Assembly: GCA_950097015.1 (NCBI GenBank)
Contig: CATNEN010000032.1
Coordinates: 1,426,001 to 1,490,000, forward strand
Reading direction: 5' to 3'
DNA from: Macrostomum hystrix
Taxonomy: Eukaryota; Animalia; Platyhelminthes
DNA: 64,000 bases
Shown here one piece after another: positions 1 through 64,000 of this stretch. Each line of letters opens with the position of its first letter. Position 1 is the first letter of the stretch. The notes under the pieces were generated by a model, which ran no database searches, was not told the DNA's origin, and worked only from the letters and a program-made list of their open reading frames with translations. The position numbers were made by a program, and so were the translations under genes.

Positions 1-685
1 TCTCAAGGATTCTCAAGGATTGTCAAGGATTGTCAATGATTCTGAAGGATTCTCAAGGATTGTCAAGGATTGTCAATGATTCTGAAGGATTCTCAAGGAT
101 TGTCAAGGATTGTCAATGATTCTGAAGGATTCTCAAGGATTGTCAATGATTCTGAAGGATTCTGAAGGATTCTCAAAGATTCTCAAAGATTCTCAAGGAT
201 TCTCAAGGATTCTCAAGGATTCCCAAGGATTCTCAAGGATTCTCAAAGATTCTCAAGGATTCTCAATGATTCTCAAGGATTCTTAAGGATTCTCAAAGAT
301 TCTCAAGGATTCTCAAGGATTCCCAAGGATTCTCAAGGATTCTCAAAGATTCTCAAGGATTGTCAATGATTCTGAAGGATTCTGAAGGATTCTCAAGGAT
401 TGTCAATGATTCTGAAGGATTCTGAAGGATTCTGAAGGATTCTCAAAGATTCTCAAGGATTCTCAAGGATTCTCAAGGATTCTCAAGGATTCTCAAGGAT
501 TCTTAAGGATTCTCAAGGATTCTCAAGGATTCTTAAGGATTCTCAAAGATTCTCAAGGATTCTCAAGGATTCTCAAGGATTCTCAAGGATTCTCAAGGAT
601 TCTCTAGGATTCTTAAGGATTCTCAAAGATTCTCAAGGATTCTCAAGGATTCTCAAGGATTCTCAAGGATTCTCTAGGATTCTTA
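1..685. repeat. 10-bp minisatellite (TCTCAAGGAT)n, ~68 copies, runs off the left edge
   Basis: Period-10 units with variants TGTCAATGAT/TCTGAAGGAT/TCTCAAAGAT read directly. Confidence 0.97.
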
Positions 686-1334
686 AGTTTTTTTAAATTC
701 ACCATCTGTAGTTCTGCTGTATTTAAACTTTAATCTTCATAAACTTGTTAGTGGCACTACAATATACGGTGTCGGTGGGAAAATGATCCTCTTTTTACGT
801 GTTCAGTTCCGAAAAGTATTTATTACGGCTGATGTGTGGGTTGAAATGAATCGCACATAGTAGGTGTATTGTGTGTTAGCAGCTATCTAAATGCTATTCA
901 CACAATATTCTATCGTATTCGGTTCTCTCCCTCCCAAAACAGGTCGTGCACAATTTCCGATAATAAACTGTCATAAGGCGGTTTCCCACGTCAGATAAAT
1001 AGCGTTAGCTAATACGCGTAGTAGGGATTTTATCCCTAAAAGCCAAAAACCTCCCCCCAGACAGCCGGAAATACCGAGTTTTTAGTGAACTGACGAATGG
1101 GGAAGGGAGGAAAGATTGAACTATGCTAAACAGCTGCGGTGTCGCTTCGTTCAGGTCAATTAGGGTCATAGTATTTGTCTCGGGATCCGGTTAGTTATTC
1201 TGACGATCATCTCCCCACCGTATTGCTTGCTAACTTCACTTGTCTGCTGGGCTTTGACAATTATATACTAAAGCTGGCTTGATAAACGCCTAATCAGCAT
1301 TCAATGCAAATTTTAGCATTTATGTATGTCTAAT

Positions 1335-2703
1335 GAGATCTCATACCCATTATGAGCACTCCAGTGAGATCTCATACCCATTATGAGCACTCCAGTGAGA
1401 TCTCATTCCCTTTATGAGCACTCCAGTGAGATCTCATACCCATTATGAGCACTCCAGTGAGATCTCATACCCATTATGAGCACTCCAGTGAGATCTCATT
1501 CCCTTTATGAGCACTCCAGTGAGATCTCATACCCATTATGAGCACTCCAGTGAGATCTCATTCCCATTATGAGCACTCCAATGAGATCTCATTCCCATTA
1601 TGAGCACTCCAGTGAGATCTCATACCCATTATGAGCACTCCAGTGAGATCTCATTCCCTTTATGAGCACTCCAGTGAGATCTCATACCCATTATGAGCAC
1701 TCCAGTGAGATCTCATTCCCTTTATGAGCACTCCAATGAGATCTCATACCCATTATGAGCACTCCAGTGAGATCTCATACCCATTATGAGCACTCCAGTG
1801 AGATCTCATACCCATTATGAGCACTCCAGTGAGATCTCATACCCATTATGAGCACTCCAGTGAGATCTCATTCCCATTATGAGCACTCCAATGAGATCTC
1901 ATTCCCATTATGAGCACTCCAGTGAGATCTCATTCCCTTTATGAGCACTCCAGTGAGATCTCATACCCATTATGAGCACTCCAGTGAGATCTCATTCCCA
2001 TTATGAGCACTCCAATGAGATCTCATTCCCATTATGAGCACTCCAGTGAGATCTCATACCCATTATGAGCACTCCAGTGAGATCTCATTCCCTTTATGAG
2101 CACTCCAGTGAGATCTCATACCCATTATGAGCACTCCAGTGAGATCTCATTCCCTTTATGAGCACTCCAATGAGATCTCATACCCATTATGAGCACTCCA
2201 GTGAGATCTCATACCCATTATGAGCACTCCAGTGAGATCTCATACCCATTATGAGCACTCCAGTGAGATCTCATACCCATTATGAGCACTCCAGTGAGAT
2301 CTCATTCCCATTATGAGCACTCCAATGAGATCTCATTCCCATTATGAGCACTCCAGTGAGATCTCATTCCCTTTATGAGCACTCCAGTGAGATCTCATAC
2401 CCATTATGAGCACTCCAATGAGATCTCATTCCCTTTATGAGCACTCCAGTGAGATCTCATACCCATTATGAGCACTCCAGTGAGATCTCATTCCCTTTAT
2501 GAGCACTCCAGTGAGATCTCATTCCCTTTATGAGCACTCCAGTGAGATCTCATTCCCCTTATGAGCACTCCAATGAGATCTCATTCCCTTTATGAGCACT
2601 CCAATGAGATCTCATTCCCCTTATGAGCACTCCAGTGAGATCTCATTCCCTTTATGAGCACTCCAATGAGATCTCATTCCCTTTATGAGCACTCCAGTGA
2701 GAT
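1335..2703. repeat. 31-bp minisatellite GAGATCTCATACCCATTATGAGCACTCCAGT, ~44 copies
   Basis: GAGATC recurs at 1335, 1366, ...; variation confined to about three positions; no unique spacers. Confidence 0.96.
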
Positions 2704-3157
2704 CCCATCATCGCTAGGCAAGCTTCAGTTTCCAGAACTACTAGCGATGAAAACTGGAACTGGAAACAGCCGATAAAAGATGTCCGAAAACTGGCTCTGC
2801 AAGTCGGTTCCACCCATAGTGAATTATGAATAACGGGCACATTTGGGCTAGACCCGGGCCAGCCAAGGGTTCGGATTACAATGTCATAGCGAACCATATT
2901 TAACACACTCAGGGATTTGCTTACTAATGCATGCTTGAATGTGAGTGCAGAGCATTTTTAGTGGCCTAGCCAGATACAGTGCAGATCAGGATGGCTTCGA
3001 GCCAATGCGGACTCGAGGAGGTTGGGGTTGGTGCGCAGGGACCCGAGCTACTTTTTCCATTGCGCGAGCAGGTAGACAGAATCTAGAGATCGAGGTTTGT
3101 AGTTTTAGAACAAGCACAGGCAACTCTGCACTGCCTAGTACTATAACGGGACACTGA

Positions 3158-4616
3158 ATGCAGTCTATCAAATGTGTTGTTATTGGCGACGGAGCCGTTG
3201 GCAAGACATGCCTGCTGATCGCCTACGCAACCGGTCTTTTCCCCGAGGAGTACATTCCAACCGTTTTTGACACCTACAGTGCCAACGTCATGGTGCAACA
3301 GCGCACAATCAGCCTGTGCCTGTGGGACACTGCGGGTAAGTCTGCTATGACTGGCACTTCACTGGCACTCCTCTGCCTCCACTGGCCAGCCAAGGGTTCG
3401 GATGCCTAACTCTGCCAGCCCGCACTCACTCACAACCCCAGGCCAGGAGGAGTATGACCAGCTGCGAATGCTGAGCTATCCTCAAACTGACGTCATGATC
3501 GTCTGCTTCTCCCTGGAGAACCCCGTCAGCTGCGACAATGTCCGCTCCAAGTGGGTCCCGGAGCTTCGACGGCACGCGCCTAAAGCGCCAATTCTGCTGG
3601 TCGGCACCAAGAAGGACTTGCGAGAAGACCCGGCGACGGTGGAACGACTGCGGGCTAAGGGCAGGAACCCAGTCACTGCTGACAGGGTGAGCAGCCGAGT
3701 AATCTTGCTTGCAAAGAAGCAACAGGATAAACCATATTTCCTGAGAACGGAGAGTAGAGGATGGGAAGGCATCATTCTCCCATCATCCCCAGCCAGATCC
3801 CATCACCATCAGCCAGATCCCACCATCCCCAGCAAGATCCCACCATCCCCAGCCAGATCCCATCACCCTAGATACCATCACCATCAGCCAGATCCCATCA
3901 CCCCTAGCCAGATCCCATCACCATCAGCCAGATCCATCACCATCAGCCAGATCCCATCACATCAGCCAGATCCCATCACCATCAGCCAGATCCATCACCA
4001 TCAGCCAGATCCCATCACATCAGCCAGATCCATCACCATCAGCCAGATCCATCACCATCAGCCAGATCCATCACCATCAGCCAGATCCCATCACCCCTAG
4101 CCAGATTCCATCATCCCCTGCCAGATCCCATAACCCCCAGCCAGATCCCATCATCCCCAGCCAGATCCCATCACCCCCAGCAAGATCCCATTATCCCCTA
4201 GCCAGATCCCATCATCACCAGCCAGATCCCATCATCACCAGCCAGATCCCATCATCCCCGGCCAGATCCCATCACCCCCAGCCAGATCCCATCATCCCCG
4301 GCCAGATCCCATCACCCCCAGCCAGATCCCATCATCCCCGGCCAGATCCCATCACCCCCAGCCAGATCCCATTATCTCCCAGCCAGATCAAGGACTGCGG
4401 TACTAAGAGATCTCTTTAATCCCGAATCCTCAGGGCCAGAGTCTGGCGAAGGAGATCAGGGCCGCCAGCTACCTGGAGTGCTCCTCCCGTCTGCAGTCAG
4501 ACGTGAAGTCCGTCTTTGACGAGGCCATCAGGCTGGCTCTGGCCAAAAGCAGACAGCAGCGCTGGCAATCGAAGAAAAGGAGCGGCAGCGGAGACGGTCC
4601 CTGCTGTGCCATGTAG
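3158..4616 (+). CDS. Rho-family small GTPase, Rac/Cdc42-like; 3 coding exons
   Basis: Exons 3158-3335, 3442-3686, 4434-4616, all GT-AG and in phase. P-loop GDGAVGKT, effector loop [35 protein letters not shown]-terminal polybasic stretch then CCAM; AATAAA at 4651. Confidence 0.95.
3775..4390. repeat. ~19-20-bp degenerate minisatellite (CCAGCCAGATCCCATCATC-like) in intron 2 of the GTPase
   Basis: AGCCAGATCCCATCA core repeated throughout; accounts for the His/Pro-rich tail of ORF 3402..4100. Confidence 0.92.
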
Positions 4617-5794
4617 ACCATCTGGCCAACACAATATTGTACACAGTTTCAATAAACATTAAATATACAGTACATTTTGTATTGTTTCATTAGCGAATTA
4701 ACAAACGAAAGCAATTATCGACTTCTATATAATTTCTCAAGATGCTGAATAGAAGTCCATCAGCGCGACTGTTCTCCATCAAGCACCCATGCAACAGGGA
4801 CCCATCACGGTCCTGAATAGATTATTCAAGTACAAATACAAGACCACCAGTTGCTTTCGATGTCGTGACTGAAATGGCTGCACATTTTCGCTTCCTAAAT
4901 CTACATAAACCCGGCCGGGGCTCGAATCGATGGAAACACAGCTGCCTCTCAAGCCTGCCCCATGGGATGCAAATGCATGGGATTGATATGTGCTGGTGCT
5001 TGTGTTGCTGGTGTCCATATTTCGCCTCGGGCGGTTGCCGGGCCGTTTGGGTCAGAATATTTTTGCTTCAACAAGCTGCAGTTGGTGGTATGGGAGAAAC
5101 TTTTTTACAAAGCTGCAGCACTAGTAGGTCGGTCGGCGGATCGGGTTAATAAATTTATTATTCGATCGCAAAATTAACCCGTATTTTTAGGTGGAAGGTC
5201 GCGAATATTGCGGTAAAACGCATATTACGTAAGAAACATAAAATACTTTACATAACACGTTACACAACAAGTTGCATAAGAAATTCGAAAAATGTTGGTG
5301 CATGCAAAGTCTACTATAGAATCATGGAATCTCATTATCTAGCCTATCTCTTTCACAATCCTATAATGTCCGTGAATAAATATTCCAAAATGTATTTCCA
5401 GTGCCTATGAAGCACTTTATGGAAAGAATTTGTGCTTTTATAGTGACCCTACTTGACTTCTTCTTTTACTAGGCTTCTCTGGCACCACAATAAATGTGAG
5501 GCTTCTAATTGATGTCCGAATCCTTTTAAGATGTTATAATGGGGCGCAAGAAATGTAACTTTAAAAAAAGTAAAAATGTACTAAATTTAAATGTTCCATT
5601 TGGTTAAGGATAAATTTGAGAGCCAGTGATAATAGCAAAATTTTCCGCGACTAATTTCTTACTTTATTTGATAAAGGAAATATCACTCAATTAAAAAACC
5701 AGAAAACTAAAATTATACAATTAAAACGAACCAGTGTAGAAACGAACACAAACTGACAAGCCCACGCCCACACGCTCGAATTACACCCTCACAC

Positions 5795-7268
5795 CATGCA
5801 TACACATCGATAATTAACACGCATTTCGCCAGCCGCCTGTCGGCCCAATCATTTGCGCCACTTGTTCCTCTTTTTTATTTCTCAAAATTAAAGGCAAGGG
5901 CTGTTGCGCTGTGATATTTTGACTTAGGTCTCTCTTTACGTTGAGATTCCTAAATGAGGTCGGGTGTCCTACTCTTTGTGAGAGATTCCCTTTTCGCAAC
6001 TCGAAAATAACGAAGACAAGACGATTCAAATTCCAAGCTAAACAGCTGATATTTAAGTGTTAATCAGTAAATAAGAGAAAGCTATGATCACTGATCAATT
6101 CCCCTGGCAGCGCTCTTTTCGTCCCCTGCCAGGTACTGTACTTAATTCAATCCAATTCACAATTCGCACTAACAAAATCTCGATAACCGCAACACAAAAC
6201 ACGAACTCTACTCGATGATACGACACGATAAACAACACAACTAAATCCTAGACAAACAGATAGTCCCTATAACAAACAAGACAAATAACGCGAAACCTAA
6301 CCAGAATCCCTAACATAAAACCGAGGCGACCAGCAAGCACTTCTGCACTATGGCACAACGATAGTTCTATCGTGCCACACCTAATGTCTGTTCGACGGCG
6401 TCCCACCGATGATTGTCGGCGATATGGAGAGTGCTTCCGTGCTTGCCAATCCCTATCTAACACTCCGTCAGCAGTTGGCCAGACGTACCGAGCTCAGCGC
6501 AAGCTACTTACTGACGTGGGGTTGAGTGTGGGGGTTTTCTTTGACTAACTAGTTGGACCGGTTTACCTGTCCCGGTATCTATTTACTAGGATGCGTAACA
6601 CGAATGAGAACAATATCAAGATCAAAAGCAAGAGCAAGGTCAAACGCGAGACCAGAATCACATGAGAACAATATTTCAGCGCAATAGTCAGTTTTATAGT
6701 CAAGCGCCCGCCCCAGCCCTCATCAAAGCCTGGGTGCCGGCCGCGCCGCTTGTTCTTCTGCCAGGTCGACCCTGCCGGTTAACGAACCGGCTGCTGATTG
6801 GCCCGGCTCGGGGTGTCGCACTTAAGTCGGTTCACTTCAATCGGCTAGCCGTCCTCCCATTGGTTGGGCCCACCAGACCAGGGCTAGTCTGATGCCTTGG
6901 CTGTAGAGCAGGGGTGACCGGCCGGTCGCGTGTTAGGCCTGGCTGGGGTGCGCATGTACAAACAACTAACCTATAAGATACATTAAAATAATTCATAATA
7001 TTGAAGTGCGCGAATAAGTTACTACAAGTAGAAATATACGCATTATAAAAACATGCCGACACTACAGCACCAGCTTTTGCGCCAAATTTATAAACTCAAG
7101 ATAAATAATTCTGTTGATTTTTATGGATGCACCACAAGTGATGGCTGAGAAAATTGCAATGTACTTTTCATTTTTCATGAATTGTTACTATCAATTTTCT
7201 CAGTGGTGCAATGATTAGGCCGAAAGGCGGCTGGCGAAATGCGTGTTAATTATCGATGTGTATGCATG
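5795..7268. mobile_element. Putative non-autonomous TIR/foldback element, ~1.47 kb
   Basis: 5795-5837 is the exact reverse complement of 7226-7268 (43 bp), extending imperfectly inward to ~5862/7202. No TSD or transposase recognised. Confidence 0.55.
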
Positions 7269-8343
7269 CTGCATGGTGCGAGTAATTATATAAATAGAAG
7301 ATAAAATTCTCGGTCAAAAAATTAAAATAAAACAGAGCATTTAAACAATTATATAAAAAATTTGCACTAACTTTTAAACCATGAGCAATTCAGTACATAT
7401 AGAATCCATAAAATTGATACATGTTAAAAGAGAGTTTCGGATTTTTTATTCCGCATTTTTTATGGCTGCTGGTGTAATGTTGCAGGGTTTTGATTTCTTT
7501 TTTAACTTTTTTATGTCAAAAAATTATAAGCAAAATTATGCTTCTGTGATGCACCAGTAGTCTTTTTAATTTTTACTCTAATGGGTTTAAATAGTCCTCA
7601 TATTCGCAAGTCATACCTACCCTCAAGTTGAATTTCGTCCAGCTATTTTTATAGCTTTTTAGAAGTTTATAGTATTGCAAAGATAGTTCCTTGTTCTCAA
7701 ATTATGTCTTATTTTACAACTAATATATATTTTTTTAAGTTGGTCAGTACATACATCCTATGCTTGTTATCAACGTAAGCCAGTGTAAAATTAAAGTAAA
7801 TTAGATTTTTGTTAGCTACTAATTAATTATAATAGGTAAAAATCTTTTTTCTTTAATATCTTTTTGTTTAATAAATCAGTTTTTTAATAAATCAAACAAT
7901 ATAAATATCCAGTTAAAATCCAATTTTAATTGTTTTAGGTAAATATTATATTTGCTAAACTAACCCTTTGACTTTATAACAAAGAACTAGATCAATGTGG
8001 GCCAGCAGCTAGGCTTGTAAATGGCTAACTTGTGACATTTATCCTAGTTTAATTGGTTTTTTATTCTTAACAATTTTAGCATTTAGCCAAAAAGATAAAA
8101 CTGTTGGTGATAAAAATTATATTTCAATAGTAAATTCAAGGTGCAATAGAAAACTACACATAAACAATATTATTTATAATTTTATGTAATTTATAAACGA
8201 AACAAATCAAACATAAACTTTTATGGGAAAAGTTGTCAATAGCTAGATTGTTACTGCCTATATGACATATTGGCATACAAGTAGGTTTAGTTTGTGCTGA
8301 ATTTTTATGGCTGAATGAACCAGAATGCCTGCTTTTCCCTTAG

Positions 8344-9954
8344 GAGCCAGCCGAGCCTACCAAAAGGCGCCGTGTCACGCCGATGTCGATATTCATGGAG
8401 GAGTTTCGCAGCTCTAGCCCAGCGCTGCGCTTGCTGCCACTATCCAGCCCGCAGCTGATCAGGGAGTCCAACGCGGCCTTCCAGCGGCTCAGCGTGAACG
8501 AGCGCCGGCACTACGAGCGAAAAGCGAAAGCTGAAAACAGGAAATTCGACCAAAAGTTTGGTGACAAATTTCGGCGCGACTGCGAGGGTTTCACGCTGGA
8601 GTCCCGCCAGCAGACGGCGCAGGAGGCGGAGCGGCTCTGGCGCTGGAGCGAGGACCTGATAGCCCAGCTGCTGGCTGATATCGACCTGTCGACTCTGCTA
8701 GAACGCGACTTCCTGGTCGGCGAGCTGTTCGACTTCCTGCCGGCCGACCCGCGGGAGTCCCGGCAGAACGTGCCCGCCGAATTTGGCTTCGTGCGCTTCA
8801 GTCTGCGGAGCGGCGTCACGGACCGGCTCCACCACATCGTCAGCATGAGCTCCCGCCAGCTCGAGTCCCATCTGCGCTTCCAGTGCCAGGACCAGGCTGA
8901 GCAGACTCACGGCATTCGCCTGGACCACAGCCTGGGCGGCTCCGTCAGCGCCTTCAACCGCGAGCTTCGCCGCCTCTCCGAGGACTCCACGGGCCGCCCG
9001 CTGCCGCTGTTCGTCCCCGCCCACAGCCTCGAGCGAATGCAGCACGGCCTCCTGTACGTCTACGGCGCCTCCGCCGACATCGGCGACTGTCCGCTGGTGC
9101 GGCAGGCCTGCACGCCAAACAGTACTCGAGTCCTCTGCCTGGAGGCTCTCATGCGGCGCCTCATGGCCTGCTCCGCCATGCCTGAGGCTCACCGTGTAGC
9201 TGTGCTGGACCAGCAGATGACCATTGAGCTGCTCAAGACCCGCTTCACAGGTGTGCGCGTGTTGGACTGGCCTGCATGCGCTACTTATAGTAGCATACTA
9301 CTTTTTAAACTGAATACTTATAATTTTGGCCATTCCGCTCCCGCAGGCTACAGCGAGTGCTGCCAGTTTCACACGGTCGAAGACAACACCGAGTACTGTG
9401 CCCTGACCAGGGCTCACAAGTATGCGTGGACCATCTTTGATCTGCTGCATGACCGGCTAGGCTTCGAACTCACGACTGCTCATAGACCGCTCGACGAGCA
9501 ACTGTTGGCGCCCCCAGTTGCACTGAAACAGCAGCCGCAGTGGGTTCAACAGACTCGGAAGCCGCGTGCTCAGCCGTCGTCCGATGCTGCTGCTGCCATG
9601 CCAACTAAGCCCCCGGCTAAAACAGCCCAAACTGTTGCCGGCGCCTCCTCGAGTAGCGTCGATCGCGGCTTTGGTCGGGGTCGGGGCCGCGGTCTTCGTT
9701 CACCGCAGCCGCCGTCCGACTTTGATGAAGCCGGCGTAGACGATTCCCGTTCGTCGGTGGCTACCTTTGAAGTGGCTGGCTTCCCAAGGCCTGTGGGTCG
9801 CGGTCGCGGTCGCGGAATTCGCCCCCTGGAGTCGCACCCATCAGCGCCGTCTCCGCCAATCGGGTCGGGTCCCGCCCTTGAGACCGGCAGTGTCGGAGTC
9901 GGTCGCGGTCGCGGTCGCGGTCGTCCTGGTGCGGCGCCAATAATAGTAGATTGA
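8344..9954 (+). CDS. mael: Maelstrom (HMG box + MAEL RNase H-like domain + GRG-repeat tail), piRNA pathway
   Basis: HMG-like PTKRRRVTPMSIFMEEFR...FQRLSVNERRHYERKAK; MAEL signature PAEFGFVRFSLRSG; zinc ligands ECCQFH...YCAL; three GRGRGRG tracts. Exons 8344(ATG 8383)-9250 and 9347-9954. An acceptor at 8343 suggests an unseen upstream exon. Confidence 0.85.
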   Translation, partial: EPAEPTKRRRVTPMSIFMEEFRSSSPALRLLPLSSPQLIRESNAAFQRLSVNERRHYERKAKAENRKFDQKFGDKFRRDCEGFTLESRQQTAQEAERLWRWSEDLIAQLLADIDLSTLLERDFLVGELFDFLPADPRESRQNVPAEFGFVRFSLRSGVTDRLHHIVSMSSRQLESHLRFQCQDQAEQTHGIRLDHSLGGSVSAFNRELRRLSEDSTGRPLPLFVPAHSLERMQHGLLYVYGASADIGDCPLVRQACTPNSTRVLCLEALMRRLMACSAMPEAHRVAVLDQQMTIELLKTRFTGVRVLDWPACATYSSILLFKLNTYNFGHSAPAGYSECCQFHTVEDNTEYCALTRAHKYAWTIFDLLHDRLGFELTTAHRPLDEQLLAPPVALKQQPQWVQQTRKPRAQPSSDAAAAMPTKPPAKTAQTVAGASSSSVDRGFGRGRGRGLRSPQPPSDFDEAGVDDSRSSVATFEVAGFPRPVGRGRGRGIRPLESHPSAPSPPIGSGPALETGSVGVGRGRGRGRPGAAPIIVD

Positions 9955-10864
9955 ATAATGAGAAACATTGTCTTACTCCTGAAGGGCTTAGCCCTTTGGA
10001 GGGCTTAGTCTGGAAGTTCTGTAGGAAGATATTGAACTCTGCAATGCTTCAGTTCAACCAGCTTTTAATAGGTACCAGCATTAGCTGGACAAATTTTTCG
10101 GTGTTTGGCGTCCCGCCAGTCCATGGACAGCCGCACGCAGTCGTCAGAACTATATTGTGTTGTGATATTTTTAACCTGCTTAGTTTTAACATAATAATTT
10201 TATTTATCTTTTTTAATTCTACCTGCTTTTAAATTTCTATAAGACAATTGCAAAAATTTCAATGCCTTCCATTGCGTGTGCAAAGTGCATTTCAATATTT
10301 GACATCCTTCATGTGCGTGAATTCAGAAGTACCTGTCTGTTCTTGATAATCAATTGGGATATTCATTTACCTTCACGACTTTGAAAGATGAATTACTGAA
10401 TCTATCAATAAAATGATGTATGAAAAATGCTTATATTGATCCCGTAGGCAAAATCAATACGGCTAGCAACCAATTCTAACACTGCTTTTGCTTTCTGTGG
10501 TTCTCATAAACTTGAATTCTTTTTGTTTCTAAATTTAGTTTATTCCAGTTAAGCGATGCTTTTCTGTGGTTGGGTCGTCACACAGTGAACAGAAAATCGG
10601 CTGTAAATGGCAGTTGGGTTTGGTCTAGCCTTTGGCTGAGTGGGAACCTAAAGCTTGTCGCCAAAGGAAGCAACGTGGGAATTCTGTCGCCGACTGACGC
10701 CCACATGCTGCCGACTTTCATAGAGTCAGAGGAGACTCCGCATGCCACACCCTGAAGTCATAAAAACCCAGCGCTGTCACCCTGACTCCATCTAATTCAG
10801 GTCGCTCTAAAGAGTTTTCTGAAGCGCAAAGTAAATAGTAGCCAGAGGCTCAGCCCTCCATTGC

Positions 10865-13800
10865 ATGCAGGCCTGGCAGCTACCGCGCAGCAGAGATCGC
10901 AACTTGGACATCTTCGACAAGGCGCTCATCGGCTTTGAGCAGCGCCAGCAGCAGCAGCAGCAGCAGCAGCGTAGACTACAGAAGAGACAGCGCAAGCAGC
11001 TCAGGCCACAGAAGGCTTCCAAGCGAAGAATTATTAGCGCCAGCGAGACTCGTCTAACGGGGATCGAAGAGAGTAGCTTGCCGGTTGACAGCGAAGACGA
11101 AATGAGTCGGTGGGTTTGGGCTAGTGCTGCTTATTTTAACATTCTGAATCGCCTTAAGCAGAGACAAAGAGTTACTGACCGGGACCTTCTCTTGTGACTG
11201 ATTGTCTGGTAATTAAAATACTAAGAGTACAAGAGCCAAACTCAGTGAACAAAGCAAGTCCGTGTGAGACTGAACGCAGTTCTCTCCAAGCTATTCAATT
11301 CACAACTGGCCAATTTCAGAAGCTTTGAGTACAGCCAAAGAAGTGTCACCAGCAGCCATATCGGCGGTCAGCCAACGCCGCGGCGGGCTCACTCCAATGT
11401 CTCCGACGTGTGGGGCCACCGCGGCGGCTTCCAGCGCCAAGAGGTGTTCAGGCGCAGCTTCAGGCCAGTGCAGTCGGGCATTGGTCAGAGAGCGTTTCAT
11501 TCATACGTGAGCAGCGCTGGTTCCGGAGGCGCCGGAGCTGCAGCTCTGTATCAGCGGCCGCCGTCCGCTATTGCGCTGTCTGGTTCAGGCGCCGGCAGCA
11601 GCAGAAGTTACTTCGTCAGTGAGACGTCTTCGACAAGAGCAGGTGAAGACCTTGGCGTCGGCGGCAGGCATGGGGGTCGCCAGTCCGTGGCGGGATCGGC
11701 GTATTTCTCCGAGGGCCTCGTCATCAATCCTGGAGGTGCCACTCTGAACTCGTCTGTTATTAGAGAGCAGCAGCAGCAGCAGCAGCAGCACCCGCTGATT
11801 CGGCACGATTCCACGGGAAGTGTGGAGCGTGAGCTATTTTATCATCGGCTGAGGGATGGCAGCGAGGGCGGCGCCTTTGCGTCCAGCAACAGCCAGCAGC
11901 GCGAGGTAAATTTGAGACCGTCCAGTCCGATGCTGATGCTGACACATTCTCAGTCACTTTTGGTCTTACTGTCTAGTTTAAGTAGTCTGTTTAGAAAGCA
12001 AACAAACCCCTGGCCAGTCAAGGGGTGTAAGTTGCTGGCAAGCACTTGCGCCAAAGTCCTCCAGCACGAGTCTATAACGAGGCCACATTATAGTTTTAAG
12101 AGAAGGGTGAGAGAAGGCTTGTTGTTTTTTCTTGCAAACTAGAGGTTGGCCCTCTAGTTTTTTCTAGAGGGCCAACCTTCAAGGCACAGTGAGAATGTAC
12201 ACTGTGCCAGACGATGAAAAAGTCAGAGTGCGCCCACTCCCCTTTTGAGAATTACTTTTATTAGAACCCCACCCGTCAGGTGTCAGCAGGCGGCATGCCG
12301 ACCGAGAATGTGCACTCCGAGGGCTTCCTAATTCAGCGACGCTCCTTGGGTCGCTGGGACGGCCGCGGGGGCAGCAGCGGTGGCGGCATCTATGACGCGA
12401 GGCAGCAGGTCAGCCGTCAGGATCAGCTGTACCAGCATCAGCAGCAGCTGCAGACGGGCGAACACCCGGTGCTGAAAGTCCGCCAACCGTACCACATGAG
12501 CTTCCTCATGAGAAAGGAGGCGCCGGCTGTCGTGCACAGCGGCGGTGGAGAAGCCTCGATAGAGGAGCACATGGTCAGTGGCCACAGCAGTCAGAGAGTC
12601 ATTGGGGACGACCAGCAGCGTCAGTACCGCGAGGTCGTGTACTCTCAGCAGCACGGCAGTGCCGAGTCGCCAAGGGCGTTCGTGCCCTACAATGCCCAGA
12701 CCCAGACCCAGACAATGCTAGCCAGACAGGAGGGTGGCGGCGGCGGCTTCAGCACCATCAAGGAGGTCACCATCCGCAAGCAGCAGGCCAGCGACAAGTC
12801 TGCCGCAAACAAAAGCGGCGAGCTTGAAGCAGCGCTCAGCCGACTGGAGCTGAGCGAAAGCGGCAACGGAAATAAAACTGAGGAGACAACAAAGACCACC
12901 ACCACCACAACAAAGACTGTGCAAAATGACGAGTCCTCAGCGATCGGAGCCAGCTCAGCTGCGAATCACAGACAAAATCACAGACAGTCGACCGTGTCCA
13001 AAGTGTCCGTGCAGAACGAGAATCACGAGGAGGAGTCCACATACTTCTTAGACGGAGACCGGCTGCGCAAGAGAGTGAAGCACCGTCGATACAGAGACGG
13101 CCTGCTGATGGACGAAAAGGAGGAGGTGGTCAGCCTGACGGAGGCCGAGCAGCAAGATATAAAAGCACAGCGGCAGCAGTGGCAGCAAAACAGCACGAGC
13201 TGGGGGTGAGTGGCAGAGGAGTTAACGCGTTTGGTTCCCGCACCAAGGTCCCTGAGCTCGATTCTGCGGCGAGGCCACATTCATTTGGGGTTTAGCCGCT
13301 GAGAGAAGGCTTGGGGGCTTGTCGTGCAATTTACGCACCACTTGAGGATCGACGTCCAAGGGGCAGTGAAATTGTACACTGCCTGACTGATGAGAGTCAG
13401 GGCAGATGTACACAAGTATGCAGGTTCAGTAACTGAGTGCGTGTGTGCTCAGGAGCCAGTGGAATGGGCAGAATTGCTGTACCAGTGCTCAAAGTTCTCC
13501 TGAACTGGAATTTTCATTTAGCAGCACGAGCGCTGGCGCGGGGAAGACATCCTCGACGACAGCAGCCACGGCAACTTCCTCGACAGAGCAAGCGGTGACA
13601 CGGCAGCCAAAGAAGCGGTGCTGCGCCTGCTGCTTTCCGCGGCACAAGCGCTACAGGTCAACTCAAAACCAGTCGGCTACCCGGTCGAGCTGGACAACCC
13701 GGCGGGGAGCTGACGGCACGGTCGTGACAGAGACGACTACGACGACCACAGCAGCTGGCGACGCTCACGGCCAGCGGACCTCCACGACAACTCGGACGGA

Positions 13801-13918
13801 GAAGTCACGTGGCTGCTGCGGCGGACGCAAGAAGAAGAAGGATGGCCCGGTGGCGACCCGCGCAGAGCAGAACGGAAAGCGCAACGGCCTGCAGGTGGCC
13901 TTCGAGGAGCATCGCTAG
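10865..13918 (+). CDS. Low-complexity Q/S/G/T-rich protein of unknown function, ~717 aa, 4 exons
   Basis: Exons 10865-11109, 11320-11905, 12280-13205, 13522-13918 join in frame across GT-AG introns (2154 nt). GC-rich coding-like exons. True 5' end uncertain. Confidence 0.75.
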
Positions 13919-14125
13919 GACGCCACAGGAGGTAAATTTACCTGGGAGAATGAGCTGTGTGGACATGAGATTCCTGACTCCGACACGAAAACTCAACTGG
14001 TATCTTAATGGAAGATAAGTCTTTTTAATACTCTTTTTGGTCGAATGTACTCGTAGTTCTATAATATTACTGCTTTTCTTAAGTGTTTCAGCTGTAATCA
14101 TCAAGAGTGCATGTGTACATTAAAG

Positions 14126-14235
14126 AACACAATGATGCGGTCCAGTTTCCACTTGATGAACACAATGGTGCAGTCCAGTTTCCACTTGATAAACACAATG
14201 ATCGGGTCCAGTTTCCACTTAAAGAATACAATAAT
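14126..14235. repeat. Short ~33-bp tandem repeat, 3-4 copies
   Basis: AACACAATG..G.CCAGTTTCCACTT recurs near 14126, 14160, 14192. Confidence 0.75.
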
Positions 14236-16043
14236 GGGTCCAGCTTAATGTTTTTTGCGCCAAATGCAGTATAATGAGATGTAAACCCACCATACCTACT
14301 TATTTATGGCTTGTTATATTGAGTATAAACCAATTGTATTCCTTTTAAGTGGCACTTAATCATTTGCTGCTGTTCTGATTTATTCTGGAGAATATACAAA
14401 CGGAAATATATTTTCACAATTTAAGTAGTCCGTGTTGCAAAAATATTGCTTTATCCTAAGCAAAGATAAAATAAAAGAAAACTAATATACTCTTCTGAAC
14501 GATCCAAGCTTCGTTGCTAAGGGCTGTTGTTAAGCACAGACACCAGATTATTTCAATTGTGTATAATAAATATCTAAGCGCGGATGTATTTTAGATAAAA
14601 CTACGAACAATGGCTCCAACAGAATTGAAAAAGAAACTTTGTAAACGTTATAATATATTGTGGGGCAGGTTTTAGGAAATAGTGAATGATTAAAGTAGCA
14701 GTGTGTGTGTGTATATAGCGAATGTAGGAGTGCTTACAAAGACTGCATTTCTAGTAAGAGCAGCCCATAACAACAGAAAATATGATGGAAAAAGCTAACA
14801 CAGGAAATGAGGAAAATATCTAACGTCACTTATGGCATGTACTCCGGACTGGTAAAACTAAAACAAAGGGCCTTTCCAATCAGAGCGCATTCGATTAAAG
14901 AAAAGGACTTAGAAAAGTCAACTATGAGACTTGTAAAAAAAGATTGTGACACACTGACCAATTAAAAGTCATGGACAAAATGGAATATCGCTGCGAGTAT
15001 AAAACGATTTATTTAAACGGAAAGTCTGCTTTCGTAGAAAAATCTAATAGTAACGATTCAAGCTGCGATTCCTGCTTCGATTCCACCTTTGATTCTAGAT
15101 TCCTGTCGCTAAATTATCATTAAGTGCGCCTGCACTTTCCCCCTTCATGCATTATCTTCGCTGCCTCCCCACTTTATCTTTAATTTGTTCCGCCCCACCC
15201 CCACCGCATGTACGCCACCCCTCTCGCGGTGCTCATCTCTTATCTTTCTCTTCGCCACGCCCCCCGCTTCTCTTTATAATGAAATAAAATCGATAAACAT
15301 GGTTGCGCGGCTTCTCGCTACTTATCTTAGCACGTACGGGCTCTCGGTCCGCGTCTCACGTTCATTAACATCAACAACAACCAAGCGTTGTTCAAGCCTC
15401 TCTTAAATTTGCGTGTAAAGTCACAACCCTTCCTGCTTCGATTCCTCTTTCATACCAGATACGATTCCACCTTTGATTCTTTTTTATGAGTCGTGCTTCG
15501 ATTCTAGATAGGATTCCAATTTCGACTCCAGCTGCGATTTCAGATAAATGTAATTGTCTAGCTAGCAATAGGTTTATTGTTAGTGACGAAAACTCAAATG
15601 ACAATCAATAATAAAGCATAGAGTTAGTATAAAGCTAGTCCGAATAGTGCATAATCAAGCGCTTGTGACCATGTTCTCAACAGGCAATAGCACACATTGT
15701 AGAATGGCAGACTCGGCACAGCTGAGCTCACAATTCACAAAAATGTTAACGATAGGCAAACAGAAAACGGGACGTAACTGGAAACATCGACAACGATTTA
15801 GCGATGAATTTGAGAAGGGCTAGAAATTTTATTCAACGGATTCTTATTAGCGACACACTTAGAAAAAGTATTATTAGTAGTATTGTTGAATATTGATACT
15901 CATTAAATATTTGTAGACTATAGCTATGCAGAAGAATCAAACATTGGTAATTGGCATTAGGCCTTCTTTATCGGATCATAAAAAGTTCCCGACAAAAAAT
16001 GGGATAAAAATCCCAGACTGGCCCTTTAAGATTCGGCAGTCGT

Positions 16044-19000
16044 TCACCAGAGACTGCCCGAGCTGGCACCGCCGGGCGGCTGGTGGGTCCTAATCCCCGA
16101 TCTGGCCGGCCTGGTATCGTCAAACTGGGCGCCGGACAGGCTGAACGAGCTCTCCTGCATGTGGCGCCCGCCGCCGCGAGTTGGCGGCCGATGGTGAATG
16201 TCTTCGCTAGCCGCCGCTGCGGCGCCAGCGGCTCCGGCCAAGCCGCCATGGCCAGCTGCCTGATCGGCGGCGGACTGGCGCTCTCGTTCGGCCTTCAGGT
16301 CGATAACCGGTCCGTCGTAGGCGTCCCTGGCAACGGCTACCGTGGCAGCCGATCGGGCCTGGAATTGAACCGCACCGAAAGGCTGGCGTCTGTCTAACAG
16401 GCTGGCGTCTGTCTAACAGGCTGGTGTCTGTCTAACACGCTGGCGTCTGTCTAACAGGCTGGCGTCTGTCTAACACGCTGGCGTCTGTCTAACAGGCTGG
16501 TGTCTGTCTAACAGGCTGGTGTCTGTCTAACAGGCTGGTGTCTGTCTAACAGGCTGGCGTCTGTCTAACAGGCTGGTTTCTGTCTAACAGGCTGGTGTCT
16601 GCATTACATGTTGTTATCTGTCTAACATGTTGTTATCTGTCTAACATGTTGTTATCTGTCTAACATGTTGTTATCTGTCTAACATGTTGTTATCTGTCTA
16701 ACATGTTGTTATCTGTCTAACATGTTGTTATCTGTCTAACATGTTGCTCTGTCTAACATGTTGTTATCTGTCTAACATGTTGTTATCTGTCTAACATGTT
16801 GTTATCTGTCTAACATGTTGTTATCTGTCTAACATGTTGTTATCTGTCTAACATGTTGTTATCTGTCTAACATGTTGTTATCTGTCTAACATGTTGTTAT
16901 CTGTCTAACATGTTGTTCAGATATAAAAGTTGTTATCTGTCTAACAGGCTGTTGCCTCACCTGTTCTCGCTTTTCAATGCGGCCGTACACGTAGGGCGGG
17001 AAGGCTGGCATGGAGACGAAGCGGCCGGCCCCCTGCGTCACCTTCAATTGGCGCTCGTCCACCACAAGACGGCCGCCGCTGATGACAAACTCGGCGACGC
17101 CGTGGCATACCATGCCTTCGAAGATGTTGAAATCAACATTCTGGTGGTGCGTCTTGGCCGAGATGGTCCTAACCGATAGAGCAGTGCCGTAATTCGTCCA
17201 TTAACTCCGTATTTAAACTACTTTAAGAGACATTTCCACACTGTTGGCATCTCATACCGATTTTGGGATCTAAAGAACTGAACTCAAAGCGCAACTGAGC
17301 TTTAAAGTTTTGGGAACATAGGGATTTAAAAGTTTTGGGAACATAGGGATTTAAAAGTTTTGGGAACATAGGGATTTAAAAGTTTTGGAACATAGGGATT
17401 TAAAAGTTTTGGAACATTGGGATTTAAAAGTTTTGGAACATTGGGATTTAAAAGTTTTGGAACATTGGGATTTAAAAGTTTTGGAACATTGGGATTTAAA
17501 AGTTTTGGAACATTGGGATTTAAAAGTTTTGGAACATAGGGATTTAAAAGTTTTGGAACATTGGGATTTAAAAGTTTTGGAACATTGGGATTTAAAAGTT
17601 TTGGAACATAGGGATTTAAAAGTTTTGGAACATTGGGATTTAAAAGTTTTGGAACATTGGGATTTAAAAGTTTTGGAACATAGGGATTTAAAAGTTTTGG
17701 AACATTGGGATTTAAAAGTTTTGGAACATTGGGATTTAAAATTTTCGGCGAAATAGGGATTTAAAAGCGTTGGGATTATCAGGGTTTGAAAGTTTAGGGA
17801 TTATCAGGATTTAAACGTTGTAAGATCACAGGGATTTAAAATGTTTGTAATCATCGGGATTTTTAATGCCGAGATTTATACAGGTTTTTGAGCATTGGTT
17901 TTGGTGTTTCAACTACTGGCATAATAGGCATATTTAAGTATATGAGAACGTCGGAGTGTAAGATAACTGGGATGACCTCACCTGGTAGCGCTGGGGTTCC
18001 AAACGACAATGTCGGCATCCGAGCCGACAGCAATGCGGCCCTTCTGCGGATAGAGATTGAACACCTTGGCCGCGTTGGTCGAGGTGACAGCCACGAACTG
18101 GCAGGGGTCGAGGATGCCGGACTCGACTCCCTTTTCCCAAATTACGCTCATGCGATCCTCAACGCCGTTAACGCCGTTGGGAATGCGCCTGAAGTCATCC
18201 TTGCCGAGGGCCTTCTGGTCGGCCTTGAACACGCAGTGGTCGGTGCCGGTGCAGGTGAGCTCACCTGTGGCCAGCATGCGCAGCAGGCGCTCCTTCGTGT
18301 TGGGATCGCGCAGCGGCGGGCTGAGTACGTGACCGGCGGCGTGGCGCCAGCAGGTGTGCTTGCGGGATTTGAGAATGCAATTTATCCAGTTTTTAGGGAA
18401 TTGTCAACTAGAGTTAGGAATTAAATAGGGAAATATCCAGTGAGGTTGGGAATTATCTAGTGAGGTTGGGAATTATCTAGTGAGGTTGGGAATTATCTAG
18501 TGAGGTTGGGAATTATCTACTGAGATTGGGAAGTATAAGGATTTTTCCAGAGAAATTGGGGTTTATCCAGTAAAATAGGGGTTTATCTAGTGAAATGGGG
18601 TTTACCCAGTGAAATAGGGGTTTATCGAGTGAAATAGGGGTTTATCGAGTGAAATAGGGGTTTATCGAGTGAAATAGGGGTTTATCGAGTGAAATAGGGG
18701 TTTATCGAGTGAAATAGGGGTTTATACAGTAAATTAGGGGTTTATCAAGTGAAATGGGGTTTACCCAGTAAAATAGGGTTTATCCAGTGAAATAGGGGTT
18801 TACCCAGTAAAATAGGGTTTATCCAGTGAAATAGGGGTCTTTCCAGTGAAATTGGGGTTCATCCAGTGAAATAGGGGTTTATCCAGTGAAATAGGGGTTT
18901 ATCCAGTGAAACAGGGGTTTACCCAGTAAAATAGGATTTATCAAAGTGAAATAGGGGTCTTTCCAGTGAAATTGGGGTTTATCCAGTGAAACAGGGGTTT

Positions 19001-22000
19001 ACCCAGTAAAATAGGGTTTATCCAGTGAAATAGGGGTCTTTCCAGTGATATTGGGGTTTATCCAGTGAAATAGGGGTTTATCGAGTGAAGTAGGGGTTTA
19101 TCGAGTGAAATAGGGGTTTATCGAGTGAAATAGGGGTTTATACAGTAAATTAGGGGTTTATCTAGTGAAATAAGGTTTACCCAGTAAAATAGGGTTTATC
19201 CAGTGAAATAGGGGTCTTTCCAGTGAAATTGGGGTTTATCCAGTGAAATAGGGGTTTATCCAGTGAAACAGGGGTTTACCCAGTAAAATAGGGTTTATCC
19301 AGTGAAATAGGGGTCTTTCCAGTGAAATAGGGGTTTATCCAGTGAAGTAGGGGTTTATCCAGTGAAATAGGGGTCTTTCCAGTGATATTGGGGTTTATCC
19401 AGTGAAATAGGGGTTTATCGAGTGAAATAGGGGTTTATCGAGTGAAATAGGGGTTCATCGAGTGAAATAGGGGTTTATCGAGTGAAATAGGGGTTTATCG
19501 AGTGAAATAGGGGTTTATACAGTAAATTAGGGGTTTATCAAGTGAAATGGGGTTTACCCAGTAAAATAGGGTTTATCCAGTGAAATAGGGGTTTACCCAG
19601 TAAAATAGGGTTTATCCAGTGAAATAGGGGTCTTTCCAGTGAAATTGGGGTTCATCCAGTGAAATAGGGGTTTATCCAGTGAAATAGGGGTTTATCCAGT
19701 GAAACAGGGGTTTACCCAGTAAAATAGGATTTATCAAAGTGAAATAGGGGTCTTTCCAGTGAAATTGGGGTTTATCCAGTGAAACAGGGGTTTACCCAGT
19801 AAAATAGGGTTTATCAAAGTGAAATAGGGGTCTTTCCAGTGAAATTGGGGTTTATCCAGTGAAACAGGGGTTTACCCAGTAAAATAGGGTTTATCCAGTG
19901 AAATAGGGGTCTTTCCAGTGATATTGGGGTTTATCCAGTGAAATAGGGGTTTATCGAGTGAAATAGGGGTTTATCGAGTGAAATAGGGGTTTATCGAGTG
20001 AAATAGGGGTTTATCGAGTGAAATAGGGGCTTATCGAGTGAAATAGGGGTTTATACAGTAAATTAGGGGTTTATCTAGTGAAATAAGGTTCACCCAGTAA
20101 AATAGGGTTTATCCAGTGAAATAGGGGTCTTTCCAGTGAAATTGGGGTTTATCCAGTGAAATAGGGGTTTATCCAGTGAAACAGGGGTTTACCCAGTAAA
20201 ATAGGGTTTATCCAGTGAAATAGGGGTCTTTCCAGTGAAATAGGGGTTTATCCAGTGAAGTAGGGGTTTATCCAGTGAAATAGGGGTCTTTCCAGTGATA
20301 TTGGGGTTTATCCAGTGAAATAGGGGTTTATCGAGTGAAATAGGGGTTTATCGAGTGAAATAGGGGTTTATCGAGTGAAATAGGGGTTTATCGAGTGAAA
20401 TAGGGGTTTATCGAGTGAAATAGGGGTTTATCGAGTGAAATAGGGGTTTATCGAGTGAAATAGGGGTTTATACAGTAAATTAGGGGTTTATCTAGTGAAA
20501 TAAGGTTTACCCAGTAAAATAGGGTTTATCCAGTGAAATAGGGGTTTATCGAGTGAAATAGGGGTTTTTCCTGTGAAATGTGGGTTTATCGAGTGAAATA
20601 GGGGTTTATCGAGTGAAATAGGGGTTTATCGAGTAAATTAGGGGTTTATCGAGTGAAATAGGGGTTTATCGAGTGAAATAGGGGTTTATCGAGTAAATTA
20701 GGGGTTTATCGAGTGAAATAGGGGTTTATCGAGTAAATTAGGGGTTTATCGAGTGAAATAGGGGTTTATCGAGTAAATTAGGGGTTTATCGAGTGAAATA
20801 GGGGTTTATGGAGTGAAATAGGGGTTTTTCCTGTGAAATGGGGTTTTTCCAATGAAATAGGGCTTTATCCAGTGAAATAGGGGTTTATCCAGTGAAATAG
20901 GGGTTTATCCAGCTAAAAGCTGGTCCTCTCCACTCACCTGGTAGCTGGAGTTGTCGCAGGCCAGGCCAGCAGCAATGGGCTCACCGTAGCAAACCTGGCC
21001 GCGCCGCCTAGCATTGGAAATGGCCTCGCCTGCCTCCGCGCTCATCACGTGCACCACGTACAGCGGACAGTTGGCCTCGTCGGCGATGGCCAGGGCGCGC
21101 ATTGTGGCCTCGATCTCGAGGGACTCCGGGCGAGAATAAGAGTGACCCTCGGGACCGCATACGCCATCGGCCACCAGCTGGTCAGCCTTGCGCTCAATGA
21201 TCTGATTAACAATAGGAAACAGTTGTAGTTCTACTGTATTTTTGTAATCGTATTGGCATTTATGAAATTGATTTGGGATTTATGAAATGAATTTGGGATT
21301 TATGTAATGAATTTGGGATTTATGAAACTGATTTGGGATTTATGTAACGAAATGTGGATTTATGCTATGAATATAGTAATTTTGTCATTTTGAATTTTTT
21401 ACTTTGGGATTTATCGATGTTTTTAATATCCCGCAAGTGACTTTCTTTGCGAACCTTTCCGTTCTCGGCGTGGACCTGGGCCACAGCGCCGAGCTTCCTG
21501 CAGGCCTGGAAGACGTTCAGCATCTCGTCGTCCTCAAGCAGGAAGACATTCCTGTAGGCCATGAAGCATTTGAAGGAATTGATGCCCTTCTCTCGCACCA
21601 GGGTGGCCATCTCGTCGCTCGTCTTGTCGCTCCATTGCGGCACAATCACGTGCAGGCCGTAGTCGCAGCAGACTTTTTCGTCGGCCCAGGCGCGGTACTT
21701 GGTGTACCAGTCCAGCAGGGAGTCGCCCCTGGGGCAGGCAACAAAGTCGATGATCATTGTGGTGCCGCCGGCCAGGGCGGCCCGGGTGCCAGTGTAGAAG
21801 TCATCGGCCGAATGAGTGCCCATGAATGGCATCTGCATGTGCGTGTGCGGATCGATTCCACCTGGGGTGCGAGTGGAGGGTTTCAGCACTCATTACTTAT
21901 TGGGTAGAGTCCTGCCTGAGGACCTGAATGATGTACAGTTAAATCTCAGGACCTGAAGGGTGTACAGTTAAATCTCAGGACCTGAAGGATGTACAGTTAA

Positions 22001-23735
22001 ATCTCAGGACCTGAAGGATGTACAGTTAAATCTCAGGACCTGAAGGGTGTACAGTTAAATCTCAGGACCTGAAGGATGTACAGTTAAATCTCAGGACCTG
22101 AAGGATGTAAAGTTAAATCTGAGGACCTGAAGGATGTACAGTTAAATCTGAGGACCTGAAGGATGTAAAGTTAAATCTCAGGACCTGAAGGATGTAAAGT
22201 TAAATCTGAGGACCTGAAGGATGTACAGTTAAATCTGAGGACCTGAAGGATGTACAGTTAAATCTCAGGACCTGAAGGATGTAAAGTTAAATCTGAGGAC
22301 CTGAAGGATGTACAGTTAAATCTGAGGACCTGAAGGATGTAAAGTTAAATCTGAGGACCTGAAGGATGTAAAGTTAAATCTGAGGACCTGAAGGATGTAA
22401 AGTTAAATCTGAGGACCTGAAGGATGTACAGTTAAATCTCAGGACCTGAAGGATGTACAGTTAAACCTGAGGACCCGAAGCTGACAGTCCAACCCGAGGA
22501 CCTGAAGCTGACAGTTCAACCTGAGGACCTGAAGGGTGTACAGTTAAATCTCAGGACCTGAAGGATGTACAGTTAAACCTGAGGACCCGAAGCTGACAGT
22601 CCAACCCGAGGACCTGAAGCTGACAGTTCAACCTGAGGACCTGAAGGGTGTACAGTTAAATCTCAGGACCTGAAGGATGTACAGTTAAACCTGAGGACCC
22701 GAAGCTGACAGTCCAACCTGAGAACCTGAAGCTGACAGTCCAACCCGAGGACCTGAAGCTGACAGTTCAACCTGAGGACCCGAAGCTGACAGTTCAACCT
22801 GAGAACCTGAAGTTGACAGTCCAACCTGAGAACCTGAAGCTGACAGTCCAACCCGAGGACCTGAAGCTGACAGTTCAACCTGAGGACCTGAAGTTGACAG
22901 TCCAACCTGAGAACCTGAAGCTGACAGTCCAACCCGAGGACCTGAAGCTGACAGTCCAACCCGAGGACCTGAAGTTGACAGTCCAACCTGAGAACCTGAA
23001 GCTGACAGTCCAACCCGAGGACCTGAAGCTGACAGTTCAACCCGAGGACCTGAAGCTGACAGTTCAACCTGAGGACCTGAAGCTGACAGTTCAACCTGAG
23101 GACCTGAAGCTGACAGTCCAACCTGAGGACCTGAAGCTGACAGTTCAACCTGAGGACCTAAAGCTGACTGTACAACCTGAGGACCTGATGGTATTAAATC
23201 TTTATTTGAGGACTTTCTGCAGACTAGAGGCAGCTAGTTATTAAAATTGTAAGTTCGAGTTGTAGCCTAGAGGTTAAAGCATCGGGCTTACGACTTGAAG
23301 GTCCGGAGTTCGATTCCCGACCCAACTAGGGTTTCAGAGAAAAATTTCACTCCACTCCCAACTCTACTAGAAAAAAATTTGTGTCCTTTAGCAAGACACT
23401 TAACTCTGCATTGTTTCAATTCACCAAACTGTTAAATGGGCACCAGCATCAGCTGGAGCAAATGAGGGAGGGTGTGGCGTCCCCCCAATCCATGAAAGGC
23501 CTGAGCACTTACCTGGCATGACGAGCATCCCGGCTGCCTCAATAGTGCGCACTCCGCCTGGCGTAAGCAGCCCGGTGCCAATCTGCTTGACGACGCCGTC
23601 CTCAACGTAAACATCCGCCTCCTGAATGCCGTCGTCGTTAACCACCTTGCCGCCCTTGATTAGCAACCGATTCTGGGACGACTGCACGTGATGGGCCAGC
23701 TTGTTAACGCCGATTTGAACCTTTGCATCATTCAT
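16044..23735 (-). CDS. DPYS: Dihydropyrimidinase with CRMP-like C-terminal tail (DHP/CRMP family), 597 aa, 6 exons
   Basis: Exons 23735-23513, 21861-21455, 21201-20938, 18358-17982, 17168-16961, 16358-16044 splice in phase (1794 nt). [20 protein letters not shown] (carbamylated Lys), [25 protein letters not shown]; tail [13 protein letters not shown]...PPGG. Confidence 0.95.
16380..16950. repeat. Two adjoining 19-20-bp minisatellites (AACAGGCTGGCGTCTGTCT then AACATGTTGTTATCTGTCT) in DPYS intron 5
   Basis: Read directly; units share TCTGTCTAAC. Confidence 0.93.
17290..17790. repeat. 24-bp minisatellite (GGGATTTAAAAGTTTTGGAACATT) in DPYS intron 4
   Basis: Period 24; accounts for the EHWDLKVL-repeat ORF. 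Confidence 0.95.
18430..20910. repeat. ~20-bp satellite (GTGAAATAGGGGTTTATCCA) array, ~2.5 kb, in DPYS intron 3
   Basis: Period ~19-20 with recurring variant blocks. Confidence 0.96.
21265..21365. repeat. 20-bp repeat (GATTTGGGATTTATGAAAT-like), ~4-5 copies, in DPYS intron 2
   Basis: Read directly. Confidence 0.8.
21915..23190. repeat. Compound minisatellite: 29-bp unit grading into 27-bp unit, DPYS intron 1
   Basis: GTACAGTTAAATCTCAGGACCTGAAGGAT (~21915-22450) and CTGACAGTCCAACCCGAGGACCTGAAG (~22700-23190), interleaved between. Confidence 0.95.
23254..23500 (+). mobile_element. tRNA-derived SINE with CORE-like domain, copy 1
   Basis: A box TAGCCTAGAGG, B box GTTCGATTCC, then GTGTCCTTTAGCAAGACACTTAAC...CTGTTAAATGGG; body homologous to 45981-46180. 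Confidence 0.8.
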
Positions 23736-23954
23736 TGCTTCGCTTGCAGTTTTAAGTTGCCGATGCGTTGAAAATTCGGATTGTAATTAGGAAGATTAAA
23801 ACTGGAATTTAGAGTTTGTATATGGATACTTTGAATTTGCTTTAAAGTGCAAGCATTCCTATGTAGATTATTAGAGTACCTTTCTCAGAACGACAAATGT
23901 TCCCATTTGATTTCATAAAAAATATATAACTGACAGGCTCTAAATCAAGACATT

Positions 23955-24520
23955 CTTCTCTAGACATTCAATAGTCCTTCTCTAGACATTCCATAGTCCT
24001 TCTCTAGACATTCAATAGTCCTTCTCTAGACATTCCATAGTCCTTCTCTAGACATTCAATAGTACTTCTCTAGACATTCAATAGTCCTTCTCTAGACATT
24101 CAATAGTCCTTCTCTAGACATTCCATAGTCCTTCTCTAGACATTCAATAGTCCTTCTCTAGACATTCAATAGTCCTTCTCTAGACATTCAATAGTCCTTC
24201 TCTAGACATTCAATAGTACTTCTCTAGACATTCAATAGTACTTCTCTAGACATTCCATAGTCCTTCTCTAGACATTCAATAGTCCTTCTCTAGACATTCA
24301 ATAGTCCTTCTCTAGACATTCCATAGTCCTTCTCTAGACATTCAATAGTCCTTCTCTAGACATTCAATAGTCCTTCTCTAGACATTCAATAGTCCTTCTC
24401 TAGACATTCAATAGTACTTCTCTAGACATTCCATAGTACTTCTCTAGACATTCAATAGTACTTCTCTAGACATTCAATAGTACTTCTCTAGGCATTCAAT
24501 AGACCTTCTCTAGACATCCG
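23955..24520. repeat. 22-bp minisatellite (CTTCTCTAGACATTCAATAGTC), ~25 copies
   Basis: TAGACATT at 23961, 23983, ... Confidence 0.95.
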
Positions 24521-27500
24521 TTGTCTTCTAGACATTCTGAAACTTCTTTCTGAAACATCAGATAAACGCATCAAAAAATCTAATTCTAATTTTTTTTCTG
24601 AGTAGAAGAACCTCGATCAAAAAGACACTAGAATTCACAGTAAAAACGATTAAATAAAATCATTATTTTGTTTTCGTTACTCATAGTAGTCAGTTTTGCA
24701 GCGAAAAACCTGGAATCAATATGAAAAAAAGATAAACGAATGCCGTCAAAACCTGTTTGCAGTCAGATAAGTGTTCCGATAGCAAGAGAGCTAGTCCACA
24801 GAGCTCCAGACACCCCCTAGTCACTGTCTGTCTAACATGCCACTTATCTTTCTCTCTCTCTCTCTCTGCACCCCTTAACTAGGGTAGAAAGCAGGATGGC
24901 TGGTAGTTTGTGTGTGTGTACTTTTAATGTGGAACTAGCACTAGCTATAAGTGAAGCACACGCAAAACATACATTGAGAGTCAATAAATGATTAGCAAAA
25001 CTGAAACTTGACCTAAACCTACACTTAAATTAGCATTCATATTATTCATTAACAAAATAGAAATGTTGCCTGTTGCATGCTAAGTAGCCATGTCAAATTT
25101 CAAATAATATAACTTAAGATGTCAGCCTACAACTTGTAGGTTAAATTTAGTAAACTTTAATTTTTTTTAAATCTACACTATTTAAAAGTTCAGAATTTTA
25201 CAAGTTAACATTATAGTTATATAAATGTTATAAAATATATATCATTTTCAAACTAAGTGTAGCAGCCTAGTATTCCATTTTATTTTAGTAGTTAAATTTG
25301 CACAAAAAAATTATTCCAAAGTATATATTATATCTTACAGATTTTTATATTTTATGAAATTAGTTTTATTAAAACAAATTTAAACTCATAACCAGTATAA
25401 AAAGAGAGTCTGTTTCATAATAGAATACAACTCGCCAGTAAGCCAAAATAAAAAAGGCAAAAGTGTCAAACAAGGTAGGGCAGGGGTAGGCTGAGGTAGG
25501 TCTAGGCCTGTAGGGTATACCTAGCTATTGAATATTGATAATGGGGTAAGATTAGACAATTAAAATATTTGCTATGGGGGCTAAAATTATAGTCTTGACT
25601 ATAGCTGAGCCATATCTTATAGGCCTAAACAAAACCTATAATTTTTTAATAAGGGCAATTTCAATTTTTCAATTTTTCATATTATTTAAGCCTAGTTAAA
25701 GCCCACATAAGCTTTGGCGTTAAGTTTAAGTTAAGCCTATATATATATATATAAGTAAAAAAATATAAGCATAATTTTTTCTATATTTGATGAAATATAT
25801 CTAATAAAAAAATATATTACTTATTAAAAGACTACAGGATAGCCATAGGCATAGCTGATTTAGGCATATAGGCAGAATTATATGCTAGCAAAATATGTAG
25901 TTTAAATCCTAAGTATAAAAATATTTATTATTGTAGGAAGGCAATAGCATATCAATAGTGGAGTGGAGGCAATTCTGCCCATTTTGATTACTCCTGAGCA
26001 GGCACACACAAATATACTATACCTATGTGTATCTGAGTATCTCTGCCCTGACTTTGTCATTGTCAGGCAATGTACACTTCACTGTGCCCTTGGAGTTTGG
26101 CCTTCAATGGTGTAAATTGTACAATAAGCCCCAATCTTTCACTTCCTGGCTACACCCCAAATGATAGTGGCCTTGGCCTTGCCACAGTATCAAACTTAGG
26201 GACCATGGCAATGTACTGTGATGAACTTAGCAACCGCATTAATGCTCTGCCACCAAACCCCAAATCCTAGGTATAGCTATTTGACATTGTTTATAATTTC
26301 TAGAAGTAATCTTCCACATATGAATGAAGTATTGATAAAATCTCAACAGAAATATATTATAAACAATGTTAAGAGAACTTATATAAAAATTATTTTCTTT
26401 CTTTGCTATTTCTTTTATATACATGGACAATTGGACATGGGCATATTATTGGCATAAATATAGTTAGTATTTTAGATAGCTATATTTGTATATTTTTAAA
26501 GCTTGATTTGTGTTGTGCACGGATAGTAATAGTAAATGGATTTTGCTACAATTTAATTTTAGGGGTAACCTGAAATATTAGCACATCTGACAAAATAATT
26601 TGATCTCTAATGGATCATATACGGGATATACCATCACTAGCCCAAAATTGTATTGGAAAATGGGGGATAGCCTATAGCTTTGTACTTCTCATAGTTGCTA
26701 TGCTTATATGACTCTGCTACTGGCATTGGAAAGAACTAAATTATCAAACTAGATATATATATATTTGCCAGGGGTTAGCGATATGGGCGGCATCAGCCGC
26801 CTCCTCGCTGCGTCCGTCATGGAGGCTCCCTGCCGCTAAGTCAAGTAAGTATATATATATTATATATATACATATAGACATATTATATATCTATCATATT
26901 TACATATATTGTATATATTTATTTATTTATTTATCCCATACACCTAAAGTTTTCTTAAAGAAGCTAGATTATTTTACTTAGCTCTCTTAGCTGGCTTCTT
27001 AGCTGGCTGGCTTCTTAACAAATTTATAAACTAACCGAATCTGTAATCGTTCTGTTAAGTCAGTTCATCTGCAGCAATCATGTAAGCTCTGAGGTCATAA
27101 TATAAAGCTAGCCTTTAATCTCGGCAGTGAGCAGTACTCTTTGGCCTTAGGTTAGGAACTTATATCAAAACGTTCGATAGATAGACAGATAAATACATGT
27201 AGCTGCAGAGCAGTCGCGCATGGCCCAGTCCTATAATAAATGCTCAACAAAAACGCTAATTTGAAAAATCAAAACGATAAATATTGTTTACGTTAAATCA
27301 AAAGATACAGCATTATACCTTTTAACAGTATATAATGTAGTTAAAGCGTCATTAATACTTATTTGCTCTGCAGAATTATCGAACATTTTCTAAATATTTA
27401 AGTAATAACACTGGCTAGGCTTATTTCTTTCACCCACCTCTCAGAAGTTCACATTAAAAGGAACTGATCATTGAATATAGATTCATTGAACCGTGTATTG

Positions 27501-28759
27501 ACTATACAGTTGCAAAGACGTCCAAATCTAAGATAATTAAGTAGCACAGGAAAATACCAGCGATCTGCCATCTTGGCTTAATTGCCTTGGCTATAACTTA
27601 TAAAACCGGATCCTCTATGTAAAGCAAGGTGTAAAAGGAAATACTTTTTCTGAATATGAAGGAATTCATGTGTAAGCTGTATAGACAATTGGCTTGTGAC
27701 TTAATGATAGACATTAAATAATTATTAGCGGATGTTAATCATTATATCAGTCCAGAAACCACTGCAACTATATAGTGATCATTTTAGCCTATTTTAGCCT
27801 ATTATAGTAGGCTCTACGGCTGATGTAGGGTTCTGCACCGAAACCGCATTCAAATCAGTATACATTGTTACTTACATTTCTCAAAGATGTAAAATATATA
27901 AATCAAGCGCTCAACCACTGTTCACTCCATGGATTTCGCAGCTGTGTCACAATTTTGTAAAAAATTACCTTAGCGCTGTTACACATTTTACAATGGATAC
28001 TCAGAAACTGAAATCTAACAAGGCTAAACACAGACCCATACGGCTTGCTAATCTGTTTTGATAATAATTGCTTTGTATTTTCGTTATTCTATACTAGCAT
28101 CTGGCCGCAGTCGTCCTTGAGTATTCAATTCAATTGTATCTTTTGTTTATACATGTTACTTGAACGGGCAACAAAAGTCTCAGTCGCTTGCACTGATGAG
28201 TCGAATTACAATTTCATGACGTCCTCCAAGCGGAAGCTTTTTCTCAGTCTCGTGCTCAACCTTTGATGATTCACTCCGTTTCCTGATTTCCGCTTGCTTT
28301 TTATCAGACCGCTTTTGTTCAGATTCCTAGCGCTCGCAAAAGCATAGGTTCCATGAGCCAAAAAAGTTGCAGGCTCTAACCACTGCATCCCAGACGATGG
28401 AACTATTGTCAAGAAAATCGGCATGCAGTAGGTCCTCGTATTTATGGTTACAGAATAATGCCACTAAAACAAAGTAAAGCATAATTTTTGTAAGCTTTTT
28501 GCTGTGATTTCGCAATAGAGGATGTCAGAATTTCATCAATTGTTCTGTTTCTGTCGGAGTTTATGCAGATGAATCTCTAGTCGGAGAATTTCATGGAAAA
28601 AACGTGAAAGAACTTAAATTAAAGTAATTGGTTTACTTAGATCTCTTTTTGTCAACTTTCCTGCGGCTAGCGTTTTGAAAGAAAAATGCGATAGATAGAT
28701 AATGAAGAACAAAGGCCACGCATGCAGTTCAGGCAGTTGCTTGCTGTTTTAATAAACTA

Positions 28760-31560
28760 GTTTGTTACCAATATTTCGGCCAAGGTTTAGCCTTCGTCAG
28801 GGTATAATTAATAAAGAAACACGAAATATTTTTAAGCGAGTCACAAAGTTTAGAGTCAAAGGGTATAAAAGTAAGAGGTGTCGCAAAGTTGGCAAGTTCG
28901 ATCGCTGTGCAGGTGGTCAATTGGATGAGTCCGTCTCCTCTGAAATGTGGTTAAGCGTACAATCGATCAGAGTTGGAAGTCTTGAGGGGCAGAGTATGTC
29001 TTTTAACGAGCCGGACTTGGTGTACGCAGCTACAGTGCTCAAACCCTGTGCGTGCTCAGATATGGCAGTGCGCATTTTGCGTATAGTGCTTGCAGAGTGG
29101 TCACTGAATGGAATCACTATGGGAATGCATGCACTTTTGTTATTGTCAGCTGTGTTTATTCCAGCGGGAGCCATGGTGCTTAATAAGCCGATGAGTTTCT
29201 GCTCCATGTCACGGCGTTTGCGTTGAGCTGCCGCCTTGTCGGTGTCACTCTCACGACTTTTATGTACTACAGTCCCATGAAGCGTAAATCCTGGAGGCTG
29301 TGACCTGAAGCGCAAAAATGCCTTGCGACTGGGGTATCCTTGGTTAGTCTGATGTTGCTCAGGTGAGTCGAGTCGAGTCTTTAGAGCCCCACCTGTCTCA
29401 CCTCCATAAACGCAGCTGCCATCGCAAGCTTTGCAAAGAATAGCGTAGACAGTGTTTCTTGAATCGCAGCGGACTTTTTGGCAGATTCTGTAGACCATTT
29501 TCGTAGAATTGGAGCCAGGGCAGACCTGGCCGAATTGGCCGTGCTCCTTGCACAAGTCGCAGCCAGGGGTGTCACAGAATGGGAAACCAAACTCCCAAAG
29601 ACAATTTGGGTAGAAATCCGACCGAATATCCCTGCTTCTTCAATATGCCCATCAGGTCGCTGCTGGCCTGGTCAAAGTCGGCTTTGAATGTGCAGCGACG
29701 TGCATAGCGTAGGAACTGGGATTTCAAGATTCCCTTAAAGGTGTGCTTCGGGTGGAATGAGTTTGGGTTGGCGAGAGTCAGTGGGCTTGAAGTAGATCGA
29801 GCAAAGTCAGTTCTCTTATTATCATGTGTAGTTAGGCCAACATCGCAGTCTAGGAAGTTAACTTTTTCTTTACTGTGTTGCATTGTGAGCCGGATATTGC
29901 TGTCAAATGTATTTAAGTGTCTATGTAGTTCCAGCAGTTGGGACTCTGTACCAACAAAAACCATGAATATGTCGTCAATGTTGCGTTTATACAACAGTGG
30001 CGTGAAGGGTGCAGATCTCAGGGCTCTGGATTCCCAGTCTGCCATAAAGATGTTCGCGTAGCAAGGCGCAAAAGCTTTCCCCATACTTGTGCCCTTGATT
30101 TGAAGATAACGCGTGTCGTCGCTTCGTATGAAGGGTGGGTCGAGTCGAGTCTTTAGAGCCCCACCTGTCTCACCTACATAAACGCAGCTCGTAGATAGAT
30201 AGATAGATAGATGTCTGGTTGGGATGTCTGGTCACAGACCACCCCCGTGTCCAGCCCCTGAGCACAGGCAACTGGGTCCTGCGGTTGCGAGTCGGGAATC
30301 GCAATGACTTCCGCGGATGTGTCGAAGATACATGGATCGACAAAGTAAGTGTTCTCATAGGTTGCAGGTAGGGATGTCTGATCACAGACCACCCCCGTGT
30401 CCAGCCCCTGAGCACAGGCAACTGGACCCTGCATTTGAGTGCTTTGCACTTGGAAATCTTTCTCGGTGGAAAGAGTGTGGTTTTCACCCTCTTTGTAAGT
30501 GAGCAAACTAGGCTCTTCATTAAAGCTGCACCAGTCGGGGGAGCGGTGCAGGGGAGGTGCAGTGACAGGAACATGTTCCTGCACCGTTGGATCATCAAAT
30601 GTTAACGGGGACGGATGATTGTTTTCTCTTCGGATAGGATCATTGTGTGGAATCAACTCAGAGACCAACGCCCCGAATCTAACATTAGCTCTAGGAGCAT
30701 TGTTTGTTCGCGAAAAAAATGCGTTTGACTTACCGGAAGCGGAGTTGAGGTCAGGAACGACCAGTTGAATGCGATGCGGGACCAGTAGGGAGCGCAGCGC
30801 ACTTGGAGATGACTTAAAACGCCTACCTAAGTCCTTGGAAGCCCATCGGAAGCCAACTTGCCAGCCAGTAAGGATATCAGTTTGGCTGGACGATTCAGCG
30901 GCCTCCTCGATAGCAGTCGAGAGATGGAGAAGGCAGGACTCATAGTGTGACTCCATAGTGTCCTGGGTATTTGTCTCCCAGGTTTCTGCGCTTGACTTCA
31001 GACGGCGAATGCAGGCGTCTGAGGGCATGGCAGGGCAAATGAAGGTACGTAGTTGCCGGGACTGTTTGCCAGTTGTCCAGGTGGTGAGCCGACCGGAAAA
31101 GTTGTTTTACCAGCCGTGCAATGCGGGCAGCCTCTGCTGACAAAGCATTCTGCCACCTTGTGGGCGATATCAGTGCGACGGTTCCCTCGGACTCTGTTGC
31201 TGTTTCGTCTGTCGGTGTGGTGTGAGCTAAATTCCTCACGATAGCGTCTCGGGCCTGACTGGTCTCGAGCCCGTTCTAGTGTGTTCTCGTGGCGCCGTCT
31301 CCTCTCTGGACTGATTCTTGAGGGACGGCTTGTGACAGAGTAGCCCCAGTCTGACTCTTGACGACCACGTTGTTCAGGGCGTCTTGAGTACCCCAAGCGT
31401 TGGTTGTTGGGTATGGTAGCCAAAAGTGAAAAATAGAAAGGCCAAATAAAGTTTTTAGGGCAACCAGAACACTGAGCACTGGTCCTGGGAGAAGATAGAC
31501 GAAGGCCTCTTAGAGGCAATCCACGCACACAGTACTAGATGTTTTGAAATACCGATTTTT
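28760..31560 (-). mobile_element. Decayed Penelope-like retroelement (partial RT + C-terminal GIY-YIG endonuclease)
   Basis: RT motifs QIKGTSMGKAFAP and YKRNIDDIF, VNFLD, FLRYARRCT; EN VYAILCKAC...YGGETG...KTRL, with HLSNIR...PVARHF...GH in an alternate frame. Frameshifts present and RT fingers/motif A region missing. Confidence 0.9.
28766..28804 (-). ncRNA. Minimal type I hammerhead ribozyme (3' end of Penelope-like element)
   Basis: Minus strand reads TACC CTGACGA A GGCT aaacctt GGCC GAAA TAT T GGTA: catalytic core, stem II, palindromic stem III (ATAT), stem I TACC/GGTA. Confidence 0.85.
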
Positions 31561-31569
31561 TAATATATA

Positions 31570-32050
31570 GTACGATGGACCAAATTTTCGGCCAAAGCTG
31601 GGCCTTCTTCAGGGTCTGTATATTTAGAAAAGTCAAACGAAAAAATAGTGTTAAAGCGATCGCTTATATATATGGGAGGTTAAAAACCGTATTGATTTTA
31701 AAGTTAGAATTGTACATAAAAACTTTTTTAAACTAAGACGGGCACGTTAAAAATAAAACTGTCAATGCCACGTGCAGTCAGAGTCCTGTCAAAGGTTAAA
31801 GCGAATTATTGTTTATTTATGGAAGTAACTTGGATGAACATAGAATGTCCTTCAGAGAGCGTGAGCGTGTGTACGCTGCTACTATGCTCAAGTCACTGGC
31901 ATGGTCAGCCATAACCGAACGGATTTCGTGTACAGAATGGTCCGTATAAGGAATGACGATGGGGACGCACGCACTACGGCTAGTGTCAATGGAGTTCAGG
32001 CCAGATGGGGTCAGAGTTTTCAGGAGATTATTGAGTCTGAGTTCCATGTC
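31570..32050 (-). mobile_element. 3'-terminal fragment of a related Penelope-like element in tandem (pseudo-LTR-like)
   Basis: ORF 31817..32047 (LTPSGLNS...ACVPIVIPY...VAAYTRSRSLKDILC) aligns with the C-terminus of 28917..29555 (MAPAGINT...ACIPIVIPF...VAAYTKSGSLKDILC) and is followed by a hammerhead. Confidence 0.8.
31578..31616 (-). ncRNA. Minimal type I hammerhead ribozyme (upstream pseudo-LTR-like segment)
   Basis: Minus strand reads GACC CTGAAGA A GGCC cagcttt GGCC GAAA AT T T GGTC: core, stem II, palindromic stem III (AATT), stem I GACC/GGTC. Confidence 0.85.
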
Positions 32051-32339
32051 TCTTCTCTCTTCTCCGGGGTATCTTTTGCCAGTCTAATGTCGCTCAGGTG
32101 GGCTTGTAGTCGGACTCTAAGTGCCCCTCCTGTCTCTCCAATGTAGACACAACGGTCATTTCACAGCTCCTGCATAGGATTGAGTACACAACGTTTCTAG
32201 AGTCGCAACGGACTTTCTAGCAGATCCTATATACCATGTTGGTAGAGTTGGATCCTGGACAGATCTGTCCAAAATGGCCATGTTGTCTACACACCCGACA
32301 GGTTTCATTATTGCAGTTGTGGAAGCCAAAATCCCACTG

Positions 32340-32910
32340 GCGGTCGATGAATCACCAGTGCTGGATCACCGTGCAGCACCGCGTGTCCGGCTCGGCAGAC
32401 TTCAACCTTAACTGGACCGACTACAAGGCCGGCTTCGGCGAAGGTCCCGATGGAAACTTCTGGATGGGTGCGAGTCGAGGTTCCTATTTTGTCTAGAGTA
32501 GCTACGAGTGAAACTCACATCCTCAAAATTCCTTCAACGCATGTAGGAGATTTCAACTCGCAGATTTCAAACAATAAATTTATTGCAGGCCTCGACTTAC
32601 TGCATTATGAAACGAAAAATGTCTCTCGCAAACTTCGAGTCCTGATGAAGGCCTGGAACAACACCGAGCAGTGGATCGAGTACAAATTTGTTAAGGTGGG
32701 TCCAGAGTCAACCAACTATTTGCTCAACCTGTCTAGCGAATACTCGAGCAGCGAATCTGGAATCCGCGACTCCATTCAACTGGCCGAGGCTTCTCCACGA
32801 AGGATGTCAACAACGACCTGTGCACTGATAGGGGCTGGAATTGCGCGGCGCGTTACAAAGGAGGCTGGTGGTTCAACTGCTGCTCGGATGCCTTACTGAA
32901 CGATCTTCAG
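32340..32910 (+). pseudogene. Fibrinogen C-terminal (FReD) domain gene, frameshifted; 5' exons unresolved
   Basis: WITVQHRVSGSADFNLNWTDYKAGFG...NFWMG, intron 32468-32588, LDLLH...KLRVLM; frameshift near 32777 into TGRGFSTKDVNND..C..NCAARYKGGWWFNCC; donor at 32911. Confidence 0.75.
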
Positions 32911-33104
32911 GTAAAGTTGTCTCAATCACAGATCCTGATTTGATGTTGGAATAAATTTTACTTTCAGATATAGTTGTATAATTACTGTAACCAGTCAAGG
33001 AGAATTTTTGACTTAATTTCACACTGATTCCAAATAAATTTGATCATTTATTGTGATTAGGCCAGATGTGCAGCCGACAGCACAGCCGCAGCTATTGCGC
33101 CTAT

Positions 33105-33203
33105 TGTGTCTTCCTAAAGGACACGAATTGGCGAGTCGGGAATTGAGAATCGAGAATCGAACCCCGACCTTAAAGTCTTGAGTCTAACGTTCTTAGCACT
33201 AGA
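33105..33203 (-). mobile_element. Degenerate third copy of the tRNA/CORE SINE (head only)
   Basis: Minus strand GACTCAAGACTTTAAGGTCGGGGTTCGATTC...GTGTCCTTTAGGAAGACAC matches copies 1 and 2. Confidence 0.65.
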
Positions 33204-33375
33204 CAACAACCCCCTTGACGACAATCCTTGAAAATAACGCCCTTGACAACAACAACATTGACAACAACCACCTTGACAACAGCCGCCTTGACAACAACCT
33301 CCTTGACAACAACTCTCTCGACAACAAACCCTTTGACAAAACCCCCTTGACAATAATCCCCTTGACAACAACCCA
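33200..33375. repeat. ~18-bp degenerate repeat (CCTTGACAACAAC core)
   Basis: Read directly; gives N/D-rich and V/C-rich spurious ORFs. Confidence 0.85.
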
Positions 33376-34069
33376 CTCAAATGTGTCAATTCGAAGAAGT
33401 AGAGCGGGCATGATTTAGCTTTCAGCTTTTTAACTTCTCAGGTTTTTAGCTTTGAGTACGAAGGCTATTATGAGATAGACAATTCTGTTTAGTAAAATAG
33501 AATAAAAAACGATTGACAAGCTTCATTGGATACTTGGTTGGTTGTTGTTGTAGTTGAAGACGATAGGGAGGAAGACTGGATCGAGACAATTAAAAAATAG
33601 AGACAGAAAGTAGAATGACCGATGTAGCGTCAGAGAATTTGATCAAGAAGAGAGAGGGAGAAATACAGAAGCTGAGTTAATATGGTGCTGAGTCGTAGCA
33701 CCTCAGAATGACCAGAATTTGACCTTGAAGAGAGACATGTGCAGTGAAGGAAGCGATAGTGGATGGTTTGAGGGTAGAGCGCCAATGCAGACTGGGAAAC
33801 ACTAGAGAGCTCGATGTAGAGAGCCTTTATCCAACTAATGGATACCTCTAGTGCCTCTACCAAGGTAAACACAACTGCGATTGGGGCACGGCTGTCTAGA
33901 GAGTGAGTGGGAAATGGATTTCTGCACAAAACACGAAAGGCTCTGCAAGCCGAATGCGCCCAAAAAGCAGCGTGCCGCTCTTGGTCAGGTAGTAGGGGCC
34001 TTGTTTGACCGCGTGGGACCCATTGAGAAAGAGCTGTGGTCAGTCACTGGCAGTTTTCCAGGTCAATCG

Positions 34070-36768
34070 ATGTTCAAGTTGCATCTGAAGTCCACTCTGA
34101 TCTACCTGATGCTGGCCTGCTTGGCTGTATCAGGCTGGACCCCGGATGCTTCACCGGACGAGTTGGTTGCCAACGCATTGGGTCTGAAGTCTGCCGGCGG
34201 TTACAACCCGGATGTCAGGCCGCCGCCTGATAATGGAACTGCCAATTTGGTGCGCGTGCATACCAACCTCAACAGTCTAGTGGCTGTAGTGAGTGATGGG
34301 CCAATACATTCGCTCTACTGGTCGACTGTTCACTCTACTAGTCGACTGTTCACTCTACTGGTCGACTGTTCACTCTACTGGTCGACTGTTCACTCTACTG
34401 GTCGACTGTTCACTCTACTAGTCGACTGTTCACTCTACTGGTCGACTATTCACACTTCTGGTCGGCTGTTCACTCTACTGATCGACTATTCACACTTCTG
34501 ATCGACTATTAACTCTACTGATTGACTATTCACACTTCTGATCGACTATTAACTCTACTGATTGAGTATTCACACTTCTGATCGACTAATAACTCTACTG
34601 ATGATTTCTCATGTTTCCGATTGTCAAGTTACATTTATCACTGATGTTATCTCTTCATCTATTTTCAGAACTCGGCATCGCAAGAGATAAGCCTGCTCAT
34701 GTGGCTGACGCTTGTAAGTTTAACAATATGAATGATTAGTTCCATCCTGCAGTTCACAACTTGTGAAGCAATTAGGAAAATTTCCTGTTTCAGTCCTGGA
34801 CTGATAGACGGCTGTCCTGGCGAGGTCGTTTCAATGCCACTCTGGACGACGAGCTGGCGGTATATTTCCCCTCTAAATTGCTATGGCAACCAGATGTGTT
34901 CTACAATGATCTGTGAGTGCGGTCTGGTCCCTTGAAGATTGTTTTCCGGGGATAATAAACAGGTGTTGGAATATTTTGCGTCCATAATAGCCTCAGGATG
35001 AATATACTCACTCAAGATTGACGTCTCGCGAAAATTACTCTCTCACTTTAGTCGTGAATTACGCAACTCACTCTATGCATGGGAGGAGACTATGAATCAC
35101 TGTGACGGGGGTTGATGCTTGCACCAGAGAGAGTACTAAACTGCTTGACTATTTCGTTGCGATGGAGAGAGAATTTTTCGCCTTTTGACTGATGCTGAGT
35201 AATAATAATAATAATAATGATAATTGCAGGAGGGCTGCGGGCAGTGGCACACAATTTAGTGACATCAAACTTAGGTACCGTGGTGCGAGAGGCAAACGCG
35301 ATAACCGCTCTGCCACCGACCCCCTCCTGCTGAGTATATATATTCTGAGGCTATTATGGACACAAAATATCCCAACACCTGTTTATAAAATTGAGCTCAC
35401 TCATTTCAATCCACTGCGAACCTCACAGCCTGCATCTACAGCAGGTGTCAGTGAGCAACGCGGCAGCTCACGTTACGAGTAGCAACACCGGATCTGTGAT
35501 GACCTCCACACAGTACCTGACCACCAGCAAGTGCCCAATGAACATGTTCGCCTTCCCGTACGATCGGCAGTGCTGCACTGTGTCCATCTCATCAGCTATT
35601 TACCCGAAGCGCATTCTCTCGCTAAACGTCGGCGCGTTCCTTGAGAACGACTCAATTACGAAATACTTGTCCCGCAGCAACGAGTTCTGCATCACAAGCG
35701 CCGAAATACGAAAGTCTCCAGATGAGTACTTTGACATCCTACAGTTTGTCATCAACTTCAGGGTGATTTTTTAGATTTTGGTAGTTTTTTGTTGCATATT
35801 TAGTTGATTTGAGATTTCTTCATGGCCGCTGCAGTTGCTTGAACCACAGCCAGCAAGGACGCTATCAATATGCCTAAAATGCGACCAAAACACATGGCAC
35901 CTTTTCACATTTCTACGACTTTCTCCTGGTTGGACAATCTAACCAATATGCCCAACAATGAATACACACGTACAGTTACAGTTCTTGGGATTAAACCATC
36001 ATAGGGGATAATCACAAGAAAAGTTTTGAGAACCTTGACTATTGACATAAAAATGCAGTCAAATGGACATTTTCAGAGACGACCCATATTCTACGTGGTG
36101 AACCTGATCCTGCCCAGCCTCCTGCTGCTCGCCATCTCCTCTCTGACCTTCCGACTGCCGCCTGAGTGCGGCGAGCGAGTCTCCTTCAGCATCACCATCG
36201 TGCTGTCCATGTGCGTGTTCCTGCAGATGGTGAATGAGTACACGCCTACGCAGGGCGAGTCGATTCCTCTTCTCAGTGAGTTGGCTCAGGTGTTTGAAGT
36301 CAGAGTTCAAAGTAAGGTTCGTTTGCAGCAAGTCTGTCTCTCCACCCAACAGCCTGCTACTGCACCCTAGCTGTGGTGATGACCATGACTATTGTGCTGG
36401 GCAATGCGTTCGTGCTGCATTGCCACCACCGCCGTCGGGCTGGCAGCCCAGGTACTCCCCCGGGTCGCCTGGTCCGCGCTCTGTTTCTCAACCCCTTCGT
36501 TGCTAGGCCAAGACGTCATCCAATGAAAGCGGAGGCAGCGACACAACAGCAACTGCCGGAGGAGCCGGAGGCTCTAGCCAGCCAGCCACAGACCGCCTTG
36601 TCAACCGCAGCCGCTCACAACTGCCTTAGCAACAACGAATGGGGCGCCGTCATCTCAGCGGCCGACACCTGCCTTTTTGCAATGTACTTTAGCGTCACTG
36701 TTTCCATAGTGATTGTTCTGATTGTGGTGGGATTCGTCACCTCCAGACAAGAGTGTATCAATGACTAG
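34070..36768 (+). CDS. Cys-loop ligand-gated ion channel subunit A (nAChR-like, non-alpha), 443 aa
   Basis: Exons 34070-34288, 34669-34713, 34794-34912, 35429-35762, 36077-36275, 36353-36768. Signal peptide, RP, WTDRRLSW, WQPD, Cys-loop CPMNMFAFPYDRQCC, M1 RRPIFYVVNLILP, GER-M2, four TMs. Confidence 0.9.
34310..34605. repeat. 20-bp minisatellite (GTCGACTGTTCACTCTACTG) in intron 1 of channel A
   Basis: Read directly. Confidence 0.92.
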
Positions 36769-37134
36769 TAAACTAGCTAAACAAGTAATCAACTATAAGT
36801 AAAGTAAAGACAGTTTAGCTTTGAGTTATGTGAGAATGCCTTAAGCAATTACTAAGAACGGTTTTAGCTATGCCAAAGCACAATCGATACAAACCATGAA
36901 GACGGAAAACAAATACAGTTAAGATAAATATGCTCACTGATTTACTGAATGCATGCGAGAACCGGACCGGGAGACGGATAGAGTTGAATTGTAACACAAA
37001 TAAGGAATTATTTATCGTCCATTGTGTTGCCTGCTTTGCTATAGAGGAATTCACACACACACAACAAGTGTTTAAAACTGCTTGTCTAAAAGCAGCCATG
37101 CTGAAGCAGGCTTCAATTGACTGCAGCTGCCACA

Positions 37135-39637
37135 ATGTCCATGCGCTTCATCACAGCTGCAGCTGCTGTCTTTCTGGCCAGCCTCGCCTGTGCCAGGGCC
37201 CGTGCCGCCGCACCCGAGGAGATCTACCGGAGTCTGGGACTCCACAGCGGGGGCGACTATGTGAGGGCCCTGAGACCGCCACCTGACAGAGACTCCGCCA
37301 ATGCGGTTGGAGTGAGCTTCTTACTGAGCAAGCTCATCAAACTGGTGAATTTTCCCCCCGACCAAGCTCGATTTTCTCTCAACTTATTGATTTCCAGTTG
37401 TTCTTTGATTTATATAAATTCATCAGCGTTCTGTATTAACCAAATACCTGCAGGACTCCGCAATGCAAGAGATTACAATACAAACACTCCTTTCGATTGT
37501 GAGTCATTGCCTTTTTTATACAGCATCGAATCGATCATAGACTATCGTCAACCTGACAACCTTACAATATCATTAAACTTATTGCAATTGCCAACAATTG
37601 AAGTACATGTCATTTGCCAGGAATGGACGGACAGTCGGCTGGCCTGGCACGGCCGCTTCAATAGCAGCCTGGACAATGTGACGCACATTTATTTGCCTGC
37701 TGAAAATATTTGGCTTCCCGATGTCACCTTCTCAATGGTGTAAGCTACTCTCTGTAAAGCAGGACTCTATACTCAGTTAAATATAAGCACTGCATTGCAG
37801 GAAAGACTCCAAGAAAACCGCCACAGACAATTTTGTGGTGCGACTAAACAGCAACGGCCGAGTCTTCGCCTCGATGGAGCTGCTCACGACCTCCAGGTGC
37901 GGCATGAACATGCGCAACTTTCCGTACGATACGCAGACTTGTGTTCAGGTTGTTGGGTCGATTGCTCACACCACGGATGCCATTGTGCTGGATGACTTGA
38001 GCAATTCATCGGACGGCATGCTAACTAATGCCCTGCAGAAGAACAATGAGTTCTGCATTTTTGGAGTTCGCACCGAAAAGAAAACCTTGTTCGACGTCGA
38101 CATAGTTTTAATAGTTTTGGAGCTTCAGGTAAGACAGCAGTTTGATCTCCATGGTTTATGGCTATATTCAGGATTCTTAGAGATGAAGCAATGCTCGAAA
38201 CCTTTTGATAAAGTGAATTCGAGCACAATGAAATTCGACACTTCTGCCCGACACATCATTGTCGCTAAATTTTTCCACATGCCACTCAGCGAAAATCCAC
38301 CTTCTACCTGGTGAACCTGATCCTGCCCAGCCTCCTGCTGCTCGCCATCTCCTCCCTGACCTTCCGACTGCCGCCTGAGTGCGGCGAGCGGATTTCTTTC
38401 AGTGTCACCATCGTGCTGTCCATGTGGGTGTTCCTGCAGCTCACAGGCAACTACATCCCTGCTCAGAGTGACTCAGTGCCTTTAATCAGTTGAGTCCTAT
38501 TTGCTTGCCGACTTTTTATAGTACTGAACGTTTTCGTATCAGAAAATCTATGAACCGCTGGAAAATGATCTCCAATCGCAGCATATTACTACAGCTTGGC
38601 GGTTTTCATGACAATGGCGAACGTGCTGGGCAATGTCTTCGTATTGAGCTGCAACTTCAAGCAGCCAGACGACACGCCGGTGGAAAATCGACTAGTTCGG
38701 CAGCTCTTCCTTAGTCGCTGCGTTGCCAGGAAGGGGCCTCTTGGCGTAGGCGATTCGTGCACTGCTAGGACAGCTGTGATGGTTTGAAAATAATTAATTG
38801 TTAATTAATTATGTTGTCGGTTTAAAGAAGCCGGTGCGACTTGGGTATAAATGGTCCTCATGAATGCTGTTTGCACGTCGAGCACCCAAGCAAGCCTTCC
38901 CAAGCGCAAATCAAAAGTTTTCGCCCTTTACAATGAACTAACTTTCAAAGCCGTCCCAGTCGGCATCGTCGAGATATTCACTGATTCTTGTCGAAGACCC
39001 TCGGTGACAAGGACAACTAAAATATAGCAGTATAAGCCTCTACGGCGAATCCATATTGGTTCAATAATATAAAAGTCATTAGTATTATCAATGCAACATA
39101 ATCAACAGCAATAGCCGACATGATTACATTATGAAATTTTGTGAGCACAAAAATTAGGCATAAATTGGCGAATTTTGCCACCAGATAGCGAGACAACGAG
39201 AATCATCGAATATGTTGACGATGCCGATGTTTTGTGATCATGGAGGTTGTTTTATTGAATAGAGCAGAAAACTTTATTGCGATTCGTAAAATATTTTAGA
39301 AGATACAACAAAGAACAATTTGGGTATTTGAAGACCCCGTGGTCTCTGTACTGTTGAAGCTAATAAAAAGCAAGTTGAATAATTATCAACTCAAAAATCA
39401 TGCCCTCCTAAGCCAGCTGAGCAGCCGTCGGCGACATCAGTCCGAGCAGCGATTCAGAGTAAGGCAGTTCAACACGAGCCTGTCGACTCACAAAATGAGT
39501 GGCGCACCGTGGTGGCTTCTGCTGACAGGTACTTCTTCGCAGCTCAGCTGGGCCTGTGCTCAGCAATCCTGCTGGCTCTGCTCATCACCGAAGCTGTCAG
39601 CAGGAGAACCGATTGTATCGGCTTGGACTACCTGTGA
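37135..39637 (+). CDS. Cys-loop channel subunit B (nAChR-like, non-alpha), ~429 aa
   Basis: Exons 37135-37344, 37454-37498, 37621-37739, 37801-38128, 38290-38488, 38582-~38745, ~39413-39637. Cys-loop CGMNMRNFPYDTQTC; last junction least certain. Confidence 0.88.
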
Positions 39638-40210
39638 GCTCGGACCAGTAGATTCTGAAGACAAGAACCAAGCTGCTTCTCGGGAGAGACCGAAGCTAAT
39701 TGCCTTCGGCAGTGTTTTTTAAAATAAGTTAAACAAAAGGTTAGAAAGACGAAGAGTTAATTTTTAGGGCCACCGTAGTAAAATATTTTGCAATAACAGA
39801 AGTTGCAAGAAAAGCAGTAACTATTTAAATCAATATTTTTTCTTGACAAATTTTATTTCTATAACCTTCTTGTTCTTTAGAACTTTTAATTAGTATGTCT
39901 GATAGTACGAGTATATTATTTTTTTTGCTTTTCGAAAATGATTTCAATAAAAATACTTAAGTAAGCACCCGTTGGTGGCCTGTGGTTCATAACATTAATT
40001 ATAAATTTTCGACTTCAACAGAATTCAACCTGTGCTACTCCATTTTTACGTGGTTAGTGCTTTTCTAAGAAACGACAAGAGCGTACCAAGAACTTGTACT
40101 TTAGTAATTGATAATTCCGTTGCCGAGGTGGTGTGCAAAAAGAACTGAAGAAGTTATTTTGTTAAGTAGCTTAGATGACAGACTTGCTTTATTTTCCAGC
40201 GCACATCGCA

Positions 40211-42543
40211 TCACAGAGTTCGCCCTGAGATGCAGCCTTTTCCTGTCGTAGCGACCTGCAGCACGCAGATAGCAATCAGAAGTATCGCAGAGGTGCCGGT
40301 GAAGATGGCGAAGAAACAGCGGTCAGCGGATTCGACGCAAATTTTCCATTCGTTTTGGCCAACTGGGCTGGCTTGAAGCATCTTCTTTGAGGCGGCGGGC
40401 TTCGCTACTTCGCATGGCGAATCTGTCGATGCTTCAGTGGCCTGAAAGTTGTACATTAGCAGTACCGGTAGGACAGAATTAGCAGTCTTGGAGTTAATAG
40501 CATTAGCAGTTAACGGATGCATTAGAAACATCAGTACCGAAGGCACTAGGTAACAGCAGGTAATAACTAGGTAATATCGTCGAGATATTCACTGATTCTT
40601 GTCGGAGACCCTTGGTGACAAAGACAAATAGCATTACTCTGTGTAAGCCCCTATGGCGAATCCATATTGGTTCAATAATGAAGAACTTAACAATTTAATA
40701 AATCCTAAATAGTCAACTGTCGTGGTCGGACTAGTGTACCTGCACCAACTCTCCCGGCATGTGTATAGTCGGGGGGGTCAGTGCACCCAGCCAGCCCGGC
40801 TTAGTACTCGTAAATTCTCGCACCTGAAAGGGCCACCTCCCCATGCTATCTGATTTTGACGATTTTGACACGTGTTAATATGGCCGATTGTGCTCACCGT
40901 TTGAGAACTTGTCACGGCATCGCTAGCAGCCTCAAAAACTATTGTTCTCCGCCTGGCAACAAATCGGTTGAGAAACAGCAGCCGAATCAACCGATTCTTC
41001 ACCCGGTCCTCGCCACCAACATGTCGAAAGTGCCAGCTGGTCACAAAAACGTTACCAACAACATTGGCCATCGTCATGACAACCGCCAGGCTGTAGTAGT
41101 ATGCTGCGAATGTATGCATTGTAGATTAAACTAAACAAGCTAAAATATCCATAAATATATATATATATAAATATAAAATAACCATACTAATTCACAACAA
41201 GCTCACTGATCAGCGGGATGGAGTCACTCTGAGCAGGGATGTAGTTGCCTGTGAGCTGCAGGAACACGCACATGGACAGCACGATGGTGACACTGAAAGA
41301 AACCCGCTCACCGCACTCAGGCGGCAGTCGAAAAATCAGGGAGGAGATGGCGAGCAGCAGGAGGCTGGGCAGGATCAGGTTTACCAGGTAGAAGGTCGTC
41401 CTCCGCTGAAATCGATAAAACCAACCCTACTCAAGATAATTCAAGAAGAGATTGTGGATGCTTGCCTAACTTCTACTTTCTTTTCTGAAGTCTATAATTA
41501 AAAGAACGCAAGCTTTCCGTTATGAACGATGACAGAAAATGGCTCCTGTCTTACCCGAATGACAATCTCTAAAATCACCAAGTCGTAGTACACGTCCAAT
41601 CTGGCTGTGGCGCTCACATTATCGATGCAAAACTCGTTGTTCTGCTTCATAAATGTAATCAACGAGTTAGAATTTTTAATTGAGTCAATCTGTAGCTTCA
41701 TCGTGTCCGTCTCGTGCATGGTTGACGACACAGACTGCTGGCAAGTCTGGGTGTCAAACGGAAACATCTCCATCTGCATGATGCACTTTGAAGTTGCAAT
41801 GATCTCCACCGCATGATATACTACGCCGTTCGGGTGGACCTTCACAATTGACGTTTCTTCAAGAGTTTTTTGAAATTGCAAGCTGCAAGTTAATAAAAAG
41901 CTTTTTTGAAGAGCACCTAGCGTTTTGTATGCGTGCTATTTATCGAAAATGCAAACAAAACCCCTCACAGCTCATGGAATCCCACATCGGGTCGCCAGAC
42001 AAGATTGTCAGGCAAGAATATTGCGCTCAAATTGTCGAACACTGAACCGAAGCGACCCAGCCAGGCAAGACGACTGTCGATCCAGTACTGGGGTTGCACC
42101 GTGTGGATTTTGAAGGCTTTATTTAATATTGAGGTCCAGTGGGTTATTCTTTTTCGAAAGGCCTGCTTACCACATTAAACCACATGTGCACAGTGATTTC
42201 TTGTGCTGCGGAGTCCTGAAATTGATCAAATCAGAGAGAGCTGGGGTAAAGATAAGTATGCGCCTCATGGCGAAGTCTAATTCAAAGTAACAGCGCTCAC
42301 CACTTTTACGATATCGTTAATATTGAAATAGACGCTAATGGTATTGGCGCTGCCATTGTCTGGAGGCGGTCTTACAACTCTTCTGTAGCTGCTAGTCTCC
42401 ACTTCAAGAGCTTCGATCAGGGCCTGCTCAGACTGAGTCCCATTCGTCGCAGAATGCACCGCCATGGTGCAGCAAGCAGCCATGATTGTGGCGGCGCAAA
42501 TGAGGCTCTGGGGCTTCATTCTAGACTTCATTTCGCAGGACAT
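40211..42543 (-). CDS. Cys-loop channel subunit C (nAChR-like, non-alpha), ~456 aa
   Basis: Exons 42543-42301, 42215-42171, 42087-41969, 41882-41555, 41405-41207, 41103-40898, 40441-40211. Internal exon sizes 45/119/328/199 match gene B. Cys-loop CIMQMEMFPFDTQTC. Confidence 0.9.
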
Positions 42544-44243
42544 CTGAAACTGAGCTCTGAATTGAGAAGCGGTTGCAGCTCGCTGCAGTCACCAGGATTT
42601 TAAATAGTGCGCCCGAAAAGCATTTCCAATATTTGTCCAGAAGCCCACGTGTCCATTAGTCTGGCGAAATCGTATAATTAATTGACCAGAGCGAGCAAGC
42701 AAAAATGTGAGTGCTTCTTTTGGACGAGCGAATGTCAGTTTGTATCTGAAAACGCCAGCTGCAAATAGTCTATCGATAAAATGCATCTAGATGAGTATGT
42801 GATCAGAGTAGTGTGTATCAGAAAAAAGTCGAGATGTGGTGTGGTGTGTTTCAACCGCGAAATGAAATATCTGCCTAGCTGTGCTTGCCAGCGCTTGTCT
42901 AAAACTGTTATTCTCGCATTTTCTAGCACGTTGATGCTGCTGGTAAACTGGATGCTTGGGAAACCAAACGAACTATACGAGTAAACCAGTGGAAGCTTCA
43001 CACGAGAGAAATACTTAAAGGCAGTAACTGAACAGTATTTGCGCTCGTGAGACGAGAATTTGATAACTCTCTGAGGCTTTCCTGAAATATGAGCTGATTA
43101 TTGAATGGTTTCGACTCAACATTCAACTAAACTTGGACTAAAATATATGAAATTGAATATCTAAGGAAATTCAAACAAGCCAAAGAGTTCAAGAATGAAC
43201 TCATTCCGAAAGAATCCTGAACCACACTACGAGAGCAAAATACTCGTTTCTAGGCGGCTCGGCAAAGCTTAATCTTTACCATGTAGCTTTTCTAGTAGGG
43301 TTATTTGAGAGCTTTCATTTTCTCGACCCTTTCTCCCCTCCGTTCCTGCCTTCTTCGACGACATCTCTATCTATCACTATCTATTTGCAGGGGGCCCGGG
43401 GCACTTTTCGCACAAGCGACAAAGCGGCACGCCCCCAGACCGGCGAACTAGGCGCTTAGCGCCGCCTTCCCTGAGCAGGCACCACACACAGCAGCACAGA
43501 CCAGCCGGGGAGGGCAGGAGGCACCCAGAATAGGCAGCAGTGCCCTCCACCCCAGCCCGGGGCGGAAGGCTGATATGAAATCTTCGACAACATAGTCTAT
43601 GGCCAAAAAATATGATAAACAGTCTATGGCCATACAACTTCAACCAAATATTTTGTCGATGTACGTACTTCCGAGCGAAAAACAAGCTTGACAAAGATCA
43701 GAACTCAATGATAATGGGTCGGGGCACAAGTGTGATGATTCAGCAACGCCTAGATCACCAGTGCGCGTAGCACACTATGGCTGAATCCATTTTGAGTTGC
43801 AAAATAAAAAGAGTTGTAAAATTGGACAGACTAAAAGCAGTGTACCAGCATCCTGAATTATCATATTTGCGCTGACTTTCTAGTACTATCAACGAGTGTT
43901 TGCCATTTGAGCAGTTTATTTGAGACCAGAGGAACCTGAATCTCACTGTAGTGTTTGCTTATTTAGTAAAAATATACGATCGCCTCGTAATGGCTGAATA
44001 CCTAGCAAATCTGCTCACTAGCTCAGGTTCCTGAGGACGCGCCCCCCAGGTTCATGTGACTTCATCGCGGGCTCAAATGAGGAGGACGAGATAACTCTTG
44101 ACCAGTTCACGGGAAAGGCATTAAAACGGAGGAAGTCTTCCTCCAAAATGTAAAAACCTTCGGATAATTTGTTTTTTGCCCATGGCAGGTTTATCAAAGT
44201 ATATTTAGTTCTCTCATTAAAGCACATTATAGCCATAACTGTG

Positions 44244-47200
44244 CTAAAACTCGTTCGTGCAGGTGCGCACGGAGGTCGCCTCGAAGCAGAGGACGGTAAT
44301 CGAAATGGCAAAGGTGGCAGTTATAAGCAGGACAATCAGGCACTTGTGCGCTGACGCAGCCGCCAAAGCCCATTCGTTGCAGCTCGGGTCGTCTGTCTCC
44401 GGCTTCGAATCCTTCGAGTTTGTCTCAGTTGAATTGGTATACTGACTGGGGGTTCCTGAACATTGAGATGGACAATTTTTGAACGTTTAAGGACTTTTTA
44501 GCAAAATCGCGGTGCTAACTCACTGCTTGTCTCGACATTTTGCAGCTTCCACTGACGAACCGATTAAGAAAGAGCACCCGGATGAGTCCAGCGTTCACTC
44601 GGCTGAAGCCACAACGCTGTCGAAAGTGGCAGTTAAGCACAAAGACATTGCCGATCAGGCTTGTCACCGTCAGAGCTGCAACGATGCTGCAGTAGCGGGC
44701 TGCAAAATATCATCTCGTCTGTACTGATAGTAGAGTACTCAATTTTTCAATGTAAAACAAAAATTATTTAATTTTAATTTCACCAGACTCATGTTACTCA
44801 TGTGGTAATTGTTCGACAAGAAGAATATTCTACAGGGGTTTTTTGGTTGAGCCACATTAGCGAACTCACTAAGCAGGGGCATGGACTCGCTCTGAGATGG
44901 GATGTAGTTGCCAGCTAGCTGAAGGAACACGCACATGGACAGCACGATGGTCATGCTCAGTGAGATGCGCTCGCCGCACTCTGGTGGTAGACAGAAGGCC
45001 AGGGAGGAGATGGCGAGCAGCAGGAGGCTGGGCAGGATCAGGTTCACCAGGTAGAAGGTCGACCGGCGCTGCATTGAATGTTGGAGTCACTTGTTTTGAC
45101 TATCACGTATCACATAGATTGTAATTTCTCCCTGAAATGTGTGAACTTTACATCCTTTCTATCAATGATTGGAATTCACTCTGAACTGTTAATCGGATAT
45201 CCCAAAACCCTTGGATAGCCAGGGTGATGACCTCGGTTTAGCTTAGGGGCGCTGTTGTGTAGTTCTGCACATTGTTCTCATTGTTCTAAGAACTTGGATG
45301 CCAATTTGGCCAAGAGGTTTCCTGTCAACCACCTAAGCTTGGTATGAAAAACCAGTCAAAGCCTTGAAGTCGCTGAACCAACCGAGAACGCAACAACTAG
45401 CCTGACGAATGGAAATTCGCCATCTGAGCCCTCTTCGCTGAACACAGCTTGCAGGCAGAAATCGCTGCTGAAGCTGATGTTGAAGTCGGCCTTGCTTGCT
45501 GGTGTCATGCGGACAGTCGTCGCTGCGGCGTTCTGCACCATCGAAGAAACTTTGACTCTGCAGCGCTGCGCATCGTACGGAAATGTACGCATGTCTAAGT
45601 GACATTTGAACCGAATCACGAACTCCTGGTTGCGCTGCACTTCGCCTAAGCTGCTAACGTTCAGCAGCAGACGATCGTCTTAGACGCGCTGGATGCTAAG
45701 GCTACAAAGTTTGAAAGATTATCCGTTGAAGCACACATCGCACTAAGGATAAACCAAAGAGTGCGAACCAAAAGTTCACATCCGCGTTGAGGCCCTATTC
45801 ATTTATTAAGGTTGTGACTGACCCTAAGGGCAAAAGTACCAAATTCGCTCAAGGGTCAAGTGCAATGCAGTCCTAGCTGGCTGCTTGTTGGCTAACCAAT
45901 GACCCGCCCTTATTAAGAGCGTCATTCGTTTTAGCAGGAAGGTAGCACTGATTGCATCTTGGACAGAAGCCTTAATAAAAGGAGGCTGTAGCTTTGTGGT
46001 TAGAGCGTCGGACTCACAACTTTAAGGTCGGTGGTTCGATTCCTGACTCCACTAAAATAATTTGCGTCATTTAGCAAGACGATTAACTCTGCATTGCTTC
46101 AGTTCACCCAGCTGTTAAATGGGTACCAGCATTAGCTGGGGTAATTGAGGGTGGGTGTGGCGTCCCCCGTCCATGGACTGAACACAAGACTGCATTCCTT
46201 TTCGATGCAGCAGTGAAGAGGTCTCTCTGCTTGTCCTGCCCTCTGAGCCAATGGAGTAGAATATAAAATAGATATGTTGACATCGCGGGTGTTTTGCACG
46301 CATCATCTCTACTTTACAAAAAACAGGGATGACCAAGACCTGAAAAAACCGGTGTGAATGAAACAACACTCTGTAGATTGCTCACCAGTCAAGAAAGGAC
46401 ACATCCGGCTGCCAGAGAAGTTCGCCAGGCACAAACAAGCTTTCCATGCTGTCAAAGCTGGAGTTGAACCGGCCTCGCCAAGCCAGACGACTGTCTGACC
46501 AGCGCTGGAAAGGTTTCGAAACTCAACAAGTTTTCAACGATCTTCATTTTACATCGATAAACAAAGAAATGATTTGGTCTTACCAGCGACAGCCACACTT
46601 GCAGAGATATATCCTGCGCGGCGGAATCCTGCGAATTATTGATGCGATGGCCCAAACTCTTTGGATGGAAATTTTATGATAAAAGTGCACTACATAAACC
46701 GATACTTTGAACGCAGTCTGATATTTCAAGAGCCAACATGCGGGACAGAAGTCTTGTACACTTCCGTCCGGGACTCCACAGTGCCCACAGCTGTCAAGTT
46801 TGCAAATATTGACCCGAAGAAGCCTATAAGAAGAGAAACAAGTTTCACTGTGAGTCAAAGAATGACTCTAACATGTAACTTCATTCCTGTTACCAAAACA
46901 CTCCGAAGCAAAACAAAGGCGTTTTAAGTACGTTTAGTCTCGTCTCATCCAAAGTGTTTGTCTGAAGGACACAATAATGGTTGACTTGCTATAAACTTTT
47001 ATCGGTGAAAAGTTCCAAGTAGGATGGTCCTAGTGTAGAATACACTGAAACTATTGTATAATTTTGTGCGTGTCATTTGGAACTCGGAAGGTTTCAGAGA
47101 ATGTTTCAGTATCCCTTTCAAAGCCAAAAATCAATCTGAAATAATAATTTATAACTTGAAAATTACACCGAGTAGCTCTCAAATCGTGAGTTAACATGTT

Positions 47201-47910
47201 TACTCGTATTCTAGATTGACGCGGCTAACTGCCAGAAGAAGCACACTTGTCGTGCCGATGAAGGACAATGCACGCATAATTGATGTGCACGGGCTGGGAC
47301 CGTGACGAGGGTGCTTTCCAGCTGCGCGCCGCCTTCAACTTCCACCGGCCGTCACGCCAAATACGTCACCAACCAGGCGCGCCCTCTATCATCGGGCCAA
47401 GTCTAGCCCTCCAAGTGTGACCCTGTGTCAGCGCCGTGTCAAGCTTGCGCCGTGTCAATCCGCCGGAGTCCTACTGCCCGGAGCAGCTGCAGGAGGTTTT
47501 GCTGTACACACCATAGTGCCTTCTCCGGCAGGGTCAGGCCTGGACTTGGAGGTTCGCCGACTATGATTAAAACGTGTATTATGGCGATGTCCCCTTTCTT
47601 GACCACTTTGTGGCCGTTGGACTTTCTATTAACTAGTATTGTAATGTAATACAAGTAGCGACTGTTTCAGACTCCTCACCACAGCAACGAAGTTATTCAA
47701 CACCGGCAGCACCCAGATGGTGTTCGCCGTGCCATTTACCGGGCTGGGTCTCACCGCCGCGACATAGCCGCCGCCGTCGCCTCTGCCGCTCAACAGACCC
47801 AGCTGAGTCATCAGGGCCTCCTCCGATGATGGAGTCAAGTCCGTCAGGGCTGCTGACGGTTCCAGCAAACTGACAAGAGTCATAAGAGCTAAACTAGGAA
47901 ATGACAGCAT
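44244..47910 (-). pseudogene. Cys-loop channel subunit D with one in-frame TAA (45682-45680); otherwise intact
   Basis: Exons 47910-47680, 46628-46584, 46504-46386, 45701-45383, 45068-44870, 44699-44524, ~44441-44244. Exon 4 reads LSIQRV*DDRLL; Cys-loop CHLDMRTFPYDAQRC. Confidence 0.78.
45981..46180 (+). mobile_element. tRNA-derived CORE-like SINE, copy 2 (intron 3 of channel D)
   Basis: TAGCTTTGTGGTTAGAGC...GGTTCGATTCC, then TTTAGCAAGACGATTAACTCTGCATTGC...GGGTGTGGCGTCCCCC as in copy 1. Confidence 0.8.
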
Positions 47911-48443
47911 GACTCCGGCTGACTCCGGCAAGGTCGCTGAAGCGCTTTGCACAAATACACAAATCATTATCGCGTTTTATAAAAACGAGACGGAAAGGCA
48001 CAGATCATGCTGATTAGCCAATGGTAGCGGAGGTTGCGTCGTGGATGAAAGAGAGCTGAGAGCATAAGAACGCCTACCAAATTTGGTGTTTCTGGGGCCG
48101 AAGCGAGCAAACATTTACCTAAATCCGCTCTATAATTACTCTATAGTTTATGCTCTGCTCTTTTTCCGAGTGAGTTCTGCGCTGAACTTCTCATAATTTA
48201 TCTCATAAACTCAAACTCATAATCATAGGTCTTCCGAGAGTTTGTTAGGTTTCTTGAATGCGTCGAGCTCGGTTGGCTGAAGCCTCATGTAAAAATTAAT
48301 TGGACAGAAAATGAACACACATTTGACGCTCTATGCAATGGTATTAACAAACATACCAATACTTTATAATTAGGCTTTATAGTGTTACACTGTCTGTTAA
48401 GCTAAGGTCATTGAGAGCGTCAGTATTGATTGCGTCTCGCTTC

Positions 48444-48975
48444 TTAGACGCTGACGCACTTCAGTAGCTCGGACAGGTTGCCGCCGCACTTGTTCACCAG
48501 GCAAGTGACGATCGCGGTGACGTCGCTGCTGCCCATTCCGCAGCTGTTGGCAAGGGCGTTCAGAGCGCAGGCAAGGCTGGGAAGTCCGGAACTGAGCAGG
48601 CACTTCCAGTCGACCGACAGTGTGGGCAAAGTCTCGTGCAGCAGGTCATCAAGAACTTCGTACTTTTGCTCCGTGGAGTAGCTGCTGGCGGCGGCGACAG
48701 CCAGCAGGCAGGCGAGAAGAGCGAACCTCAGCTACAAAAAGCCAAAGAGGTGCCGGGGTTGAGGTACAGGGTTCGGAAATTTTCTGAGAAGTACATATTA
48801 TGTTTGTTTGAATCCTCTCACTGACACCCTGATGATTGGCATTGTTTATTGGGTATAGAAGGTGACGTGGCTAAGGACAATTGTCCAGAATTGCACGGGT
48901 CCGAACACTCACTAATTAACTCGTTCACTAGGGCGCAGTGAGAATGACATACGGTATGCAGTCGTCACTTACCAT
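48444..48975 (-). CDS. Small secreted six-cysteine protein, 96 aa, unknown family
   Basis: ATG-only coding exon 48975-48973 with perfect donor ATG|GTAAGT; acceptor at 48733-48732; exon 48731-48444. MLRFALLACLLAVAAA signal peptide, mature C-x10-C-x8-C-x12-C-x4-C-x9-C. Confidence 0.8.
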
Positions 48976-49656
48976 TATCGATTTGTTAGCTTTAGCTTTA
49001 GCTTTAGTAGTGTCAGTGCAGTTTCACTAATGGGTTATTTGGCGGGACAAACCTATTCAGGGGCCACTATAAATGGGTTTTGCTAATCAACTTATCAACA
49101 TGGGACTGCAGCATCTGTTTGTGTAGCTTTCCATACTAATGGAGATTGTTAAAAGCTTTAATGTGCTACCCGCCGAGTTTAGTATTCTCCCTGATAAGAC
49201 TGCGTGGCGCCATTGTTGTTGCGCTTTCGAGCCATAAAATAAGAGTATGAAAATCGATTTAAAGCGACATGTGATTTCTAAAATGTTTTTTTAATGCAGA
49301 GTATGACTTACTTTTTTACAAATTAACTGCTGATATTCTAGGCCTGCTCGAGGCTCTCAAGCCCAACCAGACACACAATTTACAATGCTTTACTTAACAC
49401 AACATTTGGTGAGAAAATCCACATGTTTTAAATTCGGCAAAGGTAAAAGTCAAAAAATTATTCTAGCTCGTTACACAACTCCTAAGATTAGGAAATAAGT
49501 CTCATGCCCTATTTTGGTGGTAGTTGTTTCTGGATTATGTTTGACATACACTAAAAGTGCATTTTAGATTTTAGACAGCAAATAAGTGACCGTATTTGCT
49601 GTCTAATGGACACATCAGCTTCGTAATTCGCTGGGTAGTTGTACTAGCTAGTACAC

Positions 49657-50366
49657 CAGGGGTCGGCAAACTCCGGCCGAATCCGGCCCGCTGCCCCTTC
49701 CAACACCTATAGTATCCTGTCACATCTCTCTCTCATCTGGAGATAGAGAGTCTCATCTTTTTTCGGTCTCATCTCTCCCGAGTCTCATGTTTCCCGTAGC
49801 ATCTCTTCTCTGTCTCATCTCTTCTCTGTCTCATCACTTCTCTGTCTCATCACTTCTCTGTCTCATCACTTCTCTGTCTCATCTCTTCTCTGTCTCATCT
49901 CTTCTCTGTCTCATCTCTTCTCTTCTCTGTCTCATATCTTCTCTGTCTCATCTCTTCTCTGTCTCATCTCTTCTCTGTCTCATCACTTCTCTGTCTCATC
50001 ACTTCTCTGTCTCATCTCTTCTCTGTCTCATCTCTTCTCTGTCTCATCTCTTCTCTTCTCTGTCTCATATCTTCTCTGTCTCATCTCTTCTCTGTCTCAT
50101 CTCTTCTCTTCTCTGTCTCATATCTTCTCTGTCTCATCTCTTCTCTGTCTCATCTCTTCTGTCTCATCACTTCTCTGTCTCATCACTTCTCTGTCTCATA
50201 TCTTCTCTGTCTCATCTCTTCTCTGTCTCATCTCTTCTCTCTCTCATCTCTTTTCTGTCTCATCACTTCTCTGTCTCGTAGCTCGTATTCCTACAGTTAA
50301 TGCGGCCCGCTGTCGTCTTTTAGGTTCTCTCTCTGGCCCGCATGCTAATAAGTTTGCCGACCCCTG
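49657..50366. mobile_element. hAT-type MITE, 710 bp, with internal minisatellite
   Basis: Perfect 16-bp TIR CAGGGGTCGGCAAACT / AGTTTGCCGACCCCTG; perfect 8-bp TSD TAGTACAC at 49649-49656 and 50367-50374. Confidence 0.93.
49720..50278. repeat. Pyrimidine-rich ~16-18-bp minisatellite (TCTCATCTCTTCTCTG) inside the MITE
   Basis: Read directly; accounts for the S/L-rich ORF 49787..50281. Confidence 0.92.
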
Positions 50367-50652
50367 TAGTACACGGAGCCAACGGTCGCACAGCAGTTAA
50401 TTTGTGCATTCTCGCAAAGCCTTATCTCATTAAAATCTTTGCGCCTGCACTAGCCACTGCGATAGCGGCTAGTTTTTAGCCACATAGTGCCACCCGAGCT
50501 CTACTTGGCTTCCCTCTGTTTGCAGCATTGATAGGGTGTCGCATTGCATAGAGCCAGACATACTCAGTAAGCGAAAGGAATCGAATGCATGATATTTGCT
50601 TAGCCATTTCAGCTCTCAATAGCAACGCAATTCGAACTCCTAAAACTGATTT

Positions 50653-50692
50653 ATGAGTCAGCAGCAGCAGCAGCAAAAGCAGCAGCAGCAGC

Positions 50693-50729
<37 letters not shown>

Positions 50730-51496
50730 ACAGCAGCCGGACTCGGAAGCAATTGAAGCTGCTGCCGTAGCTGCTGCTACATTGTTCGGTGGCACTACTG
50801 TGCGAATGGATTCGAGGGGCTCAGAGCAGACTCAGGTGCACGGAAAGTACGTTCAGTTGGCAAATATTGGTAAGGCCTTATTCTTGTTAACTTTGCGTTC
50901 TAAGTTTTTTTGAAAGGATGCATTTCTCTCACCTTGAGAATTAATAATTAGGCAATAGAGCATTTTTCCGCTTTTTATTCTCGGCTCCGTATGGTTGGTT
51001 TTTATTGTTGCCAAGCAGTACAGAATTCCATAATCTTCCTTATTCCTACAAATTAGTCTCTGACGACGAAGATGCCAGCTCTGACTACGTCCTCGAGGAC
51101 GTGTCGAAGAAGACCTGCCCGATCTCCTACGCCAGAGTGTTCCACGTGGGACCGAACCGGCCGCCTGTGGACTACTACTGGTTCTGTGTGCTGGCCATCG
51201 CTGTGCAGACGATCCTGGCGCCCTATATGTACTTCCTGGAGCTTGGCTGCGGCGTAAACCTGGCCCTGCGGGCCATGCAGAACTGCCGCTGGTCGCGCTC
51301 CTACTTTGCCCGCGGCGAATTCGAGCTGGCCGCACTGACGGCCTTCAAAGCCGGGCGACATGCCGGCGCCGCTGTGCTACTCAGCGTACTGACGGCCACC
51401 CTGGCCAGCGCTTTCGTCCTGGCCGTTGCGCTGGTGCAGCCAGAGCCGGAGACTCTTCTGGACTTTCACGTTGACTCTTACCAAAAGCGAACGTGA
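50653..51496 (+). CDS. CD225/dispanin (IFITM-like) membrane protein with poly-Q N-terminus, 218 aa
   Basis: Exons 50653-50869 and 51057-51496 in phase; PPVDYYWFCVLAIAV...LALRAMQNCRWSRSYFARGEFELA...AAVLLSVL matches the CD225 pattern. Confidence 0.72.
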
Positions 51497-51839
51497 CCGG
51501 CTCGAGTTCGACGCCAGCCGTTGCAGAGTTTTTGCTTCAAGATGAACTGCCAAACTGCCAAATGCCACACTTTCTCTCACAATCTCTTCTCTTGTATTCG
51601 CTGAGGATCGACACTATAGTGGTCGCATACGCATCATACTTAAACTTGATCATTCCAGAAAAAAATAGTTCCTTGAGTCTTGGAATCCTATTGACTCTCG
51701 GAACTAGATTCCTCCAGAACTTCGTTATGTTTCTTCTCCCTTTCTTTTTACTGCCCGTCGGTTTTAGCTCGTATGTTCTACAATCAACTAACTACGAGCG
51801 TATTGTGTTTCGCTGCACTTTTCTTATGTTAGACTTATA

Positions 51840-52637
51840 TATTACGAGCGGAATTCGTCCTCCGGAGGAAGTTGAGGGGAGAGAACTCCCATCGCCTCAT
51901 TTGAACTCCATCCTTCATTAAAAAATGGAACTGTTTCTCTAATAGTGGCATCACCGGAGCCAGCCATATTTATGCGCCGTAGGTCTGCGCGCTCTCGATT
52001 GCATTTCAGGCGAAGCAGCCGCTCTGCAGCACTCTGTGCAGCTCGCCTATGCTCGGTGCGAATACGCGCAGCGTCCAATTTTGAGGCGCGTGAACCGTCC
52101 GTCTCAGTAGCTCGCATCTCAGCAACCCTTGTAGTGTTAGACCGTGCACCGCTACACCCGTTCCGATGCCGACTGTACTCTCGTTGTTTTTCAAGTCGCA
52201 TATTACGCTCCTCTGATGTCTCCTGCCGACGACGTTTCGCTTCACGACTCTGTACTGCCTCGCTTTTTCGCTTCTTTTTCGACATCATCAACACTTCATC
52301 ATCAATCTCGAATCTTGATTCTCACGATTTAATTAACGAAGTACTACAGTAAGAAGTAAAGTTGTCAATTTTTAGTTTATGCTCATAGACGAAGAATTGA
52401 ATTGAAGAATTGAGCTCTGACTGCGAGAAAAATACACTAAGGAGATAGAACAAGACAGGTTTTCTCCGATTTATGAGGCTCCATTTTTGAAAATGAAGAT
52501 GAGAATCGAGCCACATGATCCCAGTCAGTTTCACATCAAATGGTCAAAATTTGAAAAAAATCGGTAAAACATCCTCGGAAGAGATGCGAATTATTCATAC
52601 ATACAACGAAAAATACAGTGTTTTTCTATTTATAAGA
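51840..52637 (-). mobile_element. Helitron/Helentron 5' fragment with STPR-like N-terminal repeats
   Basis: ORF 51842..52294 has QETSEERNMRLEKQRE and ATETDGSRASKLDAARIR repeats typical of Helitron Rep-Hel N-termini; putative 5' end T|TCTTATAAATAG at 52637. Confidence 0.6.
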
Positions 52638-53439
52638 ACAGGAAATTGTAGTTAGCCTACGCGTGTTGAAACGAGGTTAAAACTAACGACAGCCCGCCCT
52701 CTGAAACGCGTTTCACGCCCGCTAACTACAACACTAATATGGATAGGCTGCTCGGGCTGAAACGCCTGGGCGCTACGCGCCTCGACATTTTACCTCGTTT
52801 CAGCCCTCTGCAGCCGATCAATATTGGTATATTATTCTAAAGCCCACCAATCTATAAAATATATACTTCACTTATAGCGCTTCAAGTTTATGTCTCTTCT
52901 TCTTCACTTGTAGTTTTCCTATAGTTTGTCTAGCGGTTTATTGCAGTCTAAAAGTCTTGAAGGCTATAACTCCTAACGACTATCGAAGCTCAGTATTTCG
53001 GCTGGTCGTAGTGATCTCTCTAGATCGTTATCGCTGATCCTACTTGAGAAAGAACACAAACACAGTGATTTTCTAGTTTATCTAAACGGAACTCGAAGTG
53101 AGTCTATAACTAACTGGAGCGGCGAATCTTTTTCCGCGCTCCGCTCCGATATATATAGTGTTTTTAAAACCCCTCGATCCGAGGGGGAGATAATACCATA
53201 GCAACAGTACGCATGGGCGTTTGGGGTGAGTGAGGTCGCAGCCTCGAGTCTAGTACAGTTATTGTCATTAAACTAGTTGGTTGGCAGGCACGCCAACCCC
53301 TTTTCTTTCATCGATCCCGCCTTCTTGTGCGGACTCGGCCTCCTCTCGATCTCGTTCCCGATCGGGTCCGGGCGGCTCCAGTTTCTGCTGGGTTGGGTCG
53401 ATGCAGGCAGCTGCAGGTCGGCGTAGGCCGGGTTGATTC

Positions 53440-53585
53440 CGGGAGCTCCACGTCAGCACAGCTGCGTTCCGGTCTCGGGCCATTCCACGTCAGCACAGCT
53501 GCGGATCCGGTCTCCGGCAGCTCCACGTCAGCGCCTCTGCGGATCCGGTCTCGGCCAGCTCCACGTCGGCACAGCTGCTGTCATG
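53440..53585. repeat. ~38-bp GC-rich tandem repeat, 4 copies
   Basis: CTCCACGTCAGCACAGCTGCG.TCCGGTCTC recurs near 53446, 53483, 53521, 53559. Confidence 0.75.
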
Positions 53586-54662
53586 CCGAACCGGGCCTGC
53601 GCTGAAATGAATAGTTGATCTCTGGGGGCGGATTTTGTCTAATCATTCTCCTTTCGGTTGCTCGCACCTTCTGCTGTTGCTATTTTTAGTTTTAGTTACC
53701 AACTAACGCTCACTTAAATTCCATTCAGATTTCTAAGTCTTATATCACTTATTCGTTACGAGTTACACACAATTTAGCTCAATTAATATTGTCCAAGCGA
53801 CAACAGTCATTCATACAGGATCTGGGTTTGATTGCAAGTGAAATACGAGCAGCTGAAACTCATAAGCATCTAATAACACTGCTCATTGCTATTTATGCAT
53901 TTATTACTGGCTTTTTCAGAAATGTAAACACTTCTCATAATAGCTTTTATATATGCTAGTAAATACGAAACATTTCAAGAAAGAAAACTCAGAACTTAAT
54001 GAACTTCGTGATTCTATGCCAAGATAACAAGTCAAGTACCTTATCTGACTATATACTCAACAGGACAAATTAAAAGAACAAACTAAACGGTGAAAGTGCA
54101 AAAAGCTAATTAAAAAACCGATTGATTTTTGAACGAATGGCAAGATTCAAACAAGTGCTGCCTACACATCTGACAGAGGAACATAGAGACATTAATTAAT
54201 AAAGGAAGTTACTAAGTGTACATATGAGCTAACTAAAACTGCATTTTATTACTCCACAAATTGTACGATGCTTTAGCAATGTTTATTGAAAAATAACTTT
54301 TAACAACAAAACTTAACACTTTTTCTGCATTTTAGAACAAACAAATAACAGTAGAATCAATGCTTAGCTACTCAGTCAAACAAGTAGTTGGCCACGACCA
54401 ACAACGCGAAGTTCTTTGGAGACTTTTCTGCCTGAAAGAAACCGCGACCGCGACCGAGTGAGAAAACTCGGCAGCCAGGCTCAGCAGGCGCTGCTGAATG
54501 CAGTGGGCCTCTAATTAAGAACAGTGTCAATTGAACACAACATATTGATTGCAGCAGCGTGTTCGTCTGCCACCGCCTTGACTGCAGCAAACTGATTGGA
54601 AAAGAGGGCACGCGCAGCCAGAACCGTTTCATACAGCAGACGTGGCGATGAATTTAGCATTT

Positions 54663-55003
54663 TTAAATTACGACCTGGACCCGCGGCCTAGCCTTAACCG
54701 ATCGCCTGATCAACACAGAAACAGCGCAGACAGGTGCAGCAGAAGGCTGCGCCGTTTCGCTGGCTCCTCGATCCCGACTAGATAGATTCAGACTGAAATG
54801 CTTTGTCCACTGCGGCTGCTGTTTCAGTGCAACTGGGGGCGCCAATAGCGGCTCGTCGAGCGGTCTATGAGCAGTCGTGAGTTGGAAGCCTAGCCGGTCA
54901 TGCAGCAGATCAAAGATGGTCCACGCATACTTGTGAGCCCTGGTCAGGGCACAGTACTCGGTTTTGTCTTTATCCGTGTGAAACTGGCAGCACTCGCTGT
55001 AGC
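54663..55003 (-). pseudogene. Displaced duplicate of the maelstrom last-exon (zinc-binding) segment
   Basis: 55003-54807 matches 9347-9543 at 189/197 nt, preceded by a homologous acceptor (CATTCCGCTGCCGTAG vs CATTCCGCTCCCGCAG); reads open to TAA at 54663. Confidence 0.88.
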
Positions 55004-56490
55004 CTACGGCAGCGGAATGCCAATCTCCTACTTAATTATTATCCAAGAAAAATCTCATAACCTCATACAACTTTATTAATTATGGCAATCTCGTATTGTT
55101 ATTATTATTACTTACTTTTATATAAAATAATATTATTATCCATCTTTTTTATTTATTATTCATGTATCATGACAGTGTGACGATGTCACTATTTATTTTT
55201 GTTACTTTATCTTTCTGAGAAACCTGGCCAGCGCGAATTAAAATATAATTTGAAATGTCGGCTTTTGGCGTAGGAGCGAGCGTCGGAGCGGAAAACAGCT
55301 AAAGAGTAAAGACATTTTAATTAGCTGGAGACTAGGGACCTTTTAATAGCTACATTGGATTCGAGAACAAGGAACCGGGACCCTGGCGCTGCCGCTGACA
55401 AGCCATTGGTTGACATATCAAGAAATCGTGTTTGTTTTGGTCTTGCAAAATTTCTTATAACTTCTGGGAAGCTCGTCTGCACACGAACTCTAGTTCGTCA
55501 CAACAGAGTATAATTTTTTAGTCTATAGTATTCTGCTTTTGTTGGGCTTACACAGTGACATTAGGTTCAGTAGCCTCTTGCGACATTAGGTTCAGTAGCC
55601 TCTTGTGCTTGTCTCTTTCCAAACTTTTGGTATATTGCCAGCATTTTTTGCTGCAGTTTAGCCTTCTCAGCAATTTTTTTCCCACCAATTTTTTGTACAT
55701 TGCTGAATTCCAAGGCACCACATGGTATGGCCACAAGTGGTAAGAGTTGGCAAGGTTTCAGAATTTGCCAGTTGACAATTGTGCTAAAAAAACTTATAGT
55801 TCAGAGGTGCCAAGTGAAGGCTTCTCTATTGTGATGTACTTTTCTGTAATTTCAGTTACAATCAGTCTTAAAATAATATTAATCAATGTTCGATCTGCCT
55901 TTATCTTGAAAGCCTTGTCTGCTTTTTATGTGGACCTGATCCCCACCAGCACATCAGCAGGATACTTGGGTAGCTTTTTCATTGCGGGATAACACTAGCA
56001 GGTGCACAAAATACACCTGCACTATCAGAAGTGCTTATGAGTCAAGTGAGTTGCATTGTTGGTTGGTAAGACTGAATCACTACTAGTTGCCAAGTTTGTG
56101 AATATGAAAATTCCTTCTGGCTTTTACAGAAGCCCCCATGTCACTTCATTGTGAACTCTAAAATCTCCACTAGTGATAATAACATCACCAATAAGGGTTA
56201 AAAGTGCTTGGCCTGTTGAGATGAAGTCAAAATGTGTTAACCCTCAAATCTGAATATCACTATTATTAATATAATTCCTCCATTAGTGCTAGGCCTATGG
56301 ATTATAAAAATGTAAATAGATATTTTTGAGATTTCTAGAATATCTTTTTGGTTCACATGAGAATTTTATGTAAAATATTTTAAATTTCTTTACTTTTCTA
56401 TTAATGTTCTAACAATCACATGTTTAAGAGACATGAATTTGTGATTTTTCTAGTTTCTGAAAGTATATATTATAAATCTTATAAATATTA

Positions 56491-58399
56491 CTAGCTTTTT
56501 TTGCCCGTTGTTTTTGGGGCAGAAATTTAAAGCAAAGCAGTAAGCAATTCACGTCTCTGCAATCACTTTATAGTGACGGTCACCATTTATTTATTTACTG
56601 CATTAATGAAAAGTGAAGAGTTTGTTTAAGGGCGTTTTAAGTAAAAAATAAGTGAAAAGTTTGTCCAAACAGCCCCCTCTTGATTACTTCTTTAGAAACA
56701 TGTCTCTTAGCCACTCCTCTATACAGTCAGTGGCAGATCCAGGAATTTTGTTTTGGGGCGGTCTGTCAGGGGAGCGCCATGAGAATCACGGAGGGGGTGC
56801 CAGCGGCCGAAAAAGGGCGCCAGGAGCCAAGAAAGGGCGCCAGCGGCTGAAAAACGGGAGCCAGCGGCTGAAAAAGTGCTGCGACTGACGCCCCTGGTGG
56901 GGGCATCTTATTCCCATGATTAAAATTTTGGGGGGGGGCGACTGCCCCCCGCCCCCCCCCCTAAATCTGCCTCTGTATACAGTATGCATGTACACGCGTA
57001 TACATAAGGAAAATAGCTATGGCATAACAATAACAATGTCAAAGAAACAAAATTAAACTGTTTCAGAGTTCAGAGTTAGACAGGTCAAGGTCAATTCGTG
57101 ACTACTTTTCTATTAATTGCTTGCGAGTCACCTCAAGGCCTGGGGATACACCACATTCTTCGTTCTTCCCCTTGGTGCGAAAATGAATAGGCCAGCTGGA
57201 GTTCCAACACGGGAGCAGGCGACAAAAAGCTGCCCATGCGAGAAGCAAGGAGTCTCCAGGTTGATGCCAGCCACCTTCAGCGACTGTCCCTGAGCCTTGT
57301 TAATAGTCATCGCAAAGCACACTCTCACAGGGAACTGCAGTCGCTTGAACTGAAATGGCAGGTCCGTGGGGATAATTGGAATCCGGGGAACGAACACAGA
57401 CTCTCCTCTGCCAGATCCAGTCATTATCGTGGCCTCAATCACGTGTGGGAAGAGCCGCCTGACTATCAGTCTGGTGCCGTTACACAGCATTGGCGCATTC
57501 AGGTTGCGGAGGAGCATAATTGGTGCCCCAACTTTCAGCTGCAAGTTGTGCGATGGAGTTCCAGGAGGATCTAGAGAGTTCAGAAACTCAACAGGATACT
57601 CCACAGCGGTGTCATCAGTCAACGTTGTATCAATTGACTTGTAGGTGAAAACTGCACCTGGCAACTCCTGAAGCAGTTGGTAGTTAATTTCGTTGGCGGC
57701 ATCATTTCTAGGACACAGAATTGCCCTCTCTGACAGCCAGTCAACGTCAGCATATCGAGAGAAATAGGCTGGCTGGAGAGAAATATCAACCGGAGAGCCC
57801 TGCGCACTGGGACGCCACCGCACTCACCGCACTCAGTCTCAGTGCTGCTTGGGGGCCAGTAGACAGTCTAGGGGTTTGGGCTGTGTACATTCACGGCTTG
57901 AAATACAATGTACAGTCTGGGGCTTCGGCGCCCGGGGAAGGGAGGGGGTGGCTGTAATAAAATTTGGCCCGCAGAGTGGCGGAGGGGAGTTGGGGTGGCT
58001 GTCCTCGGAAAACAAAAAGTGACTCACTTTGAGATGATGCAGCTTTGCTCTGGATTGAGTAGAGATGTTCAAAATTGACAGCATTGTTGGAAAACATGTA
58101 AAGTGTAAGTGGATCAAATTTGGAGAAAATCTGACAAAGTGGGGCGACGATATGTCGAATTGAGTGATTTTTTGACGATTTTTGAGCAGTTTTTTGCACT
58201 TTTGAGCAGGAAGGAAATGATTTTTCGGGAATTTGAGTAGCCTATTGCACTCAGCGTAGGTGGTTTTAGGTATGTGCAAAGTTTGGTGCGATTTCGTTGA
58301 GCGGTTTCGGCGTCTATAAAGACAAAAGGTTGCACACACACACACACACACACACACAGACAGACAGACAGACAGAGTTTTCACTTTTATATATATAGA
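56491..58399 (-). mobile_element. Non-autonomous Helitron, 1.9 kb, retaining the PIF1-helicase C-terminus
   Basis: 5' A|TCTATATATATAAAA followed by (CTGT)n(GT)n; ORF 57128..57823 with RAILCPRN, LLRNL...LCNGTRL, FAMTINKAQGQS, HGQLFVACSRV; 3' hairpin TGCCC..GGGCA then CTAG|T at 56494-56490. Confidence 0.92.
56728..56975. mobile_element. hAT-type MITE, 248 bp, nested in the Helitron
   Basis: Imperfect TIR CAGTGGCAGAT / ATCTGCCTCTG; perfect 8-bp TSD TATACAGT at 56720-56727 and 56976-56983. Confidence 0.88.
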
Positions 58400-60038
58400 T
58401 AAATTATAAATTTTATTATGTTCTTGTAATTGGTTAATAATAGAAAATTGCTTATGCCTAACAGCAACTATGATATAAGGAGTTTTTTCCAAACTTATTT
58501 CAGAGCATGATCACCCCAACACAAATGCTTCTGGCCAACATTGTGGGCCTGCCCACACTCTATGTCTCCTATGCAGTCTGCTTTTACAGGAGTCCCGGCC
58601 TACGACTATATATTAAACGGAAAAGCCAGTCAACTTACAACAGCCACTATCAGTTCATGGACATTCTAGGCGTGTCTGCGGGCACAATGCAGAGATTAGT
58701 AGCTGAGGAGGATGCCTGTCAATGATGCAAGCTGGGGTCATAGATTATAACTTGTTGGCATGCTGTGTGGAATACAGGATTAAAAATGTTATGAAAAGTA
58801 CAGCAACACAAACATTACAGTATGGCCTGGCCTGTTGGCTATGTTATTGTCACTATTGGTCATGGGACGAACATGTCCAGTTACTTGGTACTACAAAATG
58901 CTGACAACAGCTTCTTTCATAAAATCTGGTTTTTTTTCTGCAGGATTTGCCTGCCCTACTAGCAAAAGTACAACTACTGTACTGTTAAGTGTTTCTGTCT
59001 CGCATTTTGGCAGTTTCCACTGTTATTAGGTGGGTTACTGTTGTTGAAACAGAATAGTTGTTTGTATGTTTTATACATTTTTAAAGACTGTTTAAATCTT
59101 TGATTTGTGTTTCTGATTGTCTCTGATTTTTCAGAAACGAGAGAACTGAGAAATATAACTCACTATTTTCAACAGCAATGTGCTCTACAGTAATTAGCTA
59201 ATTATTTTTTAACTGTACATAGGAGTACAAACAAATTCTTTCAAGTTTTTGTATGTTGTAAATGCTGTCTTATTTGATTTCATTTATTATAGACGATCAT
59301 TTGACTTACTCTACACAGATAAGCAGAATGTACTTGTGTATGAATGTACTTATTGAAAATTGTTGCAGCAATGCTCAGTTGTAACTGTTTGAGCATTGAC
59401 TCAAATACTATCAAACGTAGACAGTAAATTACATACAAGCGTTCATTACACCCGAGACACAAGCAGAGCAGGGCAGGTTTGGCAAGCACCACTAGTGCAT
59501 ATGTTTGTATTTAGTAAGACATTACTTGACGGGCTCAATACTCCCTTAAGTAGTATTTAGTAGTCCATGGACGGGCTAAATCGAGGAAGCCTCTTGGTTC
59601 GCTGTTTTCATAGTACACATTCCCGCCACATTCGGACAATATCGTCTGCTTACACATCCCTCTCCCTTGACACTGACATCTCCCTACTGAAATATTACCA
59701 TACTTATCATCCTCTCTTTGACTGTCCTTTTCTGTCTATGGCAGTCAGTGCAGTGAGCCAAAATGCTTCCTTGCACGAGCATCGAATTTAACTTGTAGTG
59801 GCAAATTACCACAGACAGTTGTGTTTGCCTAAAGTATGCATTTTTGACGTTAGATTCAGAAAATGTTTTGTCTTTTCCTAAACTATATGCTACAACGGCT
59901 TGGACTGGCGTTTTAAATTCGCTGATGTGGCTGGCTAATTTTAGTTTATCGCTTCTTCATATCAAGCTATAGTCTAGACCAAATTTAGTTAACATTCAGA
60001 ATTAGATTTTAAAAGTTAATAAATAAATTTCAATTTAA

Positions 60039-62506
60039 ATGAACTCGTCCGATAGGAACGTTAAGAATGATTCAGTTAGTGGCGTAGTAAATATTCGCAA
60101 GAATACCAGCGAAGACGACCGACTCGTAGCCATCGAGTACCGACAGAAGCAGTTCTGCGACACCCTGGTGGATACGTTTCTCAACCTATCGGAGGAGAGA
60201 AATCCCAAGCGAGCTGGAAACCTCCGAGAGGCTACAAATGTCGTTGAGCGCTGGATTCTTGGCTTGCAGCAGGTGGCTGGCAGAAAGGTTGATCTTCTTC
60301 TGCCCCTCTTTCCCATCGGCATGCGGCCCGATGACGAGCAGGTGCGTTGAGCCACTACAAAGCTCCTGATCCACATGGATCTTTTCGACTAGTATTAGGG
60401 ATCTTTGCGGGGACGGGAAGGTCTGATGATATCCTAAATGGTCACGCATTATTGAGTATTTCACATCACTTAAAATTTCCCTTTTCCTAAATCTAGGGAC
60501 TCTACATTCTGGCCTAAGTTGCACATTTCCAAAACTGCATAGCGCCTAATGTAATTTCAAGGCTTTCATTTAGCCCATTTTTTATTCCCGAAATTCGCTT
60601 TCCCTAAATTGCAAAAGTCCCCGAGCGCACAGGAATTTCCTCAAACCCTAAATCAGAGACTTCATATTCCATAAACATTCGTCCAACTTTTTAAACAGTG
60701 TGTCTTCTATTCTTTATGATTTTATGAATTCGTCCTCTGGTTGTGCTAAGGATATTCTTCCACACAGATCCTCTGGTTGTGCTAAGGATATCCTCCACAC
60801 AGATCATATGGTTGTGCTAAGGATATCCTCCACACAGATCATATGGTTGTGCTAAGGATATCCTCCACACAGATCATATGGTTGTGCTAAGGATATCCTC
60901 CACACAGATCCTCTGGTTGTGCTAAGGATATTATTCCACACAGTTCCCTTGGTTGTGCTAAGGATATCCTCCACACAGATCCTCTGGTTGTGCTAAGGAT
61001 ATTATTCCACACAGATCCTCTGGTTGTGCTAAGGATATTATTTCACACAGTATTCACCCACTGTATTTGGCAATTCATGCAGCCAATATACTTAAGACTT
61101 CATGAAAACATAGGTATACATGCAAATATAAAAAGTACTGTATTGCACTATAATGTAACTCCTCAAACGAATTGAAATCCGTAGGCGAAGCTATTGGCCA
61201 ACGACGCCTTCGAAAAGGGGTTCTGCCGCCTGCGCCGTTCAGCCAAAAACCTAGTTGACCGCATGCTGGCTGAGGTCGAAAGCTTCCGACGCTGTTGCCA
61301 TGAAGAGAAGGATGGTCACGTTGTCCAGCCGTTAGTGGAGCTGGTCATGTTGGATGAGGATCGTGGCTACATCCGTGTGGGCAAATTTCAATCGTCAGCA
61401 TCGCGACGCTTGCCACACCTGGTGCAGCGCTACGGCTTGGCGGCTACCGCCCGGATGCTGCTGCGCTACGAGTCTCTGGGCAGCGGCAGCTACCAGTGGG
61501 GCGATCCCCTCAGCGTGCACCGGGTCTACTATCGCGACTTCGGAGCTCGCTACGAGGGCTTCTCCTCGCCATTGAACTCGCGCTTCTTAGGCCTGGAAGG
61601 GGCCGGATTTTGTTCGCTATTCTCAGACACTGACTCGGTGTTTGGCAGTCTTGGAAATTTTTTCAATGTCGACTTGGCCAGGTGAGGGAGTTCGACTATT
61701 TTCAGTTCTGTTTACCTCTCAGAAATGATTTTATTTTGTAATAAAAACTATAATAATTGGCGGAGGTCTGCGGGCAATCGCACATCATTTAGTGACACTA
61801 GACCCGAAGCCAGCGAGTAGTCAATTCTGCCCATTTCGCTGACTCCTGAACACACACGCACACCGATACCGTATGCAGGCACACACCCATAGGTGTGTAC
61901 ATCTGCCTGAATTTCTTATTATCAGGCAGTGCAAATTTTATGTGCCTTGGAGGTTGGCCGTCAATGGGTTAAATTGCACGACAAGCCCCAAGCCTTCTCT
62001 CCGCGGCTGCACGTGGAATCGAGCTCAGGGACAGAACCTTGGCGCGAGACGCAAACGCGTTAGACCACTCTGACACTACCCCCTTATTATCTTGTAACAT
62101 TTTAAATAATATACGAGTGCATTCTATTGACAGAAAAACTGGTGGCTGGTCGGTGAATCCGCCGTTCATCGAGAGCGTCTTGGAGGAGGCGGCCAGATGC
62201 GTCACCAACTGCCTGGATGGGGGCGCGGCCAGCTGGTTCTTCATGAACTATCCTGATTGGCGCGACTCGCCCGGCTGGACCTTGCTGGACGCCTCGCCGC
62301 ACAAGCTGGCCCGATTCGACTTCTCGCCGGGCGAATTTCTCATCCAGGACGCTTACGGCAGGGCCTCGCGCCCGAAGATGAAGCTCAGCATCTTCGCTCT
62401 GGGTCGGCTACCTGACGGTTCGCCACCAATTGAACGCCTGCGTGACGCCGTGTTTAAGGCGCGCCCACCGGAATTAGCTGAGAAGTGGTCCGCCGCCACC
62501 TTTTGA
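60039..62506 (+). CDS. PCIF1/CAPAM-like adenine-N6 methyltransferase, 390 aa as modelled, no WW domain seen
   Basis: Exons 60039-60341, 61185-61681, 62134-62506 in phase. LLRYESL, EGFSSPLN, FCSLFSDTDSVFGSLGNFF, GGWSVNPPF, FFMNYPDW match the PCIF1 methyltransferase domain. Confidence 0.82.
60735..61045. repeat. 35-36-bp minisatellite (GGTTGTGCTAAGGATATCCTCCACACAGATC...), ~9 copies, intron 1 of the PCIF1-like gene
   Basis: GGTTG at 60739, 60775, 60810, ... Confidence 0.93.
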
Positions 62507-62849
62507 TGGGCTGAATTGGGCGCTTGGGCGTTTGCGAATTTAGTATCAAAATTCACGACTTAAAGGGCTAGCTGTTCAATTTGTTCCTTTTTAGAACCTG
62601 CGCATTGTTAATGACTACTATCTTCTAACCTATATTATTCCCTTTATTCAACCTACTTTTAGCTGATCGATATTAAAACACAAGAAACGTTTCTAATTAA
62701 CGCTTACGCCTTAAAGAATAGCTTTATAATTTTTTATGATCGAGTTTGTAAATTATGAAGACTTAGGCCATCTGGTATCGTTATCTAAATTATGTATATG
62801 ATAGTGGCTGCTTAATTGGCATTCTGTGGTTAGAAAGTCTGAGGCTGCG

Positions 62850-64000
62850 TTTAATGGTCCGAGGCGAGCGAAGCGAGCCGAGGACTATTGACCAACTTCT
62901 CCACTCAGACCCAATAATCATGATTGTTCAACGGTAGACGGATGTCTATGGCCACGCCAGGCCACGCCAAACAGATTGGCCTTTTTGACTTTATTTTAGG
63001 CAAAAACGAATTGAAACGATTTGAAACAATTAGCGCAATTGAAACAGTAACCCAACTGACAGCAGCATGTGCTGCACTCCCTCTGTCCATTGTCAAAATA
63101 CAGATGCAGATGCTCAGTGGGGCTCCTGGGGCGGTCCGATCGTGAAAGTGCAGTTGGTGAAACTGCAGTCACCAAATACCGCAGCGTAGTTGCGGCCCGT
63201 AACGCTGACGGCTCTGTTGCTCACGTTGCTAGTCGCACTTGACACCACCAACGTTGCTCAATGACGGTTTGTGCAACGGAGGAAATCTTGTCGGGTGCTT
63301 TTGTCAATGTTGTTGTGTATGCGGTTGCCGAGATAGACAATAAGAAATTGTCACCAGTGGCGCACATCAATTGTCGCAGTCCGTCTTTTATTATCAAACT
63401 TTGTATAATTCTGTGATTATCAAACGGCCATATTTTGACGACCATAAACTACGAGTATGATCGATTTAGAGATTAATATATATTTATTTATTTATCACTA
63501 CATATAAGCAACAATAGAAATAGAACATGTGATAGTTGGTTTAGTTGAATGCATGAATGGCTAGTTGTTAGCTCAAGCGTGTGATAATCGGTCATTACAA
63601 TCAGCCATCCGACTAGTAGCCGAAGTTGACGGTACAGTTAGAGAAGTGGCAACCAGAAAAACACAGGATAAATTCAACCTACTTAGCGTAATACTCTGGC
63701 TACGCAACTCCTCCACATTTGACTCTGATGCCACCGCTTGTTCAGGTATGTGACGTGTCCTGGCCAACGCTATTTCCGTACGGGAACCATTCGGTTGTAG
63801 AGCGAAGCACAGTTGTAGCCATGTCTCGCAGCGTGTGATTGCACGCTTCCTCGATAGATACCGCCTATAATACAGTCGCCTCGCCCTGCTGTCCAGTGAT
63901 ACTCATGATATCGGGCACTGTGAAGCCAGCTTCATGCAGATTGGCAGCCCTAGTTACTCTAATGCAATGATTCGTATACTTCTTGGAGAGCCTTCTTGGA
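62850..64000 (-). mobile_element. Decayed Crypton-like tyrosine-recombinase element (3' part)
   Basis: 63999-63865 reads PRRLSKKYTNHCIRVTRAANLHEAGFTVPDIMSITGQ then stop (H-x-x-R box, TG[H] box); hairpin GTCCGAGGCGAGCGAAGCGAGCCGAGGAC at 62857-62885 is a possible terminus. Confidence 0.65.

Follow-up and report, generated by a model that had tools for sequence, protein, structure and literature searches.

Four Cys-loop receptor genes of Macrostomum hystrix belong to a lineage-restricted orphan family of the cationic branch

Introduction

Do four clustered receptor genes in a flatworm genome represent an array of chemosensory channels, and are these channels derived from nicotinic acetylcholine receptors (nAChRs)? 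This question is raised by a locus of Macrostomum hystrix which resides on contig CATNEN010000032.1 of assembly GCA_950097015.1. The stretch which was analyzed (positions 1,426,001 to 1,490,000; 64,000 nucleotides) is referred to as the window, and all coordinates are those of the window. A preliminary description had considered the four genes to be nAChR-derived subunits without an acetylcholine (ACh)-binding box, by analogy to the chemotactile receptors of cephalopods. The latter are encoded by tandem, lineage-specific cationic Cys-loop genes which have lost the ACh aromatic box, as stated in PMC10338036 (with reference to van Giesen 2020, Kang 2023, and Allard 2023).

Gene models and organization of the cluster

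The region from 34070 to 47910 carries four intron-containing Cys-loop receptor genes, two on the forward strand (A and B) and two on the reverse strand (C and D). Their order and orientation is A> B> <C <D, resulting in a tail-to-tail cluster of four paralogous genes. Splice models were built from GT-AG boundaries, phase, comparison of the paralogues, and proteins from Macrostomum lignano. Once joined, they were used for alignments, trees, and codon counts. Together with matches to Pfam, these models confirm the four genes with the positions and strands originally assigned to them.

Gene A (34070..36768, forward strand) has six exons (34070-34288, 34669-34713, 34794-34912, 35429-35762, 36077-36275, 36353-36768) and codes for an intact protein of 443 aa. 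The model is based on GT-AG borders for every intron, the absence of internal stop codons, Pfam matches for the LBD and TM regions, and an M. lignano relative (P0001:585-969, 69% sequence identity) which backs the exon 4 acceptor at 35429. Gene B (37135..39637, forward strand) has seven exons (37135-37344, 37454-37498, 37621-37739, 37801-38128, 38290-38488, 38582-38775, 39458-39637) and is also intact (424 aa); its model is based on Pfam matches, with the ends of the last intron being a best guess. Gene C (40211..42543, reverse strand; exons 42543-42301, 42215-42171, 42087-41969, 41882-41555, 41405-41207, 41103-40898, 40441-40211) codes for an intact protein of 456 aa, which has PDB matches. 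It is the sister of gene B (49% sequence identity), and these two genes are arranged tail to tail. Gene D (44244..47910, reverse strand; exons 47910-47680, 46628-46584, 46504-46386, 45701-45383, 45068-44870, 44699-44524, 44441-44244) shows 57% sequence identity to M. lignano P0003:178-620 and is interrupted by one in-frame stop codon.

The common exon architecture which had been noticed before is corroborated: exons 2, 3, and 5 have identical lengths in all four genes (45, 119, and 199 nt, respectively) with matching phases, and all introns are of the GT-AG type. The 45-nt micro-exon, which covers beta2 and loop D, is located at 34669-34713 (A, forward), 37454-37498 (B, forward), 42171-42215 (C, reverse), and 46584-46628 (D, reverse). 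A scan for open AG...GT intervals returned one single homologous 45-nt exon for the first intron of each gene. The micro-exon is partly or fully represented in the M. lignano proteins P0001:162-584, P0155, and P0151. Exon 3 of nAChR genes has the same size.

When the complete window was searched with a profile of the Cys-loop exon (64 kb), no copy beyond these four was detected, so that a fifth member of the family was rejected. Reverse-strand ORFs which overlap exon 5 (with the repeated sequence 'MPVSCRNTHMDSTMV...') were rejected as genes and are considered shadows of the conserved exon.

A premature stop codon in gene D

The in-frame TAA of gene D (45680-45682, reverse strand), which is absent from the preliminary description, is found in exon 4 at codon 139. 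The surrounding sequence is ...IQRV*DDR... in gene D, compared to ...LQRVSGDR... in the homologous exon from M. lignano, which has a Ser at this position. Because of this stop codon, gene D is probably a fresh pseudogene. Inspection by eye showed that an alternative downstream in-phase AG (with the exon starting at 45653 or 45650) could bypass 16-17 codons including the stop, at the expense of a beta strand.

Such a nonsense codon would also agree with a decay of the complete expansion, with genes that are non-functional and drift toward pseudogenes. We consider this highly improbable, because the reading frames of the other three genes are complete, their splice sites are canonical, and they have retained every gating hallmark (Cys-loop, WxPD, pre-M1 Arg, M1 Pro, Leu 9', and M2-M3 Pro). 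In addition, genes A and D show 57-69% sequence identity to their M. lignano counterparts, with higher identity in the TM than in the LBD region, which is a signature of purifying selection.

Protein features and the ligand-binding site

The product of each gene comprises a signal peptide, an extracellular domain, the segments M1-M4, and an intracellular loop which is short. All four genes exceed the curated cut-offs of PF02931 and PF02932, and this applies to every LBD and TM exon piece with the exception of a 46-aa piece from gene A (34776-34913; 20.6 bits compared to a cut-off of 26). The Cys-loop is intact throughout (C-x13-C with FP[FY]D, more extensively C.M.M..FP[FY]D.Q.C), WxPD is present, and the family carries an extra Cys pair, with one Cys in beta9 and the other after M4. 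The M2 entry reads PPECGER in all four genes, with Glu at -1' and without the Pro-Ala-Arg motif of anion channels. The residues at the entry of the pore and along its lining (Glu -1', Ser 2', Thr 6', Leu 9', Val 13') correspond to a cation-selective receptor, so that the G-E-R signature had been correctly interpreted.

The losses in the binding site, as previously reported, are also real. Where nAChRs have FGSW in loop B, we find ISSA (A), VGSI (B), VSST (C), and VSSM (D), the Trp being replaced by Ala, Ile, Thr, and Met, respectively. Loop C lacks the vicinal Cys-Cys in all four genes, and the Tyr pair is missing as well. Its sequence differs from gene to gene, and by our count it is about six residues shorter than in alpha7; both its shortness and its variability had been noted earlier. 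With these residues of loops B and C gone, the canonical ACh aromatic box on the principal face cannot form, as had been claimed. The loop D Trp is retained in genes A (MWLTL), C (MWFNV), and D (VWLSL) and is replaced by Leu in gene B (TLLSI), again in agreement with the initial assignment.

Among the paralogues, the binding loops show 10-25% sequence identity, with loops B, C, E, and F being almost wholly different. When each gene is compared to its own counterpart from M. lignano, these four loops are 39-85% conserved.

In the muscle non-alpha nAChR subunits (beta1, gamma, delta, epsilon), loop B is likewise without its Trp and loop C without the Cys-Cys, but the loop D Trp is retained. Because they show the same pattern, the residues by themselves are compatible with accessory subunits of the non-alpha type, which would contribute structural or complementary faces to heteropentamers, with a conventional alpha-type subunit supplying the agonist site and with ACh or another classical transmitter as gating ligand. 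A loop D Trp, as retained in genes A, C, and D, would fit such a role at the complementary face of a conventional site, and this is an argument against the interpretation that we prefer (see below). However, in the Macrostomum genes each of the two faces of the pocket is specific to the individual paralogue.

Homogenization of exon 5

Exon 5 (199 nt) codes for the pre-M1 region, M1, M2, and the start of the M2-M3 loop. It is located at 36077-36275 (A, forward), 38290-38488 (B, forward), 41207-41405 (C, reverse), and 44870-45068 (D, reverse). This exon is the sole DNA-level repeat which is common to the four genes, and a repeat finder joined only the exon 5 copies, at 79-91% identity. The mean column identity is 86%, and the core is almost invariant, even at third codon positions. 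Where residues are identical, the same codon is used with a frequency of 0.70-0.88 in exon 5 compared to 0.17-0.67 in the other exons. This near-identity at synonymous sites points to gene conversion among the paralogues as the likely cause, but a constraint at the nucleotide level could also account for the homogenized exon.

Distribution of the family

We performed an exhaustive HMMER search with a profile of the LBD exon against 1.84 billion representative proteins; this library is clustered at 50% identity, so that closer copies could be hidden. The search returned 2 matches below 1e-30 and 34 below 1e-10, and the strong matches are all from M. lignano; no strong relatives from outside this species were found among the representative proteins. 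Likewise, the motifs NEFC, PPECGER, RPPPDNG, and LSMCVFLQ were encountered exclusively in M. lignano proteins. At least 10 family units are present in that species. The proposed lineage-specific expansion is thus substantiated. For the core family in M. lignano, NCBI has no transcript-based models, and the sequences are represented by gene predictions in UniProt; because of this, expression may be low or restricted.

Phylogenetic placement

In the trees, the family forms one clade (support 97-100) within the cationic branch (support 98-100 SH-aLRT). Named references make up a few rows of these trees, and human 5-HT3A itself, alpha7, ZAC, the chemotactile receptors, and the Alpo proteins are not among them. 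One tree places the family in a polytomy within the cationic branch. In a 35-row tree (LG+G4) it is found beside fish 5-HT3A-like proteins, with an SH-aLRT value of 73.6 which is weak and not significant. An AU test on the same 35 rows (LG+G4), for which references were thin, did not reject a forced clade with the nAChR-like rows (p-AU 0.119).

When compared to solved structures, the family profile scores highest with 5-HT3A (199.7 bits, compared to 188.9 bits for nAChR beta2 and 169.7 bits for alpha7), and its best nAChR sequence matches are of the non-alpha type (beta2, Torpedo beta, and beta4). With the M1-M3 exon, alpha7 is the best match (7.6e-16), followed by 5-HT3A (5.7e-13).

The sequence comparisons show that the family is monophyletic and resides inside the cationic branch, without being assignable to nAChR, 5-HT3, or ZAC. 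A phylogeny had been suggested as a check in the preliminary description; it yields a single clade in the cationic branch but no firm place among the nAChR-like and 5-HT3-like rows. The data do not establish the designation "nAChR-derived", given the higher profile score of 5-HT3A, the weak grouping with 5-HT3A-like proteins, and the AU result for the nAChR clade. We correct it to "unplaced within the cationic branch".

Structural comparison and relation to known receptors

An AF2 model was made for the database relative P0151 rather than for the joined models of genes A to D. It has a pLDDT of 85.7, shows a beta-sandwich plus M1-M4, and is an equally good match to alpha7, to muscle nAChR, and to 5-HT3A. 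The top match reported by Foldseek is a muscle nAChR chain. Structural Z values are 29.4 for alpha7, 25.4 for Alpo4, 23.4 to 25.4 for ZAC, and 22.0 for CRT1/CRB1.

The family shares the M2 start GERVSF.IT, the S..H[TE] pattern of loop B, and the cationic pore with 5-HT3A, its top-scoring match by profile, but lacks the serotonin-binding Trp of loop B, has a shorter loop C, and carries the extra Cys pair. nAChR-like features are SDS.PLI in the M2-M3 loop and EW..V...DR ahead of M4, in line with alpha7 being the best match for the M1-M2-M3 exon and having the top Z value. In contrast to nAChRs, the family lacks the loop B Trp, the Cys-Cys and Tyr pair of loop C, and is not nested among the nAChR-like rows in the trees, although the AU test did not reject such a placement.

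The non-alpha type of the best nAChR matches and the muscle chain found by Foldseek would, like the retained loop D Trp, favor accessory subunits. Yet sequence identity to any nAChR is 22-25%, the family forms its own clade without an alpha-type member, and among the representative proteins it was not found outside Macrostomum even though the partner nAChRs are conserved. Also, the matched M1-M2 segments suggest that the paralogues assemble with one another. We therefore regard a role as accessory subunits as unlikely.

ZAC is an atypical cationic Cys-loop channel without the classical transmitter box, and when features from a protein language model are compared, the cluster closest to the family is that of vertebrate ZACN (0.95), which we treat as a lead only. 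If the Macrostomum proteins resembled ZAC in function, they would be gated by ions or protons, or be constitutively active, and no organic agonist would be involved. The missing aromatic box and the weak leaning of the family toward 5-HT3 within the cationic branch are compatible with this. However, ZAC structures rank low (19-23% identity), and different organic ligands would more readily account for the way in which loops B, C, and F diverge among the paralogues, so that we consider ZAC-like gating very unlikely.

Cephalopod CRT1 and CRB1 resemble the Macrostomum genes in being tandem and lineage-specific, and the same residues have been lost. This part of the proposed analogy is retained. 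A special closeness is not seen: CRT1 and CRB1 rank below alpha7, 5-HT3A, Alpo4, and ZAC in the structural comparison (16-22% identity), and neither of them was found among the best 60 profile matches. A descent of the family from the cephalopod chemotactile receptor clade is not supported, considering its restriction to Macrostomum and the low Z value, and the resemblance is convergent at most. While expression and ligands are established for the chemotactile receptors, the Macrostomum family is here known from its genes.

Orphan nAChR-like receptors have also expanded in other lophotrochozoans, including bivalves and annelids; they are cationic, lack the Cys-Cys tip, are lineage-restricted and often tandem, and non-transmitter ligands have been proposed for such expansions (PMC10338036, PMC6896357). 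Alpo4 has kept the aromatic residues (PMC10338036), which the Macrostomum family has not (20% identity). The Macrostomum genes differ from the lophotrochozoan expansions in being intron-rich and not retroposed.

Could the genes nevertheless encode an analogue of the chemotactile receptors, with subunits which reside on external sensory cells and are gated by small molecules from the environment? The tandem, lineage-restricted expansion, the paralogue-specific binding loops next to a constant pore, the loss of the canonical transmitter box, the number of family units in M. lignano, and the precedent of the orphan expansions would agree with this. On the other hand, CRT1/CRB1 are not specially similar, the family is small beside true chemoreceptor repertoires, and a comparison between species shows moderate conservation of the loops instead of rapid divergence. 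We thus judge a chemosensory array to be distinctly unlikely. The same caution applies to the more far-reaching scenario, which we likewise find hard to favor, that in a free-living flatworm a cationic Cys-loop clade of its own has independently become a small receptor battery for environmental or conspecific chemicals, a second case of "taste by touch" in which gene conversion would keep the pore uniform while the pockets diverge.

The interpretation which we prefer, with a probability of about 60%, is that genes A to D encode very divergent cationic Cys-loop channel subunits of a family so far known only from Macrostomum, with a gating of its own that involves neither ACh nor serotonin. The subunits would assemble into cation-permeable pentamers, probably with one another because M1-M2 is matched among the paralogues. 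As their interface pockets lack the aromatic box, they may be gated by something other than these two transmitters, and each paralogue would supply a different pocket.

Conclusions

We conclude that A to D are real genes which belong to a lineage-restricted orphan family. New here are the stop codon in gene D, the homogenization of exon 5, the restriction of strong relatives to M. lignano among the proteins searched, the position of the family as a clade in the cationic branch, and the finding that it has no special closeness to the chemotactile receptors. These data, which are descriptive so far, extend a known phenomenon to the Macrostomorpha, namely the tandem expansion which divergent nAChR-like genes have undergone in lophotrochozoans. 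With M. lignano as a transgenic model, the family is accessible to knock-outs, reporters, and oocyte screens. The locus offers a natural experiment in which four binding pockets, each of them different, are joined to a constant, homogenized pore exon. Provided that they are functional, the genes would add a flatworm-private branch to the orphan cationic Cys-loop receptors with non-classical ligands.

Structure of the gene cluster

In 34000-48200, frames free of stop codons reveal four groups of Cys-loop receptor pieces: genes A and B on the forward strand, and genes C and D on the reverse strand. For all four genes, the large extracellular pieces were assigned by Pfam to Neur_chan_LBD (PF02931) and the M1-M3 pieces to Neur_chan_memb (PF02932), in each case above the curated cut-offs. 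A profile of the Cys-loop exon matched exactly these genes and detected no fifth copy of the family in the 64 kb window. Exon borders were set from GT-AG sites, phase, and paralogue comparison, and all four models are in frame: gene A (34070-36768, forward strand, 6 exons), gene B (37135-39637, forward strand, 7 exons), gene C (42543-40211, reverse strand, 7 exons), and gene D (47910-44244, reverse strand, 7 exons). The ends of the last intron in B, C, and D, which fall in the poorly conserved intracellular loop, are a best guess. The phases are identical, and exons 2 (45 nt), 3 (119 nt), and 5 (199 nt) have the same size in all genes. Frames, Pfam assignments, and exon sizes thus agree with the preliminary description of four Cys-loop genes, two per strand, with a common exon architecture.

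Scanning of the first introns for open AG...GT intervals revealed a single homologous 45-nt micro-exon per gene (NSASQEISLLMWLTL in A, DSAMQEITIQTLLSI in B, DSAAQEITVHMWFNV in C, and DSAAQDISLQVWLSL in D). It codes for strand beta2 and the loop D position and has been left out of most gene predictions from Macrostomum lignano.

Several repeats are associated with the cluster. A 15/30-nt repeat (GACAACAACC[AC]CCTT), with about 6-12 copies and open in several frames, is found just upstream of gene A (33202-33374). In gene A, a 20-nt tandem unit (34308-34600, 14.6 copies, 85% matches) makes up much of the first intron, immediately before the micro-exon. Intron 3 of the same gene carries an inverted repeat with 56-nt arms (34955-35010 and 35331-35386, 91% complementary, 320 nt apart), which looks like a MITE-like insertion. 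A direct repeat of 142 nt (80%) is shared between the last introns of B (38965-39106) and C (40576-40717). B and C are on opposite strands. We consider this sequence a dispersed repeat and not a part of the duplication.

The gene D model has one defect, missed in the preliminary description: an in-frame TAA at 45680-45682. The acceptor ttgtag places the start of exon 4 at 45701; the exon reads C-LSIQRV-TAA-DDRLLLNV..., the M. lignano counterpart being S-LSLQRVSGDRVLLNL...; the tblastn alignment between the two runs straight through the TAA. This lone stop codon indicates that gene D became a pseudogene very recently, is a null allele, or is affected by an assembly error. Alternatively, an in-phase AG located 16-17 codons downstream may serve as acceptor, so that the stop is escaped, but this would delete a beta strand.

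Pore and binding-site residues

The M2 entry reads PPECGER in all four genes, as expected from the G-E-R motif reported previously, and the pore is lined by Glu -1', Ser 2', Thr 6', Leu 9', Val 13', and Gln 16'. The structural features that a functional channel requires are intact (Cys-loop FP[FY]D, WxPD, pre-M1 Arg, M1 Pro, Leu 9', M2-M3 Pro). By their residues, A-D are cation-type pore subunits.

In nAChRs, loop B reads FGSW, with the Trp as the seventh residue after the second Cys of the Cys-loop. This position is occupied by Ala (A), Ile (B), Thr (C), and Met (D), so that the Trp is absent from all four genes, as had been claimed. The paralogue alignment also bears out that loop C lacks the Cys-Cys pair, is short, and differs in each gene, with no relation between paralogues; we take it to be about six residues shorter than that of alpha7. 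Loop D retains its Trp in A, C, and D and has Leu in its place in B, the one gene for which the loss had been described. The principal face of A-D is unable to build the aromatic box for ACh or 5-HT.

Two additional cysteines (35680-45460) are shared by A-D and the M. lignano members of the family, down to the distant P0151 group (named after an M. lignano database protein). One is at the start of beta9 ([NSH][DE]FC), the other in the post-M4 tail, 3-8 residues before the C-terminus. It is possible that they tether the extracellular domain to M4.

A uniform pore exon and divergent binding loops

The proteins share 22-50% identity outside the M1-M2 exon (22-34% in the Cys-loop exon). By segment, loops E, B, F, and C reach an identity of about 0.10-0.25, and the M1-M2 exon one of 0.81. 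This exon 5 (A, 36077-36275, and B, 38290-38488, forward strand; C, 41207-41405, and D, 44870-45068, reverse strand) is the only repeat that joins all four genes. Its DNA core is almost invariant, including third codon positions, and the flanking intron sequences are unrelated. Identical residues are encoded by the same codon at a fraction of 0.70-0.88 in exon 5 compared to 0.17-0.67 in the other exons. M1 carries AISSL in all four genes, and AISTV or AISTL in the M. lignano counterparts. This pattern looks like concerted evolution (gene conversion) that is confined to the pore exon, the alternative being constraint at the nucleotide level.

The binding loops are paralogue-specific, yet their conservation between a gene and its own M. 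lignano counterpart is 39-85%. This fits selection acting on specialised pockets, and not free drift. A decay to pseudogenes is among the rival readings of the cluster.

Relatives in Macrostomum lignano

A profile built from the Cys-loop exons of A-D was run exhaustively with HMMER against 1.84 billion representative proteins (clustered at 50% identity) and returned only 2 matches below 1e-30 and 34 below 1e-10. The strong matches are all UniProt entries from M. lignano, several of which fuse two or three tandem units into one prediction; the next-best ones (~1e-19 to 1e-15) are scattered among nematodes, bivalves, fish, and a hemichordate. Among about 160 fetched proteins, the motifs NEFC (start of beta9), PPECGER, RPPPDNG, and LSMCVFLQ occur only in those from M. 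lignano.

Gene A shows 69% identity to one unit of the M. lignano protein P0001 (residues 585-969) and gene D 57% to a unit of P0003 (residues 178-620), while B and C are mutually closest (49%). Upstream of D, a small Cys-rich ORF (48444-48686, reverse strand) shares 57% identity with the stretch of P0003 which precedes its D-like unit, indicating that local synteny is kept. An inventory of M. lignano ligand-gated ion channels exists, in which the cationic ones are pooled as "nAChR-like" (PMC6881066); our literature search returned no paper on this Macrostomum Cys-loop family in particular.

Placement within the Cys-loop superfamily

The M1-M3 exon has its closest match in alpha7 (7.6e-16), followed by 5-HT3A (5.7e-13). 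For the Cys-loop exon, GABA rho1 (1.7e-6) is a better match than any nAChR (4e-3), which indicates that the binding domain has strongly drifted. When eight M. lignano units were combined in a full-length profile, 5-HT3A scored best (199.7 bits), followed by nAChR beta2 (188.9) and alpha7 (169.7). Among nAChRs, non-alpha subunits score best with this profile, and this, together with the loop D Trp of three of the genes, speaks for the rival view that A-D are accessory non-alpha-like subunits.

In Foldseek, the AlphaFold model of the complete relative P0151 (pLDDT 85.7) fitted chains of nAChRs and of 5-HT3A equally well. A non-redundant structural search gave Z-scores of 29.4 for alpha7, 29.0 for the muscle nAChR, 28.3 for 5-HT3A, 25.4 for the orphan receptor Alpo4, 23.4 for ZAC, and 22.0 each for the cephalopod chemotactile receptors CRT1 and CRB1. 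The latter are thus no closer to the model than Alpo4 or ZAC, and the family has no special tie to the chemotactile receptors. That A-D are external chemoreceptors, as suggested in the preliminary description, is retained as a rival. Molluscs and annelids have tandem, lineage-specific expansions of divergent nAChR-like genes (PMC6896357), and orphan members such as Alpo4, for which screens yielded no ligand, have been likened to chemotactile receptors (PMC10338036). By protein-language-model features, the nearest cluster is one of vertebrate ZACN, which we take only as a lead; a ZAC-like gating of A-D by ions or protons is a further rival.

In maximum-likelihood trees with few reference rows, for which row labels were checked against source names, the family forms one clade (support 97-100) consisting of a core group and the P0151 group. 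The clade is inside the cationic branch (support 98-100), in a polytomy with nAChR-like, 5-HT3-like, and other cationic groups. A reduced-set tree with thin reference sampling joins the family with fish 5-HT3A-like proteins (support 73.6); a tree constrained to unite it with the nAChR-like rows is worse by 8.1 log-likelihood units, and the AU test does not reject this grouping (p-AU 0.119). The evidence on the place within the cationic branch is mixed. Given these exon, profile, structure, and tree results, A-D are cationic Cys-loop subunits, and the earlier designation "nAChR-derived" is not demonstrated.

We consider that A-D may form cation-permeable pentamers, probably among themselves. 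These would open in response to one or several non-classical ligands, and the paralogues would supply the diversity of pockets.
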